Virus record (IMG/VR): IMGVR_UViG_3300040801_004532
Span: 1-64,000 of that record
Length of the DNA stretch: 64,000 nucleotides
Direction: 5' to 3' (one strand)
This document shows positions 1 through 64,000 of this stretch, piece by piece; within the stretch, counting starts at the first letter, position 1; each line of letters starts with the position of its first letter. A model generated the notes under the pieces. That model was not told the DNA's origin. It worked only from the letters and a program-made list of their open reading frames with translations, and searched no databases. The translations under genes were made by a program, and so were the position numbers.

Positions 1-203
1 CCTGCTGTAACCTTGCATCCATTACTAACTCCTTCTACCGTAAATCCAGTTCCATCACCTCCAACAATTTGGCAGTCAAAAGGAGCTTGTCCCCCATCCA
101 CCTGTAAAATAGTTGATTCTCCATTATTAACTACCTCAGGTGAACCGCTATCAAACTCTGGTGGGAAGTATGTTCTTTTAAATGTTAGTGATATATTACC
201 CAT
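1..203 (-). CDS. Virion/tail-associated protein, 5' part only (paralog of 3687-4571)
   Basis: Minus-strand frame from ATG at 203 reads MGNISLTFKRTYFPPEFDSGSPEVV..., near-identical to the N-terminus of 3687-4571; runs off the window edge. Confidence 0.8.
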   Translation of the reverse strand, partial: MGNISLTFKRTYFPPEFDSGSPEVVNNGESTILQVDGGQAPFDCQIVGGDGTGFTVEGVSNGCKVTA

Positions 204-232
204 CTACAATATCTCTCCCTACAATCTGCTCA

Positions 233-1747
233 TTATGGACATCTCCACCTTTGGAAGTTGACAGAACAAAAATAACCAGAACTACAACCAACTTCTGTTG
301 CAGTTATACACCAATCTCCACAATATGAACAAATGCCTGGATTCAACCCACCTCCCTCTGCGCATGATTCTTGGAAACCGAAAGATCCACTTATACGACA
401 TGTGTATTGCACACGACAGCCAGGGTTATTATAATAGATCTGTTCTGCTCCAGGAGTGCAACCACCCGAGACACCACCATGACAACTACTCCACCCACCT
501 GAAGTACAACGAACAATTCCAAGAACAGTATTGCCACAAATATCTGTTACTGTAATCTGTGCTGCACCACAAGCAGATCCATTAGCATATAGAGTATTGG
601 TTTTTCCATAAGTTCTTAAATTTTCCAATGAAAAACCAGTTCCCGAAACAGACCAATCATAATATCCACAAGTACCTGTTGAATCAACTGCAACTGTTAC
701 ACCAATTTCATCATCACCTTGAGAAATTATATCAGCACTTATATCATTATCCCAATCTATAGCAATACATGAACTACAATCTACTCCGCCTACAGACCAA
801 CCAACAGATTGTCCCTGATCATCAGTACAAGTAACATCAACATAACCTGAAATACTCTCTCCTGCTGTTATGGAGAAACCATTTTCAGTATCATTAAATG
901 TAAAACCACCTCCATTTATTACTGCTTCACAATCAACTGGAGGCATTCCACCATCAACTGTATAATTAATAGTCTGCCCTGGTTCGATTGTTTCTGATTG
1001 TCCAGAAGGTATGGTTGGAGGAGAAAAAAGTGGGTACCCTGGATAATAATCATCTATATCATCAGGTCCCATTCCATAAGTTTTAACCATCCAATTTAAA
1101 AAATAACCATCCTGGTCAATCGGATCTGAAAATTGCACCCGAAAACCATCAAATCTTTTTTCAATTACCATTAGATCATAAGGAAAAGGACCACTTGAAT
1201 AATCTAATGAAAACTCTAAACTAGCTACAACTGCATATTTTAAAGTGGTCATTTCTTCAGAAAAAACAATATTAGCAGTTGTGTCTCCAGAAGCTATTTC
1301 CCATAGACCGTCTGTTACAATATATGCTGGGTTTAACTCTGAACCATCTATTCCAGATGATCCAGATGATCCAGATGTTCCACTTGTACCAATGACTCCA
1401 GATGATCCAGAAGTTCCTGATGTTTTTGATGTACCAGATGTACCAGATGTACCAGATGTACCAGATGTACCCCCACTTGTTCCAGATGTACCAGATGTAC
1501 CAGAAGACCCAGAATAGCCTGAAGAACCAGAAATTCCAGCCTCACATGATCCAGCTTTCTGTCTTACAGCGCATAAGGTTATGAATGTATCTGCTCGCGT
1601 ACTATCCAGACCATATGTTGGATCGCCAGAGATATTTAGATGTTGCCCATCATAATATATCTCCACTTCGTTGGAATTTTCGGTACGACCCATACGTACT
1701 CTTTTATTTGTTCCAACATATAGTTTTCCATTCTTAACCTTGGCCAT
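233..1747 (-). CDS. Tail fibre/adhesin-like protein: GTS triplet tract, shared beta domain, Cys-rich C-terminal tip
   Basis: 504 aa; (GTS/GSS)n tract; C-terminal half paralogous to 4594-6120 and 3687-4571; AGGAG SD. Confidence 0.7.
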   Translation of the reverse strand: MAKVKNGKLYVGTNKRVRMGRTENSNEVEIYYDGQHLNISGDPTYGLDSTRADTFITLCAVRQKAGSCEAGISGSSGYSGSSGTSGTSGTSGGTSGTSGTSGTSGTSKTSGTSGSSGVIGTSGTSGSSGSSGIDGSELNPAYIVTDGLWEIASGDTTANIVFSEEMTTLKYAVVASLEFSLDYSSGPFPYDLMVIEKRFDGFRVQFSDPIDQDGYFLNWMVKTYGMGPDDIDDYYPGYPLFSPPTIPSGQSETIEPGQTINYTVDGGMPPVDCEAVINGGGFTFNDTENGFSITAGESISGYVDVTCTDDQGQSVGWSVGGVDCSSCIAIDWDNDISADIISQGDDEIGVTVAVDSTGTCGYYDWSVSGTGFSLENLRTYGKTNTLYANGSACGAAQITVTDICGNTVLGIVRCTSGGWSSCHGGVSGGCTPGAEQIYYNNPGCRVQYTCRISGSFGFQESCAEGGGLNPGICSYCGDWCITATEVGCSSGYFCSVNFQRWRCP

Positions 1748-1756
1748 TAGTACTCC

Positions 1757-3676
1757 TTATGTATTTTCATTAAGGACAAAAACTCTACCTCTATATGGCA
1801 TTATATGACTACTCGGATCTCCTGGATAGCCAGTGCCTCGATATGAATTTGTAGTAACCCATAGATAAGAGTCAACTCCGTATCCTTCCTTTGGGTAAAC
1901 GGTTGCAGTTGCTATCCCAGTAAATAATCTATCAGGGTAATAATATGCAGCATCCCAGTCGGAAAAAAGATGTGCAGCAACTGGTGAATTTTTAACTCCA
2001 AACGTCATTGTTGAGAGATCATATACAAGAATTGTCGAACCTTGAGATCCTTGTACAGATCCACATACATATAACTTACCTTTATATGGTACTATTTTTT
2101 GTATATTACTGAAAGCAGGTTGTAAACTAATTGTAGGTTCAGCAACAATTTGCCAACTACCGACTCCATCATTCCACACACAGACCTTATCATATTGATC
2201 ATAACCAAGATAATCTCCAAACGCAACAAAAAGATACCCGTTAGCATTACATAGTGCTATTGGTCTCCATTTTGCAGACGCACTTCTGTCTGTATTAAAA
2301 TAAGGAGGAAGATAAGACCAACCGCCTCCGTCAGGATACCATGGTCCAAGAAAGTCACCTGCTGTTTCTGTGAATGAAAGTATAACATACAATGGTCCAT
2401 CCTCTGTAATTGGAGAATATTCCTGACCAGAAACAGTTTCTACCCCTGATAATGACGTATATATAGTTTCTCCTTGAGCATAACGTATCGCGTAGTTAGG
2501 ACCAATAACCCCATATGCATTTTCATCTGTATGAGTGACTATATATACACCTTCTCCAAATTGACGAAATCCACAAACAGTCCAATCTGGCTCTGCATAA
2601 TATGGTTGCCACATTCCAACCCAATATTGCATACTACCACCTAAAAATGGAGAAGTCATTAATGATCCATTAGCTTCATGTAAGTGAGTTCTAGCACCTG
2701 TACTGTGCATATCTCGATCTGTTGAAGTCAAAACACTAATTTCTCCACTTCCGGGATAAGTCCATATATCATGATCTGGGGATAAAACTGAGATAGCACT
2801 CCAGTCAGCGGCAAAATATAACGATCTTGGCGATCCTGCTGATTCACCTACTGCAGTAAATAATGGAGTATCCGCATAAAATGACCCAGATCCAAGCTGT
2901 TTAAATCCGGCTCCAGCTACAGCAGGCGGTGAAGAAAACTCAGGATAAGGTGGTGGAGGCGGAGGTGGAATAATATGGATATTCTCTGACTTTGCCACAT
3001 CTTCAACTAACCAATCAAAAACAAAAGCAGAGGAATCAATTGGTTGATTAAAAGCAACCTTAAAACCGTAGGATGTTTTATCAAATATTAAAAAGTTAAA
3101 TGTTGGGTATGGAACATTGGTCCCCCTGAAGTTTATCGATCCAGTTACAGAATAATATTCTACAATCCTTGGAGTTTCAAAAATAATCAACGATGTTGTA
3201 TCACCGGGATTGAGCTCCAACATTCCTGCTGTAACTATGTTTGTTGAATCGAATTGTGTTACTAATGCAGATGTGCCTGAGTTACCGCTACTACCTGAAG
3301 TACCCGAAGTTCCATCTGTAGCTGAAGTTCCGCTTGACCCTGAGGTTCCATCTATTCCACTAGTTCCTGATGAACCCGATGTCCCAGAAGAGCCACTTGT
3401 CCCACTTGTCCCACTAGATCCAGATGTTCCGCTTGTTCCACTAGTACCAGAAGAGCCAGATGTACCACTTGTCCCTGCACCGCCAGCCTTTACATACTCC
3501 TCAAAGACAGATCTAATAATAAAAGTGTTTTCATTAAGATCTTGTACTCCTGCTGTAGGCGCACCAGATATATTAATAGTTTCACCATCCCATTTAACGA
3601 TAACTTCATTGTTATCACCAAAAATAATGGCTTGGTTTGTTTTGATGTTTAGATTTCTATTTTTATATCTGGCCAT
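1757..3676 (-). CDS. Tail fibre/adhesin-like protein with GTS tract, poly-Pro linker and aromatic beta-rich C-terminus
   Basis: Start moved to ATG 3676 (MARYKNRNL) behind AGGAG; N-terminus resembles those of 233-1747 and 4594-6120. Confidence 0.7.
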   Translation of the reverse strand: MARYKNRNLNIKTNQAIIFGDNNEVIVKWDGETINISGAPTAGVQDLNENTFIIRSVFEEYVKAGGAGTSGTSGSSGTSGTSGTSGSSGTSGTSGSSGTSGSSGTSGIDGTSGSSGTSATDGTSGTSGSSGNSGTSALVTQFDSTNIVTAGMLELNPGDTTSLIIFETPRIVEYYSVTGSINFRGTNVPYPTFNFLIFDKTSYGFKVAFNQPIDSSAFVFDWLVEDVAKSENIHIIPPPPPPPYPEFSSPPAVAGAGFKQLGSGSFYADTPLFTAVGESAGSPRSLYFAADWSAISVLSPDHDIWTYPGSGEISVLTSTDRDMHSTGARTHLHEANGSLMTSPFLGGSMQYWVGMWQPYYAEPDWTVCGFRQFGEGVYIVTHTDENAYGVIGPNYAIRYAQGETIYTSLSGVETVSGQEYSPITEDGPLYVILSFTETAGDFLGPWYPDGGGWSYLPPYFNTDRSASAKWRPIALCNANGYLFVAFGDYLGYDQYDKVCVWNDGVGSWQIVAEPTISLQPAFSNIQKIVPYKGKLYVCGSVQGSQGSTILVYDLSTMTFGVKNSPVAAHLFSDWDAAYYYPDRLFTGIATATVYPKEGYGVDSYLWVTTNSYRGTGYPGDPSSHIMPYRGRVFVLNENT

Positions 3677-3686
3677 TAAATAACTC

Positions 3687-4571
3687 CTATTGTGGGCATC
3701 CCCACTTTTGCAATCCCGGATTAGCACCTGAAAAACCAGAATTATAATATCTACCAGTTTCACATCTTCCGCTTACTTGAGCAAATGGAGGATGACAATA
3801 AGATAGATAAGCTGTTGAACCATCTTCACATGAATATGCTGGATTGTTGCCTGCATTTTGACCACCACATCCCCCACAATATAAAGATCCACTATAGGCA
3901 TATCCGTACTTATATAACCCATCTGGAGAAGTTGCACTACGAGCTATCATACATGTATATACATATGATCTAGTATACGTCAAATTTGAGGTTGGAGTAC
4001 AAGTCAACCATGTACCAGAAGTACATTTAACTTCATGTATTACTTCATTACCACAGGCATCAGTTACAGTAACTTCCGCTGCGCCACAAGCGGATCCATT
4101 TGCATGAAGTGTATTAGTTGTCCCATATGTTCTTGTGTGTTCTAGTGAAAATCCAGTTCCTGAAACTGACCAATCATAATATCCACATGCTCCACCGTTA
4201 ATAGCAATTGTTGTTGAGTCATTTTGAGCAACAGAAGTTCCGCTTGTAATATCGTCCCATGTGATTTCTGTACATGAAGTACAATCTACACCTCCAACAG
4301 ACCATGTTCCAGTTGTATTTCCTTGGTTATCTGTGGCTTGAACTTTAATATAACCACTAATATTTTGTCCCGCAGTTACTCTACAACCAGTTTCTGTTGA
4401 CTTAACTGTAAAACCTGTACCCCCACCCCCAACATTTTGACAATTGAAAGGTGCCTGTCCTTCATTAATCAATAACTCTACGGATTCTCCAGATTCAACG
4501 GTTTGCGGCGATCCACCATCAAATTCTGGCGGAAAGTATGTTCTTTTAAATGTTAGTGATATATTTCCCAT
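3687..4571 (-). CDS. Virion protein with Ig-like repeats and Cys-rich variable tip
   Basis: 294 aa; shares CG(Y/F)YDWSVxGxGFSL...CTSG...WxCP with neighbours. Confidence 0.65.
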   Translation of the reverse strand: MGNISLTFKRTYFPPEFDGGSPQTVESGESVELLINEGQAPFNCQNVGGGGTGFTVKSTETGCRVTAGQNISGYIKVQATDNQGNTTGTWSVGGVDCTSCTEITWDDITSGTSVAQNDSTTIAINGGACGYYDWSVSGTGFSLEHTRTYGTTNTLHANGSACGAAEVTVTDACGNEVIHEVKCTSGTWLTCTPTSNLTYTRSYVYTCMIARSATSPDGLYKYGYAYSGSLYCGGCGGQNAGNNPAYSCEDGSTAYLSYCHPPFAQVSGRCETGRYYNSGFSGANPGLQKWGCPQ

Positions 4572-4593
4572 TTAACTCCTCTTAAATTTTAAA

Positions 4594-6120
4594 TTATGGA
4601 CAGCTCCATTTATAAATATCCATCCAATCAGGTCTTGCTGGCCAAGCACAATTATTCATTGAAACATCGCTATATCCATATTTTTCTAAGAATGGGGTTC
4701 TTCTATCAACTGTTTCACCATCTGGGCAAGTTAGAACATCTTGATCGAATATTCCAGGATCATCACACCCATTAACCTTAACAGATGTTAAGCTATACCA
4801 GCATGCCTGTGCTGTATTTCCACCTGTACAATTTGTACAACTTATAGCACAACCCGAAGGAGAACCGCAATTTATTTGATTTACAGTTCCACATTTAACC
4901 ATAGTACCTGATGTACATTTTATTTTTTCTGTAATAATATTTCCACATGCATCTTCTACAGTTACAGTTGCAATACCACAAGCACTACTACTTGAATATA
5001 GGGTGTTTGTGGTTCCGACTGTCCTTAAACTTCCTAATGAGAATCCCTCCCCTGTTACAGACCAATCATAAAATCCACAATTGGAGTTTGTTGAAGTTGA
5101 ATCAATCGCAATTGTTACTGAGTCATTTGTTCCAATGACAGAAGCACTTAAATCATGATCCCACTCCATAACAATACATGAACTACAATCAGTACCTCCT
5201 GCTCCCCAACTCCCAACATATCTTCCTGCATCGTCTGTTGCACCAACAGTTATATAACCAGATGCTCCCCCGGGGTCAGCAGTTAAGGTACAACCATTAG
5301 TATATGAACCAATTGTAAAACCACTTCCGCTACCAGATTCTTGATAGCAATTATATGGAGGAAGTCCACCATCAATTTCTAAATATATAGTCTCTCCTGG
5401 TTCAACTGAGTCAGGAGAGGTTTGTGAAAATTCTAAAGTTGGATTTCCAATTTGGTCATAGTCTTTTAAAAGAAAATCAATAATATATGTCTTATCAACT
5501 GGACCGTTTACCTTGATTTTAAAACCTGTTGTTGTCTTATCAAATACCAATGCCTTATAAAAAGTATATGGAGGATCCACTGCATAACATTGTGTTATAG
5601 ATACTGTATATTGATTATGAGGTCTTGGCGATGTAAAGGTTAGAGATGCGGTTGTATCTGATGAGGTTGTATCAAATACTAAAGCTCCAGCTAAAACTAT
5701 TAATGAACTTGAGTCTGAAGGAATAAACGATTCTCCGGATGTTCCTGATGTACCAGATGTTCCTGATGTTCCTGGATCTCCCGAAGTCCCACTCGTTCCA
5801 CTCGTTCCTGATGTTGACCCACTTGTTCCTGATGTGCCAGATGTTCCAGAAGATCCCGAAATTCCCGAAGATCCGCCAGTACCAGAAGTTCCTGATGATC
5901 CACTTGTACCCGATGTCCCCGATGTACCGGAAGGAGACCAATCATCCAAATCCTGTCTGGTTACAAACGTATTGCCTGCAGTTCCATCAATACCTGAAAC
6001 TGGAGTTTGATCTGTTCTTACGAAGTAATCATCATAATAAATTCTTCCTTGGTCATTATCACCAAGTTTAATATCTTCATCAGCTCCGAAGAACACATCG
6101 CCTTTTCTAAATTTTGGCAT
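4594..6120 (-). CDS. Tail fibre/adhesin-like protein (paralog of 233-1747)
   Basis: 508 aa; GTS tract; same domain order as 233-1747. Confidence 0.7.
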   Translation of the reverse strand: MPKFRKGDVFFGADEDIKLGDNDQGRIYYDDYFVRTDQTPVSGIDGTAGNTFVTRQDLDDWSPSGTSGTSGTSGSSGTSGTGGSSGISGSSGTSGTSGTSGSTSGTSGTSGTSGDPGTSGTSGTSGTSGESFIPSDSSSLIVLAGALVFDTTSSDTTASLTFTSPRPHNQYTVSITQCYAVDPPYTFYKALVFDKTTTGFKIKVNGPVDKTYIIDFLLKDYDQIGNPTLEFSQTSPDSVEPGETIYLEIDGGLPPYNCYQESGSGSGFTIGSYTNGCTLTADPGGASGYITVGATDDAGRYVGSWGAGGTDCSSCIVMEWDHDLSASVIGTNDSVTIAIDSTSTNSNCGFYDWSVTGEGFSLGSLRTVGTTNTLYSSSSACGIATVTVEDACGNIITEKIKCTSGTMVKCGTVNQINCGSPSGCAISCTNCTGGNTAQACWYSLTSVKVNGCDDPGIFDQDVLTCPDGETVDRRTPFLEKYGYSDVSMNNCAWPARPDWMDIYKWSCP

Positions 6121-6128
6121 TTATCTCC

Positions 6129-7427
6129 TTATCTTATAATAGACCATTCAAGAATATAATTTTCAGAATCAATTGGATTAGAAAATAGGACTGTAAATCC
6201 AGATGTTGTCTTTGATATAATTGCCATTGAATAGAACGAAATAGGATCATCAACTGTATTAACTAAAACTAAAGAATCAATGTTATAATTTTCATCTGCC
6301 TCTTCAGAATAAAATAAGATAGTTGCAGATGTTGAGTCAACTTCCAAAGGTCCTGCCCCAACTTTCTGATATCTAACTCTATTCCACCTTTCGCCAAGAT
6401 GTTTTATTTCAAGGACTCCAGTATGATCTCTTATTCCATAACCAGTAGCCCCAGCAGTATCTCCAAAATTTAAATATCCGTTTTCTTTAAAAAGAACTGA
6501 ATTTTCATTTGCTGAAGCAGAAGTTATTTTTATAGGTCTGTTTCCATTTATATCTACATACCAATCCGTATTTCCATAAAATGCCAATCCATAGTTAATA
6601 TGACCAAAGTTATTAGATGTAGCAAACGTATCTCCAAATTCAATTCCGTCGGTTGTTATTGATCCACCTGCGCCCCTTATTCCAGTTGAAACTTTATTAG
6701 CATCAATATCGCCACATCCAGTAACACTAGTTGTTCCATAGTTACATTGAATTCCAACAGTATTTGTATTTCCATTATCTCCAAATTTACAAGTACTTAC
6801 AGATAAAACATTTCCATAACTTAAAATACAAACACGGTTATCATTTTGGACTTTAACAGATAAATATGCAAATGCCACCCAGGAATTTTCTATAAAAAGT
6901 CCAACATCCCCCTCTGGTATTTCAATTAATACAGTATCTGGATCATAATTTTGACCAATTATGTAGATAGACCCCTCAGTTCTTCCTCTTATTTCAAATG
7001 TTTCTAAATATGTACCATCGGCTAAAAATATATATGCATAGTAACCATTAAGAAATCTTGGAACCTGTGTTAATGCATATGTTATTGTTGCCCAAGGAAG
7101 GGTTATAGTTCCTTCACCTGTTGAATCACTTCCTGTTGGAGAAACATAATAATATAAATCCTCTGATGCTCCAGCTTCAGTATCAATATATGTTTTAACG
7201 GCTTTTTCTGTTGGAACTGCAGTATCTGAGTTTCCTACTAATGTTCCATCAGTTGAAAATTCAGAAATGGCTGAACCAGAAATTAGAGAAAGACCTGATT
7301 GATCAAAGGTTCCAACAACGGACCCATCACTTTGTATTTCGATCTTTTTAGAATTATCGTCAACAATAACCTTTGTATCTAAGTCAAAAATCCTATTGAA
7401 GAAATTCCATCTGCGATCATAGGTCAT
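6129..7427 (-). CDS. Tail spike/fibre protein with probable beta-helix region
   Basis: One EFSTDGTL...AVKTYID repeat; YYVSPTGSDSTGEGT..PWATI..AL motif typical of beta-helix N-caps; C-terminal domain shared with the GTS proteins. Confidence 0.65.
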   Translation of the reverse strand: MTYDRRWNFFNRIFDLDTKVIVDDNSKKIEIQSDGSVVGTFDQSGLSLISGSAISEFSTDGTLVGNSDTAVPTEKAVKTYIDTEAGASEDLYYYVSPTGSDSTGEGTITLPWATITYALTQVPRFLNGYYAYIFLADGTYLETFEIRGRTEGSIYIIGQNYDPDTVLIEIPEGDVGLFIENSWVAFAYLSVKVQNDNRVCILSYGNVLSVSTCKFGDNGNTNTVGIQCNYGTTSVTGCGDIDANKVSTGIRGAGGSITTDGIEFGDTFATSNNFGHINYGLAFYGNTDWYVDINGNRPIKITSASANENSVLFKENGYLNFGDTAGATGYGIRDHTGVLEIKHLGERWNRVRYQKVGAGPLEVDSTSATILFYSEEADENYNIDSLVLVNTVDDPISFYSMAIISKTTSGFTVLFSNPIDSENYILEWSIIR

Positions 7428-7449
7428 TTAAAATTTTCTCCTAAAAAGA

Positions 7450-7476
7450 GGAGCAGTGAAAGATATTCACTGCTCC
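7450..7476 (-). terminator. Intrinsic terminator
   Basis: GGAGCAGTGAA/TTCACTGCTCC 11-bp stem, followed by a T-run on the minus strand. Confidence 0.7.
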
Positions 7477-7491
7477 AATTTTCTGTGCGTA

Positions 7492-10400
7492 TTAGATTAT
7501 GTAGAAATCACTTCCGTCGCTTACAAATGTATATGCTGAATTGTAAGCATCAATTGATTTAGAAGCAAGCCCATCAATTGTTCCCGGTGTTGTTGAAACA
7601 ATTACACTATTCGAATCAGAAGTAATTTTCTTAATTGTAATTTGCGCATCAACCCCTTCAAATAGATCAATATTAACGTCACCTGCTGTTGTATCAACAA
7701 GTAGAATTTCACCATTCACTGCTGTAGTATCTGAGCTAACATATTTAACTTCTCTAAGTGTGTCAATTGAGGTATCAACATATGTCTTAACTGCTTGCTC
7801 AGTCGGAACTGCAGAATCAGAGTTGTCAGTTAATGTTCCATCGGTTGAAAATTCATTTACAGTTGCTCCAGTTGATAAATATAAGCCAGTTGAATAGAGT
7901 GTAGCTGCTGCTTGAGTATCAACATAGAATCTGATATCTGGATTAGATTTTCCTCCTTCCCAAACGTTGATGAAGGTATTTGAGTCTGCTCTTACAAAAG
8001 TTCCGACTCCATCATTCTCAAATATAGTTGTACCCCCACGGAAAATTTTAAGGGATGGAGTTACTGAGTCATCTGCATCAAAATAAGTACTACCACTAAT
8101 TCCAAAAGTAGCACGAGATCCAGCATAAGCTGTTATATTAGTATCAGCTAATATATCTACATTTGCTCCTGTTTCAGTAGCATATAGATAAAGATATCCT
8201 GATGATCCTTCTAAATAAACATAAGTTTCATCCCCAGCTAATCCTAATCCAATCCAATCCTGTGAGTCAGTATCACAATAAATATAATTATTGCTTCCAG
8301 ATAGATTTGTATAATCACCAACATCAAAGAGAGAAACTCCATCACTTTGAACGAAAGATGTTGTAGCTGCTGCTCCAGTGGAGTCCACATAAAACATATA
8401 ATTAGGAGTTTGCCCTATTAAAATGTCTGGATTAGAAGCATCCACATATGCTTTAACAGCTTTTTCAGTTGGGATTGCACTATCTGAATTTCCAGACAAA
8501 GTCCCATCAGTTGAAAATTCATTTACAGTTGCTCCAGTTGTTAAAGTTAGACCAAACTCTGTAAATGTCGCAGCAACAACGCTTGATTCACTTACTGTAA
8601 TTATATTTGATGTTTGATCAATGGAAACATATGCTTCAGATTCATCACCAAGATTAATTCGTTCCTCATTTGCATCAAGAATTACTCTTGTATCAATATA
8701 ACCATATAGATATTCATCTGTAACTAATAATCTTCCTGCTGCTGATGCTTTTCCAATTCTTTGAGTTGAAGAATCAGGATCAAAATGAGCAACTTCAACT
8801 CCATCGGTTACAATTGTTACATAACCAGATGCTGTTCCATCATCTACAACTTCAACATATGAGTCACCTTCGTAAATTTTGTCTCTAGCAACTTGTCCTG
8901 TTGCTTGATCAACATAGGTTTTTACTGCTTTTTCAGTTGGAACTGCATCATCGGAGTTCCCTACTAATGTCCCATCAGTTGAAAATTCATTTATAGATGC
9001 CCCCGAGGCTAATGTCAGACCCTCAGAAGTGAATGTACCAACTGTAGATGCTGCAACATTCATAGTAATATATTCAGGGGCTACTTCAGCATCAGTTGCA
9101 CCAATTTCAATATAATTATTTGGATCATAAAAAACAGATGTAATTCCTCCAGCAATTTTCTCAAATGCTTTATCATTGCCTGAATAAAGGGAAATGCTTT
9201 CTGAAGCTGTAGAGTCCTGTCCAGTACTTATCTTTAAATAACTTCCTACATCTGTAGAACCAAAATAATTATAAGTATAATCTATATCCATGAAAACTTG
9301 CTCACTAAAACCGGTACCAACAGTGTAAGTAAGTTTTGCATTGTCTCCCGCAACAGAGGAATCAACTTTTATTTCTCCTCCGAGAGTTCCCAACCTAATA
9401 TTTGGATCACCACCTTCTGGATCATTTGCTTCAAAATAAGCACGACCTTCTAGAGCTGTACCCAAATAACCATAATCATACACCGTTAGGGTTATTCCGC
9501 CATAATTTGAATCCGCAGTAATAGAACCGTCAGCGGCTATATCTATCACAGCATCTGTTGCTGTAGCATAGATATAAGTATTACCATCCCCGTCTATATA
9601 ATAGTAAGACAAATCGTTTGCCGCTCCTATTCCTACCCATGTAGAACTTCTATAAAGATAAGGAACAGACCCTGTATTATTCGTATAATCCCCAGCATCA
9701 AAAATTGATGATCCATTAGTGATAATTGAACCTGATGTTACAGCCATCTCATTAGATGCACCAATGTTAAGTTGAATCTGTGTATCTGAAACTTCAATTC
9801 TTCCTGCTGCTGATGCTTTTCCAATTCTTTGAGTTGATGATGATGGATCAAAGTGTGCAACTTCAACTCCATCGGTTACAATAGTTACATAACCAGTAGA
9901 AGTTCCGTCATCTACAACTTCAACATAGGAGTCCCCTTCATAAATCTTATCTAAAGAAATCCCTGAAGTTGCATTATCTACATAGGTTTTTACTGCTTTT
10001 TCTGTAGGAATTACATTATCTGAATTTCCTAGTAATGTTCCGTCAATTGAAAACTCATTTACTGAAGTTCCAGATTGAAGTGAAACTCCAGAAGCAGCAA
10101 TTGTCATGACTCCGGTTGTAGCAATACTCATAGAAATTTGAGCGTCTGTTACTTCAATCCTTCCCGCACCGACTGCTTTACCAATTCTTTGTGTTGAAGC
10201 ATCTGGATCAAAATATGCAACTTGAACTCCATCAGTTACAATTTCAACATACCCAGTTGCAGTTCCATCATCACCAATTCTTACATATGAGTCACCACTG
10301 GCCATTGTAACTTCATCAAGAACGTTATCAATTGTAATATAAGCGTCACCAGCAGTGTCAAATCTCTTTTCAGTATCATTCCACCATGGAACTCTTAGAT

Positions 10401-11310
10401 TTACTGGAACATCTTCTCTAGTTGCAACCGCTTGTGTATCACCCACTTCCCCAATTCTGAATGTATCTGAGTCTTCCGAAAAGATAAATTGATAATTTGG
10501 TTCTGTGCCTCGATCTACTTCCATGCCAGCGGTTCCGGCTGTAACACCAGGACCTGTTTCGCCATCATTCACAACAATAATATTATCTGATGTAGTTACC
10601 TGTTGATTATGAATAACGAAGGTTGTTCCGTCAACAAACAGATCCCCGCTTATGGATACGTCTTGTGAGAAAACTGTTGATTCGCCATCTGTTCGTATAA
10701 CTTCTTCGCCATCAATTACTGTAGTTACATACCCTTCCCCAGTATCAACGACCTCAACATAAGAATCACCTTCTGAAATTTGATCTGTAGAAATATTGCC
10801 AATTTCTGTATCAACGTATGTTTTTACTGCTTGTTCTGTAGGAACTGCATCATCCGAGTCTCCAGATAAAGTTCCATCAGTTGAAAATTCATTGATTGAT
10901 GTTCCGCCCGCCAATGTTAATCCATCTGATGTCCATGTTCCAACTGTAGCTGTATTAATCACAACTTCAACATACGCAGTATTTGTACCGTCATCAACAA
11001 CCTGAACCCTTGAGTCATCTTGTGTAATTCTATCTGCCGCAAGAGAAGCAAATTTATTGTCAACGTATGTTTTTACTGCTTGTTCAGTAGGAACAGCATC
11101 ATCTGAATTTCCTATTAAAGTTCCATCAATTGTAAATTCATTAATAGAAGCACCATTTGCCAATGTTAAACCATCAGCATTAAATGTTGCAACTGTAGCG
11201 TTATCAATTTCGATTAAAGCTCGGCTATTTGATACATCGTCGATAACTCTGACTCTACTATCAGAGTCAAAAATTTGATCGAAAATGTTCCATCTTGGAC
11301 TATAAGCCAT
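7492..11310 (-). CDS. Long tail fibre-like structural protein
   Basis: 1272 aa; six copies of NEFxxDGTLxxxSDxx(V/I)PTExAVKxYVD; internal duplicated blocks. Confidence 0.75.
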   Translation of the reverse strand: MAYSPRWNIFDQIFDSDSRVRVIDDVSNSRALIEIDNATVATFNADGLTLANGASINEFTIDGTLIGNSDDAVPTEQAVKTYVDNKFASLAADRITQDDSRVQVVDDGTNTAYVEVVINTATVGTWTSDGLTLAGGTSINEFSTDGTLSGDSDDAVPTEQAVKTYVDTEIGNISTDQISEGDSYVEVVDTGEGYVTTVIDGEEVIRTDGESTVFSQDVSISGDLFVDGTTFVIHNQQVTTSDNIIVVNDGETGPGVTAGTAGMEVDRGTEPNYQFIFSEDSDTFRIGEVGDTQAVATREDVPVNLRVPWWNDTEKRFDTAGDAYITIDNVLDEVTMASGDSYVRIGDDGTATGYVEIVTDGVQVAYFDPDASTQRIGKAVGAGRIEVTDAQISMSIATTGVMTIAASGVSLQSGTSVNEFSIDGTLLGNSDNVIPTEKAVKTYVDNATSGISLDKIYEGDSYVEVVDDGTSTGYVTIVTDGVEVAHFDPSSSTQRIGKASAAGRIEVSDTQIQLNIGASNEMAVTSGSIITNGSSIFDAGDYTNNTGSVPYLYRSSTWVGIGAANDLSYYYIDGDGNTYIYATATDAVIDIAADGSITADSNYGGITLTVYDYGYLGTALEGRAYFEANDPEGGDPNIRLGTLGGEIKVDSSVAGDNAKLTYTVGTGFSEQVFMDIDYTYNYFGSTDVGSYLKISTGQDSTASESISLYSGNDKAFEKIAGGITSVFYDPNNYIEIGATDAEVAPEYITMNVAASTVGTFTSEGLTLASGASINEFSTDGTLVGNSDDAVPTEKAVKTYVDQATGQVARDKIYEGDSYVEVVDDGTASGYVTIVTDGVEVAHFDPDSSTQRIGKASAAGRLLVTDEYLYGYIDTRVILDANEERINLGDESEAYVSIDQTSNIITVSESSVVAATFTEFGLTLTTGATVNEFSTDGTLSGNSDSAIPTEKAVKAYVDASNPDILIGQTPNYMFYVDSTGAAATTSFVQSDGVSLFDVGDYTNLSGSNNYIYCDTDSQDWIGLGLAGDETYVYLEGSSGYLYLYATETGANVDILADTNITAYAGSRATFGISGSTYFDADDSVTPSLKIFRGGTTIFENDGVGTFVRADSNTFINVWEGGKSNPDIRFYVDTQAAATLYSTGLYLSTGATVNEFSTDGTLTDNSDSAVPTEQAVKTYVDTSIDTLREVKYVSSDTTAVNGEILLVDTTAGDVNIDLFEGVDAQITIKKITSDSNSVIVSTTPGTIDGLASKSIDAYNSAYTFVSDGSDFYII

Positions 11311-11370
11311 TTTAATAAACCCCCATTAGTAATTTATAATTTATTCTAAACTAAAAACAATTTATAATAA

Positions 11371-11958
11371 TTAGACTGCATAAAAATTCGATGCATCGCA
11401 TAAGAAAGTATAAGATTCATTCTCCTGACTAATTATAAATTGGCTATTCCCATCAACCAATCCTGAATTTCCTTGAACATAAACAACATTTGAATCTGAA
11501 GTTATTTTCTTTATAATATATCGTCCATTCCCTGTGTTTATAAGGGTAATGGTTACATCACCATTGGTAGTATCAACAAGGAGAGCTTCTGCGTCAACTG
11601 CGTTGTCATTTGAACTTACATGTCTTAAAGTATATCCGGCTGAAATCGACGCGATTTGGGTGTCAACATAAGTCTTAACCGCCCGTTCCGTAGGAACTGC
11701 AGTATCTGAGTTTCCTACTAATGTTCCGTCTGTTGAGAACTCAGCAATAGTAGATCCGGTTGGTAAAGAAAGGGTAGTAAACTTGCCACTACTTGGATTT
11801 GTTGCCCCGATTGGTCTTGGAGATGCAAACAAATCCTGAGTAGTGATGTTCATTGTTAGATCGGGGTCTTCGCTTACATCTACTATTGCTAACAGATCAG
11901 CATCATCAGCTTGAGTTAATGGATCAAGTTCTGAAATCCTTTTGTCATCATCTGCCAT
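11371..11958 (-). CDS. Short fibre-related structural protein
   Basis: One EFSTDGTL repeat; C-terminal LLVDTTxGDV...KKITSDSN domain shared with 7492-11310. Confidence 0.65.
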   Translation of the reverse strand: MADDDKRISELDPLTQADDADLLAIVDVSEDPDLTMNITTQDLFASPRPIGATNPSSGKFTTLSLPTGSTIAEFSTDGTLVGNSDTAVPTERAVKTYVDTQIASISAGYTLRHVSSNDNAVDAEALLVDTTNGDVTITLINTGNGRYIIKKITSDSNVVYVQGNSGLVDGNSQFIISQENESYTFLCDASNFYAV

Positions 11959-11977
11959 TGTATATACTCATCCTTTT

Positions 11978-12256
11978 TTAGTCGTCAACTAAAATTCCAT
12001 CATTTGAGTAAAGTGAATCTAGTTTGCTTCCTGTAAGGGTACCATAATCATTTGAGTATTTTCGCATAGCGGCCTGTAGCAGATTAAGTTTTTCCAGAAG
12101 CTGATATGCTGTACTTACAATCTCGATTTCAATTGGCTCTGGATCGTTCTTGTTTTCTAACTCATCAAGTAACGACGAGATCGAACCGAGAGCACTCTTC
12201 ATGGAGTCTGACTGTAGCTCATTAAGAATGTTGGCTACTTGATTGGGTTTTGACAT
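11978..12256 (-). CDS. Hypothetical protein
   Basis: 92-aa ORF with GGGAG SD, co-oriented with neighbours. Confidence 0.6.
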   Translation of the reverse strand: MSKPNQVANILNELQSDSMKSALGSISSLLDELENKNDPEPIEIEIVSTAYQLLEKLNLLQAAMRKYSNDYGTLTGSKLDSLYSNDGILVDD

Positions 12257-12338
12257 TAAATTGCTCTCCCTCTTAATAGATTAAAACTTTTATAATGCGA
12301 AATACTTTAAAATTTAATATCCTTACAGTTTTGTCTAG

Positions 12339-12677
12339 TTATTCTATTGATTTCTTTGGATCTGGTCCCGATACAATTTTTGTGATACTTCGTCTTAAAA
12401 GATTTTCTTGTTCTGGGTTTGCCATTTTAATATCGACCATGGTTTTTAAAGCTACAATATTTTTCATATCTCCAACTTCTTTTTGCATCATATAGGCTCG
12501 ATTATGAGATGCCTCAAGATTATCCGCAATAACATTTATTGCACACTCTTCGATTGGATATGTTTCTCCAGTTTTCTCGTTGTATCTCACACCTTTTCTA
12601 TATAGAACACAATTTTCATCACATGGTTTCAAATTTCTAAAAGGACACTTTCCTCTTTTATTCTTCTTTGATAGCAT
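12339..12677 (-). CDS. Hypothetical protein with CPF...C...C...C metal-binding motif
   Basis: 112-aa ORF with SD. Confidence 0.6.
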   Translation of the reverse strand: MLSKKNKRGKCPFRNLKPCDENCVLYRKGVRYNEKTGETYPIEECAINVIADNLEASHNRAYMMQKEVGDMKNIVALKTMVDIKMANPEQENLLRRSITKIVSGPDPKKSIE

Positions 12678-12689
12678 TAAGATTCTCCC

Positions 12690-14498
12690 TTATATTCTTG
12701 TTTGTTTCGTAAAGTTTACGCCCTTTGGACGCCATTCAACATTTCCCACAATTCCTTCTGTTTCCCCTCCATGCTCATGAGATCCAGCTGGTTCAGTTGT
12801 ATCATAATTATCAGGTGCTCGTTTAATTGTAAACCCTTGGCCGCTTGTTGCTTGTCTAAAATAATTAATATTTGTACTATCTACATTCTCCAATGTAACA
12901 GTCAAATCATGGTCATGGTTTCCAACCAAATCAATAACATGCTCATGGGCGGGGAATGTCCATGTGCTTCCAGTTGTATCCGACCCTCCAACCTGACCTC
13001 CAGCCGCAGAACCTTTGGTAATATATACAACCGTATCATCTACATCTGTATCAAGGGTATAACCAATTACTGCTGTGTCTTTATAGAATAGAATTGTTTC
13101 TCCGGAAGGAATGGCTGGTACTGCGTGGTCTGCATCTGTGTGTGGATTGGCTGAAAAACCAGTATGTCCAGATGAACCAAAATCCAGGTTATATAAAGCT
13201 GAGTGATCTGTGGCGCTTGCTTCAACTTTACTATAACCTGCTGAATTTCCTGACATTATCACATAGTTTAATGTGATAGTATTAGTTGACATTATAATTC
13301 TTAATGTGTTGCCACCATCTCTAACCTCAACTGCTGTTGGAACAATTTGTCTATTGTTTGAGTCATCATACCATTGACAAATATAAGCATTGCTTCCATC
13401 CAATTGTGAAACGTCAATATCCTCGTAATAACCAAGTGCATGAACATTGGATGGGGTAACCTGTCCTTCAACACCAAAACCTATAACTACTTTTGGATCA
13501 AAAATCATATCAATTCTGGTTGTTGAATTTCCAGATGAAAGTGCTCTACCAACAACTTGATAAAACGGTCTCGTTCTTACGTTTGTAACAGTTCCAGGAT
13601 CTGTATTTGAAAGGTATAGTAAATCTCCAGTTGAAACAATAGATCCGGTTTCAACAGGAACTTGTTCTACAAATCCAGAAACCGATGCTCGTCCGCTTCC
13701 CCCAACAGCAAGTCCAATTCCTAGGGTAACAATATCAGCTCCAGTATCAACACCGGTGGCAATGGCGAGTTGTGCTACACGGTTGTTGTCAACATAGCAA
13801 AGAGAACCAACTGTAACTCCAGTTGTATCAATTGTATTAATATCAATCGTAACACCGCCAGCGGTTAATTCTCTCCATTCGCTTAAATGACCAAAGAAAA
13901 ATTTATCGTTGGATGTCTCAAATATAATCCTTCCTTGGTCTCGCTCATCGTCAAATGTTGGTCTTGTTACTGCACCACCCGCATAATATCTTAAGTATTG
14001 TCTTTCGTTGGTTGGTGTATCAGGATCGTAATCATAGAGTGCGTCAATGACGTGGGGGGAAACAATATTTAATTCAACGACCTTTAATAGGATATAATTC
14101 GTACTTAGACTTAATAGATTTCGTTCTGTCGGTTTTAAAATCTTGATGCTTGCTTGTGGAGCAGGTCGTGATTTAGCGTATGCATAGTCTAAAACAACAT
14201 AATGATAACCGCCTTGTTGAGGTAAAACTGTAGATGGGTTAACATAATTCTCGGCTTTTGAAAAATCAACCTGATGTGGGCTAGTTATGTGAATTAAGAC
14301 GTCATCCTTAATTGCATATCCTTCGCTAACCACAACGGTATCAGTTGGAGATGTCGAGTCAATTGTAACTTGTAAAGACCCAACTGTCAGAAGCCCCTCA
14401 ACATCGTGGCTAACCATTTGAGTGATCTTATTAACCACATTGCTGTTATAGGATGCAAACGGATCAATCATCCTCTCTTGACTTGGGATACTCGCCAT
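12690..14498 (-). CDS. Virion structural protein (baseplate/fibre-like, HxH motifs near C-terminus)
   Basis: 602 aa; GDLLYLS..PG.V...VGRA segment; HEH/HDH/HEH motifs as in metal-binding fibre tips. Confidence 0.55.
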   Translation of the reverse strand: MASIPSQERMIDPFASYNSNVVNKITQMVSHDVEGLLTVGSLQVTIDSTSPTDTVVVSEGYAIKDDVLIHITSPHQVDFSKAENYVNPSTVLPQQGGYHYVVLDYAYAKSRPAPQASIKILKPTERNLLSLSTNYILLKVVELNIVSPHVIDALYDYDPDTPTNERQYLRYYAGGAVTRPTFDDERDQGRIIFETSNDKFFFGHLSEWRELTAGGVTIDINTIDTTGVTVGSLCYVDNNRVAQLAIATGVDTGADIVTLGIGLAVGGSGRASVSGFVEQVPVETGSIVSTGDLLYLSNTDPGTVTNVRTRPFYQVVGRALSSGNSTTRIDMIFDPKVVIGFGVEGQVTPSNVHALGYYEDIDVSQLDGSNAYICQWYDDSNNRQIVPTAVEVRDGGNTLRIIMSTNTITLNYVIMSGNSAGYSKVEASATDHSALYNLDFGSSGHTGFSANPHTDADHAVPAIPSGETILFYKDTAVIGYTLDTDVDDTVVYITKGSAAGGQVGGSDTTGSTWTFPAHEHVIDLVGNHDHDLTVTLENVDSTNINYFRQATSGQGFTIKRAPDNYDTTEPAGSHEHGGETEGIVGNVEWRPKGVNFTKQTRI

Positions 14499-14575
14499 TA
14501 GTTTAATATCTCCTTACTATTTATCACTCTAACAAATTAGAAAATTCTTGCTGTAGGATCATCACTTGCATTTTA

Positions 14576-14588
14576 TTTTTGTTCTAAA
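14576..14588 (-). promoter_or_regulatory. Putative late promoter TTTAGAACAAAAA
   Basis: Motif recurs upstream of many structural and replication genes (see findings). Confidence 0.6.
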
Positions 14589-14642
14589 TTTTTATTATTA
14601 TTAGATTTGTACCGAGAAGTATTTTTGGTAATGAGATGGCAT

Positions 14643-14662
14643 CTATATATATTAATAACCGA
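14643..14662 (+). promoter_or_regulatory. Putative early promoter CTATATATAT-WAATW-NNN-GA
   Basis: Five identically spaced copies in the window. Confidence 0.55.
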
Positions 14663-14699
14663 AGAGGTGAATTTGTCTTGCGGAATTTAGAAAAGGAAA

Positions 14700-14725
14700 G
14701 GGCGCTTCTACATATAGAAGCGCCC
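14700..14725 (-). terminator. Intrinsic terminator hairpin
   Basis: GGGCGCTTCTA/TAGAAGCGCCC stem, then TTTCCTTTT on the minus strand. Confidence 0.65.
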
Positions 14726-14802
14726 GTAACATGCTAATAACTATCAATGATAACTCATTGGTAATTTATCATATTTTTGTTCTAAAAACAGGAACACATT
14801 AG

Positions 14803-15444
14803 TTACAATCTTTCTAATGCAGAAGAGATATCTTGTATCCTAGGAGGGTTAGCAGTAATCTCAACGATTTTCCATCCATGTTGCTCAAGTTTTAAATTTT
14901 TATTTGGGTCAATATATGCTTCTTTATTATGCCAAAATGTTTTTGGAAATTGTATTACAATCTTCAAAACCGGGTCACAGAAGTCTGTAATGAACTCAAA
15001 CACGATTCTGCCAGCGACCTCCTGCCTTATCATGTAATCTTTTTTTACATTCGTGAAATAGGCTCTAAGAAGGTCAAGTACCTGATCCTTACTATTACAA
15101 CAAATATCATTGGACTTCTTTTCATTAAGCATTTTAGAAAAATCAATTTCTTCTTCAATTTCAGGTTCTACAACTTCAATCTCCTCTCCCATATCTTCAG
15201 GAAGCTCGTCGATCTTTTCAAGTTCTTCTTTTACAAATACTTGTTTTTCCTTCCCGTATTTTGATGAAGCATTAAATTCTTCTGATGAAAGAGGAGCATC
15301 GGGAAATCGTAATTTATATTCAGCATATTTTATTGAGTGGTTAGATGAAAGATGTCTAGGCGAAATCACCAAAAAGGGTTTACCACAAAGCTGACAAATT
15401 ACTCGTCCTTTTTCATCAAAAAATGGGTGCTCATATTCGCTCAT
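14803..15444 (-). CDS. C2H2-type zinc finger plus DUF559/Vsr-like nuclease-fold protein
   Basis: CQLC...HLSSNH; C-terminal TDF.DP.LKIVIQF..TFWH...GWK. Confidence 0.55.
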   Translation of the reverse strand: MSEYEHPFFDEKGRVICQLCGKPFLVISPRHLSSNHSIKYAEYKLRFPDAPLSSEEFNASSKYGKEKQVFVKEELEKIDELPEDMGEEIEVVEPEIEEEIDFSKMLNEKKSNDICCNSKDQVLDLLRAYFTNVKKDYMIRQEVAGRIVFEFITDFCDPVLKIVIQFPKTFWHNKEAYIDPNKNLKLEQHGWKIVEITANPPRIQDISSALERL

Positions 15445-15511
15445 TTCATTTCTCCTTATAAATTAATATTCAAACACAATTTAATATTTGTTCTAAAATG
15501 GAGGCAATCAG

Positions 15512-15985
15512 GTGGACCTACAAAAATTTATTTGGAGGAAAATTTTGAATGTAGAACAAAATCCACTTCTAGTATTAAACATTGATGAGAAGCTCCCATA
15601 TCATTTTATAATAGGAGTAGCGATACATACTATGAGATCTAAGGAACGTGGAAAAATGTTTCTTAAATATGGACCGCTAAGATTTACTAATGATGATATA
15701 AAAAGACTACAAAACGCAGCGTTATTATCAACCGATAAATTATTCAAAACATCACAGCTAGATTGTATCAAAATTGCAAATGTTGAAGAATTAGTTTCAA
15801 CCTTTAGTGCTATGAAATTATCATGTGCTGTAAATCAATGCAGCCTACATCATTTTTCTTCTGAGTATGATATAGAGGATGAATGGTTTGATACGCTTGT
15901 TAAGATGGCGAATACAGATAAGCACTCGGAGGAATTATTGGATAATGCACAAATCAACTATAAACCATTTCACTTCGGACAATGA
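15512..15985 (+). CDS. Hypothetical protein
   Basis: 157-aa ORF, GGAGG SD, GTG start. Confidence 0.6.
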   Translation: MDLQKFIWRKILNVEQNPLLVLNIDEKLPYHFIIGVAIHTMRSKERGKMFLKYGPLRFTNDDIKRLQNAALLSTDKLFKTSQLDCIKIANVEELVSTFSAMKLSCAVNQCSLHHFSSEYDIEDEWFDTLVKMANTDKHSEELLDNAQINYKPFHFGQ

Positions 15986-16454
15986 AGAATATAGTAATTT
16001 TTATCCTGTCGAAGTACAATTCGAAGGAATAGTATATCCTTCAGTTGAACATGCTTTTGTAGCAGCTAAAAGTCTAAATATAATGTTCAGAAAAGAGATT
16101 TCAGAGATGCCAGCTGATTCTGCTGGACTAGCAAAAAGAAAAGGAAGAAAAGTTAAACTACGCCCAGATTGGGATCTGATTAAGTTAAGAGTCATGAGAG
16201 AATTGTTAGATCAAAAATTTAGGCAACCTAAATTTAAAGAGAAACTATTAGCCAGCGGAGATGCTGAAATAATTGAAGGAAACTATTGGCATGATAACTA
16301 TTGGGGTGATTGCTATTGTAAAAAATGTATAAATATAAAAGGAAAAAATCACCTAGGAAGACTTATTATGAAAATAAGAGAGGAAATCAAAAATGAAGAT
16401 CTTAGTAACCGGAGATATACACAACGAGTTCGGACGATTAAACGAACTAATTAA
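15945..16454 (+). CDS. NADAR (YbiA-like) family protein
   Basis: SNFY...YPSVEHAFVAAK...AKRKGR...W...M...KF.Q...LL.SG...IEGN.W.D.YWG...G.N.LG..IM.IR. Confidence 0.9.
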   Translation: MHKSTINHFTSDNEEYSNFYPVEVQFEGIVYPSVEHAFVAAKSLNIMFRKEISEMPADSAGLAKRKGRKVKLRPDWDLIKLRVMRELLDQKFRQPKFKEKLLASGDAEIIEGNYWHDNYWGDCYCKKCINIKGKNHLGRLIMKIREEIKNEDLSNRRYTQRVRTIKRTN

Positions 16455-17070
16455 CAAGAAACAACCTGATATGATAATTTGTTGTGGGGATTTTGGTTAT
16501 TGGCCAAAAATTGAGTCGCTAGAAAAACTATCAAATATCAAACTTCAATCAGCAAAAAAATTGCTATGGTGTGATGGAAATCATGAAGATCATTGGTCTC
16601 TAAAAGAAAGAGAAACAGATGAACTAGCACCAAATATTTTTTATATGCCAAGAGGATCAACATATACTTTAGATGATGGGAGAGTAATCTTATTTATGGG
16701 CGGAGCAGATTCAATTGATAAAGAGTGGAGAAGACTGGGTGTTGATTGGTTTCCAGAAGAAATAATCTCACAAAAAGATTTTGAAAATCTGCCTGATTAT
16801 AATACTAGAATTGATATTATTATTTCACATACATGCCCCGAGTGCTTAGTTGATGAAATGCGAAAAACTTATCCTGAAAAGGGATATGAACCATCTAACA
16901 CAGCATTATCAAGGCTGTTAAATATCTACAAACCAGATTTATGGTTTTTCGGTCACTGGCACAGTTATAGAGAAGGTGTTGTTGAAAACACTAAATGGTA
17001 TGCTCTTTCAGCTCCTGGTTTTGAAACTAGATGGTGGATGTGGTTACCAGAAAGGAGGCGAGTTTTTTAA
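16393..17070 (+). CDS. Calcineurin-like metallophosphoesterase
   Basis: GDIH, GDFG, GNHE, SHT and GHWH motifs. Confidence 0.9.
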   Translation: MKILVTGDIHNEFGRLNELINKKQPDMIICCGDFGYWPKIESLEKLSNIKLQSAKKLLWCDGNHEDHWSLKERETDELAPNIFYMPRGSTYTLDDGRVILFMGGADSIDKEWRRLGVDWFPEEIISQKDFENLPDYNTRIDIIISHTCPECLVDEMRKTYPEKGYEPSNTALSRLLNIYKPDLWFFGHWHSYREGVVENTKWYALSAPGFETRWWMWLPERRRVF

Positions 17071-17119
17071 TTTAATTGCTAGTAAATCTTTTTACAACAA
17101 AACCAAAACGGAGGTCTAA

Positions 17120-18886
17120 ATGACGTTAATCATCATGTTCGTGATCTTTCTACTGGCAGCAATTTTTGTTCCGAAATTCATCCCGGACGTCAAATACAAT
17201 CGTGGATACGATGATGTCCAAACAAAAGATATGGGCTGGATTCGTAATACGGTGCGGGGAGCATGCGTCGTTTTGGCAATCCTATGCTTCCTCAGCATGA
17301 GCTGCTTCACCATTGATTCTGACAGCGTTGGCCATATGAAACGGGTATATTTTGGAGAATCCATGCCCTCTGGCCGGATCATTGCAGATCAAAATCAAAA
17401 GGGGCCGCAGGCAAACATTATCGCTCCTGGATTCCATCTGATGCCATTCATTAAGGTTACCCACGATATCGAAGAACTTCCTTTGATTGAAGTTCCCGAA
17501 GGACAGTATGGGTACCTTGTTGCAAAAGATGGTCGTCCCATGCCCGATGGACAATTCATTGCCTCAGCATGGGAGAATGTAAGTGATATGATCAATGCTG
17601 AAAAATTCATGGGCTACCTGGATGAGTCTGAAACCCCGTTGGGAATCAAAGGTCCCCAACTTACCGTTCTCCCGCCTGGCCAATACCGGGTCAATCGCTA
17701 TTTGTTTGATGTTTATGCCGACACCGCAACAGATGTTCCAATCGGTCATGTGGCCGTGGTCAAGTCCAACGTGGGAGATCATTACAATGGTGATCCGATC
17801 CTTCCGACTGGGGTTGACAAAACCACACTTTCCGTCCCGATTGTTCCGAAAGGACATAAAGGGGTTTGGAACGAAGTTCTTCGGCCGGATCGTTATTACC
17901 TAAACAAAAAAGCATATGATATTATTATCATTCCAACACAGGTTCAAACCTGGAAATATCTAGGAGGATACGAACGTCGTTTTATTGATCTAACCCTAAA
18001 TGACGATGGCAAAATTCAACAACATGTACGAAGCCTTCAGGTTGACATTCCAAAAGATGCAGCCGATGGTTCAGTTCTTCTTCGCGTTGAAAACTGGGAT
18101 GTCTTTCAGGATGCAAGAATCCAGGTTCAGGTCACCCCGGAAAATGCTCCATTTGTTGTTGCAGCAGCGGGAGGAATTTCCGCCATCGAAGACAAAATTA
18201 TGACTCCGACATTTAGGAGTGTTCTTCGTAATGAAGCTGCAAAAAATATTGTAGAAACTACAGAGGTAAAGGGTAAAGAAACAAAAATCAGTCGCCCAAG
18301 AAGAGTTCTTGATCTTCTTTATAAAAGAGAGGGCCTGGAAAGTGCAGTCGAGAGCAAGCTGATTCCAGAAGGCGAGAAATATGGTCTGACAGTTATGGAA
18401 GTCAGATTTGGGGATCCGGTTGTTCCTCCCGAACTATTGGTTCCTGGCAAAAGAAAACAGCTCGCCGAATCCTTGATGGCAACCTATAAACAGGAGCAAG
18501 AAGCGCAAATCAAGCGTGTTGAATCTGAACGAGAACGAGCCCGAGCAGATCAGCAACCTGTCCTGATGAAATCTGAGATTGGAATCAAGGTGGCTGACAA
18601 TGAAAAGAAAGCCCGAATCAAACGAGGTGAAGGTGAAGAAGCTTATTTGAAAGCTGTCGCCAACGGGCAAAGGGCTCAGGCTACTGTACTCGGGCAGGAT
18701 CGTGCCTTCGAACTGGCATATGTTGAAAAGATCCTTGAAGCAGCAGTTAAAAATCCGGAGATTATCAAATACCCCGGAACACTCGTCATGGGATCAACTG
18801 GCGGGTTTGAAGGTGCAGCAGCAATTCTCGGTCGAAGCAATCTCAATATGGGACTGGCAACCCCCGTGCCTGCTGTAACCAAGTAG
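17120..18886 (+). CDS. SPFH/band-7 (flotillin-like) membrane protein
   Basis: Two N-terminal TM segments, repeated PGxY/H beta units, SPFH-like core, C-terminal coiled coil. Confidence 0.8.
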   Translation: MTLIIMFVIFLLAAIFVPKFIPDVKYNRGYDDVQTKDMGWIRNTVRGACVVLAILCFLSMSCFTIDSDSVGHMKRVYFGESMPSGRIIADQNQKGPQANIIAPGFHLMPFIKVTHDIEELPLIEVPEGQYGYLVAKDGRPMPDGQFIASAWENVSDMINAEKFMGYLDESETPLGIKGPQLTVLPPGQYRVNRYLFDVYADTATDVPIGHVAVVKSNVGDHYNGDPILPTGVDKTTLSVPIVPKGHKGVWNEVLRPDRYYLNKKAYDIIIIPTQVQTWKYLGGYERRFIDLTLNDDGKIQQHVRSLQVDIPKDAADGSVLLRVENWDVFQDARIQVQVTPENAPFVVAAAGGISAIEDKIMTPTFRSVLRNEAAKNIVETTEVKGKETKISRPRRVLDLLYKREGLESAVESKLIPEGEKYGLTVMEVRFGDPVVPPELLVPGKRKQLAESLMATYKQEQEAQIKRVESERERARADQQPVLMKSEIGIKVADNEKKARIKRGEGEEAYLKAVANGQRAQATVLGQDRAFELAYVEKILEAAVKNPEIIKYPGTLVMGSTGGFEGAAAILGRSNLNMGLATPVPAVTK

Positions 18887-18937
18887 AATGAAAAGGTGGG
18901 AGGGGAGTATTCCTCCCACCTTTCCCAAGGAGCTAAA

Positions 18938-19324
18938 ATGTCAGATCAAATTTATATTGGAGCATTTGATGGGTCTGCAAAACCAAATCCTGGCGAAATA
19001 ACAATTGGCGGATGGATTGCAGATTCTGATAAAAAAACGCTTATTTCATTTACCGAAAAAATCGGCTATGGTACAAACAATGAAGCAGAATATCTAGCAT
19101 TTATAAGGCTCCTAAAGGAGGCAAAAGGATTAGGGATTAAAAAATTATCAATAAAGGGAGATTCCTCATTAGTTGTAAATCAAATAAACGGCACATGGAA
19201 AATAAAAGAACCAAGGATGAAGGAGTTAAACAATAAGGCCCATTCTATTATGGAAGGAATGGTTATAAAACTAACTCATGTAAAACGAAAATTTAACATC
19301 GTTGCAGACTCACTAACCAGGTAA
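18938..19324 (+). CDS. rnhA: Ribonuclease HI
   Basis: FDGSAKPNPG, TNNEAEY, GDSSLVVNQ, HVKR..N..AD motifs. Confidence 0.9.
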   Translation: MSDQIYIGAFDGSAKPNPGEITIGGWIADSDKKTLISFTEKIGYGTNNEAEYLAFIRLLKEAKGLGIKKLSIKGDSSLVVNQINGTWKIKEPRMKELNNKAHSIMEGMVIKLTHVKRKFNIVADSLTR

Positions 19325-19381
19325 CCTTGGAATACAACAGTTTCCTTGCATGGTTATCAATTTCAAAGAAAGGATTTCAAC

Positions 19382-20236
19382 ATGCGTATCGAATTGCTAA
19401 TTATTGATCCACAGAATGATTTTTGCTGGCCGGGACTTAACCCGATTGAAGTTTCAGATGAAGGCAAACGAGTCCTTCCTTCTGAAGTATTCAAACCGGG
19501 CGCCCTTTATGTTCCGGGGGCAGAAGAAGACATGACCAGGGTGGCTGCCATGGTTCGGCGCCTGAAGGACAAACTGGACGACATCCACATCACCTTGGAC
19601 AGCCATCACTACATCGACATCGCCCATCCTCCGTTTTGGATTTCTTCCAGCGGAAAGAATCCGGATCCGTTTACCATCATCACAAAAGATGATGTGGCGA
19701 ACGGAGTGTGGCGAGCAACCAACCCCCAATTCCAGGATCGTGTGATGGAATATGTCACACAACTGGAAGTGAACGCCCGTTACCCGTTATGCATCTGGCC
19801 GGTCCATTGTGTCATCGGGAGCTGGGGCTATGGGGTATTTCCGGACCTACTCAAAGCCATCTTGGAGTGGGAATCGGATTTTGCCATGGCAGACTATGTA
19901 ACAAAGGGATCGAATCTTTGGACGGAACATTACAGTGCGGTTCAAGCAGATGTCCCGGATCCCGAAGATCCCGACACCCAGCTCAACATGCGCCTCATCG
20001 AAACCCTCCAGGAGGCAGATGAAATCATCCTGGTCGGCGAGGCAAGATCACATTGCCTTGCCAATACGGTCATCGACATCGCAAACAATTTCGGGGAGGA
20101 AAACATCAAAAAGATGGTTCTCCTTGAAGATGGGTCAAGCGATGTCCCCGGCTTTGAAAACCTTGGGGAGGATTTCGTCAAAGAAATGAAGGGCCGAGGC
20201 ATGCGTATTTCGACCACCACGGAATATCTAAAATGA
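19382..20236 (+). CDS. Nicotinamidase/isochorismatase-family cysteine hydrolase
   Basis: IIDPQNDF, LDSH, WPVHC, KG, GEARSHC catalytic motifs. Confidence 0.85.
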   Translation: MRIELLIIDPQNDFCWPGLNPIEVSDEGKRVLPSEVFKPGALYVPGAEEDMTRVAAMVRRLKDKLDDIHITLDSHHYIDIAHPPFWISSSGKNPDPFTIITKDDVANGVWRATNPQFQDRVMEYVTQLEVNARYPLCIWPVHCVIGSWGYGVFPDLLKAILEWESDFAMADYVTKGSNLWTEHYSAVQADVPDPEDPDTQLNMRLIETLQEADEIILVGEARSHCLANTVIDIANNFGEENIKKMVLLEDGSSDVPGFENLGEDFVKEMKGRGMRISTTTEYLK

Positions 20237-20466
20237 AAGGGGGCGGGGAGATAGACTTCATCGCTTCCGATTTAGAAGATCTCCACAGAATCAAGTGGAT
20301 AGCAATTCATAACCCTCATCGAGGGTTGCCACTTGATCGCTCCCCCGAACTCACAGAAGACGACCGAGTTATTTTAGATTTTGAATGTAAAGTTATCAAT
20401 TGCTGCAAAAAAGGCAAGATACCAGCTCAAATAACCATCGAAGATGCTAAGCTGATACAGGGGTGA
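20233..20466 (+). CDS. Hypothetical protein
   Basis: 77-aa ORF whose start overlaps the upstream stop. Confidence 0.5.
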   Translation: MKGGGEIDFIASDLEDLHRIKWIAIHNPHRGLPLDRSPELTEDDRVILDFECKVINCCKKGKIPAQITIEDAKLIQG

Positions 20467-20469
20467 CAT

Positions 20470-20721
20470 ATGTACTTTGTTTGTCATTATTGGGATAATG
20501 GAAATGATTTTTGGATCTCGCCATGCAGTAAACCAGAAGACGTAATCAACTATATTGAATCGTTTGAGCTTGATCCCAAGGATTACTATATTATAAAGGG
20601 ACGAATGCTAAAAGGAATTGAAAATACTTCTTTTAACCTGGTAACTTTCAAGGAGAATGAATATGCCAAGACTGATGGCGACAACGGAGGATCAGGTAAT
20701 CAAGATACCGGGTCCGGGTAA
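20470..20721 (+). CDS. Hypothetical protein
   Basis: 83-aa ORF within the operon. Confidence 0.5.
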   Translation: MYFVCHYWDNGNDFWISPCSKPEDVINYIESFELDPKDYYIIKGRMLKGIENTSFNLVTFKENEYAKTDGDNGGSGNQDTGSG

Positions 20722-21421
20722 CTTCCAATTTTCGGCGATTCGAATCGAGGATCTCGGAGCAACAGAATACACCCTGGCCACCCTGGTGGTTGATATTTCA
20801 GGAAGTGTAACCACATTTGCCGATGAGCTACTCGACTGTATCAAAACAATCATCAAAGCATGTCAAAAGAATCCGCGAGCAGAAAATATGCTGGTTCGCC
20901 TCCTTCTGTTCAATGAAAAAATTTATGAAATACATGGTTTCAAAAATCTATCAGATATTGATGTAAACAACTATGAGGCTCTTCGCCCAGACGGATTTAC
21001 AGCTCTATATGATGCAACTTATGATGCAATCGGCGCAACCCTGGAATACTCCAAACGATTGGTTGACCAGGATTTCGATTGCAATGGCGCCGTTTATATT
21101 GTGACGGATGGTATGAACAACCGGGGTAAGATGACCCCAAGTGCAATCGCCCAAAAGATCGGCGAAGCGGTTCATAACGAAGAGATTGAATCGCTTATTT
21201 CAATCCTTGTTGGGCTGCATGATCCCAATAGTTCATGGGAACAGGAGGTTCGGGAATCCTTGGAGATGTTCCACGAGAAAGCAAACCTCACGGAATTTCT
21301 GGACATCGGCGAAGCAACACCACAAAAGCTGGCCAAGTTGGCCGGTTGGGTAAGCGAAAGCGTCAGCAGCCAAAGCCAGGCACTCGGCAGCGGCGCTCCA
21401 AGCCAAACCCTCCAGTTCTAA
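20657..21421 (+). CDS. vWA domain protein (TerY-like)
   Basis: MIDAS motif DISGS, G.TALYDA, VTDG. Confidence 0.85.
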   Translation: MNMPRLMATTEDQVIKIPGPGNFQFSAIRIEDLGATEYTLATLVVDISGSVTTFADELLDCIKTIIKACQKNPRAENMLVRLLLFNEKIYEIHGFKNLSDIDVNNYEALRPDGFTALYDATYDAIGATLEYSKRLVDQDFDCNGAVYIVTDGMNNRGKMTPSAIAQKIGEAVHNEEIESLISILVGLHDPNSSWEQEVRESLEMFHEKANLTEFLDIGEATPQKLAKLAGWVSESVSSQSQALGSGAPSQTLQF

Positions 21422-21524
21422 TGTTTAGAATAATGAACATTAAATAGGTTAATGATGTATATAATGAACATTAAACCGAAAACGGGGGGAGGCAACTCCC
21501 CCCATAAATCTTAGGGAGTAGAAA

Positions 21525-21905
21525 ATGAAAAAAAGTCAGTTGATTGAAACGATTTATCGAAGCAAATTGACCAAAACGAACAAGTCGACAAAGGTCAAAA
21601 AGGGCGTTATGGTGGCCCAACATACAGATGGATATACAGTCGGGATCGGTTTCTCCATGTGTCACAGGAGAGATCGATTTGATTATCATCCCGGAACAGG
21701 TCAAAGAACCCCCGGATGGGGAAAAACGGTAGCAGCCGAAAGGGCCGAAAAGTGGAAGGATCGACTATCAATTGAAATTCCCCAAAGCATTGAACCGGAA
21801 ATGAAAGACTTTATCGGTCGGTGCCGTCGTTATTTCAAAGACAAGGTACTTCCGCCATGGGCCGAAATCCTGATTAACCAGGAATGTGAAAACCCAAAAG
21901 AATAA
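21525..21905 (+). CDS. Hypothetical protein
   Basis: 126 aa; GFSMC...D.F....GK..A..RA motif. Confidence 0.6.
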   Translation: MKKSQLIETIYRSKLTKTNKSTKVKKGVMVAQHTDGYTVGIGFSMCHRRDRFDYHPGTGQRTPGWGKTVAAERAEKWKDRLSIEIPQSIEPEMKDFIGRCRRYFKDKVLPPWAEILINQECENPKE

Positions 21906-21915
21906 AGGAGATGTT

Positions 21916-23031
21916 ATGACCCAGCCCAAAATTGTTGCAAAATCGCTCAAGACCATTCTGGAGGATCCGGGGGTTCAATGTATTTTGGACCGGTCCTGCA
22001 ATCTTTCCGACGAACTAATTAACGAGGTTCAAGGCTGGTGGGGGTATGATCTGTTCAATAGAAAACCCAGCCCTGCATATGATGAATACGGGGTTTTCTC
22101 CGGCACCGACCTTGACCTGGCATGCTTCCTTTATTCCCTTTCGGGACGCGGTGCAGTTATCAACATCCCCACATACAAATCCCACACCCAAACCAAACTT
22201 CGGGAAGACCAAATGGTCACCTCCAAGGCAAATCGCCATGGCGAAGTTCTTGGTGTTGGTGCCAACAAAATTTTCTTTTCCTTCAACGTCACCATTATGG
22301 ATCAGAATGTTGTCGGGGAAGAAAAGGTTGGCGATTTTCGGACCTTCTCATTAACCGACAAACTCGGTGACTGGTATGATGGGTGGCAGCGAATCGAGTT
22401 CGTGCCAACCCTCAAAGAAAATCGGTTTATCACCGAAAACAAACTATGGACGGGAAGCAAGATCATTTTCAAAAATTTCATTCATCCGAATCGGTGGACA
22501 TCCATGTTCGGTCGGCATTACGTGATCACGAAAATGCTGATCGACCGCCTGGAGGATGAATGTAAATTCATTCAGGCCGAAATCAAGCGAATCCAGGCAG
22601 CCGGAATTGAATTTCCAGAGGGCGAAGGCCCCATAAAATATTCATATGATTATGGAAAGGGTGTTCAGAAAAAATTCCCGGCGTTTGAAACAATGATCTT
22701 TATTCCAGATACCGAAATCAAGGAAGATTATGATTTCTATCCCACCGACCAGGAAGGATTGGTCAATGCATACAACCGACGGAAGCGACTCCTCTATGGC
22801 GTCATTCCTTCACTTCGATTCATGACCAGGGCCTCAGAATTTGCCCATTACAAACATCCGGATCGTTTTCCGGCATGGATGCGTGGGACAAAATGGGAGG
22901 AAGATTTTACCATCCCCGGGAAACGAATCAAGTGGCAACGGCTGAAACTATTTCAACCCAAGGTCGGAACCCAATCAATATCAATCCTGAAACGATCGTT
23001 CGAAAAATCGGCGACAGTTTCAGGCGATTAA
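21916..23031 (+). CDS. Hypothetical protein (GC-richer codon usage)
   Basis: 371 aa from ATG behind AGGAG. Confidence 0.7.
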   Translation: MTQPKIVAKSLKTILEDPGVQCILDRSCNLSDELINEVQGWWGYDLFNRKPSPAYDEYGVFSGTDLDLACFLYSLSGRGAVINIPTYKSHTQTKLREDQMVTSKANRHGEVLGVGANKIFFSFNVTIMDQNVVGEEKVGDFRTFSLTDKLGDWYDGWQRIEFVPTLKENRFITENKLWTGSKIIFKNFIHPNRWTSMFGRHYVITKMLIDRLEDECKFIQAEIKRIQAAGIEFPEGEGPIKYSYDYGKGVQKKFPAFETMIFIPDTEIKEDYDFYPTDQEGLVNAYNRRKRLLYGVIPSLRFMTRASEFAHYKHPDRFPAWMRGTKWEEDFTIPGKRIKWQRLKLFQPKVGTQSISILKRSFEKSATVSGD

Positions 23032-23044
23032 TTTGATACTCGTA

Positions 23045-23077
23045 GGGAATGGGGAATATTATATATTCCCCATTCCC
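23045..23077. terminator. Strong hairpin (terminator or processing site)
   Basis: GGGAATGGGGAATAT/ATATTCCCCATTCCC inverted repeat; no clear T-tract. Confidence 0.5.
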
Positions 23078-23109
23078 ATACTAAACAGGCTTTTAAATAG
23101 GAGGTTGAG

Positions 23110-23325
23110 TTGCTTCCAAAAACAAAGATCGTAAACTATCCAATCAAAGTTCCGTTGAGTGATTATTGTTGGAGCCATGAGCCTCCGCATACTATATGCG
23201 AAAATTTTGACAACGAGGGCGGACATGCCAGATGTATTTTGTTTCGTAGAGAAACAATTCACAGAAATGATAAAGGGTATTTAAAACCAGAAATCTGTAA
23301 GAACCTTAAAACTAGTTGGGAATAA
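23110..23325 (+). CDS. Small Cys-rich hypothetical protein
   Basis: 71 aa, GGAGG SD, TTG start. Confidence 0.5.
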   Translation: MLPKTKIVNYPIKVPLSDYCWSHEPPHTICENFDNEGGHARCILFRRETIHRNDKGYLKPEICKNLKTSWE

Positions 23326-23343
23326 TACTACCAGGAAGGGAAA

Positions 23344-23778
23344 ATGATTAAAAATTTTTTCTGTCTGACTTTAATAATTGCGTCATTATTCATTTTTTCA
23401 TGTGGTCCAACAATTGACGTTAGAATACCTATAAAAGTAGAAAAGCTTCATATAGATTTTGAAGAAGAAACTGTCCATTTAAAATATCATATAAAGAAAA
23501 CTATATTTATTGATAGCGTTGATAATCTAGAAGAAAAACAAATGATTATATTGGAACGTGCAAAAACCGATTTAATTAATGCTGATTTTTCAGTGGTAAT
23601 AATAAGCGTTCCAGGCGGATCTACAGATATAACCTATTTCTGTGGTCCAGTTAAAATTGGTTTCTCAAATCTAGCAATATCAAGAGCCCTAGCATTGAAA
23701 TTATTTTCTCCATCAAAAGATGACCCATCAAAACCAATTATGTCAAATGAATTATCAACCCCAAAAAAACCACTTTGA
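23344..23778 (+). CDS. Putative lipoprotein
   Basis: Signal peptide ending in LFIFSC lipobox-like motif. Confidence 0.55.
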   Translation: MIKNFFCLTLIIASLFIFSCGPTIDVRIPIKVEKLHIDFEEETVHLKYHIKKTIFIDSVDNLEEKQMIILERAKTDLINADFSVVIISVPGGSTDITYFCGPVKIGFSNLAISRALALKLFSPSKDDPSKPIMSNELSTPKKPL

Positions 23779-23787
23779 GGAATTTAA

Positions 23788-24603
23788 ATGATTGAAATAG
23801 ATACCTTTCTTGAAATAGGAAGTCAACATCGAATGTGTGAGGATTATATCATTCAGGGAAACGATCCCACGCAATATATAATTTTGGCTGATGGTTGTAG
23901 TTCAGCCAACAATACAGAGATGGGCGCAAGAATTTTATGCCATCTTGCAAAACAATATCTTAAATACCGGGGCGAAGATAATCTATATTCTATTGGTTAT
24001 TCAGACCTTGGTAACTGGGTTATCTATAATGCAGAATTAATTGCAAGGCAGATGGGGTTATCATTATCTTCTTTAACTTCAACCTTGATTGTTTCATTTA
24101 TAAGAGATGGAATGGTTAAGGTTTTTATGTACGGAGATGGTTGTATTATAACAACATCCCCCAACCATGATAGTATAGAGATCACTAGAGTTGACTTTGA
24201 GGGGAATGCTCCATATTATTTGGTTTATCGGGTAGATAAAGAAAGAGGACAAATCTATCACGAAAATTGCCCAGAAAAAATTACATCTATAAATTTCTCA
24301 ACCAAAACAGATTTACCATATACCAATCGTTGTGCTTACGATTATCCCAGCGAATTTACATATTTAATGTCCACACATCCATTGATCATGATCGCATCAG
24401 ATGGGCTGTTTTCATTTTTGATGGGTAATGGTTCATCTGATTTAATAGACCCGATGGACCTTTTAAAAGGCGGATTTATTTCTTTTAAAAATACAAAAGG
24501 TTCTTTCCTCCAAAGAAGACTTAACAAATATATGAAACATCTATCAAAAGATGGAATCGCCCATTTTGATGATTTATCAGTAGGAGCATATTTAAAAAAG
24601 TAG
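23788..24603 (+). CDS. PP2C-family protein phosphatase
   Basis: G..H..CEDY, LADGCSS, YGDG, ASDG, DDLS motifs. Confidence 0.85.
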   Translation: MIEIDTFLEIGSQHRMCEDYIIQGNDPTQYIILADGCSSANNTEMGARILCHLAKQYLKYRGEDNLYSIGYSDLGNWVIYNAELIARQMGLSLSSLTSTLIVSFIRDGMVKVFMYGDGCIITTSPNHDSIEITRVDFEGNAPYYLVYRVDKERGQIYHENCPEKITSINFSTKTDLPYTNRCAYDYPSEFTYLMSTHPLIMIASDGLFSFLMGNGSSDLIDPMDLLKGGFISFKNTKGSFLQRRLNKYMKHLSKDGIAHFDDLSVGAYLKK

Positions 24604-24612
24604 GAGGGAGAA

Positions 24613-24921
24613 ATGACCGCCATTGATATAACACCTATAGCTGCTGACGTGCCAAAACTTCAAAAGAATTGGCCGACCTTTAAAGCAGTTAATGATTGTG
24701 ATCGAGATAAGATTGAACTGGATATGGAAGTAAGTATAAGAGTTAAAGGAGAAACTATAAGAGTTAAAATAGAAGCTATGAATGATTCCTTATTAATAGG
24801 AAAGGTTTTAACAAAAAAGTTTTATTTTGTTCAACCATTTATAGAAGGTGATATGATCCAATTTGAAAAGAAAAACGTCATAGATATTTTTGACATAAAC
24901 AGAACAGGAGTACTTTACTAA
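24613..24921 (+). CDS. Hypothetical protein
   Basis: 102 aa with strong SD. Confidence 0.55.
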   Translation: MTAIDITPIAADVPKLQKNWPTFKAVNDCDRDKIELDMEVSIRVKGETIRVKIEAMNDSLLIGKVLTKKFYFVQPFIEGDMIQFEKKNVIDIFDINRTGVLY

Positions 24922-25109
24922 TGCCCTATTATCATTGTAGAAAATGTCACCACGAATTTGAACGTATTCCATATGAAAAAGAAAATGTTATTTGTGATTG
25001 GTGTGGCGCCGACCGGCCAATGATATTAGAAGAAAAAACTCCGCTTGAAAAAATGGCTGAGAATGCTGATAAATTACTAGATAAATTGATCAAAGAAGGG
25101 AAAAAATAA
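24921..25109 (+). CDS. Zinc-ribbon protein (FmdB-like)
   Basis: MPYYHCRKCHHEFE...CDWCG; start and stop overlap both neighbours. Confidence 0.6.
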   Translation: MPYYHCRKCHHEFERIPYEKENVICDWCGADRPMILEEKTPLEKMAENADKLLDKLIKEGKK

Positions 25110-26797
25110 TGGAAATATTTGTGGGGGGTAAAAAGGTTACCTTAACACAAAAGAACTTCGTCGCAAAAGGAGGCGAAGGGCAAATATTTCATCGTAGTAA
25201 TGTTGCATATAAAATATATGAAGACCTTACAAAGATGATTCCGCCCGCAAAGATCGGCGAATTGAATCTCCTGGATGACCCATGTATTGTTAGACCCAAG
25301 GATCTTATTATGAATAATAAAAAGCAGCCAGTGGGTTTTACAATGGACTGGGTAGGGGACTCAAATCATCCATTATGTAAATTATTTACAACAAAATTTC
25401 AGCGGGATAATGGAATTATAATTGATCAAATTATAGCTTTAGTTGAAAAGATAAAAGAAGTAACAAATTTCATTCATAACCATAATTGCCTTATAGTAGA
25501 TGGTAATGAACTAAACTATTTAGTCAAGGGAGATTTTGTAACTCCCTTGTTTATTGATGTCAATTCATGGCAAACTCCATCATATCAAGCAACAGCAATA
25601 ATGCCTTCAATTAGAGATTGGTCAACTGATACATTTACACAATTGACTGACTGGTTTTCATTTGCTGTTGTTTCATTTCAACTTTTCGTTGGAATACATC
25701 CATATAAGGGCAAACATCCAAAGTATAGAAAAAATGATTTTGCAAGTCGAGTTAGAGATGGTATCTCAGTATTTAATCCCCAAGTAAACTTGCCTCCAAC
25801 TACAAGGGACTTTTCTTTGATCCCATCTTCATATAAAGATTGGTTTTATCAAATGTTCGAAAACAAAGATAGAAAACCGCCGCCAACTCTACCAGGAGAG
25901 GCAGGAGTTATACAAGTTACAATACAGGTCATTACAAGCACTGATGCTTTTGAGGTAACTCTTATTAAGGATTATGGTGAAGAAATTTTATTTCATAATC
26001 CAGAGTTTGATATAACAAAAACAAAATCAAAAATCTTTATAGGCAAAACCGATTACCGGGTTTCGAAGGGAGTTGAAATATTATTTGTATCGCCACAACA
26101 AATCCCCATACTTGTAAAAATACAAGATGGTATGGCCCAATTTAAATGCCTTCAAGCTGGTTATGTAATGAAGGGAAATAATATTGCCTGTACTGAAATG
26201 ATGATTGTTAATAATACGTTGTATCTAAAAAATGGAATGAAACTGATTGAAATGGACTTTAAAGAAATGTCCCAAAATATCATTCCAATGCCCAAAACAA
26301 CGTGGACAGTCGAACCTCTTTCAAGTCAAATACTAAGCAATGTTATTTATCAAAGTGTCCTTGGAAAAGCCTTCCTCTGTATACCGGAACCTTTGAGCGG
26401 AAAAAGTAGGTTCCATAACATTCGTATCCCCGAGATAGATTCTCATCGAGTAATTGAGGCAAAATATGAAAATCAGGTTTGTTGTCTTATTACTCACACA
26501 GGGAAAGAATATGAACGTGTTATCATTGTATTTGATAAATCTTTTCAGAAATATACATTGCGAATTATTCAGGGGATTGACTACATTCCATTGAACTTTA
26601 CAGTTCTTGATAATGGCGTATGTGTTATGATCCCCGAAGATAATGTTGTTGAGTTATTTCTGAATCGAATGGATAAACAAGAGGTGAAACGGATTGAAGA
26701 TCCACAAATTGATAGTTCCATGAGGGTATTAAAAGATGGAACAAGAATCAAATTCTTCAAAGATAATAGCTTATATACAATGAAGATGAAAAAATAG
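25109..26797 (+). CDS. Ser/Thr protein kinase with C-terminal beta-rich domain
   Basis: GGEG loop, AYKIY, DGNELN catalytic loop, FIDVNS, TDWFSF. Confidence 0.85.
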   Translation: MEIFVGGKKVTLTQKNFVAKGGEGQIFHRSNVAYKIYEDLTKMIPPAKIGELNLLDDPCIVRPKDLIMNNKKQPVGFTMDWVGDSNHPLCKLFTTKFQRDNGIIIDQIIALVEKIKEVTNFIHNHNCLIVDGNELNYLVKGDFVTPLFIDVNSWQTPSYQATAIMPSIRDWSTDTFTQLTDWFSFAVVSFQLFVGIHPYKGKHPKYRKNDFASRVRDGISVFNPQVNLPPTTRDFSLIPSSYKDWFYQMFENKDRKPPPTLPGEAGVIQVTIQVITSTDAFEVTLIKDYGEEILFHNPEFDITKTKSKIFIGKTDYRVSKGVEILFVSPQQIPILVKIQDGMAQFKCLQAGYVMKGNNIACTEMMIVNNTLYLKNGMKLIEMDFKEMSQNIIPMPKTTWTVEPLSSQILSNVIYQSVLGKAFLCIPEPLSGKSRFHNIRIPEIDSHRVIEAKYENQVCCLITHTGKEYERVIIVFDKSFQKYTLRIIQGIDYIPLNFTVLDNGVCVMIPEDNVVELFLNRMDKQEVKRIEDPQIDSSMRVLKDGTRIKFFKDNSLYTMKMKK

Positions 26798-26975
26798 GGG
26801 GATCTATGAATGAGGTAACATTAGTAATTTTAGTATTAATAATGATAATAGATTTTACGTTATACTATATAACAAGAAAGATTGATCCAACCCTCAAACC
26901 ATTTTCCTTTCGTTTTTTCGGGTCTGGAATTTACGCCTTTATATCATACCTAAAACGAATTAAAAAGCAATAGCA

Positions 26976-26995
26976 CTATATATATAAATATTTGA
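26976..26995 (+). promoter_or_regulatory. Putative early promoter
   Basis: CTATATATATAAATATTTGA. Confidence 0.55.
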
Positions 26996-27035
26996 AGAAG
27001 GATAATTTTTATCTTCAAACGAAAGGAGGAGATAG

Positions 27036-27485
27036 TTGGAAATCAAAGGATTGAAGGCGACCCAGAAAGAACTAACTTTTATGAAAGGGGGTGAAAGAGT
27101 GAAAAGAGAAGTAAGGTACAGGGGAATCAGCAACGCAGTTCGTCGGGCAATCGCCAGAAGTGAAATAAGCGGCGAAATCAAAATCCAGGATGTACGGGCA
27201 AAACTCGATGCCAGCAAATGCAGCGCCCCGGAAAAAGTGATCGAAAAATCTCTGTCGTATCTCGCCAACAACGGCGAAATCATTGCCGGGAAAAATGGTC
27301 GATTCTTTACCAAGGACAGTTTGAAGTCAGAGTCGACACCGTCTGCTGTCAATAAGGAATCCCGTTCGGGGATGCTTTTGGGAGCAGGAGATTCGGCCCT
27401 GGTGTCCGGCAAGATCACCTCCATGAGCTATGAAGAGGGGAAGGTGATCGCCACGGTTGAGGTTAAGTCGCTGGATTTGGCTTAA
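27036..27485 (+). CDS. Hypothetical protein, possibly winged-helix DNA-binding (start uncertain)
   Basis: GC-richer ORF between the promoter motif and a terminator. Confidence 0.55.
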   Translation: MEIKGLKATQKELTFMKGGERVKREVRYRGISNAVRRAIARSEISGEIKIQDVRAKLDASKCSAPEKVIEKSLSYLANNGEIIAGKNGRFFTKDSLKSESTPSAVNKESRSGMLLGAGDSALVSGKITSMSYEEGKVIATVEVKSLDLA

Positions 27486-27515
27486 CTCAACCAAACTAAG
27501 AGATTGAGAAAAGAA

Positions 27516-27546
27516 ATGCTCGGGAATCCCCCCGGGCATTTTTTTT
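27516..27546 (+). terminator. Intrinsic terminator
   Basis: ATGCTCGGG/CCCGGGCAT stem plus T-run. Confidence 0.7.
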
Positions 27547-27560
27547 GGAAGGAAAATGAA

Positions 27561-27899
27561 ATGAAGAAAAAATCTTATAAGGAAATGAATTTTGTTTGGG
27601 TTTCCAGTCATTGGGATATCCATTTGAAGGGACTATGTATTGAAGAAGGAAAACTACAGAGGTTCAAAACAGATTATGATACAGAGCTATGTACAATTTA
27701 TCCATTGACCACAAAAGAAAAATTTATATGGTTATTTAAGAAAAAAATGTTTGAATGGTGCGTTGGATACCATTGGACTTATCCTCATAGAAAAACTGGC
27801 AATTTATATCATAGAAGAAAACCAGTTTGGATTCATAAAGGTCTTGTGTGGTTATATTACACAATAACCCTCAAGGAGATACAACGATGGATTCCATAA
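27561..27899 (+). CDS. Hypothetical protein
   Basis: ORF from ATG 27561. Confidence 0.55.
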   Translation: MKKKSYKEMNFVWVSSHWDIHLKGLCIEEGKLQRFKTDYDTELCTIYPLTTKEKFIWLFKKKMFEWCVGYHWTYPHRKTGNLYHRRKPVWIHKGLVWLYYTITLKEIQRWIP

Positions 27900-28171
27900 A
27901 AAAATGTCCATGTGAGGATTGTTTGTTACGACCTCGATGTAAAGAAAGATTGATAGCCACATCAAAAAATGATAACTATAAGTATTTGATTATGGAACGA
28001 GCATCATCATGTCCATATATAATAGAATATTTTGGGTATAAGAATTATCTTGATAGGCACGGAGAAAAACTTTTAGATTTTTCATATGATAAAATTTACA
28101 GAATGTGTGATTTATTTGGGATAGATAACCATTACTTTGTTTGGCAAGCAGGTTGGGAATTTACCATTTAA
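27887..28171 (+). CDS. PCxxCLxxxxC family small protein
   Basis: CPCEDCLLRPRC; AAGGAG SD. Confidence 0.6.
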   Translation: MDSIKKCPCEDCLLRPRCKERLIATSKNDNYKYLIMERASSCPYIIEYFGYKNYLDRHGEKLLDFSYDKIYRMCDLFGIDNHYFVWQAGWEFTI

Positions 28172-28191
28172 CTATATATATAAATTAATGA
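28172..28191 (+). promoter_or_regulatory. Putative early promoter
   Basis: CTATATATATAAATTAATGA. Confidence 0.55.
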
Positions 28192-28229
28192 AAAGAAGTT
28201 ATTTAATTAATCTTTAAAAGGAGAATGTT

Positions 28230-28571
28230 ATGCTTTACTGTGACGGTTGTGCAAAGGCAAATGGGCATGAAATTACCAGCCAAAAACAGAAAGGTGAATG
28301 TGAATTGTGTCGCCGGCGTCTTGGAACCATGAATGTCATGCCAGACAATGTGGTTGATAGCCACATCAACAACGTCAAAAAGGAAGATTTCTCAGCGGCT
28401 GGGATCAAGGTTAAGCAGGTCCCCGGATTTGTTCCGGGAACAAATCTGGATGCAATTGAGCCGGGTGCACCCCACAGATTCCTCAGCGAAACCAAGGTAC
28501 TGTTTCATCAATCAAACCGGTTAATCATCGCGGATATGGAGTCCGGAAAAAGAGTTGAAATTAATTTCTAA
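28230..28571 (+). CDS. Hypothetical zinc-binding protein
   Basis: CDGC...CELC; AGGAG SD. Confidence 0.6.
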   Translation: MLYCDGCAKANGHEITSQKQKGECELCRRRLGTMNVMPDNVVDSHINNVKKEDFSAAGIKVKQVPGFVPGTNLDAIEPGAPHRFLSETKVLFHQSNRLIIADMESGKRVEINF

Positions 28572-28581
28572 TCTACTGACG

Positions 28582-28625
28582 AAAAAAGACCCGAGCCTGA
28601 TTTCTCAAGCCCGGGTCTTTTTTTT
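28582..28625. terminator. Bidirectional intrinsic terminator
   Basis: AAAAAAGACCCG...CGGGTCTTTTTTTT between convergent genes. Confidence 0.8.
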
Positions 28626-28645
28626 GGAAGGTAGTTTAATTTATC

Positions 28646-28996
28646 CTAGTTTTTTATTGATATTGATTCGTTCACTGGGTTTTGGTTTGTATTGGCTACT
28701 ACTTTATTAAAGGTTTTTCCTTCATCATTCATAATATATGCAACTGTATCAAATGCAATAGTATATTCGCTTCCGTTTTCCAATCTACAAACCAGCCTCT
28801 TATAACGAACACAACTTGAGCACCCTTCTTTTTCTGTTTGGCAAGTACATGCACTATTAATATCAAACAAAATAGCGTCAGTATATGCCTCACAGTCCGG
28901 TCGCCTTAAAAGATCAGTTGAAATACTAACCTTTCTAATACTATCCAACAACCACATTTCCTGGTTGTCTTTATACCGTTGGATTCCTATAATCAT
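28646..28996 (-). CDS. Small beta-rich protein with C-terminal AYIMNDEGKT motif
   Basis: 116 aa, GAGGAG SD, tandem-repeat leader. Confidence 0.65.
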   Translation of the reverse strand: MIIGIQRYKDNQEMWLLDSIRKVSISTDLLRRPDCEAYTDAILFDINSACTCQTEKEGCSSCVRYKRLVCRLENGSEYTIAFDTVAYIMNDEGKTFNKVVANTNQNPVNESISIKN

Positions 28997-29013
28997 GATT
29001 TTTTTCTCCTCTC

Positions 29014-29050
29014 TAATGTCTAATGTTTTAATGTCTTATGTCTTATGTCT
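29014..29050 (-). repeat. Five tandem ~7-nt repeats (GACATAA/GACATTA) in a 5' leader
   Basis: Minus strand reads AGACATAAGACATAAGACATTAAAACATTAGACATTA, then GAGAGGAG. Confidence 0.8.
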
Positions 29051-29060
29051 ACCTTCCTGT

Positions 29061-29876
29061 TTATTTGTTCTGAGAATTGGGAATGGGATCTATATTAAGA
29101 GGCAATGAATCCACAAATCGGAATACTTTCCACCCTAGTTTTCCAAGGATCGAATCTCTAATTGCATCTTTCTCGGGGTCGTGCCAGTAGGAACCGTCAT
29201 ATTCAAATGCAAGTTTTTCCTCTGGCACGGCCACATCTATACAGAAATCACCCAAAGGATATTCAAGAATTGCTGTCGGATATTTTTCTTTTACCATTTC
29301 ATAGAGTTGTAATTGGGGGGTTGAGATGCGGGGGGCGGCTAACCAACCTTTCTGACCATTAATAATTTGTTGCTTCCTTCTTTTTTTGGCTTTATCTTTT
29401 CCCATTATTTCTTCATAGGTTTTTCCTTTTAGTAAAGAAGGTCGCCCTTTTAAAGCATCTGAAACTTTTTTGGATATTTCTGGATCTTTTAATGGATTTA
29501 ATTCACCCAAAAAAAATTTTTTCCCATGATCAGTTTTCATAATATTTTTTTTACCAAATTTTCTTTTTGTAGTCTTTTCTGACTTTCCTAAAAGTTCTTC
29601 ACTAGAATATCCTATACCTCCATAGAGTTGGTTACATGTTTCTATAATTTGTGTTTCACATTTTTTCCTTCGTTTACTTCTTTTTTCAGAATCTTTTTTT
29701 GTCATTGTAGGAAGGTTGGGAAATTCTTCTCTAACATCACGAATTGTTTTTTTATGGAGTTTTAAGTGTTGCCAATGCAAAAATTGCATTTCTTTTCCGC
29801 AATAGGGACATACTACATATTTAACATCTACTACTAGGTGTATCCTATTTCTTTCTTTTCTTGTTAGCCGTTTCAT
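29061..29876 (-). CDS. Putative homing endonuclease (zinc finger, NUMOD-like region, DUF559/PD-(D/E)xK domain)
   Basis: CPYC...HLKLH; KGKTYEEIMG; ID.A......AFEYDGSYWH...RD..L...GWKVFR. Confidence 0.7.
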   Translation of the reverse strand: MKRLTRKERNRIHLVVDVKYVVCPYCGKEMQFLHWQHLKLHKKTIRDVREEFPNLPTMTKKDSEKRSKRRKKCETQIIETCNQLYGGIGYSSEELLGKSEKTTKRKFGKKNIMKTDHGKKFFLGELNPLKDPEISKKVSDALKGRPSLLKGKTYEEIMGKDKAKKRRKQQIINGQKGWLAAPRISTPQLQLYEMVKEKYPTAILEYPLGDFCIDVAVPEEKLAFEYDGSYWHDPEKDAIRDSILGKLGWKVFRFVDSLPLNIDPIPNSQNK

Positions 29877-29898
29877 ATTAATTTGTTCTGAACCGACG

Positions 29899-29939
29899 AA
29901 AAAAAGACCCAGAAGAGATTTCTCCCTTCTGGGTCTTTT
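29899..29939 (-). terminator. Terminator downstream of the major capsid gene
   Basis: AAAAGACCCAGAAG/CTTCTGGGTCTTTT stem with A/T runs. Confidence 0.8.
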
Positions 29940-29970
29940 AAAGTTAGGCTAATGTACCATACCCTATTGA

Positions 29971-31422
29971 TTATGCACCAATACTTAAAGTTGCAATCCC
30001 GGATGCCCTAACAAGAGCAGTTGCGTATCTACTTAGGATTGTCAAGCTTGGTGTATAGCCAAGTGGATACGGATGCAAAACTGCTGGCACATATGGGCTG
30101 TAAAAGTAAATAGCCTTTAGTTCTTCAACTGGTTTGTACACCATCAACATTGTTCCTTGTGTTACGACTGCTGATGTAAGAACTTTCCATTTTCCACCAG
30201 CAACTGTGGCTGAACGGTAACCTAGATCACCATCAACTGAGCTTGTTCCTGTATAGTTGAAGGTTTGTAGATCTTCAAGAATAGCAACATCTAGTGGGTT
30301 AGCTAGAATTGTATTTCCAGCTTCGATGTTGGTATCTGTATAGATCTGACCTGATAGTTCGTTCAATGGAACAATGATGTTCTCATGCCAATACTTGGTT
30401 CCCCATGTATATGTAACAGGTGGGGTACGGTTGAATGTCTTTTGATGTGTTGCAGAGTTCAAGCGAGTATTGGCTGTGATTAGAGCATTGATGATTTCTC
30501 TGTCAATGTCTAGCGCTACTTGCTGACCAAGAATGTTTACGATTTCAGCTTGCATTGAAACATCAAATAGAGCTCTCATGTCTTGCTCCATGTTGATTGT
30601 CCAATTTGCTGAGATCTGGCGGTCTCTTGCATATAGACGAATTTTGTCTACATTAAGAGTTACGCTTGGGTTAATTCTGTTTTCTTCTAGTGAAGTGGTT
30701 ACCTGGAAACGAGCATATAGAACTGTTCCAGTTGTACTAGAAATGTCTACAGTACCATTTAGGAAATCAACTTTACCAGAGATAACGTCAGCGGAACCAC
30801 CAACTGTTACACTTGATGAAAAGTGTCCTTCAACAGCAGGTACAATTGAAACGTCTGTCCATGCAGTACCGTCTGTAGAAACACCAGTAATTTCGAAGTC
30901 TCTTTCAAGGTGAGCCTGTGTGCTATTAAGACCAATTACACCAAGAACATCATATGACGAACTTGGAACAGCCATTGAAGCAGAAACAGGTGTACCTATT
31001 GCGGCACCTTGTGAAATATCTGTGCTTGTTACGGGTGCATCATACTGAGAAGGATTGTTTGATGGACTAAACTTGGCTTTAATAAACGCCTTAACTGTTT
31101 CAGGTTTGTCCATTGGTGAAACTGTTACGGCTTCTTTTGCAACTAGTTTCGGATAAAATACACGAAGAATGGGTAGAGTTAATGTTTCATATGGGTTGAT
31201 CTGAAACATTGAGTTCTCTAGAAGGTTAATTCTTGTGTTTTCCGCTAGCTGAACAAAAGCTGCCCGGTCTTTTTTGCTCTCGATTGATTCCGCTAGACCT
31301 TGTACATACGCATCAAAAGCAGCGTCATCAACAAGAACGGCTTTTAGATTACCTGGCTTTGATGGATCAATACCAGACATCTTTTTAGTGGTCGCATAGA
31401 CCTCTTGTAGCAACTCTTTCAT
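29971..31422 (-). CDS. Major capsid protein (T4 gp23-like)
   Basis: VSPM, R.ISA.WT..MEQD, EI...L...V...IDREII, FYSPYVP, SRYA motifs; head-gene context. Confidence 0.9.
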   Translation of the reverse strand: MKELLQEVYATTKKMSGIDPSKPGNLKAVLVDDAAFDAYVQGLAESIESKKDRAAFVQLAENTRINLLENSMFQINPYETLTLPILRVFYPKLVAKEAVTVSPMDKPETVKAFIKAKFSPSNNPSQYDAPVTSTDISQGAAIGTPVSASMAVPSSSYDVLGVIGLNSTQAHLERDFEITGVSTDGTAWTDVSIVPAVEGHFSSSVTVGGSADVISGKVDFLNGTVDISSTTGTVLYARFQVTTSLEENRINPSVTLNVDKIRLYARDRQISANWTINMEQDMRALFDVSMQAEIVNILGQQVALDIDREIINALITANTRLNSATHQKTFNRTPPVTYTWGTKYWHENIIVPLNELSGQIYTDTNIEAGNTILANPLDVAILEDLQTFNYTGTSSVDGDLGYRSATVAGGKWKVLTSAVVTQGTMLMVYKPVEELKAIYFYSPYVPAVLHPYPLGYTPSLTILSRYATALVRASGIATLSIGA

Positions 31423-31486
31423 AACCCTTTAACCTCCATAGTAAATTTTTTTTGGGTAAAGCATACATCTCACTCTAGCTTTTGGA

Positions 31487-31498
31487 TTATGTTCTAAA
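31487..31498 (-). promoter_or_regulatory. Putative late promoter upstream of the capsid gene
   Basis: TTTAGAACATAA on the minus strand. Confidence 0.6.
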
Positions 31499-31582
31499 CT
31501 TATGATAAGATTGGTTTTATGCTAAAAAGGAGGGATATTTGAGTTTTAAACTGAATTGATAAAATTGGCTTGAGAATTAAAC

Positions 31583-31996
31583 TTAACGAGAAAATCTTTT
31601 ACTAATTGTTGTGAGTGTATTTCTCAAATGGTAATCAAGTTTTTCATCTGATAACTTAGTAATAATTTTAAGTAACACAGTTGTTTCGTGTTTAAGTGTT
31701 CCATCATAAACTAACCCTGAAGAAATAAGTTTATCAATTCTATCAAGTAATTTTGAAATCTTTTTCTTTCTTTTGTAGTCTTCCATTAACCTTTCAAGGT
31801 CTTCCTTGTTTTTCTTAACGCTTATTTTTTTGTTTTCTATTTCTGTTTTAATATCTTCAATTTCGCCAATTCTTGTGGAATAAATTTCGCTAAACAATGG
31901 ATAAACATTTTGGATAATGTTATCTGCCAGAACTAGTTTGGATTCATCAATATTTTCTGGAACAACATTTGGAATAGAGGTTTCTTCTATGATCAT
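31583..31996 (-). CDS. Hypothetical coiled-coil protein
   Basis: 137-aa ORF in the head operon. Confidence 0.6.
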   Translation of the reverse strand: MIIEETSIPNVVPENIDESKLVLADNIIQNVYPLFSEIYSTRIGEIEDIKTEIENKKISVKKNKEDLERLMEDYKRKKKISKLLDRIDKLISSGLVYDGTLKHETTVLLKIITKLSDEKLDYHLRNTLTTISKRFSR

Positions 31997-32283
31997 AGTT
32001 CACTCCCGATAGATTCTAGAAGTTCCATTTGCTTTCTTGAGTTCTGGTCATCTAGAATCTCAATTCGTTGTATTATATCATTCTTTATAGTATCGGATTG
32101 TTCTAGTAGAGCATTTTGTTTTTCTCTTTTTTTCCTTAGCGACTCAATTCTATTTTCAACTATTTCTAGTTCATTCCTTAGTTGAAAATTGGGGTCATTT
32201 TTGCATATCAAAAATATTCGATCTACAATTGATGGTAGAAGGACTTGTGGATTTTCTTTTTTGTCTATATTCTCAACTTTCAC
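31993..32283 (-). CDS. Hypothetical coiled-coil protein
   Basis: 96-aa ORF with AGGAG SD. Confidence 0.55.
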   Translation of the reverse strand: MKVENIDKKENPQVLLPSIVDRIFLICKNDPNFQLRNELEIVENRIESLRKKREKQNALLEQSDTIKNDIIQRIEILDDQNSRKQMELLESIGSEL

Positions 32284-32293
32284 ATTAGACTCC

Positions 32294-32686
32294 TTACTGT
32301 TTTTGGTAGGCTTGTTTTTTTATTTCTTTGAATCTATTTGAAAAGAATTTAATCTGATCAGAAATTTTCATCATTCTACCAGAAACCTTTTCTTTACATT
32401 TCTCAGGATTTTTGGCTTTTTGACATTTTGCCATATTCTGTTTTAATTTTTGAAGTTGAAGATTTTTAGCCGTTATCCTTGCTTTTAACATACATAAGGC
32501 TTTTTCTTCGGGCGGCAACGTGCCACATTGTCTAGCTGCTTTTGTAAAATAGTCTTTATATATTTTAAATCCATGTTGTAAAATACTAACTGCAGATAAT
32601 CCAATCCCAACTGCTGCTAGAGGAACAACCTCATCAACATAATTCAAGTGATCAAGATACTCATCAACTAGAATATGTTTTTCCAT
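32294..32686 (-). CDS. Putative internal head protein (paralog of 33370-33912)
   Basis: YK.(Y/F)..KAA..C......K..CM...KC...K.P..CK.K motif shared with 33370-33912. Confidence 0.55.
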   Translation of the reverse strand: MEKHILVDEYLDHLNYVDEVVPLAAVGIGLSAVSILQHGFKIYKDYFTKAARQCGTLPPEEKALCMLKARITAKNLQLQKLKQNMAKCQKAKNPEKCKEKVSGRMMKISDQIKFFSNRFKEIKKQAYQKQ

Positions 32687-32687
32687 A

Positions 32688-33350
32688 TTACACCCATCTA
32701 TCAAAGAAAGTATATACCTTCTTTTCGATTAATTTATCAAAATAATCTGGCATAAAACATTGTCCATTTACACAAACAAGACCATTTCTATTTTCAAAAA
32801 GCATGCTTTGCTCAAATTTCATTTCGTTAAAATCAACAACTGCTGCTTGATGTGATGGAGAAGAAACACAATCAAAGGCAATAATTGTTAGAGGAGCTTT
32901 AACCTCATTATAATCAGTTCGTCTTTCTAATTCCGCCAGCCCTCTCATGCTAAATCCAACGCCGGTTTTATCTCTCAATAACCCAAGAAGAATCCCACCA
33001 TTTGGAGTGCTTGTTGTTTCCATTTCAGCATACAACATGTTATTTCTAAATTCATAATCACGAATAATATGAGAAACTTTTTCAAGAGAAACGGTAGTTT
33101 GCCTAATACCATCAACCTGGTTATTTCCAGTTGGTAGTGGATGATCAAGTTCTGAATAAAATGCTCTTCGTCTCATTCTTGACTCGCAATTAGTCATTCC
33201 TTCAGAAAGGACAGAAGAAGGATATAATCTATGGTTCTGATTTACTTCATCCACGGTTTGAATTGGGCATCTGAAGATGGCTTTTGCGGGGGTTTCCCTA
33301 ACCATCTGTGCCTCTGCCAATACAGTACCTTCAATAATTAGCTTACCCAT
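32688..33350 (-). CDS. Prohead protease (T4 gp21-like)
   Basis: N.N.R.YP, ELDHP, VSHII, GFSMRG, FDCVS.PS motifs. Confidence 0.9.
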   Translation of the reverse strand: MGKLIIEGTVLAEAQMVRETPAKAIFRCPIQTVDEVNQNHRLYPSSVLSEGMTNCESRMRRRAFYSELDHPLPTGNNQVDGIRQTTVSLEKVSHIIRDYEFRNNMLYAEMETTSTPNGGILLGLLRDKTGVGFSMRGLAELERRTDYNEVKAPLTIIAFDCVSSPSHQAAVVDFNEMKFEQSMLFENRNGLVCVNGQCFMPDYFDKLIEKKVYTFFDRWV

Positions 33351-33369
33351 CTTATTTATCTCCTGATGT

Positions 33370-33912
33370 TTATAGTTGGCCCATTTTTGCTTTTTCTTTA
33401 GAAATTTTTGCTTGTATTTTTTGTTTGCATGTAGTCGGATCTTTGGTGTTTCCGCATTTACTAAGTGCTGATTGCATAGCTTGAATTTTAGCTTTTTGAG
33501 CGTCTTGTTTGAATTTAGACATACAATTTGTTTTTTCGACTCCAGATTTTCCTTTACATGCTTTTGCTGCTTTAGACAAAAATCTTTTATATGCTTTATA
33601 TGCTAAAGCCCCTGCTAATGCAACAACTGCCGCTGCTTGCATACCGCTTGCTTGACCAGCCTTAAATGAAGCACCAATAGGGTCTTTATAGTTATTAATA
33701 GCGGAAACAGCAGCACCCCATCCTCCTTCTCTTAGAGAAGTTTTATCTTTCATAATTCCTTCTATTAAAAGACACTTCATTTGATCCATAGTCGCTTCAA
33801 TAACAAATTGATGAAGCTGCGATTTTTCATCATCTGAAAGATTATCATGTTCATCAATATAGAAACTTGTAAAAATTTTTATATCGTCTAGTTTGCCAAA
33901 ATTTAAGTTCAT
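33370..33912 (-). CDS. Putative internal head protein
   Basis: Paralog of 32294-32686. Confidence 0.55.
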   Translation of the reverse strand: MNLNFGKLDDIKIFTSFYIDEHDNLSDDEKSQLHQFVIEATMDQMKCLLIEGIMKDKTSLREGGWGAAVSAINNYKDPIGASFKAGQASGMQAAAVVALAGALAYKAYKRFLSKAAKACKGKSGVEKTNCMSKFKQDAQKAKIQAMQSALSKCGNTKDPTTCKQKIQAKISKEKAKMGQL

Positions 33913-33913
33913 C

Positions 33914-34807
33914 TTATTTATCTCCTGTTTTTGCCTGTTTTTTATAGTAATCTTTTATAGAATCATAAACCTCTTTTATGAACTTATAGTATATCACAAT
34001 AATTTCGTTGAGTTTTCCTTTATAAGAGTTAAAGTTAGCAGAGATTATTTCAAATAATTCGATGGCTTGCGATACATAATTTCTAACCTTCAATAACTCT
34101 TCACTTGACTCACTTCCCAAATAGGCTTCAATTGCAGTCATACGAGCATATACTTTTTTTAGTTCATAAATTCTACCTAATTCTGTGGGCGATTTTTCTT
34201 CTTCTTCTTGTCCCATTCCCATATCGCCGCCCATACCTGCTGTTTCATCGCCCATTCCAACATCACCACCAGTATCTCCCAAGTCGCCGCTAGCACCTGC
34301 TTCATCTCCAAGTCCAGCATCCGGGTCAGAACCAGCAGCATGTACTGCTGTCTCTGGATCTTCTCCAACTTCTCCACCCTCTATATCTTCTTCATCAACC
34401 TCTTCATCAGACTCGCCAGTTGCTTCTTCAGCAGATTCCTCACCTGCTGTTGCAGCCATAGCTGCTTCATCCTCTGGATCTAGTTCCTCTTCTCCTTCTG
34501 GTGGTTCAAACTCTTCTTCTTCTGGATCAATATCTTTTGATTTCTTTTTCTTATCCTTTTTTTCATCATCTTCCTGTTCAAGGATTCTTAACCAATCTTC
34601 TTGTTCTAAAGGATAATAGTTGCTTCCAGCTTTCTTTCCTTTTGGTAAAGCAAATGGCCGATGTGTAACATAAGGCGTATCGACGGCATCAGGAACATCA
34701 ATATGATCATCTTCTGGATCATCTGTATATGGAGGATATTGAAAATTAAAACCAGGCCCAAATACCTCATCCTGAAGAAGTTTATGTATCTTTTTTAGTC
34801 TAGACAT
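33914..34807 (-). CDS. Acidic prohead core/scaffold-like protein
   Basis: Long E/D/G-rich tract; lies between portal and protease. Confidence 0.55.
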   Translation of the reverse strand: MSRLKKIHKLLQDEVFGPGFNFQYPPYTDDPEDDHIDVPDAVDTPYVTHRPFALPKGKKAGSNYYPLEQEDWLRILEQEDDEKKDKKKKSKDIDPEEEEFEPPEGEEELDPEDEAAMAATAGEESAEEATGESDEEVDEEDIEGGEVGEDPETAVHAAGSDPDAGLGDEAGASGDLGDTGGDVGMGDETAGMGGDMGMGQEEEEKSPTELGRIYELKKVYARMTAIEAYLGSESSEELLKVRNYVSQAIELFEIISANFNSYKGKLNEIIVIYYKFIKEVYDSIKDYYKKQAKTGDK

Positions 34808-36730
34808 TTAGAATGCTGCTCCTCCAAAGCCTCCTCCTGCTCCACCTAAACCGCCCATATCATCTTCATCTTTTTTAGATGGATCAAGCGATTGCTCAAC
34901 ATTTTGGTCAATATTATACTTCTTGATTTCATCCCAATCAAAATGAGATAAGTATTTCTTTTTGGCATATTCTTTTGGAATTCCGATTCGATCAAGACTT
35001 TCAATTAGACCAACAAGCTCATTCATGTATCTTGCCTCTCGTTCATATTGTAGAGATTTTGGTGCAGGAAGATTAACTTCGACGTTATCAAATATTTGTA
35101 GTGCCTCGTCTGGATCTATAATCTCAAAAACCTTTTCTAATAGATCTCTAATCTGCATACTGATATATTTTTGATGTCCAATTACAGTTCTTGCAAATAG
35201 AATATTCTCTTCACTTAATGCTGCCTTATTTGAAAGGTTTTCTTCTATTCCAATAAAACTAGGCGGAATACCCCAAGAGGCTGTTAATTGATCTCGCATA
35301 AATTTTAACTCATCTGTTTTACTTCTAACATCAACATTGCCTTCATTAAATGTACTAATATCAACAAAAGGTTTTCCATCCTTTTGTGGAATGTAAACAT
35401 CTTCGAACGTTGTAATCATACTTGGAATTGTATCAACAGTTCCAAAGCTATCAAGACTAACCTTTCTTTTTCTAAACTCTTCTTTCATCTGTTCAATAGC
35501 TTTTCTTGCATCACGAGGCAAACCAATTTCAACAGCAATCTTTCTTTTCTCTGTTGATCTCGACAATCTTTGAACTGCTAATGCAGTTTCAAGAGCAATT
35601 AAAACTTTAGCCGAATACTGTGAAGAATCAAACACTGACTCCCCATATGGATAATATTTTGTAGATGGAATTTGAAAATGAGTCATCTTGTCCGGCGGAA
35701 CATATCTGATCTCTAGTGCTTGAGTTGGATCAGAATGTTGAATCATATAGACAATAATATCTTTAAGTTCCTGATTATCTTTAAACTCGCCCATCTGTGG
35801 AATTTTCTTTTCAAGATTCCTTAAAATCGACAGACAAATATTGTTTACAGCTTCGTCTTCCAAATTCGTTCCTACGATATTCATTCCCCTAAAAGTAGGG
35901 AATACTAAATATCCAAAACAAACTGGGAACAATGAACTCTGTAGTTTAACAATTGAACTGGGTTTATGAAAAACTAAATGTATATTTGAAACCTTTACCT
36001 TTTTACTTGTATCATTTTGTTCCGAAAAAGATGAATAGTCAATCTTTATATTTAATGATCTATCCTTTTTTCCTTCTTTAAATGTTTCATTCCAAACGGA
36101 CAGATCTCCATTATTTATTTTATTTTGAATGTGGTCACGATATGCGGTTGTTTCACTTAGCATTGATTTGCTTGTAAGAGCAATCTTTGGAGAGGCAATC
36201 TCGCAGAAGAAATCGCCATATAATAGCGTATTTCTAACAACTATATCTAGTCGCTTTTCAAGCCCAATTTCTTTTATTACTTCTTTGACTCGTTTAACTC
36301 TTGACTCGGCAGATTCTTCATCCTCAATATAGCTAGTTGGTTTAACATCAAGCGATACTTTTGTAATATCATCTGGTGAAAGAATATTATCAACAAGAAC
36401 TGCCAACGCTCTATGGGCATAGTTAATATTTGAAATGATGGCTTCATACGTCTTATAACGCATCAACCTAGCGGCTTGACCAAAAGCAGCAGGACCAGCT
36501 TGGGATTGTGAAAATATCCCGCCTGCTGAAAGACCAACGCCAGTTGTTGATTTCGAAATTACAGCTCTAACTAAATCAATATATCCATTTCTTCCACTGT
36601 GGGATTTGTATGTAACAATATCCTTGACAGCTTTATCTAGAGCTGTATCAATTTTCTGAGTTTTCGTTCCTACGACATTCGACTTAAGCTGTGTAAATAA
36701 ATCTGCTAGCTTTTTATTTTCTGGCATCAA
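34808..36730 (-). CDS. Portal protein (T4 gp20-like)
   Basis: LYGDFF, ETALAVQRLSRSTEKR, EDVYIP, L...WGIPPS, FAR motifs. Confidence 0.9.
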   Translation of the reverse strand: MMPENKKLADLFTQLKSNVVGTKTQKIDTALDKAVKDIVTYKSHSGRNGYIDLVRAVISKSTTGVGLSAGGIFSQSQAGPAAFGQAARLMRYKTYEAIISNINYAHRALAVLVDNILSPDDITKVSLDVKPTSYIEDEESAESRVKRVKEVIKEIGLEKRLDIVVRNTLLYGDFFCEIASPKIALTSKSMLSETTAYRDHIQNKINNGDLSVWNETFKEGKKDRSLNIKIDYSSFSEQNDTSKKVKVSNIHLVFHKPSSIVKLQSSLFPVCFGYLVFPTFRGMNIVGTNLEDEAVNNICLSILRNLEKKIPQMGEFKDNQELKDIIVYMIQHSDPTQALEIRYVPPDKMTHFQIPSTKYYPYGESVFDSSQYSAKVLIALETALAVQRLSRSTEKRKIAVEIGLPRDARKAIEQMKEEFRKRKVSLDSFGTVDTIPSMITTFEDVYIPQKDGKPFVDISTFNEGNVDVRSKTDELKFMRDQLTASWGIPPSFIGIEENLSNKAALSEENILFARTVIGHQKYISMQIRDLLEKVFEIIDPDEALQIFDNVEVNLPAPKSLQYEREARYMNELVGLIESLDRIGIPKEYAKKKYLSHFDWDEIKKYNIDQNVEQSLDPSKKDEDDMGGLGGAGGGFGGAAF

Positions 36731-36738
36731 TGGACTCC

Positions 36739-37002
36739 TTATCGTCTAGCTTGACTTCTAACCCTTGGTCCATATTTATCATGGATCATATTTCTGTATT
36801 TATGGTAGAGATCACGATACTTAACCATTCTTTTATATAAGGGGTCGTTTCTTTTTCTTGCTGCAATACTTGAAAGTTGCCCCGCAGCCCTTTTAATTTT
36901 TGATTGTCCTGTAATCGTGGCTTTTGAGGTTAGTTTCGATTCGTCAAGTGAGTTTAGATATTCTGTGACCTTATTATCAATATTGCCTTGACTCATTATC
37001 AA
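36739..37002 (-). CDS. Small basic hypothetical protein
   Basis: AR.RNDPLY motif; overlaps the upstream gene. Confidence 0.55.
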   Translation of the reverse strand: MIMSQGNIDNKVTEYLNSLDESKLTSKATITGQSKIKRAAGQLSSIAARKRNDPLYKRMVKYRDLYHKYRNMIHDKYGPRVRSQARR

Positions 37003-37426
37003 CTTGCCCCTCTTGTTTCTCCATCATGGTATCCATAGAAGATTTCCTGACTTCGTCCGCTTCATAGCGGGTATTGAAATATTCAATCATGTTGAATATC
37101 AGCGTATCTTCATCCCCATAGAGAAACACAAATTCTTTATATAAATTTGGTCCTATTAGCTTAATAACCAATCGAGCAAAATCCTGAGAAATTACATTAA
37201 AATCTTCGTCATTAACTCTTGAAGCATCTAATGAATAAACTAAAATCCTGTCCTTATGAATAATCTCATATGCTTTATTCATATGATATTCTAAAACTGA
37301 TGCGTAATCGGTAAATTTTGTAACTATGTTATTCCTTCGTTTGCTTTTTAAAGTTGCCAGTAAAAGATATACACACGATAGAATTGAGATCCCTAAAAAA
37401 GTTGTTAAAACATATATTATTGTCAT
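36977..37426 (-). CDS. Membrane-anchored hypothetical protein
   Basis: N-terminal TM helix. Confidence 0.6.
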   Translation of the reverse strand: MTIIYVLTTFLGISILSCVYLLLATLKSKRRNNIVTKFTDYASVLEYHMNKAYEIIHKDRILVYSLDASRVNDEDFNVISQDFARLVIKLIGPNLYKEFVFLYGDEDTLIFNMIEYFNTRYEADEVRKSSMDTMMEKQEGQVDNESRQY

Positions 37427-37427
37427 A

Positions 37428-37700
37428 TCAGTCAGAAATTATATCCTCTTGAATTTCTTCTTTCGCTGTCTCTTGTTGTTGCCCCAATTCAAAATTTTCT
37501 GTGTCTATATCTTCAACTGTAATGGCGGAAATTTTACTGGGTCGGATTATAGTCGAACATGTTGATGTATGCAAAATAGAAACGTTATTACTTTCTAGAA
37601 GACTTGATGTCTTTCTGGTATATTCCTCTATGGGTGTCTTATCATCATCTTTAATTAGAATTGGACTACCCCCGTCTTGATAAATTATGATTTGTTTCAT
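37428..37700 (-). CDS. Hypothetical protein
   Basis: 90 aa; start overlaps the upstream stop. Confidence 0.55.
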   Translation of the reverse strand: MKQIIIYQDGGSPILIKDDDKTPIEEYTRKTSSLLESNNVSILHTSTCSTIIRPSKISAITVEDIDTENFELGQQQETAKEEIQEDIISD

Positions 37701-38020
37701 TAGCCGCTCTCTTTCATAAATTTATCAAGTAAAGATTTAGGCTCCTCATTTGATTTATTATCCGAGGGTTTAGACTCTTCTATGATTAGAGGGGGTGTGT
37801 CTATCTTCTGTAACTCTACTTCATCTTGTTCAACCTTTCTTTCATTAGGATCTATTACCTCAAAATTTTCAATTTCAGCCATTTTTAGGGCGATTCGCAT
37901 TTGAATAAGCTCTTTTTCTGAAAGCTCTATTTCAACAGGAGTTCGCAATTTTCTATTTCTAAAACGAATCATCCTATTATTGTCTCTTATTATTAAGATT
38001 TTCATATCTTCCCTTTCCAA
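37700..38020 (-). CDS. Hypothetical protein
   Basis: ~100-aa ORF. Confidence 0.55.
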   Translation of the reverse strand: MEREDMKILIIRDNNRMIRFRNRKLRTPVEIELSEKELIQMRIALKMAEIENFEVIDPNERKVEQDEVELQKIDTPPLIIEESKPSDNKSNEEPKSLLDKFMKESG

Positions 38021-38029
38021 AACCGACCA

Positions 38030-38063
38030 AAGGTTAAGCAGGCATCATTACCTGCTTAACCTT
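38030..38063 (-). terminator. Hairpin after the acidic head gene
   Basis: AAGGTTAAGCAGG/CCTGCTTAACCTT 13-bp stem. Confidence 0.55.
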
Positions 38064-38088
38064 CAGGTCTATAAATATAGAGAAAATT

Positions 38089-39096
38089 TTACTCGTCGTC
38101 TTCGATGGCTTCTTTGAAGATTCTAAAGGCTTCTTCATATTCATCGCCTTGATCTTCATTATCCATCTTTCTTTGTAGAGATGGTGGGGGAGCATGACCC
38201 GCTCCCGAACCTTGTTCGTTCATCTCTTTATCGACGTCGAGGTCTTCCTCGTCTTCTTCCTCACCACCTTCCTCGTCTTTTTCTTCTTGCTCATTGTAGT
38301 TTTTGGCCTTTACCATTTTATCATGAATATCTTTTCGTGGAGGGATTTGGCCTTCTGCATCACCTGTACCTGCTTGCTCTGTACCAGCACCTTCCGTATC
38401 TTCTTCTGGGCCTGAAGCTTTCTTTTCTTTTGGAGCTTCCATTCCTGGTTTTGGTCCGTCACCAGTATAGGACATATCTCCCTCTTCTACTTCTTCCTCT
38501 CCTTCTTCTTCCTCTCCTTCTTCATCTTCCATTTCAGCAATCAGTTTTTCAATAACTGCATTTTCTAGACCTTCAGTCATATCTTCTTCTTCTTCGTCTT
38601 CCTCTTCTTCCTCTTCTTCGTCTTCCTGTTCCTTCACATATTTCTTACCTTTAGGAACTTTCTTTCCAGACCATTCGGCTTCTTCCATTTCTTCCTTTTC
38701 GTCTTCTTCGTCTTCTTCTTTCTCGCCTTTTTCCTCTTGTTCCTTGGCTATTTCTTTTGCGGCGTCTTTCTTTGAACCTGAAATATTGCCTGCATCAGAA
38801 GTTCCAGCTTGTTCTGTACCTGTTCCTTCACCATGTTTTTCTGAAGCTGTTTTCTTTTCAGTACCATCTTCATTATAGTCACCTTCTGATACCTCAACAC
38901 CAGCATCTTGTGACTCATTGAAGTAATACCGTTCTAAAATACTAGCTGCGTCCTTATAAACTGGCAACTCGCCTTGCCCGTCCCATTTCAGAATGGGATC
39001 TAGCATGGGTCCTTTAACATCGACAGATTTCGATGTATCAAATTCAGAAATTGCCTGTTTCAATAAGTTCTGGTATGAAACTCTTTTTCTACTCAT
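38089..39096 (-). CDS. Highly acidic scaffold/internal head-like protein
   Basis: 335 aa, E/D-rich; duplicated GTEQAGT motif; own late-type motif at 39155-39167. Confidence 0.55.
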   Translation of the reverse strand: MSRKRVSYQNLLKQAISEFDTSKSVDVKGPMLDPILKWDGQGELPVYKDAASILERYYFNESQDAGVEVSEGDYNEDGTEKKTASEKHGEGTGTEQAGTSDAGNISGSKKDAAKEIAKEQEEKGEKEEDEEDEKEEMEEAEWSGKKVPKGKKYVKEQEDEEEEEEEDEEEEDMTEGLENAVIEKLIAEMEDEEGEEEEGEEEVEEGDMSYTGDGPKPGMEAPKEKKASGPEEDTEGAGTEQAGTGDAEGQIPPRKDIHDKMVKAKNYNEQEEKDEEGGEEEDEEDLDVDKEMNEQGSGAGHAPPPSLQRKMDNEDQGDEYEEAFRIFKEAIEDDE

Positions 39097-39198
39097 TTTT
39101 AGTTATCCTCCTAGAATAATTAAGAAAGTAATAACCAGTTTCCTTGGCATTTGATTTTTGTTCTAAACTACATAACCTATAAAACCCCAGTTTAATTC

Positions 39199-40701
39199 TT
39201 AAAGCATTCCTCCCATTCCTGTGAATGTCATTAATTCACAATGACCATCACTATTCTTTTTATCACTTGAATCTCTATTACTTTTTCTTGTTGCACTAAT
39301 AAATTTAAACCTTTCAAAATCAACCTTAAAATCAATCGCTACATTACTTTGTCCTGATCTGTTTTTTCCAATCTTGCCATGAACAAGATTATCATCAACT
39401 GGATCCTTAGCTAAAAGACCAACAAAATCAGCATGTTCTACTTTTTTGATTGATTCTGAAATTTGATCAACTCCAAGCTCTTTAGAGTCATTAATTTTAT
39501 ATGCAGAACGACCCAATTGAGTTGCAGTTATAATTGGTATATTATATTGAACAGCAAGGGTTTTTAATGCTAATGCAATATGCCCAAGCTCTAATCTATA
39601 TATATCATATCTAGTATCTGTTTTTAATAAATCTAGATAATCAACATAAAGTCCTGCAATTTTAGAATTTGGATATTGATCAATGGTATCATCAATAACA
39701 CCCATAAGATCCAATGGACTCATTGAAGTGGGTGGGAAATATTTCATTATGATTGTTGCGCTATTTTCATCAAGACGATCAAAAATCCTCTTTTTAATAT
39801 CTACCTTTTGACTAATCTCTGTTAGAAATTGTTTAATTGTTACATCAAATAATGGTTGATATGTTCTCATTAAAGATTCTTCAATTGTATTTTCCATAGT
39901 TACATAAATGAAAACATTATGAACCTCGCCTTTAACTGGTTGCTTTGCTTCTGGGATTGCTCTCATAGCGGTCGATGTTGCAGAAAATATAATTGAGTTA
40001 TTTAAAATTGTTGATTTCCCTGCTCCAGACCCCCCACCCCAAACATACAACCTTGAAGGTTCATACCCCCCAAATAAAATTTCATCAAGAAGAGGAAATC
40101 CAGTTGGGGTTTTATTTACCCTGTCATATTTCCTAAGGATCATTTCTTTAACACTATCAAAATCATCTTTATATAAATCGAGTGATGCTGCAGCCTCTAT
40201 TGCCATCGCTCTGTTATTTTCCATCATATTTGAATAAAGCTGTTTTATTGTAACCTCATAGTCTTCAATCAAATCATCAATTGAGTCAAATGATCCATCT
40301 TTAATTGACTCCAAAACCTTATCTAGATCATCATAATTTTTAAACAGAGAATTAATTTTCTTTCTTAATCTAACCTGTTTTACAATGTCCTGAAATACTG
40401 ATTCTTTTAATTCCTCGTGAATTTTTGAATCTAGAAAATCTTTGTGTTGGTTAAATTTTTCACTAAAAGCAATACTGTCTAGAACATTCTCGATAGTCTT
40501 ATCCTCAAGAAGAAGTTGGCAAATTGTCTTGAGACAATCTAATTTTGATTTTATTGTGACAGGAATTTCAAATGCCTGTTTGGATTCACTAAATAGAAGA
40601 ATATCTAATAAATCTCGATATAAAGCTTTTGTCTTTTTGATTCTTGAATTTTTATTAAGAATTAATGTAAAACAAGAATTTAGAAACGACTCTGTTATCA
40701 T
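39199..40701 (-). CDS. Replicative DNA helicase (DnaB/gp41-like)
   Basis: PTGF..LD, Walker A GGSGAGKS, VDYLDL, TATQ, SES, KNR. Confidence 0.9.
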   Translation of the reverse strand: MITESFLNSCFTLILNKNSRIKKTKALYRDLLDILLFSESKQAFEIPVTIKSKLDCLKTICQLLLEDKTIENVLDSIAFSEKFNQHKDFLDSKIHEELKESVFQDIVKQVRLRKKINSLFKNYDDLDKVLESIKDGSFDSIDDLIEDYEVTIKQLYSNMMENNRAMAIEAAASLDLYKDDFDSVKEMILRKYDRVNKTPTGFPLLDEILFGGYEPSRLYVWGGGSGAGKSTILNNSIIFSATSTAMRAIPEAKQPVKGEVHNVFIYVTMENTIEESLMRTYQPLFDVTIKQFLTEISQKVDIKKRIFDRLDENSATIIMKYFPPTSMSPLDLMGVIDDTIDQYPNSKIAGLYVDYLDLLKTDTRYDIYRLELGHIALALKTLAVQYNIPIITATQLGRSAYKINDSKELGVDQISESIKKVEHADFVGLLAKDPVDDNLVHGKIGKNRSGQSNVAIDFKVDFERFKFISATRKSNRDSSDKKNSDGHCELMTFTGMGGML

Positions 40702-40709
40702 TAATGATT

Positions 40710-41093
40710 TTACCTCTTCTTTTTGATTTTTTGTTCCAATGTCGAATTAAACATTTCCATGATTTTCTTATCTACTTCCTCAGCAATCTTTTCTGACATA
40801 ATATCTATTATAGATTTTCCCTCTATATAAATATCACTAGCAGAGATAGTATTTGAAAATGCCATAGAATCATCCATAGAAAAAGAAACAAACCCCTCAT
40901 CTTTTTCTCCTGTGGCATTACTAATCCAATCAACCTTCCCTTTTCCTTGGCATTTTCTACAAAAAGGCGTGATGATATAATTAGAATTTTGATCTACATC
41001 TTTTTCTGTTCCTTTTCCGCCACAATGGTCACATATAAGTTCGCCTTCATTGATAACAACCTTTTGACCTTTTGCATTAACCAAATCTTCCAT
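40710..41093 (-). CDS. DnaJ-type zinc-finger protein (KxDWI family)
   Basis: CDHCGGKG...CRKCQGKGKVDWI. Confidence 0.65.
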   Translation of the reverse strand: MEDLVNAKGQKVVINEGELICDHCGGKGTEKDVDQNSNYIITPFCRKCQGKGKVDWISNATGEKDEGFVSFSMDDSMAFSNTISASDIYIEGKSIIDIMSEKIAEEVDKKIMEMFNSTLEQKIKKKR

Positions 41094-41318
41094 TTATTCC
41101 GCCTTTTTTCCCACTGCTTTTTCAATCCAATCAATTTTTCCTGACCCAAGACAATGGTGACAGACCAACATAGTATTGTTTGGTACCTTTGGAAATTTTG
41201 ATGTTTTAATAAATTTTGCCCTCCTCACCAAACCACTACCACCACACGTTCTACAAAACTCCTGCCCTTCTTCAAGGGCAATGTAAGTTTTGTTATAAGC
41301 ATTATATCTTTTATTCAT
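41094..41318 (-). CDS. DnaJ-type zinc-finger protein (KxDWI family)
   Basis: CRTCGGSG...CHHCLGSGKIDWI. Confidence 0.65.
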   Translation of the reverse strand: MNKRYNAYNKTYIALEEGQEFCRTCGGSGLVRRAKFIKTSKFPKVPNNTMLVCHHCLGSGKIDWIEKAVGKKAE

Positions 41319-42708
41319 GGAAAGGCAATACCCTCGATTTATCATCAAGATCTACAAACTCATCTTTGGATAAATATTTCTTTACCAAATAATGACAATA
41401 ATCCTCATCTAAACTAGCTAAGACATTAAGGGATCTTGGGATACTATGAGCTTTAACTTTTTGTTTTCTTGTTAATTTTCCTTGGTTTAAAATCCTTGTA
41501 GCTTCTAAACATTCTCTATAAAATTCTTCTTCGTCACCAGATTCATAAATTGGATAAACACGTTCTGCAAATTCTCTCATACCTTGTTGAATATCTGTAT
41601 ATAAATCCAATGTATATAATATTGAATAGACCTTAACATCTTCCCAAAATGTATTTCTACTTGGATCATAAATCCCATCAACATTAATCTTTGAAAACCC
41701 CCACTTATCGGATAGACGATCAAAAATTCTTTGTGTCATATCATGAACAGATAGATCCTTTAAAAATCTCAGATCAAGTCTATCGCTTTTGATACTCATT
41801 TTTCTAATGTAGCCATATTCATCTGCAACATGCATAAACCTTGCGTGCATTACCTGCTTATAAATACCCGATGAATCATAAGTAATGTTCAAATCAATTC
41901 CATGTTTCTTTTTAATAACGACACTAAACAATTCATAAAACAATACATCCCTGAAATTTGCACCACCAAGAATATGAAAATTTAAATGTTTGAATCCATG
42001 TCTTATGGCTTCATTTACAAGCGGAACAATAGGAAGGATATAAATCACACATGGGATTGACATATCACTAGACATATTCGCAACAATTCCGCCTGTACCA
42101 TGATACTTAAAATGTCTGAACATATCATGGTCTCTTAGGAGCTTCGTATAAATTTCCCAAAGTTTGGGGGTACGAAAATGATGAACATATATAATCTTAT
42201 CACGAACATGATCAGGAAGAGATTTGGCTTTTTCATATGACTCAAGATTTAATTTATAAACATCATCAAAATTATGAAAAATCTTGCAACCAGGTCCCGG
42301 AGGAATATCAAGAATAAATGCTTTATCATAAACATCTGCATACTCAACAAGCCACTCATAATATAATTTATAAAGCAAATCAGATTCTGCTCTTGTTAAT
42401 CTTCCAATTGAAATCTGAAAGCCACCACTATCTGCAATCAAATTACAATTATCAAAGAGTCCCCACTCTCGACACTTCCTATATAAATCACCTTCTCGTT
42501 GTTTATATTTATCAAATTTTTTCTTTCCGCCAAAATCCTGACCAAATGAATGAAGAAACCCGGCAGTTGTTTTAGAAAGAAAGTTTGATATGTCTTCTCT
42601 CGTAAAATTATTGTTAAATCTCCCTCTTCGTCCTTCGATAAAATTTTCAAGAATAGTTGCAAGCGTCTCAAATCCTGCTAGAACATATCCACTTCTTTTA
42701 ACATCCAT
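41311..42708 (-). CDS. TGT-fold guanine transglycosylase (DpdA-like; probable DNA 7-deazaguanine insertase)
   Basis: ADSGGFQ, LDIPP, FHILG, YDSS in the order of the TGT/DpdA catalytic elements; queE nearby. Confidence 0.7.
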   Translation of the reverse strand: MDVKRSGYVLAGFETLATILENFIEGRRGRFNNNFTREDISNFLSKTTAGFLHSFGQDFGGKKKFDKYKQREGDLYRKCREWGLFDNCNLIADSGGFQISIGRLTRAESDLLYKLYYEWLVEYADVYDKAFILDIPPGPGCKIFHNFDDVYKLNLESYEKAKSLPDHVRDKIIYVHHFRTPKLWEIYTKLLRDHDMFRHFKYHGTGGIVANMSSDMSIPCVIYILPIVPLVNEAIRHGFKHLNFHILGGANFRDVLFYELFSVVIKKKHGIDLNITYDSSGIYKQVMHARFMHVADEYGYIRKMSIKSDRLDLRFLKDLSVHDMTQRIFDRLSDKWGFSKINVDGIYDPSRNTFWEDVKVYSILYTLDLYTDIQQGMREFAERVYPIYESGDEEEFYRECLEATRILNQGKLTRKQKVKAHSIPRSLNVLASLDEDYCHYLVKKYLSKDEFVDLDDKSRVLPFHE

Positions 42709-43140
42709 TCAAATACCCCCCACCCTCCCCAATTCTGTCATTCCCTTTGAGTATGGACTTGTGGCAGCACCACTAGTTCCCGAAATCCCAGCAAATCCAA
42801 TTGATCCAGATACTCCCGATGGTCCAACACATCCACTTGTTCCAGATGTACCCATATAACCAGAAGACCCATTATAATCTGGAGGTTCAACTCCAGTAGC
42901 TTGTTCAATCCAATCTAATTTTCTTTTTCCCCAACATTTAGGGCAAATTGAAATATTCCTACATATTGATCCATCCTTCCTCGCTAATTCAATTGCTCCA
43001 CGCCCACCACAAATGGGGCACACAATTTCTCCCAAATCTTCATCTAGTTCAATTTCGCTTATTCCAGCACCATTGAAAGGGGTGCGTTTAGAAATAACTT
43101 CACCATTTAGATATTTTTTAAAATTATCTAATATTCCCAT
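42709..43140 (-). CDS. DnaJ-type zinc-finger protein with GTS-like tail
   Basis: CPICGGRG...CPKCWGKRKLDWI followed by Gly-X-Y triplets. Confidence 0.65.
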   Translation of the reverse strand: MGILDNFKKYLNGEVISKRTPFNGAGISEIELDEDLGEIVCPICGGRGAIELARKDGSICRNISICPKCWGKRKLDWIEQATGVEPPDYNGSSGYMGTSGTSGCVGPSGVSGSIGFAGISGTSGAATSPYSKGMTELGRVGGI

Positions 43141-43151
43141 TTATTCACCAC

Positions 43152-43676
43152 CTACAATTTTTCTATTACAATACTACCACCAGTGGACGAATCAAATTCC
43201 ATTGCACATTTTAACGCCAACTCAATTCGTTTTACTGGTTCCATATCATTGTTTAGTTCTTGTATTGCTTTCAAAGATCCCAAAGCATATGTACCGCCAG
43301 ATCCAATAGCAGTAAATTCATCCACGGTACTAATATGAAAATCAACCAAAATTTCATATAGCTGCTTTTTGTAACCAATAATAAGATTGGATACCCACGC
43401 TTCAGTTTGGTCGTCTGTAATAGCAAGACATCCCTTTTCTCGACAATGATTTCTCAGATAATCAGGGAAGTCAAGTATATCTTCTGGAGGGTCAAAAAAT
43501 TTAGAATGTAAAATTTGACACCCCCTTGCGCTGCCAACTGCACCCAGCAAATAATTTCCAACTCTAAATATTTTTTGGGCTTTAATGGGACGAATGTCAC
43601 CGCCTTCAGACGATCCTCTGGTATCTGCTCCTATATAAACATTTCCCTTATGTTTTATTCCTACAACACATGACAT
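43152..43676 (-). CDS. Ntn-hydrolase, HslV/proteasome-beta-like peptidase
   Basis: MSCVVG...IGAD...KIF...AIGSG..YALG. Confidence 0.8.
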   Translation of the reverse strand: MSCVVGIKHKGNVYIGADTRGSSEGGDIRPIKAQKIFRVGNYLLGAVGSARGCQILHSKFFDPPEDILDFPDYLRNHCREKGCLAITDDQTEAWVSNLIIGYKKQLYEILVDFHISTVDEFTAIGSGGTYALGSLKAIQELNNDMEPVKRIELALKCAMEFDSSTGGSIVIEKL

Positions 43677-43677
43677 T

Positions 43678-44478
43678 TTATTCCCCCTTTAATTTCATAT
43701 CATCTCTCATCCTAAGACATTTTGCTAGATCAAATGAGTAGTCGTATATATGTAACCCTTTACTTGAAGCAAATATTTCTCCATCTTCAATCCCAATCTC
43801 TTCTGTAATATATTCCTTTAATAATTGAATACCAGCAAGATTTGCAGGGAATCCTCCCCATAGGTCCCACGATCTGAAATATGGATAAAAGTGAAGTTTT
43901 CCATCTTGAATCCTTGTATCAATGTGTCTTAAACATGGAGGATCTTGTAAAAGCATATCAGTTGGATGTGCAACTTGTAAAACCATTTGATTATTTCTGT
44001 AACCTTTATTTTTATATGTCCAAATTAACAGTTCAATTTGATTTAAATGCCAATGACCGGTAGAATAAATAATGCCAAGATCAATTAATTCCTCAATTTC
44101 CTCTATGAGAATATTTGGCCAATGACCCTCCTTATATAAATGTAAGGGATAATTTATTGGATACGCAGTTAACCTTTGACCATATGTATATGATTCCCCA
44201 TCTTTTAATGCTCCAGTCATCAAATACGGAAGGTATTCATCTAGATAATCATCAGCTACAGGGTTTGGAATATTATGGTGTGCTTCTATCTGAGGTAAAA
44301 GAGGTTTTGACCAGGGATGTTTAATATGAACATTTACCCAATCAAATTCTAATCTTTTTTGCCCAGCATATGATCCCCGGTCAATTTTAAATACTGAACC
44401 TTCTTCAAGGATTCTAAAAAGAGTTTGAAACCAAGCATCTCCTAAATCTCTGGCTTCAATCGTTTGAACATTAAGCAT
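43678..44478 (-). CDS. thyA: Thymidylate synthase-family enzyme (archaeal-like ThyA, or dNMP hydroxymethylase)
   Basis: YTYGQR, DPPCL, FRSWD, FPAN, LHIY. Confidence 0.8.
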   Translation of the reverse strand: MLNVQTIEARDLGDAWFQTLFRILEEGSVFKIDRGSYAGQKRLEFDWVNVHIKHPWSKPLLPQIEAHHNIPNPVADDYLDEYLPYLMTGALKDGESYTYGQRLTAYPINYPLHLYKEGHWPNILIEEIEELIDLGIIYSTGHWHLNQIELLIWTYKNKGYRNNQMVLQVAHPTDMLLQDPPCLRHIDTRIQDGKLHFYPYFRSWDLWGGFPANLAGIQLLKEYITEEIGIEDGEIFASSKGLHIYDYSFDLAKCLRMRDDMKLKGE

Positions 44479-44490
44479 TATCTATTCCTT

Positions 44491-44817
44491 TCATGATATA
44501 ATTTTAGAATCTTCTTTTGGGGCTTCAAGGGTAAATTCATCAAGTGATTCTCGAGTTTTCTCATCTATAAGAAAACCATAAATTTCGTCAACCTTTAAAA
44601 CCTTCAAGAGGGATTTCCCAATTACCACATCCATTCCACCACGAGGATGCATAACAAGAATATCTCCTTTATTTATACCTTCAACTTTTAATCCAACAGA
44701 TAGAACCTTGCCATATGCTTGTGGATCCTGAACAGTTTCCGGAAGGATTATTCCTCCTGACGATTTACTTCTCTTCAGAACTTGTACTATAACTTTGTCT
44801 TCGATTGCTTCGATCAT
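44491..44817 (-). CDS. groES: Co-chaperonin GroES
   Basis: DKVIV...SSGGIILP...G.VLSVG...GD. Confidence 0.85.
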   Translation of the reverse strand: MIEAIEDKVIVQVLKRSKSSGGIILPETVQDPQAYGKVLSVGLKVEGINKGDILVMHPRGGMDVVIGKSLLKVLKVDEIYGFLIDEKTRESLDEFTLEAPKEDSKIIS

Positions 44818-45124
44818 TTTGTTTAGCTCCCTTCTTTTGCTTCTTTTTTTTACGAATGATTTTTTCTTTCAACTTCTCCAACTTTTCTTCTTCTTTTTGT
44901 ATTGCTCTTATAGATTGGACTTTTTTTCTTCTTTTCCTATCGCTAGGTTTCTCATAATACATCTTTTCTCTAAACTCTTTGGCAATACCACTCTTTGAAA
45001 ATTTCTTACGAAAGCGTTTTAAAAGTTCTTCATCACTCTCGTCTTTTCTACGAACTACACATATTCCTGTGTGTTCATCAGGATAATAATGTTTATGATA
45101 AGTCATAGCTTGAATATTTGCCAC
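44765..45124 (-). CDS. rpsU: Ribosomal protein bS21
   Basis: V.....ES.E..LKRFRKK..K.GI..E.R...YYEKPS..KRRK. Confidence 0.85.
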   Translation of the reverse strand: MANIQAMTYHKHYYPDEHTGICVVRRKDESDEELLKRFRKKFSKSGIAKEFREKMYYEKPSDRKRRKKVQSIRAIQKEEEKLEKLKEKIIRKKKKQKKGAKQNDRSNRRQSYSTSSEEK

Positions 45125-45133
45125 CTCCCTTCA

Positions 45134-45805
45134 TTATACAAATCCATAAATTATATGGTCTCTCGATGAAAAGCTGAAACCATATTTCTCGCAAATATCA
45201 AAAACAGCTGCAGAATTTTTAATGAGATCTACCCTGGTTGTTCCCTCAGGCATAACCCAAACTCTATGGTTCCAACTAAGGTTTTTATAATTAGCGGAAA
45301 TATTGGCCAAAAACTTTTCAATCAACGGACTATCATCATATACAACTTTTATATAAACTTCTGGAAAACTTTCTAGAAGTTTAACATTTTGTAGTGCTGA
45401 TGATAGATCACTATCATTAAAGATTTTTGGCGAATAAACATATCTAACATGTTTATCAGGAGAAACCTCTTGAATTAACTGGAACAATTTATACCCATTT
45501 GATTCAACATTTGCAATTGGATAGTCCAGCTCATTAAGTAATAAAGCGGCTTCATCAAAATGTTTTGGAACCGTTGGTTCTCCACCTGTAATCAAAAGTC
45601 CTGCATTTGTTCTATAAATTGTATCTTGAATATCTGAAAGAAGATGCGGAGCCTCTGCTGAGATTCTCATTTTTACAGAGGTATCACACCAAGGACATTT
45701 CAGATTACAAGTCTTAAATCTGAGAATGATCATTGGTCGCCCGCTATCAATTCCTTCGCCTTGCCATGAAATAAAATTTTCGATTAATTTAACACTTTTA
45801 CTCAT
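45134..45805 (-). CDS. queE: 7-carboxy-7-deazaguanine synthase (radical SAM)
   Basis: E.F.SWQGEG..G....LR...CNLKCPWCDT, ITGGEP, ESNG, SPK. Confidence 0.85.
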   Translation of the reverse strand: MSKSVKLIENFISWQGEGIDSGRPMIILRFKTCNLKCPWCDTSVKMRISAEAPHLLSDIQDTIYRTNAGLLITGGEPTVPKHFDEAALLLNELDYPIANVESNGYKLFQLIQEVSPDKHVRYVYSPKIFNDSDLSSALQNVKLLESFPEVYIKVVYDDSPLIEKFLANISANYKNLSWNHRVWVMPEGTTRVDLIKNSAAVFDICEKYGFSFSSRDHIIYGFV

Positions 45806-45840
45806 TTATAATTTCCCCTTTCGTTTATTGTTTGTTCTGA

Positions 45841-48800
45841 TTATATAGTTAATAGTTCCGACTTTTCTCTTATATCAGTCAGCGGCTTAAGCATTAGCTC
45901 ATGCCTATCCATAAATGAAAATCTCAATGCTGCGTTTAAATCAGGGACAAAAAATGCTGGTAGCCTCCTTTCTTCATCGGGAATAGCAATTACCTCAAGT
46001 TTATTACCACGCCCAATAAATTTATCATATTTAGCTCTTATTTTTTCTCTTTCTTTATCATCTTGTATTTTATCAAAATCAATTCCTCTAACCCAGAACA
46101 TGTATGCCTTATTTCCAGGTCTATGAATATCATACATTATATTATTCCAGGCTTCCATAGCTCTAACGCCTTGTGGAATTGTTTTATAATCGCTTAGTTC
46201 TTTTCCCCAAGTTACAGGTCGAGCAATAGTTTTATCGCCTTGAATAATAAGATCTTTAAATTCCTTTTCTTTTCTTGACACATATTTTATAACTTTTGAT
46301 AATTTAAATTTTTCATCTTTCAGGATCAGCTCTGAAAGCTCTGATAAAAATTCTTTTGATTTACTTGGATAATCTGATCTTTTAATTTCAACACCCATAT
46401 AATTAATCTTATCAACTTCTTTTCCTTCGTTATTTATAACACGAATTGCATATCTCTTTTTAGCCAAAAACAATCCTCGTGAAATAACAAGCTCATTTTT
46501 TAATTCAAGGCGATTAAATTCTAAATTAACATTGTGTCGTTTAACCATTTCAACAATTCGATGTTTATTTAAAAATTCTTCAACCTCTTTACACCATCCT
46601 TGAATTTTCTCGACTGATAGATCTTTATTTTTAAACCCTCCAAAATAACAGAAAATTGAATCTGTATCGCCTGTTATTATATATTCGTTATTTCTTTCGG
46701 GCATTTCATCTGAGTACATTTCTTTTTTGGTTAAGGGATTGGGGTGCTCGTATTTTTCATTCTTGTCTATGTGCCTCATAAAAGCATCACCTTCAATAAT
46801 TGATGTTTTTAATGCCTCTTGTCCGGATAATGTTACGGCCCCTGCTACATCAATATCAAAAAATCTAAATGCCTTATTAGCTACAACTCCATATAATGTA
46901 TTTGCAAGGACCTTATAAACTAACTGTCTTGTATAAAAGAAATTTTCGGAATCTTTATCTTTTTCTTCAATCGCTTGAAACATCTCTTTTTTATATCTTT
47001 TTCTTGTTTTCATTAACATATCAACGACCTCACCAAAAACAGAAAACTCTTTTTCGTGTGGTAAAAAGAAACATCCGTTGATTGTATAAACTAAATTATT
47101 TTCTTTAACTTTTTTCATTAACTGGTCAGGAGTAATAACCATCTCTTTCTTTTCAAACAATGGATCATATACAACCTCAATTTTCTCCGGAAGATTTTCT
47201 GGATGATATGCTAATTCATAACCAAGATGTGAGTCTTTAGTTTTCATTACATAACTATTCACGCCAATGTTATATGTAATCATAATACTTGGGTATAGAG
47301 ATGCAAAGTCAAAGTCTGTAATCCAATCATATGCGCCTGGAATTGGACTAAAAACAAATGCCCCCGGATATTTTCCTTTTTCAGTATGAGGGTCAGAATT
47401 TTTTGAACCGAAACCTTTATTTCTAAGATATGATACCATCAACGAATCAATTTGACCAAATGATGATACAGAATCAAATGAAGTATTACAAATTATTCTT
47501 AACTCATTAAGCAGGTTAATATGAGCTAATTTATCATCAAGTTGCTCAAGGAGATCTGTATCCCGAATGTTATATTCAATTGTCTTATTAAACATTTTCC
47601 AATACATTTCATTGAAAGGTAAGGGCAGATCTATTTTTGTAATCCCCAACTCATGTTGTGCAATAAAACCAAGTTTATAATTTTCCATTTTTGTAAATGT
47701 AAATGTCCTATATAAAAAGTCCTGATCAATTGCTACACAACCAGGAATATGGCAAACATATTTTGAACCGTCAACATAAAACTCGCCAAATCTATTGAAC
47801 ATTGATTGCTTTAATCCAATCTTTGGCATTCTGTTATATATATATTCAAGGTCGAATGAAATACAGTTCCATCCTGCAATAAAATCAGGATCTTCACTTT
47901 TAAAATCTTTGGAAAATTCCCTCAACAGTTCCTTTTCTGTATTAAAAATTTTAAAATCAACCCCATCAATTTTTTCAATCGGTTCTGTTTTATTGTCAAC
48001 TACATAATGTGTTTTGGTTTTATTGAATATTGTTGTAAGCATATTAATTGGAAATTTGGCCTCTAGAGGACGGGGGAAAACTCGCTCATCCCCTGTATCT
48101 ACCTCAATATCGAAAAACATAATATTTGATTTAACTTTTTTAGCTTCGCCTTTACTGTAATGATAATAATCCATTGCATGTTTCGCTGTTATTCTGACAT
48201 CACCTTCGTATGTTATATCAGGATCTAAATTATATCTATCTCGGTATTTCACCTTAATTTGATTTAAATGATCATAAGGAACAATCTTCTTTCCTTGATG
48301 TCCCTTTTTTATTTGATAACAAACATAATCGTCATTCTCCGTATGATATATTTTTCTATTGTCCTTATCACGAAATATATAAAGGATTTGACTTGTTTTG
48401 TTAAGAAACTGAACATCAATCAATCTATAATCATCTGAATAAAATTGCTTTGGAATCTTATATCTAAATATTCCAGCCCCCATAGATTCAATATCATGAT
48501 GCGAAACCTCTATGTCTTTTCCACTCAACATTGTAGAAATTTGCCCCATCGCTTCTTCAAATTTTGGTTCCCAAACTCCCAAATTTCTATTGACAAACGA
48601 AGGATGAACTATTATGACAGTTTTAAACCCATTCCATTCTGTAACCTTGCCATGAATTTTTGTTATGCCTGATTTTCCCATTCCAAATGCAGACATAGGA
48701 CTTCCGCCCATAATAACAACAAGTTTTGGATTACAAATCTTTGTTATATTTATACAATTGATTTTGCAGTTTTTAATAACATCATCATCTGGGTTGCCGG

Positions 48801-49080
48801 TTGTTCCATCATCATTTAAGGTTTGACAAAGGACAACATTTGTAAGAAGGTAATTGCATTTATTTAAACCAAATTTATTAAAGTATTTTCTAAATAATTT
48901 CCCAGCCTTCCCGACTAATGGATTACCTTTTTTAACTTCTTCTTTACCAGGATTTTCTGCGATAAAAACTACATCTACTTTTGATAAATCATCTTCACAA
49001 TTTGTTTCAAGAATACACGAAGGGAATTCTAAAAGTTTACACTCGGCACAATTTGCAAAAGACTTTTTTATTGAAAACAA
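45841..49080 (-). CDS. Family B DNA polymerase with N-terminal family-4-like uracil-DNA glycosylase domain
   Basis: UDG: CAEC, AENPG, P.VGKAG, TNVVLC, HPS. Exonuclease: DIE, N...FD, YN..D. Polymerase: DFASLYPS, K..AN..YG, GDTDS, KKRY. Confidence 0.9.
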   Translation of the reverse strand: MFSIKKSFANCAECKLLEFPSCILETNCEDDLSKVDVVFIAENPGKEEVKKGNPLVGKAGKLFRKYFNKFGLNKCNYLLTNVVLCQTLNDDGTTGNPDDDVIKNCKINCINITKICNPKLVVIMGGSPMSAFGMGKSGITKIHGKVTEWNGFKTVIIVHPSFVNRNLGVWEPKFEEAMGQISTMLSGKDIEVSHHDIESMGAGIFRYKIPKQFYSDDYRLIDVQFLNKTSQILYIFRDKDNRKIYHTENDDYVCYQIKKGHQGKKIVPYDHLNQIKVKYRDRYNLDPDITYEGDVRITAKHAMDYYHYSKGEAKKVKSNIMFFDIEVDTGDERVFPRPLEAKFPINMLTTIFNKTKTHYVVDNKTEPIEKIDGVDFKIFNTEKELLREFSKDFKSEDPDFIAGWNCISFDLEYIYNRMPKIGLKQSMFNRFGEFYVDGSKYVCHIPGCVAIDQDFLYRTFTFTKMENYKLGFIAQHELGITKIDLPLPFNEMYWKMFNKTIEYNIRDTDLLEQLDDKLAHINLLNELRIICNTSFDSVSSFGQIDSLMVSYLRNKGFGSKNSDPHTEKGKYPGAFVFSPIPGAYDWITDFDFASLYPSIMITYNIGVNSYVMKTKDSHLGYELAYHPENLPEKIEVVYDPLFEKKEMVITPDQLMKKVKENNLVYTINGCFFLPHEKEFSVFGEVVDMLMKTRKRYKKEMFQAIEEKDKDSENFFYTRQLVYKVLANTLYGVVANKAFRFFDIDVAGAVTLSGQEALKTSIIEGDAFMRHIDKNEKYEHPNPLTKKEMYSDEMPERNNEYIITGDTDSIFCYFGGFKNKDLSVEKIQGWCKEVEEFLNKHRIVEMVKRHNVNLEFNRLELKNELVISRGLFLAKKRYAIRVINNEGKEVDKINYMGVEIKRSDYPSKSKEFLSELSELILKDEKFKLSKVIKYVSRKEKEFKDLIIQGDKTIARPVTWGKELSDYKTIPQGVRAMEAWNNIMYDIHRPGNKAYMFWVRGIDFDKIQDDKEREKIRAKYDKFIGRGNKLEVIAIPDEERRLPAFFVPDLNAALRFSFMDRHELMLKPLTDIREKSELLTI

Positions 49081-49154
49081 ATAAATGCCTCCTCAGTTTA
49101 GTTTTGATTTTGTTCCGATTAAAAAAATAATTAACCATTTAAAAAAACATTCAT

Positions 49155-49174
49155 CTATATATATTAATAAGTGA
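49155..49174 (+). promoter_or_regulatory. Putative early promoter
   Basis: CTATATATATTAATAAGTGA. Confidence 0.55.
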
Positions 49175-49221
49175 AAGTAGGTTGGGCGCCTAATATTTAT
49201 TACCGAAGAAAGGAGAACAGC

Positions 49222-50043
49222 ATGACCGAACATGAAACGACAGCAATTACCAAGCAAGACGTGGAAAAGGTTGTGTCAGTGATTTCGATCAATGACGCAG
49301 AAAAAATCCTCGGAATCAAAAACGAGCCTCCGTACGACATCAAAAAGCTCCTCCATGAGTATCACATCGGTTTTGAAGTTCTCATGGAAAACCGCGAGTT
49401 CAAAAAGCTTCGCCCTTTGACGGATGCCAAGAATATCATTCTTCGGCACCTCATCGAGAACCAAGTCGAAGAGAACGGCCGGTTCGACATGGAAGGGGTT
49501 ATTCCGTTTGAAGATGCTTGCACGTCTTGCCACGGCACCGGGGAATTATATAAATTCTTCCGGCGAGTCGTCACCCTCGATTGCAAATTCTGCGAGGGCG
49601 AGGGTGAAGTTACTTTAGAGTGCCGGGCCTGCGGCGGATCCGGTCGCTATATACGAGAGTACGGCGACCTGAAGATCGATGTGGCTTGCAAAAAATGCGA
49701 CAAAGATCCCGAAACCGGCGACCCCCTTGGGGTTGTGACTTACAAATGCCGGCGGTGTCGGGGAAAAGGAACATTCCGGAAAACCGTGATTGACAGCAAG
49801 ATCAAATCCACGACCCATTGTAAGGTTTGCAAGGGCCGGGGGTTCATCGTTCCGGATGATCGGTTCCCTCCCCGAAGGGGTCAAACGATTCAAATTGCCA
49901 ACCCGGTCATCAAGGAAAGCGACCTTGAATCAATCGGAAGCGTCATCAAGGAAAGCAAGCCGGAAGCGGCCGAAATCTCCATCGAGGAAGACAACCTGGA
50001 ATCACTCGAAAGCGCCATCAAGGATTCCCCCGCAAGCGAATAA
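49222..50043 (+). CDS. Multi-CxxCxGxG (DnaJ central domain-like) zinc-finger protein without a J-domain
   Basis: Six CxxC units; AAGGAG SD; GC-richer. Confidence 0.7.
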   Translation: MTEHETTAITKQDVEKVVSVISINDAEKILGIKNEPPYDIKKLLHEYHIGFEVLMENREFKKLRPLTDAKNIILRHLIENQVEENGRFDMEGVIPFEDACTSCHGTGELYKFFRRVVTLDCKFCEGEGEVTLECRACGGSGRYIREYGDLKIDVACKKCDKDPETGDPLGVVTYKCRRCRGKGTFRKTVIDSKIKSTTHCKVCKGRGFIVPDDRFPPRRGQTIQIANPVIKESDLESIGSVIKESKPEAAEISIEEDNLESLESAIKDSPASE

Positions 50044-50091
50044 TTAATCTCTGGTGCCCAACCAGGCAATGAATGGAGGAGCATTTCAAAG

Positions 50092-50634
50092 CTATTGTAA
50101 CTCAATAGTCGAGAAATGCTCCTCCATTAGTTTTTTAACAGACATTTTTTCGCTTTTTATTTTTTTCTGTTTTTTTAACTTTTTCTTTTTTGGTTTCTCA
50201 ATTCCCAATGTATCGAAAACCATATCACGTTCATCTGACTTTTCAATTATATCACATAGTAAATATAAATCATCATTTTTCAAATAGGGAATTTTTTCCC
50301 TTAATTTTTCATATAAAATAACCCTTGGCTTTCTTGGATAAAATGTTATATCTCGCCTAGTTATCCGGAAATCACGAACACATCTTTTTATAAAATACAA
50401 TAACTCTTCTCTGCTTAAATATCTTAAATTAATATCATTAAAATATCTATCTAAATATTTATTCAACGGACCATTCTTTAAAAACATTGAAATAACAAAT
50501 GTGTGTGTAATCGGAGAATTATATTTTAAAATATCAGGAGTTATAACCTTACCATTCTCATCTGTTTTTTGTTTTGGTATCTTAGTTTCTCTTCTCCCGT
50601 CAAACAACCAGTTATTAAAAGTTTTGAATGGCAT
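50092..50634 (-). CDS. Hypothetical replication-region protein (possibly clamp-loader small subunit)
   Basis: 180 aa; functional guess from context only. Confidence 0.45.
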   Translation of the reverse strand: MPFKTFNNWLFDGRRETKIPKQKTDENGKVITPDILKYNSPITHTFVISMFLKNGPLNKYLDRYFNDINLRYLSREELLYFIKRCVRDFRITRRDITFYPRKPRVILYEKLREKIPYLKNDDLYLLCDIIEKSDERDMVFDTLGIEKPKKKKLKKQKKIKSEKMSVKKLMEEHFSTIELQ

Positions 50635-50636
50635 TA

Positions 50637-50909
50637 TTAATAATCCTTTAAAAATCTCAATAAAATTCCATCACGCAAACCTTTATTACCACAATTATGA
50701 TTAACTAAAAAAGTATCGTCTGATAAATCAACTTTGATCTTTATATTGTATATATCTAATTTGTTAGGTTCACTATTATCTTCTCCGGCTCCAATCTGAC
50801 TTCTTAAAAAATTTTCAACAATATTTGGGACTGCCTCTTTTTTCATATTTGTTGAAATATCAAAACTATCTTTGTTAATATCATATTTCAACTCAACAAA
50901 CAAATTCAT
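50637..50909 (-). CDS. Hypothetical protein
   Basis: 90 aa; start overlaps the glycosyltransferase stop. Confidence 0.55.
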   Translation of the reverse strand: MNLFVELKYDINKDSFDISTNMKKEAVPNIVENFLRSQIGAGEDNSEPNKLDIYNIKIKVDLSDDTFLVNHNCGNKGLRDGILLRFLKDY

Positions 50910-51904
50910 TAAATTGCCCCTTTCATTTCATTACAAATCACATCATAGAATTTATTCATTTGTTCCTCACATAACAGTTTTGGAACATCAACCTTTGGCA
51001 CCCAATCAACATTTGCATTTAGAATATAATCTATTTTTCTCATTAGTTCTCCGGAGGAGTTATACAAGTATTCATCAGGCAGTAGTTCTGGATATGCTAA
51101 ATCTCTCCTAGCCAAAGGGATACAATTATTCATTACAGCATCAACAATTTGATAACCAAATGTATCCTCATGAGCTGTAATCAATAATATTTTTGACGAT
51201 CTCAAATTATAAAAATAATCATACCATGTATATGAAATAGGTCTTTTAATTTCACAGAAAGTATCCTCAACCAATTTCTCAAGAGATTCATCAATCTTCT
51301 GTGGGTTTGATCTTGAGGCTGACATAATTTCAATTGTTTTTTCTATTTCAGGAAAATCAAATTCTAGTGGGGGAAATGGTAAATAAGATACCATTATATT
51401 CCTCCAGTGTGCATCATTTCCAAAGACACTATGGCCACCAACTCTTAGTTTATTTTTATGATAACAACTTCCAACAAAAATCTTATCAAACATTCTACAT
51501 ATGCTTGATTCAATTGGAAATTTATCAGACCTAACTTTTCCATAATAATCTAAAACATTCAATGATGTTGCATGACAAAAAGCATACATTTTCTTTGGGC
51601 GTTTGTGAAATAAAACATGACCAAAAATTCCTGGAAAGCTAATATCCGCCCAAAATAAAATATCATCATCCTTCAAATCTAAATTCATATACTCGTTGAT
51701 TTGAGCTGTTTCAAGTTCAATGGCTTGATTTATTGGAGAGAACATATCTAATCCGCTTCGTCTATGAACCATCTCCTTAATTTTATCTCTCCCAAGAGTT
51801 AGTACCTCAAACCCTCGTTTTTCAAATTCTTCTGGCAGTTTCCAGAACCACCATTCAGAATATCTTAAAGCTGATGGAAATTGTGGTACAAAGATTATTC
51901 TCAC
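50909..51904 (-). CDS. GT-B (GT4-like) glycosyltransferase
   Basis: C-terminal TAHEDTFGYQIVDAV...CIPL....LAYPE...EYLY donor-binding region. Confidence 0.75.
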   Translation of the reverse strand: MRIIFVPQFPSALRYSEWWFWKLPEEFEKRGFEVLTLGRDKIKEMVHRRSGLDMFSPINQAIELETAQINEYMNLDLKDDDILFWADISFPGIFGHVLFHKRPKKMYAFCHATSLNVLDYYGKVRSDKFPIESSICRMFDKIFVGSCYHKNKLRVGGHSVFGNDAHWRNIMVSYLPFPPLEFDFPEIEKTIEIMSASRSNPQKIDESLEKLVEDTFCEIKRPISYTWYDYFYNLRSSKILLITAHEDTFGYQIVDAVMNNCIPLARRDLAYPELLPDEYLYNSSGELMRKIDYILNANVDWVPKVDVPKLLCEEQMNKFYDVICNEMKGAI

Positions 51905-52107
51905 TTTCCCTTCCTTTCATTGATTAAATCTGGAATAGGTAAAGGCTTTCTATATTCACAATATAAACAAAGGTCTTGCATATTTACCACTTTTTCAGCA
52001 TTACACTTACCTTTAAAAGTACACCAATCATCCCTTGTTATCTGAAGTGAAACCCAACCTCCTAACCTTTTTACAGACCCCCCTGTACAAGTTGGACCAT
52101 TCGACAT
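51901..52107 (-). CDS. Small Cys-rich protein
   Basis: 68 aa, GGAGG SD. Confidence 0.5.
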   Translation of the reverse strand: MSNGPTCTGGSVKRLGGWVSLQITRDDWCTFKGKCNAEKVVNMQDLCLYCEYRKPLPIPDLINERKGK

Positions 52108-52339
52108 TTGAAAAACCTCCTACCCATTTAGAATAATTATATAGATTAAATAAAATTAAAACTGCCATTTGAATTAAGAGGAACCAATGAGTTTTTTGAT
52201 AAAAAATATATGCTTGGCACAAAAGACTAATATTAAACACCATGAAACCAGCAGGGCGCTTCTCTCCAATGAGATAAAGTCCAATTAATGTTGTGATAAG
52301 GGAAACTATTTCTAACCACCTTAGAAGATCCATTTGCAA
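52028..52339 (-). CDS. Small membrane protein, PnuC-like half transporter
   Basis: Three hydrophobic segments; G.YL...K...GF...Q......N.Y....W pattern. Confidence 0.5.
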   Translation of the reverse strand: MQMDLLRWLEIVSLITTLIGLYLIGEKRPAGFMVFNISLLCQAYIFYQKTHWFLLIQMAVLILFNLYNYSKWVGGFSNVEWSNLYRGVCKKVRRLGFTSDNKG

Positions 52340-52791
52340 TATCCTTCATAAAGTATATATTTCTTTTCATATTTCCAAAGGGATTTTTGACTGGGGTAAA
52401 TTTTATTGAGATAGTCTTCTTTTACTGTTGGGAAAGCTACCTTATGAACATAATGAGCAATCATATTAACCGAGTAAAAAATCACATCTTCTTTTGAGCG
52501 TCTGGCCAATGATTCTCCAATCGCTCCAAACTCTCTATGATCCGGTTGATATTCATAAACAGGATCTGGAAAATAAAAGGTATTGTTTTGACCTAGAAAT
52601 CGGTCTGGAATTTTGTCTTCAAAAATAGTGGTTACTTGAAAATTTTTGGCTAGATTTTCTGTTTCTCTTCTTCTTTCATCTGAAGTACTCTTTGGATAAA
52701 TAACAACAGTTGATCTACTTGAAGTTAAAACCTCAAAACAGCCAATTAATTCATCATCTGGATGTGGTGCAACAATGACAATTTCGCTCAT
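52321..52791 (-). CDS. PIG-L/LmbE-family N-acetyl-sugar deacetylase
   Basis: VAPHPDDE..G, R..E, PDH, Y.SQ. Confidence 0.8.
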   Translation of the reverse strand: MSEIVIVAPHPDDELIGCFEVLTSSRSTVVIYPKSTSDERRRETENLAKNFQVTTIFEDKIPDRFLGQNNTFYFPDPVYEYQPDHREFGAIGESLARRSKEDVIFYSVNMIAHYVHKVAFPTVKEDYLNKIYPSQKSLWKYEKKYILYEGYCKWIF

Positions 52792-52858
52792 ATAAATCTC
52801 CTTTCAATTATTTGTTACTCATTATTAAAAAAAGATCTCTCTCTATACATTCTCATAT

Positions 52859-52891
52859 TTTTATGTTCTAACTATATATATTAATAACTGA
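52859..52891. promoter_or_regulatory. Back-to-back late-type (minus) and early-type (plus) promoter motifs
   Basis: TTTTATGTTCTAA immediately followed by CTATATATATTAATAACTGA. Confidence 0.55.
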
Positions 52892-52907
52892 TACAGGACA
52901 TTTGGTT

Positions 52908-53260
52908 TGGATAGAAGGGGTTTTCCGGTTTGTAAGGATAGCGCAATCGGATCTTCGGTCTCCTGGTATGGCGGTGCAAAAACGGCGCCGGCACCGGCCC
53001 TACTTCGGATTCTCGAGAAGCGCAATAAGAAATCTCATGAAGCATAGAATATTGTGCTTCGGAGTAAGGACCACAGTTCCTTGGTATTCCGGAAACCAAA
53101 ACTGTAGATGGTATGCTGTGACCTACTCTTCGCCCTCCTGCCGTGTACACAGGCTACATCCCCGGCCTTGCGGATGACTGCCCACGGCCATTCTGGCGGA
53201 CCGTTTTTCACACCGCCGGCGGCGAGATCAAAGGAACAGAATCCATCCCCCTTCTTTCCA
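52908..53260 (+). ncRNA. Unassigned ~350-nt structured RNA
   Basis: Terminal stem TGGATAGAAGGGG/CCCCTTCTTTCCA, long nested stems, GC-rich, downstream of the promoter motif. Confidence 0.7.
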
Positions 53261-53285
53261 TTAACTATTCAAACGGAGGTATAAA

Positions 53286-53459
53286 ATGACCTTAAAAATA
53301 TGTTCCATTTGCAATGAACCGTTTGAAAGTAAAAGTAAGAAACCTTATAAGATATGTAAAAACTGTTGTATAACAAAGGTTGAAAATGGAAACGTAAAGA
53401 ATGCATTAGAAAAACACAAAAAGGTCATTGAGAATTTAAGTTTAAAAACAACTAACTAG
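53286..53459 (+). CDS. Small zinc-finger protein
   Basis: 57 aa MTLKICSIC...ICKNC; GGAGGT SD; below the ORF-track size cutoff. Confidence 0.55.
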   Translation: MTLKICSICNEPFESKSKKPYKICKNCCITKVENGNVKNALEKHKKVIENLSLKTTN

Positions 53460-53470
53460 AGGGGGATCAA

Positions 53471-53776
53471 GTGAGTTTGATAAATCCATTTTCTGAAATG
53501 AGCAGAGAGGAAATTATCACCGGCCAAATATTCTTTCGGGAGAAAGCACTAGCAAAAAAATTAGATTTGACAAACAGAAAGATCTTCCTTATCACAGGGA
53601 TTATTGCGATTCCTCCTTTCTTTCCATTCAAGAGCGAGCATATGTATGATTGTGGAGGGATGAATACTTCATCTGAAACCTTATTATCAATTAATCATTT
53701 AGGCAAAGATATACGAGATCTTTCTTTGGGAAGTACCCCTGATCAGTTAATTACAAAACCAATATGGAGAATTTGA
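53471..53776 (+). CDS. Hypothetical protein
   Basis: 101 aa with SD. Confidence 0.5.
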   Translation: MSLINPFSEMSREEIITGQIFFREKALAKKLDLTNRKIFLITGIIAIPPFFPFKSEHMYDCGGMNTSSETLLSINHLGKDIRDLSLGSTPDQLITKPIWRI

Positions 53777-53841
53777 GTTTAAAACTCATTAGTTTCATTT
53801 TTATTTTTTAGAACAAAATAGAGAATCATACTTCAAATTAT

Positions 53842-53918
53842 CGGGGCGTGGCGCAGCCTGGTAGCGCGCCTGCTTTGGGAGCAGGAAGCCGGAGGTTCAA
53901 ATCCTCTCGCCCCGACCA
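53842..53918 (+). tRNA. tRNA-Pro(UGG)
   Basis: Cloverleaf; CCTGC-TTTGGGA-GCAGG; CCA end. Confidence 0.95.
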
Positions 53919-53957
53919 CCCAATTTTAATTTTAAAAAACATAAAGGTCGAATAGTT

Positions 53958-54203
53958 ATGGTGAGGGTCATCCATAGGAATTGCAACAAACCAGCTTTTT
54001 ATTTTAAAAGCCGATTGGATATTGGGGATATTATATATGCCTCAAATATAATTTTCCTGGATGGATCAACTCCAGAACCGGACACCCCTATGATTTGTGG
54101 TTCATGCAACCAAATGATTTTATCAGGCGAATTAGAACAAGAAGGTTGGACCGACTGGTTTATGGTCGAAGAATTTCACACATTTGAAAACAAGAAAGGA
54201 TGA
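53958..54203 (+). CDS. Hypothetical protein
   Basis: 81 aa with HxxC/CxxC. Confidence 0.55.
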
Positions 54204-54207
54204 GAAA

Positions 54208-54474
54208 ATGTCGTTGTTTGCAAAGAAGAAAATGACCCATGCTGAAATCGTTGCTCCATTAAAAACCATGGCTGAAACTCTATCAAGCTATATAAAAGAT
54301 CAAGCAGAAACCATTGGGGAATTGAATGTAAAAAAGAGAGAGATCGACAATCAGATTGAATTTTCAAATGAAGAAATTGAAAAATCAAACCATACAGTTG
54401 AGCAGATTAAGAAAATGGTTAACCTTCCCAAAATCAAGAAAATGCCGGCTGATTCGGTTCCTTCGGATGAATAA
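54208..54474 (+). CDS. Coiled-coil hypothetical protein
   Basis: ORF from ATG 54208. Confidence 0.55.
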   Translation: MSLFAKKKMTHAEIVAPLKTMAETLSSYIKDQAETIGELNVKKREIDNQIEFSNEEIEKSNHTVEQIKKMVNLPKIKKMPADSVPSDE

Positions 54475-54501
54475 CAATATGCCTGCGTGGCGATTAAATT
54501 C

Positions 54502-54558
54502 TTATATTCGAACCCTAAATTATTTTAGAACAAAAAAATAAAAGGGGTTCGACTATAA
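54502..54558 (+). promoter_or_regulatory. RBS-sequestering hairpin with late promoter motif in its loop
   Basis: TTATA-T-TCGAACCCT pairs with GGGGTTCGA-C-TATAA; loop contains TTTAGAACAAAA. Confidence 0.65.
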
Positions 54559-55328
54559 TGATTTGTGAATATTGTAAAAATAAACACGATGGATCATATG
54601 GATCGGGGAGATTTTGTTCTTCAAAATGTGCCAGGGGGTTTTCTACATCAAAGAAAAGAAAAGACATTAACAAAAAAGTGTCGGAAACTCTTAAAGGATA
54701 TAAAACAATTCCTGGCGGAAAAGTTAAATTATGCGATTATGGTTGTTGTAAAGAAGCAAAATTTCAATTGAAAAACAAAAAATGGTGTTGCTCAGAAAGC
54801 CATAATAAATGCTCAGCTGTTAGAAAGAAAAATTCTAAAGGTTTGACAAAATCGCATAAAAATGGGCGTCCTGCTTTTCCAGAAGGAGCTTATTTAAAGG
54901 GGCATGAGTCATTCAAAAAAAATCTTAAAGAAAAATATAAAAAGTTAAATTTTATTGATAAACCTATAGCAGAAAAACGAAAAATTATATTAAAGGATCA
55001 AAACAATAAATGTGCCATTTGTAATATTGAACAAGAATGGAATGATAAACCTTTAATTTTCCATCTTGATCATATAGATGGCAACAGAAAAAATTGGAGT
55101 AGAGATAATCTAAGATTTATCTGTCCCAACTGTCATAGCCAAACAGAAACATATTGTAGGGGAGGTAATAAGAACATATCAAATAAGCAGCTTAAAAAAT
55201 TACTAATAGAAACAAACTTTAATTTTACAAAAACTTTAGAATTAGCAAACTTATTTCCTGGTGGTTATAACTGGAACCGTGTTAAAAAAATAGCAAGTAA
55301 AATGTGCCAGGGTGATGGAATTTGGTAG
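54558..55328 (+). CDS. HNH homing endonuclease
   Basis: MICEYC...GSGRFCS..CA N-terminus; CAIC...HLDHIDG...N...NLRFICPNCHSQT. Confidence 0.9.
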   Translation: MICEYCKNKHDGSYGSGRFCSSKCARGFSTSKKRKDINKKVSETLKGYKTIPGGKVKLCDYGCCKEAKFQLKNKKWCCSESHNKCSAVRKKNSKGLTKSHKNGRPAFPEGAYLKGHESFKKNLKEKYKKLNFIDKPIAEKRKIILKDQNNKCAICNIEQEWNDKPLIFHLDHIDGNRKNWSRDNLRFICPNCHSQTETYCRGGNKNISNKQLKKLLIETNFNFTKTLELANLFPGGYNWNRVKKIASKMCQGDGIW

Positions 55329-55392
55329 ACATGTATGTTTTAGAAGCATATGCCGTAATGGCGTGGGAGTTCAAGTCTCCCTCCTGGCACCA
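55306..55392 (+). tRNA. tRNA-Leu(UAG)
   Basis: Long variable arm; TAG anticodon; CCA; overlaps the HNH 3' end. Confidence 0.9.
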
Positions 55393-55416
55393 AATCAAAT
55401 GAAAGTGAAAACAAAA

Positions 55417-55872
55417 ATGAGCGATCATTTCCTTGAAGCGAGAATTCCATGTTATAAATGCCTTGTTATTTCAGCATGTAAAGAATTTAGTTGTCTTGAT
55501 GAATACCAAAAGGAAGCATTGAAAAATAATTATAGACAAATATGCCTAATGATTCCACAACCTGATTCACAAAATAAAAACTATAAGAAAAGTCTTTTAG
55601 AATGTTGGGCGAATTTAGGACATAGAATTTCTTCAAGTGTACAAAATAGTGAATCAGGCGATGTCAAGGAAGGAGATAGTGTTAAAATAAATCCTTCTTT
55701 ATCTTTTCTTATAAATGATCTATCTGCATTAACACAATGGATTATAAACTCCTCTAGTTGGAGAGAATCAGAATTCTACGAATTTGATCGTTTTGAAATA
55801 TCAAGGCGATTGGAAATTCTATTAAGAATTGTAAATTCAAGCCCGAGTAGCTCAGCTGGCCAGAGCGACTGA
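55417..55872 (+). CDS. PCxxCLxxxxC family protein
   Basis: IPCYKCLVISAC; 3' end runs into tRNA-Thr. Confidence 0.55.
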   Translation: MSDHFLEARIPCYKCLVISACKEFSCLDEYQKEALKNNYRQICLMIPQPDSQNKNYKKSLLECWANLGHRISSSVQNSESGDVKEGDSVKINPSLSFLINDLSALTQWIINSSSWRESEFYEFDRFEISRRLEILLRIVNSSPSSSAGQSD

Positions 55873-55917
55873 TTTGTAATCAGTAAGTCGGGGGTTCGAC
55901 TCCCTCCTCGGGCTCCA
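55841..55917 (+). tRNA. tRNA-Thr(UGU)
   Basis: ACTGA-TTTGTAA-TCAGT; CCA. Confidence 0.95.
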
Positions 55918-56116
55918 AAAAAAAGAAAGGATTGAATTATGAATCCAGATGGGTATCATTTGGCATCAACTATATTCCTTCTGGTAAATGGGATTTGGTG
56001 GGGTAAAAATACTCCAATAAATCTTTTAATAAAAACTATATTCTGGAGTCTTGGTATATGGGGGGTAATTATTTGCCTTATTGATTTTGGATTGCTAACT
56101 CCTTAATTTAGATAAA

Positions 56117-56193
56117 GCCCCCGTAGCTCAGCGGAATAGAGCATCTGACTTCTAATCAGAGGGTCGCAGGTTCGAATCCTGCCGGGGGTACCA
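56117..56193 (+). tRNA. tRNA-Arg(UCU)
   Basis: TCTGA-CTTCTAA-TCAGA; CCA. Confidence 0.95.
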
Positions 56194-56206
56194 CCAAAAC
56201 AAGGAA

Positions 56207-56509
56207 TTGCTAATGCTTGGAATGAGAGAAGAAATTTCAGAAATGATAGAAAATATCACATGTATAATCATAGGGCCACTTATTGTATTTATAGTTTTAG
56301 CAATAACCTCTATTGCTTTTATATTTTATAAAAATCCTTGTAACAAATGTATATTAAAAGTAAGGTGCTCAGAAGTATGTCATCAATCTAAAAAGTGGGA
56401 TTCAGCTCATGACATTTTTAACGACGCTAAAGAAATGCCAATATTGGCGGCAGCGGGTGCCTGTTATATTTTAGCAGTTGGAATAGCATTATATAATCTA
56501 CTCGTATAA
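56207..56509 (+). CDS. Membrane protein of the PCxxC(I/L)xxxxC family
   Basis: TM-NPCNKCILKVRCSEVC-TM. Confidence 0.55.
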   Translation: MLMLGMREEISEMIENITCIIIGPLIVFIVLAITSIAFIFYKNPCNKCILKVRCSEVCHQSKKWDSAHDIFNDAKEMPILAAAGACYILAVGIALYNLLV

Positions 56510-56540
56510 TTTGGTTAACCTGAAACAAGGCAGGAATTAA

Positions 56541-56798
56541 ATGGGAATTGAAAATCTTGAAGAGTTCAGAATAATTAAAGAAATTATCAGAAGGGACGGG
56601 GTCGGGATTCCTGATAGAAATGGATGGAAACCAAAAAGAGGTATGATAGTTGAGTTAAAAGACGGAAGACATGAAGTCTTTCGAACTACAGTTAAATCGT
56701 CTCTTGAGGAAACTATTATTCCACTCCTACCGCAAATCGAAAGAATAACATTCATTCTAGATGATGAAGAATATGAATTGGCTATATGTGATTGGTGA
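56541..56798 (+). CDS. Hypothetical protein
   Basis: 85 aa. Confidence 0.5.
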   Translation: MGIENLEEFRIIKEIIRRDGVGIPDRNGWKPKRGMIVELKDGRHEVFRTTVKSSLEETIIPLLPQIERITFILDDEEYELAICDW

Positions 56799-57063
56799 AA
56801 ACGCTGCTTATGTTTATACACAAATTATATGGTTGCTTGTACGACTATGGGTATATATAACAGTAAAAGATCCATGTAAAAATTGTTTAATTAAATCATG
56901 CTGTACAGAAAAATGTGAAGAAAAAATTCAAATATTAAATTTCATATATCCTGAAGAAAAAGAAGGCGATGCAAAATTTATCGGGGTGCTTTGTCTATTT
57001 GCATTGGTCGTTCCTTCTTTTCTTTTGATATACTTTACAATTATGATAATTGCAGACCTGTAG
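56761..57063 (+). CDS. Membrane protein of the PCxxCLxxxxC family
   Basis: TM-DPCKNCLIKSCCTEKC-TM. Confidence 0.55.
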   Translation: MMKNMNWLYVIGENAAYVYTQIIWLLVRLWVYITVKDPCKNCLIKSCCTEKCEEKIQILNFIYPEEKEGDAKFIGVLCLFALVVPSFLLIYFTIMIIADL

Positions 57064-57127
57064 CCAAGCGGTAAGGCACGAGGTTTTGGTCCTCGCATCC
57101 CAGGTTCGAATCCTGGCAGGTCTGCCA
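57054..57127 (+). tRNA. tRNA-Gln(UUG)
   Basis: CGAGG-TTTTGGT-CCTCG; CCA. Confidence 0.93.
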
Positions 57128-57144
57128 ACTCGAAAGGAAAATAA

Positions 57145-57309
57145 ATGAAAGAAATTCAATTTCATCAAGTCAAAATTGATTTCTATTGTGATCGTTGTGA
57201 AGCAAGGGAAAAGGGTGTAAGCGTTCAGGAATGTATTTTCAATGGTCCGCCCATGTGTCAAAAATGTGACGAAGAAATGTCACCGGTCAAAATCTTTCTC
57301 GACAAGTGA
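57145..57309 (+). CDS. Small zinc-ribbon protein
   Basis: 54 aa with CDRC...CQKC; AAGGA SD. Confidence 0.5.
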   Translation: MKEIQFHQVKIDFYCDRCEAREKGVSVQECIFNGPPMCQKCDEEMSPVKIFLDK

Positions 57310-57319
57310 AAGGAACGTC

Positions 57320-57685
57320 ATGACCGAAGAGCAAAGGTTTGAGCAGTTAATCGAAGATGAACGTATCAAAAATGTTACAACACTATTAAAAAAGATTGAC
57401 GAAAACGAAGTTCATTTTCAGGATCCAAATATTCAAGCGATTTTAGAAGAACTTTCTTCTTCCGAGAAGAAATTTTACAAATGGGTTTCATTGGCTGATT
57501 CCCTTCCGCGCGGATCCAAACTATTCAAATTATTAGTAAAGGTTCATAAACTCGGTATGATGGGGCATGAGAACTATCAAAAAATCTATGGTGACACGGT
57601 AGATAAGGACACGGAAGTCAGAGATAAATTATACGAAGATACTCCATTTGATAAGTTGGATGTCGATCAGGCATTTTTTGATTAA
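57320..57685 (+). CDS. Hypothetical protein
   Basis: ORF from ATG 57320. Confidence 0.55.
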   Translation: MTEEQRFEQLIEDERIKNVTTLLKKIDENEVHFQDPNIQAILEELSSSEKKFYKWVSLADSLPRGSKLFKLLVKVHKLGMMGHENYQKIYGDTVDKDTEVRDKLYEDTPFDKLDVDQAFFD

Positions 57686-57691
57686 AACAAT

Positions 57692-57781
57692 GCCTGGGTG
57701 GTGGAACCTCGGTAGACACAAGGGACTTAAAATCCCTCGGGAATTATTCCTGTGCGGGTTCGATTCCCGCCCCAGGCACCA
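57692..57781 (+). tRNA. tRNA-Leu(UAA)
   Basis: AGGGA-CTTAAAA-TCCCT; long variable arm; CCA. Confidence 0.95.
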
Positions 57782-58069
57782 ACATTAAGAAAGGAACAGA
57801 ATTTGTATAAGCTGACCTACTGTTTAAATAACCTTGGTGAATATGAAACATTTGCAGAGGCATTCTCTGTACTATATAAAAAATTAAGAGAAGATTCTAA
57901 AGATGGATTTTCATTACAGCTTCTCGAGACAGCAATATGGATCGACCATGATGGATATGGAAGTCCAATCTTCTTTTATGATATAGTAGATAGAGCTAAT
58001 AAACAAAACTTGCTTAAAGATGGCCAACTTGATGAAAAAGTCGTAAAAGAAGCAATAAATAAAGGGTGA

Positions 58070-58155
58070 GGCCCGATGGTGGAACTGGTAGACACGCTGG
58101 ATTCAAAATCCAGTGCCATAATGGCGTGTGGGTTCAACTCCCTCTCGGGCTACCA
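58070..58155 (+). tRNA. tRNA-Leu(CAA)
   Basis: CTGGA-TTCAAAA-TCCAG; long variable arm; CCA. Confidence 0.92.
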
Positions 58156-58353
58156 ACTATTTTAGGAGGGAAGTAATGGGTCTTCGAATTAAAAGTGGTC
58201 CTAAATGGGAAGACGATTCTTTAAATGAAATCAGTTTAAGTGCACTTGAAAGAGAGGCCAGAAAGTTTTATGAAAAAACAAGGCCTTGGGAAAAGAATTA
58301 TTGGAAAATAAATCAACGGAAAAAAAGAGATTGGGAAGAAGAATAAATTAAAT

Positions 58354-58431
58354 GGACCCATAGCTCAGTTGGCTTAGAGCCGCCGGCTCATAACCGGAAG
58401 GTCGAAGGTTCGAATCCTTCTGGGTCCACCA
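58354..58431 (+). tRNA. tRNA with CAU anticodon (Ile2-like, or elongator Met)
   Basis: CCGG-CTCATAA-CCGG; G1-C72 paired; body resembles Ile2; CCA. Confidence 0.9.
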
Positions 58432-58454
58432 TACTAAATACGAAAGGAATTACT

Positions 58455-59093
58455 GTGATACCAAGTGTCTTTTTCAAAGATTTCGAACAAGCTATAGATT
58501 CAATTATCAAAAAGAAAAACCAACGAAAAGTTACAGAAGAAATTATTGAAAAATTAAAAAGCCACGGATTCCCCCCATCATTGAATAAGGGAATTATAGT
58601 TGATGGACTTTCAAAAATTATTAATGAAGAACTTCCTTTCGATTCTTCTCGAGTTTTAACAGAAATGATTACATTTTCAAAAGCTGTACCCATTAAATTG
58701 ACAAACCATCAGAGATCAAATTTAAAAAAGATTATGGAGTGTATTCTTGAAACTCCAACAGACACAAGTTGCAACCATGACTCATTGGTAATTTCAATAT
58801 CAATTCATGGAGGCGGCTTTACACCAGTAATTAGATTGCCCGAAGTGATCTGTTTATATTGTGGTTTAAATGTCACTCTTTATTCAAAAGAAACAGAAAA
58901 ATATGGTATTGAAATCTCCGATAAAAAAATGAAAGAATTATTCAAATGGGCTATGGAAAACAGAGGTAAATTTGCAGAAGATTTTGTAAAAGATCCGATT
59001 GGATCATATAATAGCTGTGAATCAAAATGGGAGGGAGATATTCCTTTTAGAATAACAAATATGAAAGCATTCGAATCGCGTAGTGGTCAATAA
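58455..59093 (+). CDS. Hypothetical protein
   Basis: 212 aa with CxH...CLYC. Confidence 0.6.
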   Translation: MIPSVFFKDFEQAIDSIIKKKNQRKVTEEIIEKLKSHGFPPSLNKGIIVDGLSKIINEELPFDSSRVLTEMITFSKAVPIKLTNHQRSNLKKIMECILETPTDTSCNHDSLVISISIHGGGFTPVIRLPEVICLYCGLNVTLYSKETEKYGIEISDKKMKELFKWAMENRGKFAEDFVKDPIGSYNSCESKWEGDIPFRITNMKAFESRSGQ

Positions 59094-59134
59094 CCAACAA
59101 CTTTCAAGAGTCAAGACTAAGGAGAAAGAACAAA

Positions 59135-59680
59135 ATGGAAATGACAATAACGGAAGGTTTGAAAAGACTGAAACTCCTTGAAAAAAGGATGGCCAGAAAC
59201 TGTGGGGAAATCGAAAGATATTCCTCAATTCTATCAAATGAAAAACCTGCTTTCGATACAGAAGAAAAGCAGAAGCAAGAAGTGAAAAGTCTTATCCAGG
59301 CAAATATGGACCTGGTACAAGAATATGAAAAACTCAAAGCATCAATCGACTATACCAATCTTGTTATCAAGGTTAAGATTGGTGATCAAACCAGGACAAT
59401 CCATGGGTGGTTGACCATTCTGAGAAAGACTGGTCAGTTGCTCATTCAAACCTACAATTCCTTGAGCACGAGGGATGCAACATCAAGACAGCCCCGTTAT
59501 CGGGACCAGAACACAGGACAAAGCCCAACAGTTGTTCGTCTCTATGATGAAAATCAAAAACGGGATGGCCAAAGACTTTGGGAAGACCTTACCAAAGGAA
59601 AAGAGGTTGAAGGTCGTCTTGAAGTTATCAACGCAACAACCCAACTGCTGGATCCGCCCGAACCAGTTGAAAGGAGTTAA
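59135..59680 (+). CDS. DIP1984/DUF6847-like helical protein
   Basis: MTITEGL..LK.L.KR N-terminus, L...I..TN....V centre and L...NA.T.L C-terminus fit the family pattern as recalled; TAAGGAG SD. Confidence 0.55.
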   Translation: MEMTITEGLKRLKLLEKRMARNCGEIERYSSILSNEKPAFDTEEKQKQEVKSLIQANMDLVQEYEKLKASIDYTNLVIKVKIGDQTRTIHGWLTILRKTGQLLIQTYNSLSTRDATSRQPRYRDQNTGQSPTVVRLYDENQKRDGQRLWEDLTKGKEVEGRLEVINATTQLLDPPEPVERS

Positions 59681-59684
59681 CTCT

Positions 59685-60017
59685 ATGAAGAAGTTTGGAG
59701 CATTCCTATTAGTAATTGGTTTCGTTCTGCTCCTTTGTGCTTCTGCAAGTGCTGATGGATTCTATAGGTGTGGCGGATATATGGTCAAGATTGGAGATCT
59801 GAAGTTTCAGGTCCTTCAAAAATGTGGACCGCCAGAAATGAGAGAGTTTGTCGGAAACTCGGCAGAAAGACAAACATATAGAAGGGGCAGAACAAGAAGT
59901 TATAATTACGACATGCCGGTCGAACAATGGATATATGGACCTGACCGTGATCTATGGCATGTTATCACCTTTAAAGGTGGTAAAGTATATAATATCGAAA
60001 GTATCATTCAACGATAA
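59685..60017 (+). CDS. DUF2845-like exported protein
   Basis: Signal peptide, RCG...V.IGD....V..KCG.P...E.W.Y......F.GG.V..I. Confidence 0.75.
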   Translation: MKKFGAFLLVIGFVLLLCASASADGFYRCGGYMVKIGDLKFQVLQKCGPPEMREFVGNSAERQTYRRGRTRSYNYDMPVEQWIYGPDRDLWHVITFKGGKVYNIESIIQR

Positions 60018-60104
60018 AGTTTGGGTTCGCTGGTCCTCACTGCTGCTTTTGTGCGGTGGGTTGGTATTAAGACCAGAGGGCTACGAGAAGCGGACCCAAT
60101 ACTT
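60017..60104 (+). ncRNA. Small structured RNA element
   Basis: TTGGGTTCGC/GCGGACCCAA, TGGTC/GACCA and CTCACTGC/GCGGTGGG nested stems. Confidence 0.55.
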
Positions 60105-60107
60105 CTT

Positions 60108-60399
60108 TTGGATTCTGTAGTGTAAACAAGTGAAACCGGGGAGCCCTTTCATATTGGGATAAATATGAGACTACAATGGATATAGGTTGATTACCTATAA
60201 AACTATTTCAAGTTTCAAGTATAAATTCTCAAGTCTCACTCGTGACCGCGGCGAGGGTAAATAACCATTTGCGGGTTTCAAGTTTAAAGGGGTAAAGAAT
60301 CAAGTTTAGGGCTTGGAATGATTCCATGCGAGAAAAACCCAGGTTTGGTGGTGCATCTCTCCAGCAACATTGCCACTACTGGCTGCTACACGGATCCAA
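60108..60399 (+). ncRNA. ~290-nt structured RNA with five TCAAGT repeats
   Basis: Closing stem TTGGATTC-TGTAGT / GCTACA-C-GGATCCAA; internal hairpins; no credible ORF. Confidence 0.65.
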
Positions 60400-60408
60400 T
60401 CAATTTAA

Positions 60409-60493
60409 TGCGGCGTAGAGAAGCGGTCAATCTCAGAGGGCTCATATCCCTCCGGCGTAAGCCTCACGGGTTCGAATCCCGTCGCCGCTACCA
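60409..60493 (+). tRNA. Initiator-type tRNA-Met(CAU) with a long variable arm
   Basis: U1xU72 mismatch, A11-U24, GGG/CCC anticodon stem, 13-nt variable region, CCA. Confidence 0.85.
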
Positions 60494-60497
60494 AAAT

Positions 60498-60575
60498 GGG
60501 GGCTTGGATTAATGCTTGATCGCCCTGACTCAAGAAGCAGGGAGGAGTAGAGTAGCGACCTACTAGCCCCCACCA
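60498..60575 (+). ncRNA. Aberrant tRNA-like RNA
   Basis: GGGGGCT/AGCCCCC-A-CCA acceptor, D-like stem, CCCTG/CAGGG with 10-nt loop, AGTAG/CTACT with 9-nt loop lacking TTC. Confidence 0.7.
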
Positions 60576-60592
60576 TTAAAAAAGGAATAACC

Positions 60593-61168
60593 ATGATAAA
60601 AGAAGATACAACGAATGAAGAACTAGAGAAGGAAAAACAAAAATTAGAAAAAGACCTTGAGTCTTTAAGAAAAAATTATAAAACATTAATGACCAAATTG
60701 ACAAAAACAACTAATCGAATAAGTGAAATCGACAGCGAATTGGATAAAAGAAATTTAAAAGGAAATGATATTGAAAAATTATTAGAAACATTTCCTGAAA
60801 CCGAGACAAAAGAAAAATTGCTGCGCGATCTATTGAGCAAGTTTGATCTTTCAGCAGAAGGATATTTTCCCGATACTGGTCAAAGATGTATCCAAATTTC
60901 CTTGGAAAAGGACAGTAAAGAATCTCTCCAAAAAACATATTATGGTCTTAAATTACTTTTACCATATCTCAAACCAGTAAAAGATGGTAATATCTATGTA
61001 GATATTTTTGAAAGCACTTTATCAAGATTTGGAATCTATACTCTTATTATCAAAAAAGAGAAATTTGAAGTTGAGAAAACAACATGTGGACATCCCGAAA
61101 CAATCTACTCAAATAAAGATTTGAAAAAAGTTTTAGAATATATTCAAAAACATCATTATTACGAATAA
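60593..61168 (+). CDS. Hypothetical protein with N-terminal coiled coil
   Basis: 191 aa with SD. Confidence 0.65.
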   Translation: MIKEDTTNEELEKEKQKLEKDLESLRKNYKTLMTKLTKTTNRISEIDSELDKRNLKGNDIEKLLETFPETETKEKLLRDLLSKFDLSAEGYFPDTGQRCIQISLEKDSKESLQKTYYGLKLLLPYLKPVKDGNIYVDIFESTLSRFGIYTLIIKKEKFEVEKTTCGHPETIYSNKDLKKVLEYIQKHHYYE

Positions 61169-61179
61169 GGAGATAAAAA

Positions 61180-61548
61180 GTGACAAGTTTTAGAGCAATG
61201 AAGGTTTTTGATTTTAAAGATGGGAATTTTTATAGAATCGCGTGTGCATGTGGAAGCTCTGATTGCGATTTAACACTTGAGTTAGAATATGATCCTCAGA
61301 TCAATCATGTTTATTTAAACATGTATAAAACCCTTAGATGGTCTTCATATTATAATGATGGAGATAAATGGTATAAAAATATTTGGTATCGTTTTAAAGC
61401 AGCTTTCAAATGTCTTTTCTTTGGTTATGTAGAAGTTGAAGAATCCTTTATTATAAGTGGTTCAGAACATATGAATGAATATATTAAGGTCCTTCAAGCA
61501 TGCCAAAAACATGTTGATAAAAGAGAAAAAGAAAGTCTGAACAAATGA
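61180..61548 (+). CDS. Hypothetical protein
   Basis: 122 aa with CAC motif; AAGGAG SD. Confidence 0.6.
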   Translation: MTSFRAMKVFDFKDGNFYRIACACGSSDCDLTLELEYDPQINHVYLNMYKTLRWSSYYNDGDKWYKNIWYRFKAAFKCLFFGYVEVEESFIISGSEHMNEYIKVLQACQKHVDKREKESLNK

Positions 61549-61883
61549 AAAAGGTTCATATAACAATAATTTACTTCACGCCAGAAAATGATGGGAATGT
61601 AAACTTATTAAAATTTACAAAAACAATTGAAATTGAACTCCCCGTTTTCATGTGTGGAGTATTTATAAAAAATGACGCAATTGAACAACTTGATCTAAAA
61701 GATGGTTATGTTAATTTTGATCCTTATATTAGAGAATACTTTGTTACAAATAGATGCTGTGATGGATTACCTAGGTATGGTTATTACTTTGGTCGTGACG
61801 GATATGATGACCCAAGAATAATTGATATTATCAATAAATTTGAAACTCATGGTTGGAAAACAGAACGATTGAAAAAAGGGTGA
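61545..61883 (+). CDS. Hypothetical protein
   Basis: 112 aa; ATGA overlap with the upstream stop. Confidence 0.55.
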   Translation: MKKVHITIIYFTPENDGNVNLLKFTKTIEIELPVFMCGVFIKNDAIEQLDLKDGYVNFDPYIREYFVTNRCCDGLPRYGYYFGRDGYDDPRIIDIINKFETHGWKTERLKKG

Positions 61884-61966
61884 GTTGCCCGAGTCAGGTA
61901 AGGGAGCGGTTTGCTAAACCGTCGAGTGTAAAAGCTCCACAGGTTCGAATCCTGTACTCACCGCCA
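61879..61966 (+). tRNA. tRNA-Ser(GCU)
   Basis: GCGGT-TTGCTAA-ACCGT; long variable arm; G73-CCA. Confidence 0.93.
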
Positions 61967-62374
61967 ACAACTTCTAGAAAGGATTAAAAAATGAATGATG
62001 GAAATTTGGCCCTTTTGATGATATTACTTCTGGCTTGGGGAATCTTTGGTTTAGCATGTAGCCTATCATGTGCTGTTTATTCGATTAAAAATTCCTCAAC
62101 AACCTGGTATAAAATTGCAGGATGGGTCGTTATTGCAAATACAGTCATTACTTTTCTAGCTGGAATACTCACACACTGAAAGGGGTTGAGATGACCGGTC
62201 GATATGTAGTAACTGGGGTCCAACTTGGTATGCTACAAGTTTTTTTTAAGGAGGGAAAATCTTCTGATGGACTAACTCTTCTTGAAAAAATTCTAGATAA
62301 ACAATTTGTTGGAAATTCATCCCGTGATATTGGGATTGACATAAAACTAATAGAACATTCGAAAACATTTACCA

Positions 62375-62704
62375 ATGAAACTTCTACCTAAAGATCTTCT
62401 ATATAATCTATTAACTAAATATGGGGAAGACGAACAGCTAAGACAAGCTATGGGTGAATGTGGGGAACTAATAGCTGCTTGTCAAAATTATCATCGAGCA
62501 CAAACATACGGGCATCGAACAGAAACTCTTTCTGTTGTAATAGAGGAAGCAGTTGATGTTTTTTTCATGACTCAACAAATTCGGATTTTAAACCCGGAGT
62601 ATTTTGATGAACTTTGTGATAAAAAGCTTAAAAAAGTTTTGGCAAAATTTAAGAATGAAGTTCCTATTAAGACAAAAACCGATATACATAGTAACAACAA
62701 TTAG
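62375..62704 (+). CDS. MazG-like NTP pyrophosphohydrolase
   Basis: Q...AMGECGELI....EEAVDV all-alpha NTP-PPase motif. Confidence 0.7.
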   Translation: MKLLPKDLLYNLLTKYGEDEQLRQAMGECGELIAACQNYHRAQTYGHRTETLSVVIEEAVDVFFMTQQIRILNPEYFDELCDKKLKKVLAKFKNEVPIKTKTDIHSNNN

Positions 62705-62969
62705 AATATCAAAACCTGAATCTAGGTGCATGAGTTTCTATTATAGTTTAAAGAAAGCAAAAAGAGTAGTTGAATCAAATCAAGGTGACATAAATGAGAA
62801 TGGGCATTATTCATATTGTGTGATTGAAGAAACACTGCCAGGAATGTATTCATATCTCTTAAAAACCAGAAAAGAATGGTGGTTTCGTTTCAACCATGAC
62901 ATAAATAAATATGTGCCATGTGAAAAACCAGAGGAAAAAAGAAACACCATCGCCTTTGGAATGGGATAA
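62604..62969 (+). CDS. Hypothetical protein (start uncertain)
   Basis: N.GDI.E...Y.Y.VIEE...G.Y motif. Confidence 0.55.
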   Translation: MMNFVIKSLKKFWQNLRMKFLLRQKPIYIVTTIRISKPESRCMSFYYSLKKAKRVVESNQGDINENGHYSYCVIEETLPGMYSYLLKTRKEWWFRFNHDINKYVPCEKPEEKRNTIAFGMG

Positions 62970-62996
62970 TGAAACAAGATTAAAGAAAGGTATAAA

Positions 62997-63359
62997 ATGA
63001 AATACGAGGAATGTCCTAATTGCGAAAGTTCATATCTTGGAGATATATGGCAGAAAGAAAGAAAGTTACAACAAATCTGTCATGATTGCGGGTGGAAAGG
63101 CGAGGTTAGAACACCGGAGAAAAAACGAATCAACTATACAAAATCGGTTCGGGTGGGCCAATTCTATGGCTACCATTATGAAATTTTTGATAAGTATGGA
63201 CACACGGCAGTAATATCCAGGTATTATGATTCATGGGAGTCTGCGGATGCTGCAATAAAAAAAGAAATTGAAAACGGGAAAACCAACGTCCACGCTGGTC
63301 CCTATACTGGCATCCTATGGCCCCCAACTGTAACGGTAAAAGGAACTCGTTATAAATAA
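62997..63359 (+). CDS. Zinc-ribbon hypothetical protein
   Basis: CPNC...CHDC. Confidence 0.6.
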   Translation: MKYEECPNCESSYLGDIWQKERKLQQICHDCGWKGEVRTPEKKRINYTKSVRVGQFYGYHYEIFDKYGHTAVISRYYDSWESADAAIKKEIENGKTNVHAGPYTGILWPPTVTVKGTRYK

Positions 63360-63366
63360 GATCTAC

Positions 63367-63455
63367 GGAGGGGTGGTCAAGTATGGCGTGACAGCGGTCT
63401 TGAAAACCGTCGGGTGTAAAAAGCCTTGCAGGTTCGAATCCTGTCCCCTCCGCCA
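63367..63455 (+). tRNA. tRNA-Ser(UGA)
   Basis: GCGGT-CTTGAAA-ACCGT; long variable arm; G73-CCA. Confidence 0.93.
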
Positions 63456-63474
63456 TTAAAAAGAAAGGTTCAAA

Positions 63475-63804
63475 ATGGAACTTCAAATTATACTAGCAAT
63501 TATATGGCTTCATTTCATAGCAGATTTTCTATTACAAACTGATTACATGGCTTTAAATAAGTGTAAAAGCATTTCTGCTCTATCTTTTCATTGTATTGTA
63601 TATTCAATTCCATTTTTAGCATTTGGCCCAGAATACGCTTTGTTAGCTGGAATGTTTCATTTTCCAGTTGATTTTGTAACATCAAAAATAACAGCAAAAT
63701 TATATGAACAACAACGAATAGGTTTATTTTTCAAAGTAATTGGTTTAGATCAAGCAATACACATGACCGTTTTAGTTTTAACTTTTGAGTACTTTTTCTC
63801 ATAG
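63475..63804 (+). CDS. DUF3307 family membrane protein
   Basis: HFIADFLLQ...K...H..VY...HF.VD....DQAIH. Confidence 0.8.
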   Translation: MELQIILAIIWLHFIADFLLQTDYMALNKCKSISALSFHCIVYSIPFLAFGPEYALLAGMFHFPVDFVTSKITAKLYEQQRIGLFFKVIGLDQAIHMTVLVLTFEYFFS

Positions 63805-64000
63805 AAAGGACCCCTCAATGAAGTGTGTAAAAAAGCATGGAGAGATCAAACGAGTAAATGATAATCTAGCAAAGCAGCTTGTTGAAGAGCATAATTGGTC
63901 TTATTGCCCAAAATCAGAATGGAAAGAAAAAATTAGAAATAAAAAGAACTGATAGGAAAAACTAATGGGTATAAGAATAATGATATACTGGGAATTTATG

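What the first reader, a model, noticed from the sequence alone, without database searches (positions are those of the whole stretch)
59101..60575. Candidate protein-RNA system: DIP1984/DUF6847-like protein, UCAAG-repeat RNA and UCAAG-loop tRNA mimic
Seen: (a) the leader of 59135-59680 reads TTTCAAGAGTCAAGACTAAGGAG, two TCAAG units at 7-nt spacing running into the SD. (b) A ~290-nt non-coding region (60108-60399), closed by a 14-bp interrupted stem, holds five TCAAGT copies (60208, 60215, 60229, 60278, 60300) plus TAAAG variants, apparently in unpaired segments between hairpins. (c) The tRNA-like gene at 60498 has ACTCAAGAAG as its anticodon loop. The protein family call is from recalled pattern only. 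Inference: an oligomeric RNA-binding protein that represses its own translation and is titrated by, or assembles on, a multi-site RNA (CsrA/CsrB-like or type III toxin-antitoxin-like logic). I know of no description of such a system.
Basis: partly seen in the sequence, partly recalled or inferred. Interest (0 to 1): 0.85.

Follow-up and report, generated by a model that had tools for sequence, protein, structure and literature searches.

The report
Phage protein with its heptad-repeat RNA
A large uncultivated phage carries a gene for a small helical protein of unknown function together with a stable, intricately folded ~290-base RNA that displays eight evenly spaced U-C/A-A-A-G units; the pair is conserved across hundreds of metagenomic viruses and matches nothing described so far.

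Summary
The five TCAAGT copies at 60208-60305 are the densest cluster in the 248-kb phage genome. TCAAGNNTCAAG occurs only twice in that genome: in the protein's leader and in the RNA.

The RNA (60108-60399) is a new structured family with no Rfam match. It has a closing stem, two covarying H-type pseudoknots, and two single-stranded tracts of four 7-nt-spaced U[C/A]AAG units on either side of the second pseudoknot.

In every related locus with enough sequence, the RNA lies downstream of an intact homologue of the 181-aa protein. This held whether I searched from the protein or from the RNA. Two broken gene copies lack the RNA.

Four metatranscriptome runs each hold one 260-268-nt contig that covers only the RNA.

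The protein is a distant DIP1984/DUF6847 relative (fold match to PDB 3KDQ, function unknown). Leaders of close homologues carry the same heptads running into the Shine-Dalgarno sequence (12 of 32 leaders, against 2 of 303 for other genes).

Best reading: a dedicated protein-RNA particle with autogenous translational control. Binding itself is inferred, not shown.

The tRNA-like element at 60498 is not conserved and is not part of the system. Type III toxin-antitoxin and CsrA/CsrB membership both fail. Bacterial DUF6847 genes carry a different conserved 3' RNA.

The parts
59102..59124 (+). Leader of the protein gene. Three 7-nt units (UUUCAAG, AGUCAAG, ACUAAGG), the last overlapping the Shine-Dalgarno AAGGAG (59119-59124). 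It mimics the 3' end of RNA tract 1 (...UCAAG ACUAAG...).
   Evidence: one of only two TCAAGNNTCAAG sites in the genome; 12/32 homologue leaders against 2/303 other leaders, Fisher p 5e-12.
59135..59680 (+). 181-aa helical protein, a distant member of the DIP1984/DUF6847 fold superfamily. Candidate partner of the RNA.
   Evidence: pLDDT 95; 3KDQ; 1151 cluster representatives at E<=1e-3.
59685..60017 (+). DUF2845 small secreted protein gene. A lineage-specific insertion between the protein gene and the RNA, not part of the conserved module.
   Evidence: E 1.2e-15. Absent at this position in L001, L119 and 20 or more other loci, where the RNA starts 4-40 nt after the stop codon.
60018..60100 (+). 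Strong branched hairpin followed by a U-rich run. It came with the insertion and looks like a terminator. Not conserved elsewhere.
   Evidence: -39.6 kcal/mol, z -4.0; no homologue.
60108..60399 (+). The structured non-coding RNA (292 nt) as a whole.
   Evidence: no Rfam family; 97.2% of cells paired against 78.8% shuffled; 20/26 pairs with compensatory change; metatranscriptome contigs cover 60124-60392 only.
60108..60121 (+). P1 5' strand. It pairs with 60385-60399 and is followed by the invariant GUAAA (60122-60126).
   Evidence: all 13 pairs show changes on both sides.
60144..60170 (+). Pseudoknot A. Stem 1 pairs CCC 60144-46 with GGG 60156-58. Stem 2 pairs CAUAUU 60150-55 with AAUAUG 60162-67.
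   Evidence: plus by-eye checks: at least 9 different complementary stem-2 variants.
60181..60199 (+). Variable hairpin V1. Its size and sequence differ between relatives.
60206..60238 (+). Repeat tract 1. Four heptads (60206-12, 60213-19, 60220-26 degenerate, 60227-33) and a fifth half-unit that runs into pseudoknot B. Unpaired in the consensus structure.
60239..60274 (+). Pseudoknot B. Stem 1 pairs CUCG 60239-42 with CGAG 60252-55. Stem 2 pairs CCGC 60246-49 with GCGG 60271-74. The A-rich loop 3 contains UAAAUAA.
   Evidence: stem 1 100% paired; 23 different complementary stem-2 variants in 37 RNAs.
60276..60304 (+). Repeat tract 2. Four units (UUUCAAG, UUUAAAG, GGGUAAAG, AAUCAAG), unpaired in the consensus structure.
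60314..60326 (+). Variable hairpin V2. Absent in some relatives.
60330..60382 (+). Conserved A-rich linker (GAGAAAAAC) followed by the terminal long hairpin. CCAG 60339-42 pairs with CUGG 60379-82, and 60346-51 pairs with 60373-78.
   Evidence: observed pairs CCAG/CUGG, CUGG/CCAG, CCGG/CCGG, CUAG/CUAG.
60385..60399 (+). P1 3' strand, with a single bulged nucleotide (C60391).
60498..60575 (+). tRNA-shaped element ending in ACCA, with the loop ACUCAAGAAG. Listed because the finding included it; the evidence does not tie it to the module.

Best explanation
This is a self-contained phage protein-RNA module.

The 292-nt RNA (60108-60399) is a folded scaffold. It has a closing stem, two H-type pseudoknots and a terminal hairpin. 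The scaffold holds two single-stranded tracts, each of four U[C/A]AAG units spaced 7 nt apart, on either side of pseudoknot B.

The 181-aa DIP1984-like helical protein encoded just upstream is proposed to bind these units as an oligomer, one unit per subunit or binding site. This is the way HutP and TRAP read periodic triplets. The product would be a defined particle with fixed 4+4 geometry.

In the window's clade, the protein's own leader carries two or three of the same units running into the Shine-Dalgarno sequence. Protein not absorbed by the RNA would therefore sit on its own ribosome-binding site and shut off its own synthesis. That is the logic of ribosomal-protein autogenous control.

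Shown: the motif statistics, the RNA structure with its covariation, the strict gene-RNA linkage, accumulation of the RNA as a discrete species, and the enrichment of the motif in leaders.

Inferred: direct binding, the oligomeric state, the repression, and what the particle does. Its setting among tRNA, release-factor and RNA-ligase genes hints at translation or RNA metabolism.
For: Linkage:
- The RNA is found downstream of every intact homologue examined, from 35% to 100% identity. This includes GC-rich contigs where UCAAG cannot be a by-product of base composition.
- The RNA-first scan found 29 loci. Every one with at least 600 nt upstream has the gene, with 214-269 nt from the stop codon to the RNA's 3' motif.
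- Two N-truncated, frameshifted gene copies lack the RNA.
- L125 is a complete unit: promoter, gene, RNA, terminator.

Structure: RNAalifold and the covariance-model alignment give 97% of cells paired and 20 of 26 pairs with compensatory change; slid controls give 27-49%. Both pseudoknots covary.

Repeats: there are 8.8 units per RNA against 2.8 in shuffles, a spacing peak at exactly 7 nt, and runs that never exceed four. The U, A, A and G positions are among the most conserved columns of the RNA.

Shared motif: TCAAGNNTCAAG occurs only in the leader and the RNA in 248 kb. Heptad pairs are found in 12 of 32 family leaders against 2 of 303 other leaders.

Expression: four metatranscriptome runs (two samples) each hold one 260-268-nt contig, 100% identical, covering only 60124-60392 and none of the flanking 1.5 kb.

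Protein: the model is confident (pLDDT 95). Conserved polar and aromatic residues include N22, Y29, Q46, Q55, D59, N75, R97, E163 and N166.

Superfamily: bona fide bacterial DUF6847 genes also carry a conserved structured 3' RNA whatever gene follows.
Against: - There is no direct evidence of binding. The complex prediction was not folded.
- The fold family (3KDQ, DUF6847, Gp157-like) has no known RNA-binding member and no known function.
- The leader motif is clade-limited. The GC-rich and most distant homologues lack it, and the 12 positive leaders are phylogenetically related, so the Fisher p overstates independence.
- A/U-rich sequence upstream of an SD can also be a generic translational enhancer.
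- In the window, a gene and a terminator-like hairpin separate the protein gene from the RNA, so co-transcription is not assured here.
- The metatranscriptome evidence consists of assembled contigs from one study. It shows presence and discreteness, not exact ends or abundance.
Confidence: 0.55

Rival explanations
1. The heptad tracts are read by some other factor: a host protein such as ribosomal protein S1, Hfq or ProQ, the ribosome itself, or another phage protein. The DIP1984-like protein would then be a chaperone, a processing or stabilising factor for the RNA, or would bind its folded core rather than the repeats.
For: The linkage shows a functional tie but does not say which part of the RNA the protein touches. 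The fold has no RNA-binding precedent. The bacterial DUF6847-associated RNA has no clear heptad tracts, so the property shared by the family may be recognition of something else.
Against: The same heptads occur in the leader of this gene and essentially nowhere else. That pattern is what is expected if the gene's own product reads them. The fixed 4+4 count points to a dedicated partner of fixed stoichiometry.
Confidence: 0.2
2. This is a toxin-antitoxin, abortive-infection or exclusion-like pair. The protein would be harmful or inhibitory, and the RNA would neutralise it by sequestration. The logic resembles type III systems but uses unrelated parts.
For: The protein and RNA genes are tightly coupled, and broken genes have lost the RNA. 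Structural neighbours include the Siphovirus Gp157 family. From my own recollection of its Pfam description, not tested here, that family is said to be associated with phage resistance. Bacterial relatives sit in variable, accessory contexts, one of them beside a MazE gene.
Against: There is no tandem array of 30-45-nt repeats and no nuclease-like fold. The RNA lies downstream of the gene, not upstream behind a terminator. The RNA is an elaborate two-pseudoknot scaffold rather than a processed repeat. No PADLOC search was run.
Confidence: 0.12
3. The RNA works on its own, as a self-assembling or catalytic RNA in the manner of other large phage RNAs found beside tRNA genes. The protein gene would merely share its transcription unit.
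For: The RNA sits in tRNA clusters in several phages. It has a complex conserved tertiary-looking architecture. It accumulates without its flanks. ROOL and GOLLD show that ornate RNAs can form RNA-only assemblies (PMC12286853, listed; only its abstract was read).
Against: A 100% two-way linkage across very divergent lineages, maintained even when other genes are inserted between the two, is more than operon hitch-hiking. The leader shares the RNA's motif. There is no match to any ribozyme or large-RNA family in Rfam.
Confidence: 0.08
4. The element is a cis-acting 3' untranslated region that controls the stability or translation of the upstream mRNA.
For: In most loci it starts 4-40 nt after the stop codon.
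Against: It stays associated when one to three genes are inserted between it and the protein gene (window, L132, L161, L163). It is recovered in metatranscriptomes without any of the coding region.
Confidence: 0.05

Closest known systems
HutP (Bacillus) and TRAP: oligomeric proteins that read periodically spaced triplets on single-stranded RNA
   Same: A short core motif (here AAG within U[C/A]AAG) recurs at a fixed spacing. The spacing is 7 nt, which to my recollection equals the UAG-N4 period of HutP sites (established knowledge, not tested here). The motifs are arranged in two separate tracts, which suggests two faces or two rings of an oligomer.
   Different: The protein fold is unrelated: helical and DIP1984-like, not the HutP or TRAP fold. 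The sites sit in a dedicated trans RNA with pseudoknots rather than in a transcription attenuator. No ligand is known.
Ribosomal-protein autogenous control (mRNA leader mimics the rRNA site), and T4 gp32/RegA-type translational repression
   Same: The primary RNA partner and a weaker look-alike site over the protein's own ribosome-binding site. In this genome the strict motif occurs only in those two places.
   Different: The partner RNA is not rRNA. Repression is untested. The leader mimic is present in only part of the family.
CsrA/CsrB and RsmE/RsmZ: protein-sequestering multi-site RNAs
   Same: A non-coding RNA displays many copies of a short motif that also occurs at a Shine-Dalgarno sequence.
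   Different: The motif is UCAAG, not GGA in hairpin loops. The protein is not a CsrA fold. The units are single-stranded and strictly periodic, with a fixed count of 4+4. There is no sign of a regulon: no other double sites exist in the genome.
Type III toxin-antitoxin systems (ToxIN, CptIN, TenpIN)
   Same: Adjacent protein and RNA genes, repeats in the RNA, and association with phages.
   Different: There are no tandem 34-45-nt repeats and no endoribonuclease fold. The gene order is reversed. The RNA is a single folded scaffold.
DIP1984 / DUF6847 / 'septicolysin' family (PDB 3KDQ)
   Same: The best fold match (probability 1.0) and weak HMM matches. Bacterial members also carry a conserved structured RNA directly 3' of the gene.
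   Different: Sequence matches fall below the curated cut-offs. The bacterial RNA is a different family: it gets no hit with the phage model and has no heptad tracts. No function is known for any member.
ROOL/GOLLD and other large phage RNAs next to tRNA genes
   Same: A large, ornate, conserved RNA of unknown function, encoded by phages and often within tRNA clusters.
   Different: No sequence or structure match. It is much smaller. It is obligatorily paired with one specific protein gene.

Membership tests
DIP1984 / DUF6847 protein family | Match to PF20935 or NF038048 above the curated cut-off | tested here: not met
   PF20935 scores 19.6 bits against a cut-off of 27. NF038048 scores 20.3 bits against a cut-off of 70. 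Ten of 34 homologues match at E<=0.01, best 2e-6. This is a distant relative, not a member by the curated rule.
DIP1984 / DUF6847 protein family | Same fold as the solved member 3KDQ | tested here: met
   Foldseek places 3kdq_C and 3kdq_A at rank 1-2 with probability 1.00, E 1.2e-3, TM 0.45-0.53. An ESM Atlas cluster of DIP1984/DUF6847 proteins matches at TM 0.54/0.64.
CsrA/CsrB-type sequestration system | A CsrA-fold protein, and GGA motifs in the hairpin loops of the RNA | tested here: not met
   There is no CsrA hit in Pfam or NCBIfam. The model is helical. The motif is U[C/A]AAG in unpaired tracts. No Rfam CsrB or Rsm match.
Type III toxin-antitoxin | A tandem array of about 34-45-nt RNA repeats upstream of an endoribonuclease toxin gene | tested here: not met
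   The repeats are 7-nt units inside one folded RNA that lies downstream of the gene. There is no ToxN/AbiE-like domain. No Rfam ToxI match.
Type III toxin-antitoxin | The protein is toxic and is neutralised by the RNA | not testable with these tools
   This needs expression experiments.
tRNA (for 60498-60575) | Match to the tRNA covariance model, with the conserved D and T loops | tested here: not met
   ARAGORN does not call it at default settings, or at -ps70 to -ps80. RF00005 gives no match at E<=10. The loops lack the GG and UUCRA elements.
tmRNA (standard or permuted) | A tRNA-like domain, a tag reading frame, and a score above the gathering threshold | tested here: not met
   ARAGORN at default gives none. 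A call at the relaxed threshold places the tag inside the neighbouring tRNA. Rfam tmRNA_permuted scores 13.9 bits against 47, on the tRNA T arm.
Ro/Y RNA module | A TROVE (Ro60/Rsr) gene in the genome, and a Y RNA match | tested here: not met
   No PF05731 match in the 248-kb genome, whereas the controls do match. No Y RNA or YrlA match in Rfam.
HutP/TRAP-like periodic RNA readers (works-like comparison) | Periodic short motifs on single-stranded RNA | tested here: met
   43% of successive spacings are exactly 7 nt against 1.3% in shuffles, and runs reach up to four. The tracts are unpaired in the consensus structure.
HutP/TRAP-like periodic RNA readers (works-like comparison) | A ring-shaped oligomeric protein that binds the motifs | not testable with these tools
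   Complex prediction returned no fold. The fold is unrelated to HutP or TRAP.
Any described RNA family (Rfam 15) | A covariance-model match | tested here: not met
   There is no match to the RNA at E<=1 over 12 kb or at E<=10 over 601 nt, in the window or in L001.

The most novel reading that the evidence does not exclude
The DIP1984/DUF6847/Gp157-like helical proteins, more than a thousand 50%-identity clusters in phages and bacteria, are as a superfamily the protein halves of previously unrecognised ribonucleoprotein particles. Each lineage would carry its own cognate structured RNA encoded directly 3' of the gene. The phage branch would be an oligomer assembled on two tracts of four heptads, with a role in translation or RNA metabolism during infection.
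Probability: 0.3. Interest if true: 0.9.

Novelty: categorically new. Interest (0 to 1): 0.85.

Why it matters
If the reading is right, three things follow.

First, it adds a new class of large structured RNA: two pseudoknots and eight periodic single-stranded units.

Second, it gives a first functional handle on a widespread family of unknown-function proteins (DIP1984/DUF6847, wrongly labelled 'septicolysin' or 'tail fibre' in databases). The family would be RNA partners.

Third, it offers a compact, easily testable example of periodic RNA recognition with built-in feedback, encoded by large environmental phages near their translation-related genes.

The bacterial relatives carry their own conserved 3' RNA. 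This suggests the principle extends well beyond this phage.

Everything needed for bench tests is defined here: a 181-aa protein, a 292-nt RNA and a 23-nt leader.

Tried and rejected
- Rfam searches of the window, L001 and the bacterial loci found nothing for either RNA.
- Y RNA/Ro was rejected: no TROVE gene.
- tmRNA was rejected: only relaxed-threshold artefacts that lean on the neighbouring tRNA. By-eye reading frames ending at the conserved UAAAUAA are not conserved between window, L001 and L119.
- An RNase P-like reading was rejected by eye: no P4 motifs and no Rfam hit.
- The 15-mer AAGAATCAAGTTTAG was too unspecific. It returned 117 chance loci, L002-L118, which were ignored except that 11 of them served as negative controls for the covariance model and gave no hits.
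- Three of the five hits to the 5' pattern were chance (L120-L122).
- GenBank phage records hold no DNA or protein match, so the family is known only from metagenomes.
- A PDB sequence search with the family profile found nothing.
- Complex prediction (four protein copies plus RNA 60200-60312) was not folded by the tool and is not evidence either way.
- I tried to test co-variation between the protein's S-x-E-K-P-x-F loop and the heptad variant in the P0073/P0076-80 clade. It failed because no DNA was available.
- I looked for a promoter for the RNA in the window and found no convincing site.
- The tRNA-like element and the 60018-60100 hairpin were tested for conservation. Neither is conserved.
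- The cross-pairing control for pseudoknot B stem 2 was only weakly discriminating, because many variants are G/C-rich look-alikes. The argument rests on the list of 23 distinct complementary variants.
Full report
SETTING

The window is the first 64 kb of a 248,136-bp linear IMG/VR virus record (CheckV completeness 79%, GC 35%). It encodes tail fibres, a portal, a DnaB-type helicase and a DNA polymerase. Between 53.8 and 63.5 kb it carries eleven tRNA genes interspersed with small ORFs. The finding lies inside this tRNA cluster.

THE OBSERVATION

The leader at 59102-59124 reads as three 7-nt units, UUUCAAG, AGUCAAG and ACUAAGG. The last unit overlaps the Shine-Dalgarno AAGGAG, 11 nt before the ATG at 59135.

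The non-coding stretch holds TCAAGT at 60208, 60215, 60229, 60278 and 60300, with TAAAG variants between them. A stem closes it: 60108-60121 pairs with 60385-60399, with one bulged C.

TCAAGT is not enriched in the window as a whole (52 copies against 44 expected). The local cluster, however, is unique. Five copies within 98 nt is the genome-wide maximum, against a background of 0.355 per kb.

The strict dimer TCAAGNNTCAAG occurs only twice in 248 kb on either strand, at 59104 in the leader and at 60208 in the RNA. Shuffles give about 0.15 per strand.

The tRNA-shaped element at 60498-60575 has the stated loop. No tRNA tool recognises it, and a single TCAAG in a 10-nt loop is within chance.

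THE RNA IS A CONSERVED, STRUCTURED FAMILY

A homologue of the protein at 69% identity in L001 is followed, about 10 nt after its stop codon, by an RNA 80% identical to the window's.

Homologues at 39-50% identity on long contigs all have it too. In L124, L125, L127, L129 and L131 it follows the gene. In L132 three small ORFs are inserted between them.

Twenty-six unique sequences were aligned as A4. RNAalifold, run without guidance, predicted the closing stem, the first stem of pseudoknot B and the terminal hairpin; 18 of 26 pairs carried compensatory changes.

A covariance model built from A4 found one copy in each related locus. It found none in eleven unrelated viral loci and no second copy in the window.

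On the model-based alignment of 41 sequences, 97.2% of cells are paired, against 78.8% in shuffles and 27-49% when partners are slid. Twenty of 26 pairs show changes on both sides.

Two H-type pseudoknots were identified by eye and checked by script:
- Pseudoknot A (window: CCC/GGG plus CAUAUU/AAUAUG) has at least nine different complementary stem-2 variants (and sequences).
- Pseudoknot B (CUCG/CGAG plus CCGC/GCGG, with an A-rich third loop) has 23 different complementary stem-2 variants among 37 RNAs.

No Rfam 15 family matches the RNA at permissive thresholds. Full-text searches for DUF6847, DIP1984 or the motif found nothing relevant. A catalogue of about 10,000 candidate viral structured RNAs exists (PMC10690425). 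Its candidates average 67 nt, and I could not check whether fragments of this RNA are among them.

THE REPEATS

In every lineage, two unpaired tracts flank pseudoknot B. Each tract has up to four units, never more, of N-N-U-[C/A/U]-A-A-G.

Across 37 RNAs there are 8.8 units per RNA against 2.8 in shuffles. Of successive spacings, 43% are exactly 7 nt against 1.3% in shuffles, with minor peaks at 8 and 14.

The U, A, A and G columns are among the most conserved in the molecule.

The units persist as UCAAG, UGAAG and UCACG in GC-rich (52-60% GC) relatives from Synergistaceae, Desulfovibrionaceae and Acidobacteriota bins. They are therefore not a by-product of AT-rich composition.

LINKAGE TO THE PROTEIN

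Starting from the protein, 22 of 22 intact genes with enough downstream sequence have the RNA. These include three distant members chosen from the profile search.

Starting from the RNA, a degenerate pattern of its 3' domain retrieved 4 viral and 25 metagenomic loci. Every one with at least 600 nt upstream encodes the protein, with 214-269 nt between the stop codon and the 3' motif. The six without a protein hit are cut by contig ends.

Two copies of the gene in Synergistaceae bins are N-terminally truncated and frameshifted, and these two lack the RNA.

L125 shows a complete unit: a sigma-70-like promoter, the gene, the RNA and an intrinsic terminator.

In the window, the DUF2845 gene (59685-60017) and a strong hairpin (60018-60100) are a lineage-specific insertion between gene and RNA.

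EXPRESSION

Four metatranscriptomic runs come from two microbial-mat samples of one study. Each holds a single contig of 260-268 nt, identical to 60124-60392, and nothing on the other 1.5 kb laid.

Each contig is the RNA and only the RNA. DNA contamination would have given contigs that run into the flanks. The RNA therefore accumulates as a discrete species well above its neighbours. These are assembled contigs, so exact ends and levels are not known.

THE PROTEIN

The family is large: 1151 cluster representatives at E<=1e-3 and 176 at E<=1e-30. It is absent from 50,697 GenBank phage records.

The AlphaFold model is confident (pLDDT 95). It is helical, with one beta-hairpin.

The best solved match is 3KDQ, the Corynebacterium diphtheriae protein of unknown function (probability 1.0, TM 0.45-0.53). 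Predicted-structure neighbours are 'septicolysin'/DIP1984/DUF6847, Siphovirus Gp157-like proteins and many uncharacterised phage proteins.

HMM matches to DUF6847 and DIP1984 are real but fall below the cut-offs. The PHROG label 'tail fiber' has no support from the genomic context.

THE LEADER

Among 32 unique leaders of family genes, 12 carry a pair of U[C/A/U]AAG units 7-8 nt apart within 45 nt of the start codon, usually with a third unit merging into the SD. Only 2 of 303 leaders of other genes in the same loci do so (odds ratio 90, Fisher p 5e-12).

The positives are concentrated in the window's clade and a few others. GC-rich and very distant members lack the pattern. The feature is therefore clade-limited, and the p-value overstates independence.

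The window's leader matches the 3' end of tract 1 as seen in relatives (...UCAAG ACUAAG...).

MECHANISM

The most economical reading is a dedicated ribonucleoprotein. An oligomer of the protein would assemble on the two 4-unit tracts that the pseudoknotted scaffold presents. Excess protein would then bind the look-alike site over its own SD.

The periodic reading resembles HutP and TRAP. The feedback resembles ribosomal-protein operons. The many-sites-on-one-RNA idea resembles CsrB. The parts, however, are unrelated to all of these, and the membership tests for CsrA/CsrB, type III toxin-antitoxin, tmRNA, Y RNA and tRNA all fail.

The function of the particle is unknown. Neighbours include tRNAs, RF-1/PCRF-domain genes (L125, L129) and RNA ligase (L129, L190), which is only a hint.

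Binding, oligomerisation and repression are all inferred. The one computational test available, complex prediction, was not executed by the tool.

AN UNEXPECTED EXTENSION

Eleven of 251 sampled genomes of one bacterial phylum encode bona fide DUF6847 proteins (E 1e-42 to 1e-57).

Each of these genes is followed by a conserved non-coding element of about 200 nt. Shared blocks are GGUA(A/G)C, GGCGAG, ACUACC..G...CUGA and GUGAGGGYGGG-N3-4-GGGGA. A long-range helix has 11 of 14 pairs with compensatory change.

The genes downstream all differ. Neither Rfam nor the phage model matches this element.

So a cognate 3' RNA may be a property of the whole superfamily. That strengthens the ribonucleoprotein reading and widens its reach.

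VERDICT

The protein-RNA system reading is substantially supported by comparative and expression evidence. The tRNA-mimic component and the type III analogy are not supported. I could find no description of the RNA or of the pairing.

Noticed in passing
L176-L188 (bacterial genomes G014-G201), about 10-250 nt after each DUF6847 stop codon: Bona fide bacterial DUF6847 genes carry their own conserved ~200-nt structured RNA directly 3' of the gene. Its shared blocks are GGUAAC, GGCGAG, ACUACC..CUGA and GUGAGGGYGGG..GGGGA. It is present whatever gene follows. It is not in Rfam and is not matched by the phage model. Two gene+RNA units lie 2 kb apart in G019 and in G109.
   Followed up: partly
window 60409-60493: The tRNA with anticodon CAU has a long variable arm (class II shape). 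It also has a U1-U72 mismatch and three consecutive G-C pairs at the bottom of the anticodon stem, which are initiator-like features. Similar long-arm CAU tRNAs occur in relatives (L001 5354-5442; blast matches in L119, L137, L145, L149, L157).
   Followed up: partly
window 60498-60575; L001 about 5447-5545: Directly after the long-arm CAU tRNA, both phages have a non-canonical tRNA-shaped element with a 7-bp acceptor-like stem ending in ACCA. The two elements are unrelated in sequence and inner structure, and no tRNA tool calls them.
   Followed up: partly
L001 5545-5715: Another closed, apparently structured non-coding element of about 170 nt (GGAUGCCUU ... AAGGCAUCC) lies downstream of the tRNA cluster. 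It has no Rfam match.
   Followed up: no
L191 about 2085-2160: In one distant relative, the variable region between pseudoknot A and tract 1 of the RNA contains what looks like a complete tRNA (D arm, anticodon arm, GGUUCGAUUCC T arm).
   Followed up: no
window 59685-60100: A DUF2845 small secreted protein gene plus a very stable branched hairpin (z -4.0) is inserted between the protein gene and its RNA. Relatives have other small ORFs inserted at the same junction (L132, L161, L163), which suggests a hot spot for insertions.
   Followed up: partly
L125 1978-2859; L129 4366-4782 and 753-1919; L190 294-827: Release-factor-domain genes (PCRF/RF-1) and RNA ligase genes lie within 1-2 kb of the module in several relatives.
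   Followed up: no
L172 and L173 (Synergistaceae bins): These copies of the protein gene are N-terminally truncated and frameshifted (broken near residues 38 and 112). They lack the RNA, whereas intact copies in sister bins keep it.
   Followed up: yes
G000 contig, about 241.1-241.7 kb (outside the window): CTTGA recurs at exact 75-nt intervals, which indicates a tandem repeat array with a 75-bp period.
   Followed up: no
window 60114-60551: At a relaxed threshold (-ps80), ARAGORN calls a permuted tmRNA whose tag frame lies inside the neighbouring tRNA gene. Rfam's permuted tmRNA model scores 13.9 bits against 47. I judged this an artefact.
   Followed up: yes

Follow-up and report, generated by a model that had tools for sequence, protein, structure and literature searches.

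Bacterial initiator tRNA (tRNA-fMet, as encoded by metZWV/metY of E. coli) is the most conserved tRNA in bacteria, and it is recognized by a CAU anticodon, an unpaired position 1x72 (C1xA72 in E. coli), G2:C71 and C3:G70, A11:U24 in the D stem, three G:C pairs closing the anticodon stem (29:41, 30:40 and 31:39), A73-CCA and a short variable loop of 5 nt that is taken as a given. Class II tRNAs, in contrast, have a variable region longer than 10 nt with a helical stem of 3-7 bp (PMC11245113), and their core has a 3-bp D stem with 13:22 unpaired and Leu, Ser, Tyr or Sec identity. Class I anticodons combined with a long variable arm occur in nematode V-arm tRNAs (nev-tRNAs) and other non-canonical V-arm tRNAs of eukaryotes (Hamashima et al.; the 2016 MBE paper is listed as reference 8 of PMC5389517). 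The nematode molecules, which have Gly or Ile anticodons, are reportedly tRNA-Leu-derived bodies charged with leucine. Non-canonical tRNAs with long variable arms have also been found in bacteria and phages by metagenome mining, as the allo-tRNAs (Mukai et al. 2017, PMC5389517). Here we describe an initiator-type tRNA of a giant phage that has an extra hairpin arm which cellular initiator tRNAs essentially never have, and which recurs in more than one hundred other phage contigs, including cultured phages. In full-text literature searches, with limited coverage of subscription journals, we found no description of long-arm initiator tRNAs.

The initiator-type tRNA and its genomic setting

The window, that is the whole stretch of DNA analyzed, is the first 64,000 nucleotides of the 248,136-bp IMG/VR virus record IMGVR_UViG_3300040801_004532 (about 35% G+C, CheckV completeness 79%). 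It carries tail-fiber, portal, DnaB-helicase and DNA-polymerase genes. A 29-kb array holds 28 of its 29 tRNA genes and a tmRNA, interleaved with small ORFs on the + strand. No near-identical phage was found in INPHARED, and a blastn search of E. coli genomes gave no match. The positions of the features are listed in Table 1.

Table 1. Positions of the tRNA, its parts, its neighbors and related genes (window or record numbering unless an accession is given)
Feature	Position	Strand	Description
tRNA-Met(CAU), initiator type	60409-60493	+	85 nt; discriminator A73 at 60490; encoded CCA at 60491-60493
Acceptor stem, 5' strand	60409-60415	+	UGCGGCG, pairs with 60483-60489 (CGCCGCU); U1 (60409) x U72 (60489) mismatched; G2:C71, C3:G70, G4:C69, G5:C68, C6:G67, G7:C66 paired
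D arm	60418-60434	+	4-bp stem GAGA/UCUC: G10:C25, A11:U24 (60419/60433), G12:C23, A13:U22; 9-nt loop AGCGGUCAA with G18G19
Anticodon arm	60436-60452	+	GAGGG-CUCAUAU-CCCUC; G29-31:C39-41; anticodon CAU at 60443-60445; U38 at 60447
Variable region	60453-60465	+	13 nt: C44, stem GGC (60454-60456)/GCC (60461-60463), GNRA tetraloop GUAA (60457-60460), then UC
T arm	60466-60482	+	ACGGG-UUCGAAU-CCCGU
Elongator-type tRNA-Met(CAU)	58354-58431		G1:C72 pair, 5-nt variable loop, no GGG/CCC
ORF-free stretch upstream of the tRNA	60124-60392		five UCAAGUNU repeats at 60208-60307
Hairpin 3' of the tRNA	60499-60573	+	long, imperfect, GGGGGCU...AGCCCCC; before the RBS/ATG of ORF 60593-61168
Block kept in a related sediment strain	60197-60575		upstream region, tRNA, 3' hairpin
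ORFs absent from that strain	58455-59093; 59135-60120; 60593-61168		small ORFs between tRNA genes
ORF with HNH endonuclease domain	54558-55328		in the tRNA array
tRNA(CUA)	66784-66860 (beyond the window)		suppressor type
tmRNA	68211-68561 (beyond the window)		tag ADDYYTEVALAA
tRNA-Ile(UAU)	72988-73084 (beyond the window)		97 nt; 25-nt variable region, 6-bp stem
tRNA-Gly(UCC)	75335-75418 (beyond the window)		84 nt; 12-nt arm GC-GCAA-GC
Salmonella phage Arash	OQ632216.1 52364-52447		long-arm initiator-type tRNA, 84 nt; C1xU72; arm GGC-GAAA-GCC-UAG
Pectobacterium phage DU_PP_V	NC_047887.1 27960-28045		long-arm initiator-type tRNA, 86 nt
Providencia phage vB_PreS_PR1	NC_041913.1 28670-28751		long-arm initiator-type tRNA, 83 nt
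Providencia phage PSTCR5	NC_055910.1 78568-78649		long-arm initiator-type tRNA, matching stretch found by BLAST
Caulobacter phage phiCbK	NC_019405.1 50139-50323		tRNA-Lys(CUU), 87 nt, and tRNA-Lys(UUU), 91 nt

The tRNA was called by ARAGORN as tRNA-Met(CAU), and the Rfam tRNA model (RF00005, gathering threshold 29 bits) matched it over model positions 1-71 at 49.1 bits (E 3e-8), with 11 extra bases of the variable region treated as an insertion. The minimum-free-energy fold is exactly the five-arm cloverleaf (55% of the ensemble, z = -2.46 against shuffles). The earlier note had listed the 1x72 mismatch, A11-U24, the three G-C pairs, the CAU anticodon, U38 and a 13-nt variable region with a stem-loop, and its observation was confirmed in every detail. 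All initiator determinants known from E. coli are present, although U1xU72 is not the E. coli C1xA72 mismatch and its acceptance by formyltransferase is an inference by analogy.

The genome has only one other CAU tRNA, an ordinary elongator type located 2 kb upstream, and it also encodes tRNA-Ile with GAU, UAU and AAU anticodons. The long-arm tRNA is therefore the only initiator-type tRNA in the 248-kb record, and AUA decoding does not need a lysidine tRNA. Searches of the whole record returned no MetRS, formyltransferase or deformylase, so the tRNA would have to fit host enzymes, which agrees with its E. coli-like acceptor determinants; however, as the record is only 79% complete, the missing enzymes could lie in the unsequenced part.

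The ORFs flanking the tRNA are uncharacterized (DUF2845, phrog_7208 and a pyrophosphohydrolase-like ORF), and no Rfam family was found for the flanks. Two microbial-mat metatranscriptome runs of one sample each hold a single contig of 263-265 nt that is 100% identical to the ORF-free stretch just upstream of the tRNA, and nothing else of this phage within the 4 kb compared. These two RNA runs cover only the region upstream of the tRNA. This stretch is a candidate abundant stable RNA or a long tRNA leader. Its repeats are found nowhere else in the genome, and it has no Rfam match, no significant fold z-score (-0.3 on the + strand, -1.9 on the - strand) and no counterpart upstream of the orthologous tRNAs in two relatives (G005 and G009, see below). 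The hairpin directly 3' of the tRNA has no T tail, so it is not a classic terminator, and it may be a processing or stability element.

A freshwater-sediment run holds a 1,051-nt contig of a related strain in which the tRNA-bearing block is kept but the three neighboring ORFs are absent. The small ORFs between tRNA genes behave as variable cassettes, which this strain lacks while keeping the tRNAs. The block has 6 substitutions and 2 gaps in that strain; the 5 substitutions and 1 gap that were listed all lie outside the tRNA, which leaves one change of each kind unplaced. Despite the presence of a tRNA(CUA), which both relatives also have, genome-wide TAG recoding was not supported: TAG is the rarest stop of long ORFs (26 of 221), but reading TAG through lengthened ORFs less than reading TGA or TAA through, and no alternative code was used for any translation.

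Distribution and conservation of the extra arm

To determine whether the tRNA was a one-off, or an assembly error as the earlier note had allowed, IMG/VR was scanned for an initiator anticodon arm (GGGCUCAUANCCC) followed by 15-30 nt before the T arm, where a normal initiator has 10 nt. At least 119 contigs were identified, among which ARAGORN confirmed 111 tRNA(CAU) genes of 80-94 nt, 85 of them unique, with variable regions of 11-22 nt. An unbiased scan allowing 8-30 nt returned 9 long against 108 normal (9 of 117, 7.7%). The normal ones are mostly lone tRNAs (median 1 tRNA per locus, probably host genes at prophage edges), whereas the long ones sit in arrays (median 9), and among array-borne initiators the share is therefore roughly 20% (about 8 long against 31 normal in loci with at least 5 tRNAs). 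In contrast, the same pattern in one genome each of 185,579 prokaryotic species gave only 60 stretches, and these are mostly duplicated-loop artefacts, archaeal genes with inserts, and contigs with 7-18 tRNAs in 8 kb that look like phage DNA binned into MAGs or prophages. One of these, a 13-kb contig of a Saccharofermentanales MAG (JBBAEW010000057.1) with 10 tRNAs in the 8 kb examined, has the closest relative of the window's tRNA (U1xU72, U38, arm C-GC-GUAA-GC-CUC), while the MAG's own normal initiator lies on another contig with an identical T arm. The contig is probably phage DNA binned with its host, or a prophage, and is only a weak hint of a Clostridia-type host. Given that more than 100 independent contigs, three related phage records, four cultured phage genomes and the independent sediment run all have the same architecture, an assembly error was rejected.

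The 85 unique long-arm tRNAs look like initiators. Pair 1:72 is weak or mismatched in most of them (U:A 22, U:U 21, C:U 10, A:A 8, A:U 7; G:C only 5), G2C3/G70C71 occurs in 65 of 85 and A73 in 65 of 85. A:U at 11:24 is present in only 32 of 85, although some ARAGORN D-stem parses may be shifted, and the Levitt pair 15:48 is compatible in only 40 of 85. The GGG/CCC motif was required by the search, so that its conservation in this set is by construction; orthologues found independently relax it to two G:C pairs (U31.G39 in G005 and A29:U41 in Providencia phage PR1). The cloverleaf has compensatory changes in 15 of 20 pairs.

The extra arm is a selected structure. Per-sequence shuffling of the 11-22-nt arms had little power. 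As MAFFT alignment of whole tRNAs misaligned the variable arm, a gap-free alignment was made of all 18 unique tRNAs with a 14-nt variable region, which were not chosen for pairing. In this alignment the three stem pairs are 90.7% paired against 59.7% in shuffles (0/500), the covariation score is 0.902 against 0.243 (0/500), slid registers give 22-52% paired, and all three pairs have double changes. GNRA tetraloops cap 26 of 76 unique arms, and are equally common in ordinary phage tRNA-Ser/Leu arms. The geometry, a 3-4 bp stem with 0-1 unpaired base 5' and 2-3 unpaired bases 3', matches that of the tRNA-Tyr genes of the same loci and not that of tRNA-Ser or tRNA-Leu, consistent with a hairpin inserted into a class I core.

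The clearest evidence came from orthologues in relatives found through the DNA polymerase, G005 (64% amino-acid identity) and G009 (54% identity, 244.5 kb). Both keep an initiator-type tRNA with a long arm, UCUC-GAAA-GAGA in G005 and GUUCU-UUAACG-AGAGC in G009, and in G005 it sits at the same position in a matching tRNA gene order; U1xU72 also occurs in G005. A third contig (G010) has the window's exact acceptor stem with CCC-GAAA-GGG and a homologous downstream ORF. The hairpin is kept while its sequence turns over completely.

The arm is not specific to initiators. Within this clade, the initiator and tRNA-Gly(UCC) have long arms in all three genomes, with the Gly loop switching from GCAA to UUCG, whereas Ile(UAU) has a long arm only in the window's phage (its orthologues in G005 and G009 have 5 nt), Thr(UGU) only in G005, and Lys(UUU) and Cys(GCA) only in G009. 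The Gly(UCC) and Ile(UAU) anticodons are of the same families as those of the nematode V-arm tRNAs. Across phage arrays, 8.3% (72 of 867) of class I non-Met tRNAs beside long-arm initiators have long arms, as do 4.7% (17 of 361) beside normal ones, with Asn, Ile, Trp, Cys and Thr leading.

Four cultured phages were found to have the long-arm initiator-type tRNA. Pectobacterium phage DU_PP_V was itself one of the IMG/VR hits; its tRNA and those of Arash and vB_PreS_PR1 were all found by ARAGORN. None of the four has a tRNA feature in its GenBank record, in two records a hypothetical protein is annotated at the match, and in Arash a neighboring tRNA-His is also unannotated. Related phages (Pectobacterium My1, several Proteus phages and E. 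coli Av-05) have a 75-76-nt orthologue without the arm, mostly annotated as tRNA-Met, and the alignment has a clean 8-10-nt indel exactly in the variable region. BLAST searches of cultured phages with two other long-arm tRNAs gave no hit for one and only non-initiator hits for the other. Because of these annotation gaps, surveys of which tRNAs phages encode or avoid may undercount initiator tRNA, and the statement that phages generally avoid encoding tRNA-fMet where VapC targets it (PMC10264068) may be affected.

Interpretation of the tRNA and of its arm

We consider it fairly likely that this is a working, phage-encoded initiator tRNA whose 5-nt variable loop has been replaced by a short, stable hairpin. 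In this view it would be transcribed with the + strand tRNA/ORF array and matured with its encoded CCA, charged with methionine by host MetRS through the CAU anticodon and A73, formylated by host formyltransferase because position 1x72 is unpaired and G2:C71/C3:G70 are present, and excluded from elongation and placed directly in the ribosomal P site through the three G:C pairs. MetRS, formyltransferase and IF2 recognize the anticodon and the acceptor end, not the variable region. Long variable arms interact with the A-site finger during A-to-P translocation (PMC9561287), a step that an initiator skips, which may explain why it tolerates and keeps the arm so readily. Our analyses establish the sequence determinants, the conserved and covarying hairpin, the phage specificity, the orthology and turnover of the arm, and the absence of MetRS, formyltransferase and deformylase genes from the record; expression, charging, formylation, P-site use and any protective role of the arm are inferred only.

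The interpretation in the earlier note, a nuclease-resistant or specialized initiator with a class II arm, was partly supported. The initiator type is supported as far as sequence can show, but class II applies to the arm only, nuclease resistance or specialization remains an inference, and U38 is a minority trait (14 of 85 long-arm initiators) that is not linked to the arm. The note also missed the main point, that this is a widespread phage-specific tRNA class and that long variable arms also occur on other class I tRNAs of this and other phages.

In our view the most likely role of the arm, an insertion that phages have gained repeatedly in class I tRNAs and that selection keeps as a compact hairpin, would be to make the phage tRNA a poorer substrate for host factors that attack or process canonical tRNAs, such as tRNA-targeting defense or toxin nucleases, while leaving translation functions intact. 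This reading, which is inferred only, fits the phage-only distribution and the spread across isotypes, but it is important to note that related cultured phages do well without the arm, and that its presence on many other isotypes means no initiator-specific role is needed. A more far-reaching possibility, which we regard as improbable on present evidence, is that long-arm initiators mark a phage-private initiation channel in which the arm is a self tag, letting the phage keep starting translation while host initiator tRNA is destroyed or blocked by abortive-infection toxins such as VapC-type nucleases or by the phage's own host shut-off; alternatively, the arm could contact the A-site finger/bridge B1a region from the P site and change subunit joining on phage mRNAs. 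Variable-arm insertion across many phage tRNA isotypes would then be a general, previously unrecognized counter-defense strategy that standard annotation may miss.

It remains possible that the arm is a tolerated insertion with no function of its own, picked up by fast-evolving phage tRNA genes at the one site where the translation machinery already accepts extra RNA, with selection only keeping the extra bases folded into a harmless hairpin on what is still an initiator. Consistent with this, arms come and go among orthologous tRNAs within one clade, arm-bearing and arm-less initiator orthologues exist in closely related cultured T5-like phages, and stem and loop sequences are unconstrained apart from pairing. 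However, a neutral insert would be expected to be lost, whereas the initiator and Gly(UCC) arms persist across relatives down to 54% polymerase identity, and the trait reaches about 8% of phage initiators, and roughly 20% of those in tRNA arrays, but almost none of the cellular ones.

A less likely explanation is protection at the DNA level, in which the insertion splits the target site of homing endonucleases that cut conserved tRNA genes in competing phages, as an intron-less way of making the gene immune, and the hairpin is merely the form that keeps the tRNA working. This would also explain why many isotypes are affected and why only phages have it. Clustering of 6,460 ORFs from 227 loci gave only endonuclease-like ORFs and a DNA methylase as recurrent neighbors; of the commonest families, two have Pfam HNH or restriction-endonuclease domains, and the largest has no Pfam match and only a GIY-YIG-like motif seen by eye. 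Long-arm class I tRNAs lie within 300 bp of such ORFs more often than short-arm ones (16.7% vs 9.9%, odds ratio 1.8, p = 0.008), but this association is weak and computed on related, non-independent loci. An HNH ORF lies in this array, but the ORFs flanking this tRNA are not endonuclease-like, and no cleavage site is known.

An identity switch, in which the arm recruits a class II synthetase (Tyr, Leu or Ser) so that AUG starts or internal AUG codons receive a different amino acid, is very unlikely. The tRNA-Tyr-like size and linker lengths of the arm, and the V-arm tRNA-Ile(UAU) and tRNA-Gly(UCC) in the same genome, would be in keeping with it, but by established identity rules bacterial TyrRS needs the GUA anticodon, SerRS needs G73 and a longer arm, and LeuRS relies on A73 plus a class II core (A15:U48 and D-loop architecture), whereas this tRNA has G15:C48 and a class I D stem. 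Moreover, the initiator determinants are conserved along with the arm, which makes sense only if initiator function is kept. Equally improbable is that this is an elongator tRNA-Met, a lysidine-type tRNA-Ile2 or a decaying pseudogene, since, although all three share the CAU anticodon and the Rfam score is the second lowest of the window's 11 tRNAs, that score is due to the insertion alone, there is no Watson-Crick 1:72 pair as an elongator-type acceptor would have, A11:U24 and GGG/CCC are present, separate elongator Met and Ile(UAU) tRNAs exist, and compensatory changes in all stems across relatives exclude decay.

Comparison with described tRNAs

A phage-specific class of initiator-type tRNAs with a selected extra arm shows, if the molecules are used as we infer, that the initiation machinery tolerates, and phages exploit, a structural variant that is almost absent from cellular genomes. 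The natural pairs with and without the arm in cultured T5-like phages make the question directly testable, and the variant is also a ready-made scaffold for orthogonal or tagged initiator tRNAs.

Relative to bacterial tRNA-fMet, the window's tRNA shares the CAU anticodon, an unpaired 1x72, G2:C71 and C3:G70, A11:U24, the three G:C pairs, A73-CCA and the T loop UUCGAAU, and it therefore probably uses the same enzymes and the same P-site route. It differs in its 13-nt variable hairpin, in U1xU72 instead of C1xA72, in U instead of A at position 38, and in being encoded by a phage. With class II tRNAs, especially tRNA-Tyr, it shares a variable arm of more than 10 nt with a 3-bp stem, a tetraloop, 1 unpaired base 5' and 2-3 unpaired bases 3', but its D arm is of the class I type, its anticodon and acceptor identity are those of an initiator, and it is not Leu, Ser, Tyr or Sec.

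The closest described phage molecules are tRNA-Lys(CUU) of 87 nt in Caulobacter phage phiCbK and Brevundimonas phage Kikimora, and tRNA-Lys(UUU) of 91 nt in phiCbK. These also combine a class I anticodon with a short, often GNRA-capped, variable hairpin (for example GC-GAAA-GC) in a phage tRNA array, and we found no comment on them, but they are elongators, are annotated in GenBank and have no initiator determinants. Variable-arm class I tRNAs therefore exist in well-studied, cultured phages. The nematode V-arm tRNAs likewise pair class I anticodons with a long arm, but in the window's tRNA the body is an initiator and methionine charging is expected. Lastly, the allo-tRNAs have 8/4 or 9/3 acceptor/T-stem geometry and serine identity (G73/U73), whereas this tRNA is a regular 7/5 with A73.

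What the first reader, a model, noticed from the sequence alone, without database searches (positions are those of the whole stretch)
60498..60575. tRNA-shaped RNA with intact stems but non-canonical loops
Seen: perfect 7-bp acceptor stem plus ACCA and all four stems intact, yet the D-loop lacks GG, the T-loop is 9 nt without TTC, and the anticodon loop is 10 nt. It starts 4 nt after the initiator tRNA. Inference: intact pairing with loop divergence argues for selection as a tRNA mimic or decoy rather than decay.
Basis: partly seen in the sequence, partly recalled or inferred. Interest (0 to 1): 0.6.

Follow-up and report, generated by a model that had tools for sequence, protein, structure and literature searches.

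The report
tRNA-shaped phage RNA lacking tRNA loops
A 248-kb T4-like phage carries, four bases after its initiator tRNA gene, a 78-base gene that folds like a tRNA and ends in CCA but lacks the loop sequences a working tRNA needs; two relatives keep the fold through compensating mutations, so the shape is selected, but its job is unknown.

Summary
Window 60498-60575 (+) forms a cloverleaf with 7/4/5/5-bp stems and no mismatch, followed by ACCA. The D-loop has no GG, the T-loop is 9 nt without TTC, and the anticodon loop is 10 nt. ARAGORN and the Rfam tRNA model both miss it. A relaxed cloverleaf descriptor finds only real tRNAs plus this element in the window, against 2 hits in 60 shuffled windows.

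Only two other copies exist in all the collections searched (L003, L020). All three loops differ between copies, while the stems are kept through two double compensatory changes and one G.U-to-G-C change (simulation p about 0.001-0.006). This is not a randomly decaying pseudogene.

Its closest paralogue is the phage's own tRNA-Pro, and its acceptor stem matches the phage's tRNA-Val. The relatives have a proper 7-nt anticodon loop (CAG) in a compact, tRNAPyl-like architecture; the window copy has that loop disrupted.

My best reading is a tRNA-derived, non-decoding, tRNA-shaped small RNA matured by tRNA-processing enzymes. It resembles T4 RNA C/D in position. A decoy role is untested. The element is absent from some near-identical neighbourhoods, so it is dispensable. 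Interest is moderate.

The parts
60498..60575 (+). The tRNA-shaped RNA gene, 78 nt including the encoded ACCA
   Evidence: Called only by ARAGORN metazoan-mitochondrial mode, as 'mtRNA-??? (caag)'.
60498..60504 (+). Acceptor stem, 5' strand GGGGGCU. Pairs with 60565-60571.
   Evidence: 7 Watson-Crick pairs. Pair 6:69 is C-G in the window and L003 and U-A in L020. The 5' strand is the same as in tRNA-Val of the same contig.
60507..60521 (+). D-arm: 4-bp stem GAUU/GAUC with a 7-nt loop AAUGCUU, no G18G19
   Evidence: U13.G21 becomes C-G in L003 and L020, where the loop shrinks to 4 nt.
60523..60542 (+). Anticodon-arm equivalent: 5-bp stem CCCUG/CAGGG with a 10-nt loop ACUCAAGAAG. ARAGORN -mt reads it as an 8-nt loop with the 4-base anticodon CAAG.
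   Evidence: Relatives have CCCUGU/GCAGGG plus the 7-nt loop CUCAGGA. It resembles the tRNA-Pro anticodon arm.
60546..60564 (+). T-arm: 5-bp stem AGUAG/CUACU with a 9-nt loop AGUAGCGAC, no T54-Psi55-C56
   Evidence: Pair 51:65 is U-A here and C-G in L020, and 4 of the 9 loop bases differ in L020.
60565..60575 (+). Acceptor stem 3' strand AGCCCCC, then discriminator A and the encoded CCA
   Evidence: ACCA is invariant in all three copies. All tRNAs of the cluster encode CCA.
60409..60493 (+). Initiator-type tRNA-Met(CAU) with a long variable arm, 4 nt upstream. It probably shares a precursor transcript with the element.
60576..61168 (+). A-rich spacer with RBS (UUAAAAAAAGGAAUAACC), then a 191-aa ORF of unknown function (phrog_7208). 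This is the conserved downstream neighbour in the two relatives.
53842..53918 (+). tRNA-Pro(UGG), the closest paralogue of the element within the window
   Evidence: 52/78 identical in a global alignment; local alignment z=5.8. It is the only tRNA hit by the element's covariance model, at 32.7 bits.

Best explanation
It is a real RNA gene on the + strand, derived from a tRNA gene. The anticodon arm resembles the phage's tRNA-Pro and the acceptor stem resembles its tRNA-Val. Selection has kept the four cloverleaf helices and the 3' ACCA, while the universal D-loop and T-loop nucleotides have been lost. In this phage the regular 7-nt anticodon loop has been lost as well.

Proposed mechanism (inferred, not shown):
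1. It is transcribed with the tRNA cluster as a dimeric precursor with the initiator tRNA.
2. RNase P cuts at G60498, guided by the G-C-rich acceptor/T-stem stack and the RCCA end.
3. The 3' side is trimmed back to the encoded CCA.
4. It accumulates as a stable tRNA-shaped RNA of about 78 nt that cannot act as an ordinary decoder.

What selection sees is overall tRNA shape plus a CCA end, not loop sequence. I therefore think it works by occupying a protein that recognises tRNA shape or the CCA end. Candidates are a host tRNA-targeting defence enzyme or a tRNA-processing enzyme. Acting in cis on the neighbouring mRNA seems less likely.

Status of each step: the fold, its non-chance nature, its conservation by compensation, its tRNA ancestry and its failure of tRNA loop criteria are shown. 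Transcription, processing, stability and the binding partner are inferred.
For: - The cloverleaf is real and non-random.
- Three copies exist (window, L003:95-167, L020:183-255). The stems are kept by two double compensatory changes (6:69 C-G to U-A; 51:65 U-A to C-G) and one U.G to C-G change. The D, anticodon and T loops all differ.
- Placing the 11 substitutions observed between L003 and L020 at random gives at least 2 compensated pairs with at most 1 broken pair in only 0.1-0.6% of trials.
- In the formal pair count, 96% of cells are paired and 0 of 500 shuffles reach the observed values. Slid-partner controls give 40-52% paired.
- RNAalifold on an independent MAFFT alignment returns the cloverleaf.
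- G.U pairs, the ACCA end and co-orientation with all tRNAs and ORFs point to a + strand RNA.
- The element occupies a standard slot of the repeated module 'tRNA, A-rich spacer with RBS, ORF' (family D2).
- tRNA ancestry is supported.
- It is not a standard tRNA.
- In the window the initiator tRNA 4 nt upstream already supplies a processing site, so a pure 'punctuation' role would be redundant here.
- Precedents: T4 RNA C and RNA D lie directly after tRNA-Arg in the T4 tRNA cluster, with roles unknown (PMC3014915). RNase P processes phage regulatory RNAs and tRNA-like structures (PMC4919922). The abstract of PMC12710915 reports RNase P cleavage of a non-tRNA substrate depending on a 3' RCCA motif.
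Against: - Only three closely related copies exist. No others turned up in IMG/VR, JGI metagenomes, GTDB genomes or INPHARED phages.
- No loop is conserved, so there is no obvious conserved binding surface beyond shape.
- L020 has two weakened pairs at the acceptor/T junction: 7:68 is A.A, and 49:67 is lost through a 1-nt deletion.
- The element is absent upstream of a 100% identical ORF in L019. In L018 an unrelated hairpin takes its place.
- The ORF and element phylogenies disagree, so substitution rates cannot be calibrated against the neighbouring gene.
- In the window copy the cloverleaf is 1.7 kcal/mol above the MFE.
- There are no expression, processing or binding data.
- No antisense target for any loop was found in the 68 kb available.
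Confidence: 0.42

Rival explanations
1. Non-functional relic. It is a duplicated tRNA gene that lost function. The stems look intact because the copies are young or because selection acted only in the past, and the window copy is now decaying.
For: - It shows presence/absence polymorphism next to identical or near-identical ORFs.
- All loops vary. The window copy has lost the regular anticodon loop that its relatives keep.
- L020 has two weakened pairs.
- The lineage is tiny.
Against: - All universal D/T-loop nucleotides are gone, yet 21/21 pairs are intact in the window and L003 and 19/21 in L020, with two double compensatory changes.
- Against the paralogous tRNA-Pro row, several more pairs changed on both sides and stayed paired.
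- Neutral decay deep enough to erase the loops should have broken the stems.
Confidence: 0.22
2. Cis-acting processing or stability element. The tRNA-like fold recruits RNase P and 3' processing to separate the upstream RNA from the downstream 191-aa ORF mRNA, or it caps that mRNA's 5' end. It would be comparable to plant mitochondrial t-elements or mascRNA-type punctuation.
For: - The element ends 17 nt before the ORF start, next to its RBS.
- Homology between the window and L003 begins exactly at the element's 5' edge and runs through the ORF.
- Other relatives carry other stable hairpins in the same 5' UTR slot: L020:260-341 and L018:3-84.
- tRNA-like structures are known RNase P punctuation marks (PMC4919922).
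Against: - In the window a genuine tRNA 4 nt upstream already provides the cut.
- A minihelix would be enough for this role, yet the D and anticodon arms are maintained.
- In L020 an 82-nt hairpin separates the element from the ORF. In L019 the identical ORF has no structure upstream.
Confidence: 0.17
3. An unusual but working decoder tRNA with a compact core, like tRNAPyl or mt-tRNASer(UCN). It would read CUG (anticodon CAG) in the relatives. In the window copy it might read a quadruplet through an 8-nt loop (CAAG).
For: - L003 and L020 have a 1-3-nt connector, a 4-nt D-loop without GG, a 6-bp anticodon stem closed by U.G, the 7-nt loop C32-U33-CAG-G37-A38, a 3-nt variable region, A73 and CCA.
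- ARAGORN -mt calls them tRNA-Leu(cag) and calls the window copy a 4-base anticodon caag.
- This combination is the architecture described for tRNAPyl and mt-tRNASer(UCN) (PMC7609411).
- The phage also encodes a suppressor tRNA(CUA) just outside the window.
Against: - The T-loop is 9 nt and its sequence is not conserved.
- The anticodon-loop length differs between copies: 7 nt in the relatives against 8-10 nt in the window.
- No synthetase candidate appears among the large ORFs of the window.
- From established knowledge, bacterial LeuRS relies on tertiary-core elements that are missing here.
- ARAGORN -mt is permissive.
- There is no sign of recoding in the window.
Confidence: 0.12
4. A DNA-level or selfish palindromic element (MITE/REP-like, or a recombination hot spot of the hyperplastic tRNA region), or a chance fold.
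For: - The slot is mosaic, with different inverted-repeat elements in different relatives.
- An HNH endonuclease gene lies in the cluster.
Against: - G.U pairs would be A.C on the other strand.
- The four-helix cloverleaf geometry and the ACCA end are strand-specific, and chance expectation is about 0.03 per window.
- There is a single copy in 68 kb and none elsewhere.
Confidence: 0.05

Closest known systems
Phage T4 RNA C and RNA D (species 1 and 2 stable RNAs, rnaC/rnaD)
   Same: They are small non-tRNA RNAs encoded in the phage tRNA cluster, on the same strand and only a few bases after a tRNA gene. T4 tRNA-Arg is followed by rnaD 1 nt later and then rnaC 6 nt after that. Both lineages are T4-like: the window has a Gp23-type capsid and a T4-type polymerase. 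The function of the T4 RNAs is still unknown (PMC3014915; PMC9697503).
   Different: There is no significant sequence similarity: only a shared GAGUAGCG 8-mer, z about 1.5. The T4 RNAs are 119 and 139 nt, and no CCA is encoded at their annotated 3' ends. RNA C keeps a canonical GGUUCGAAUCC T-arm. The present element is a complete 78-nt cloverleaf with no canonical loop.
Compact-core tRNAs: tRNAPyl and mammalian mt-tRNASer(UCN)
   Same: In the relatives (L003, L020) the shared features are a single or short connector between the acceptor and D stems, a 4-nt D-loop without G18G19, a T-loop without T-Psi-C, a 6-bp anticodon stem and a 3-nt variable region. These are the features listed for those tRNAs in PMC7609411.
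   Different: The T-loop is 9 nt rather than 7. The anticodon is CAG/CAAG rather than CUA or UGA. No PylRS-like gene was seen. The window copy has a 2-nt connector, a 7-nt D-loop and a disrupted sixth anticodon-stem pair. Decoding is unproven.
Non-tRNA RNase P substrates with tRNA-like ends (P1/P7 C4 antisense RNA precursor, plant mitochondrial t-elements, mascRNA)
   Same: The shared logic is an acceptor-like helix plus an RCCA 3' end or a tRNA-like fold, used so that tRNA enzymes cut out a non-decoding RNA (PMC4919922).
   Different: Those RNAs have other bodies or known antisense targets. No target complementarity was found here, and processing has not been tested.
Phage tRNAs that counter tRNA-targeting defences (T5 tRNA-Lys versus PARIS; tRNAs versus retron PtuAB; anticodon-loop variants)
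   Same: It is a phage tRNA-cluster gene whose anticodon-loop region varies between close relatives. It sits in an accessory, mosaic region (PMC10264068, PMC11464382, PMC11555353).
   Different: The known cases are functional replacement tRNAs with canonical D/T loops. This RNA fails tRNA criteria, so if it acts in defence evasion it would be a decoy rather than a replacement. That has not been demonstrated.

Membership tests
Canonical bacterial/phage tRNA (Rfam RF00005) | Cloverleaf with a 7-bp acceptor, 3-4-bp D stem, 5-bp anticodon stem and 5-bp T stem | tested here: met
Canonical bacterial/phage tRNA (Rfam RF00005) | Conserved G18G19 in the D-loop and T54-Psi55-C56 in a 7-nt T-loop | tested here: not met
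   The D-loop is AAUGCUU and the T-loop is AGUAGCGAC, 9 nt. The same lack is seen in L003 and L020.
Canonical bacterial/phage tRNA (Rfam RF00005) | 7-nt anticodon loop with U33 and a purine at 37 | tested here: not met
   The window copy has a 10-nt loop on the 5-bp stem, or an 8-nt loop as ARAGORN -mt reads it. The relatives meet this feature if a sixth U.G pair is counted.
Canonical bacterial/phage tRNA (Rfam RF00005) | Reaches the family score threshold or is called by a standard tRNA finder | tested here: not met
   There is no RF00005 hit at E<=10 for any of the three copies. ARAGORN bacterial mode finds nothing even at lowered thresholds.
Canonical bacterial/phage tRNA (Rfam RF00005) | Aminoacylation and use in translation | not testable with these tools
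   Needs a charging assay or tRNA-seq.
Compact-core tRNA (tRNAPyl / mt-tRNASer(UCN) type) | One nucleotide between the acceptor and D stems, a 4-5-nt D-loop, a 6-bp anticodon stem and a 3-nt variable loop | tested here: inconclusive
   L003 meets all four. L020 meets three, with a connector of 2-3 nt. The window copy meets only the 3-nt variable loop. Criteria are taken from PMC7609411.
Compact-core tRNA (tRNAPyl / mt-tRNASer(UCN) type) | CUA anticodon with a cognate PylRS | tested here: not met
   The anticodon is CAG or CAAG. No class II synthetase domain appears among the window ORFs scanned. The remaining 180 kb of the contig could not be read.
T4 RNA C / RNA D | Non-tRNA stable RNA gene placed directly after a tRNA in the tRNA cluster of a T4-like phage | tested here: met
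T4 RNA C / RNA D | Sequence or structure homology to rnaC or rnaD | tested here: not met
   Local alignment z=1.5, p about 0.1. The folds differ. The covariance model R1 gives no hit in the T4 locus L009.
tmRNA (one- or two-piece) | tRNA-Ala-like acceptor with G3:U70, a canonical T-arm and a tag reading frame | tested here: not met
   Pair 3:70 is G-C. tmRNA_permuted scores 13.9 bits against a 47-bit threshold, and that match mostly covers the tRNA-Met T-arm. ARAGORN finds no tmRNA.
RNase P-processed tRNA-like RNA | Acceptor-like helix stacked on a T-stem-like helix, with a 3' RCCA | tested here: met
   The 7-bp and 5-bp helices are contiguous, and ACCA is invariant in the 3 copies.
RNase P-processed tRNA-like RNA | Cleavage by RNase P at position +1 | not testable with these tools
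   Needs an in vitro M1 RNA/C5 assay or 5'-end mapping.

The most novel reading that the evidence does not exclude
The phage makes a dedicated tRNA mimic. It would be a structurally selected, non-decoding cloverleaf with a CCA end whose fast-changing loops track a host tRNA-targeting immune enzyme (an anticodon nuclease or a CCA-end modifier) and soak it up. That would be an RNA decoy class of anti-defence, distinct from the known replacement tRNAs. A second exotic reading is also not excluded: a compact-core tRNA outside the Pyl system, with an 8-nt loop in this phage that could read a quadruplet codon.
Probability: 0.18. Interest if true: 0.8.

Novelty: new variant of a known kind. Interest (0 to 1): 0.5.

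Why it matters
Phage tRNA clusters are now seen as part of the arms race with tRNA-targeting bacterial immunity. The role of the odd 'non-tRNA' RNAs in those clusters, such as T4 RNA C and D, has been open for about fifty years. This element is a small, cleanly defined case. It has a complete cloverleaf with a CCA end, it has lost every loop signature of a tRNA, and it shows evidence of selection on the helices. It also has natural variants with a regular or a disrupted anticodon loop, and natural 'deletion' alleles. Together these make it a usable test object for whether phages use tRNA-shaped RNAs as decoys, as processing signals or as exotic decoders. It also shows that standard tRNA finders miss such genes.

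Tried and rejected
1. Close relatives by DNA. Megablast and blastn against 50,697 phage records found nothing for the element. Exact and gapped patterns in IMG/VR found only the source contig plus chance hits in GC-rich coding DNA (L005, L006). Two JGI metagenome scans gave nothing and one chance hit, L022. The GTDB genome scan gave one chance hit, L023.

2. Relatives through the downstream ORF. This route was productive for L003, L018, L019, L020 and L021. Distant homologues at 25-47% identity have no such element upstream. One 4.8-kb JGI contig (sample 3300042731) has a 584-nt gap in the right place, but its DNA could not be fetched.

3. The upstream ORF (59475-60017) has no homologue apart from itself.

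4. Link to the T4 ValRS modifier Vs. The ORF191 family sits beside vs in KP15 and RB43, and the element shares its acceptor stem with tRNA-Val. The two ORFs downstream of ORF191 in the window are not Vs homologues. I dropped this lead.

5. Antisense-RNA idea (as for C4). There is no complement to any loop in 68 kb with up to 1 mismatch.

6. Homology to T4 RNA C through the shared GAGUAGCG motif is not significant.

7. tmRNA, Y-RNA and any other Rfam family gave no hit.

8. Promoter and terminator scans around the element were no better than shuffles.

9. Short peptide reading frame. An ATG at 60496 opens 7 codons in the window and 21 in L003, and there is no ATG in L020. It is not conserved.

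10. Using the neighbouring ORF's synonymous divergence as a neutral clock was abandoned. The ORF and element trees disagree (window-L020: ORF 94% identical, element 76%), which indicates recombination between them.

11. TAG recoding. The suppressor tRNA lies outside the window, and reading through TAG gives no gain in ORF length inside the window.

Full report
CONTEXT

The window is the first 64 kb of IMGVR_UViG_3300040801_004532, a 248,136-bp viral contig. Window and contig coordinates coincide. The phage is a distant T4-like myovirus. It has a Gp23-family major capsid protein, a T4-type DNA polymerase at about 26% identity to known phages, a DnaB-like helicase, a portal and tail fibres. No phage in INPHARED resembles it at the DNA level.

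From 53.8 kb onward the + strand carries a tRNA cluster. There are 11 tRNAs inside the window and at least two more just beyond it. They are interleaved with small ORFs in a repeated module: tRNA, then an A-rich spacer with an RBS, then an ORF.

THE OBSERVATION

- A perfect 7-bp acceptor stem, GGGGGCU/AGCCCCC.
- A 4-bp D stem with one U.G pair.
- A 5-bp anticodon stem and a 5-bp T stem.
- A73 followed by an encoded CCA.
- A 7-nt D-loop without GG, a 10-nt 'anticodon' loop and a 9-nt T-loop without UUC.

It begins 4 nt after a tRNA-Met. That tRNA has bacterial initiator hallmarks: a 1:72 mismatch, A11:U24 and three G-C pairs closing the anticodon stem. It also has an unusual 13-nt variable arm.

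ARAGORN (bacterial mode, even at lowered thresholds) and the Rfam tRNA model at E<=10 do not see the element.

A 7-bp stem followed by NCCA is not rare on its own: about 29 non-tRNA instances occur on the two strands of the window. The full geometry is rare. A deliberately relaxed cloverleaf descriptor found only four type-I tRNAs and this element in the window, and 2 hits in 60 dinucleotide-shuffled windows.

The cloverleaf of the window copy is 1.7 kcal/mol above a rod-like MFE. That rod depends on D-loop bases that the relatives lack.

RELATIVES

Every DNA search for the element returned only the source contig or chance hits in unrelated GC-rich coding sequence.

Relatives were reached through the downstream 191-aa ORF (phrog_7208). 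A profile-free HMMER scan finds 475 representative homologues, but only five sequences share 84% or more identity. Their contigs are short.
- L003 carries the element at 95-167.
- L020 carries it at 183-255. L021 has only its 3' end.
- L018 has an unrelated hairpin with an 18-bp stem in the same slot.
- L019 has an ORF 100% identical to that of L020 but only AT-rich sequence upstream.

More distant ORF homologues have no such element. A covariance model built from the three copies finds nothing else in the window, the 4 kb beyond it, the T4 tRNA region or the other loci. The one exception is a weak hit to the phage's tRNA-Pro.

WHAT THE COMPARISON SHOWS

All three loops differ between copies:
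- D-loop: AAUGCUU, AAGC, AAGU.
- Anticodon loop: ACUCAAGAAG against UCUCAGGAG.
- T-loop: AGUAGCGAC against CUUAACGUC.

The helices persist.
- Pair 6:69 is C-G in two copies and U-A in L020.
- Pair 51:65 is U-A in two copies and C-G in L020.
- Pair 13:21 is U.G in the window and C-G elsewhere.
- The ACCA end never changes.
- L020 does lose two junction pairs: 7:68 is A.A, and a 1-nt deletion removes the partner of A49.

The cloverleaf is the MFE of L003 and of L020. It is also the RNAalifold consensus on an independent MAFFT alignment.

In the formal count on the model-guided alignment, which includes tRNA-Pro, 96% of cells are paired and 5 pairs changed on both sides. No shuffle out of 500 reaches that value. 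Sliding the 3' partners drops pairing to 40-52%.

A simulation placed the 11 L003-to-L020 substitutions at random. It produced at least 2 compensated pairs with at most 1 broken pair in 0.1-0.6% of trials.

I could not use the neighbouring ORF as a neutral clock. The ORF and element trees conflict (window against L020: ORF 94% identical, element 76%), so recombination separates them. Consistent with this, homology between the window and L003 starts exactly at the 5' edge of the element.

ORIGIN

The element is closest to the phage's own tRNA-Pro(UGG). Global identity is 52/78 and the local alignment z is 5.8. The anticodon arm is CCUGC-UUUGGGA-GCAGG in tRNA-Pro and CCUGU-CUCAGGA-GCAGG in the relatives.

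Its acceptor stem and 3' end (GGGGGCU...AGCCCCC-ACCA) match those of the phage's tRNA-Val(UAC) at contig 64,616-64,691 except for pair 1:72.

It is therefore tRNA-derived. Relative to tRNA-Pro, several stem pairs have changed on both sides and stayed paired, while every universal loop nucleotide has been replaced. Neutral decay would give the opposite pattern.

AN UNEXPECTED RESEMBLANCE

Redrawn, L003 and L020 have the following features:
- a 1-3-nt connector;
- a 4-nt D-loop;
- a 6-bp anticodon stem closed by U.G;
- a regular 7-nt loop C32-U33-C-A-G-G37-A38;
- a 3-nt variable region.

ARAGORN's metazoan-mitochondrial mode calls them tRNA-Leu(cag). It calls the window copy a tRNA with a 4-base anticodon, caag. 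This combination is the 'compact' architecture described for tRNAPyl and mammalian mt-tRNASer(UCN) (PMC7609411).

The 9-nt, non-conserved T-loop does not fit that architecture, and neither does the anticodon. The window copy departs furthest from it, with a 2-nt connector, a 7-nt D-loop, an extra A and U31-to-A in the anticodon arm. By eye, a D-loop GC/GU may pair with T-loop G58C59/A58C59 and covary in L020. With three sequences this is only a lead.

MECHANISM

Shown:
- a non-chance cloverleaf with a CCA end on the coding strand;
- tRNA ancestry;
- failure of tRNA loop criteria;
- helices maintained by compensation;
- loops free to vary;
- dispensability in some genomes.

Inferred:
- co-transcription with the initiator tRNA as a dimeric precursor, as with T4 tRNA pairs, which are spaced 1-10 nt apart;
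- 5' cleavage by RNase P and trimming to the encoded CCA (substrate logic in PMC4919922);
- accumulation as a stable tRNA-shaped RNA that does not decode.

Selection seems to see shape plus the CCA end, and a real tRNA already supplies a processing site 4 nt upstream. I therefore favour a trans-acting 'shape mimic' that engages a tRNA-binding protein (confidence 0.42). The rivals are:
- a functionless relic (0.22);
- a cis processing or stability element for the downstream ORF (0.17);
- an exotic working tRNA (0.12);
- a DNA-level element or a chance fold (0.05).

The decoy idea fits current knowledge that phage tRNA genes counter tRNA-targeting immunity (PMC10264068, PMC11464382, PMC11555353). 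Nothing here tests it.

COMPARISON WITH KNOWN SYSTEMS

By position and context, the nearest analogue is T4 RNA C/RNA D. These are small stable RNAs encoded directly after tRNA-Arg in the T4 tRNA cluster, with roles still unknown (PMC3014915; PMC9697503). There is no sequence or fold homology to them, so I do not file the element as a member.

It also fails membership of canonical tRNA, tmRNA and tRNAPyl on tested defining features. The membership table gives the details.

It is best described as a new variant of the known kind 'tRNA-like RNA genes in phage tRNA clusters'.

VERDICT

Interest is moderate (0.5). The element is a cleanly defined object that standard tools miss, and it comes with natural variants. 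It is also known from only three closely related sequences, and there are no expression data.

Noticed in passing
window 60409-60493 (+): The tRNA-Met(CAU) has bacterial initiator hallmarks (U1.U72 mismatch, A11:U24, GGG/CCC in the anticodon stem). It also carries a 13-nt variable arm with its own 3-bp stem, which makes it 85 nt long. That is unusual for an initiator tRNA.
   Followed up: partly
L001:9368-9444 (contig 66,784-66,860, just outside the window): A canonical-looking tRNA with a CUA anticodon, i.e. an amber suppressor (ARAGORN labels it 'Pyl'). A tRNA-Val(UAC) at L001:7200-7275 has an acceptor stem matching the element's. Inside the window, reading through TAG does not lengthen ORFs, so recoding is not evident there.
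   Followed up: partly
window 60018-60408 (+): This is the only large non-coding gap in the tRNA cluster, at 391 nt. It starts with a very stable multi-helix structure at 60017-60105, closed by a stem of more than 10 bp. It also contains four copies of TCAAGTYT at 60208, 60229, 60278 and 60300. The whole gap folds with z=-3.1 and has no Rfam match.
   Followed up: partly
L020:260-341, L021:5-86, L018:3-84: In relatives, the slot between the tRNA-like element and the 191-aa ORF holds other strongly folded elements. One is an 82-nt rod beginning GGGGGUGGG and ending CCCACCCCC-AUCA (-41 kcal/mol). In L018 there is an unrelated hairpin with an 18-bp stem. L019 has an ORF identical to that of L020 but neither structure. 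The 5' region of this ORF is a recombination mosaic.
   Followed up: partly
window 54558-55328 (+): An HNH homing-endonuclease-like ORF lies inside the tRNA cluster, and its 3' end overlaps the start of tRNA-Leu(UAG) at 55306. This recalls segB in the T4 tRNA cluster.
   Followed up: no
window 60593-61168 (+); L007:2749-3348; L008:2797-3462: The 191-aa ORF belongs to a large phage family of unknown function (phrog_7208), with 475 representatives at 50% clustering. In Klebsiella phage KP15 and Escherichia phage RB43 the homologue sits immediately upstream of vs, the valyl-tRNA synthetase modifier. The window's own downstream ORFs are not Vs homologues.
   Followed up: partly
window 55892-55931, 57756-57795, 63430-63469, 60565-60592: A junction recurs across the cluster: a tRNA 3' end (…CCA), then an A-rich spacer, then an AAGAAAGG-type RBS. 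The tRNA-like element has the same 3' junction as tRNA-Ser(UGA). Such junctions could serve as recombination points for module shuffling (family D2).
   Followed up: no
window 233-6120 (-): Three neighbouring ORFs of about 500-670 aa each contain collagen triple-helix repeats near the N-terminus. They lie next to a 1272-aa tail-fibre gene and are probably paralogous fibre proteins.
   Followed up: no
L012:1092-1181 and 1498-1585; L015:3270-3346: Other large phage contigs fetched through the ORF family also hold odd tRNA calls. There is a 90-nt 'tRNA-Phe' and an 88-nt 'tRNA-Gln' in a dense tRNA array on a 185-kb contig. There is also a UCA-anticodon (opal suppressor / 'SeC') tRNA on a 524-kb contig.
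   Followed up: no
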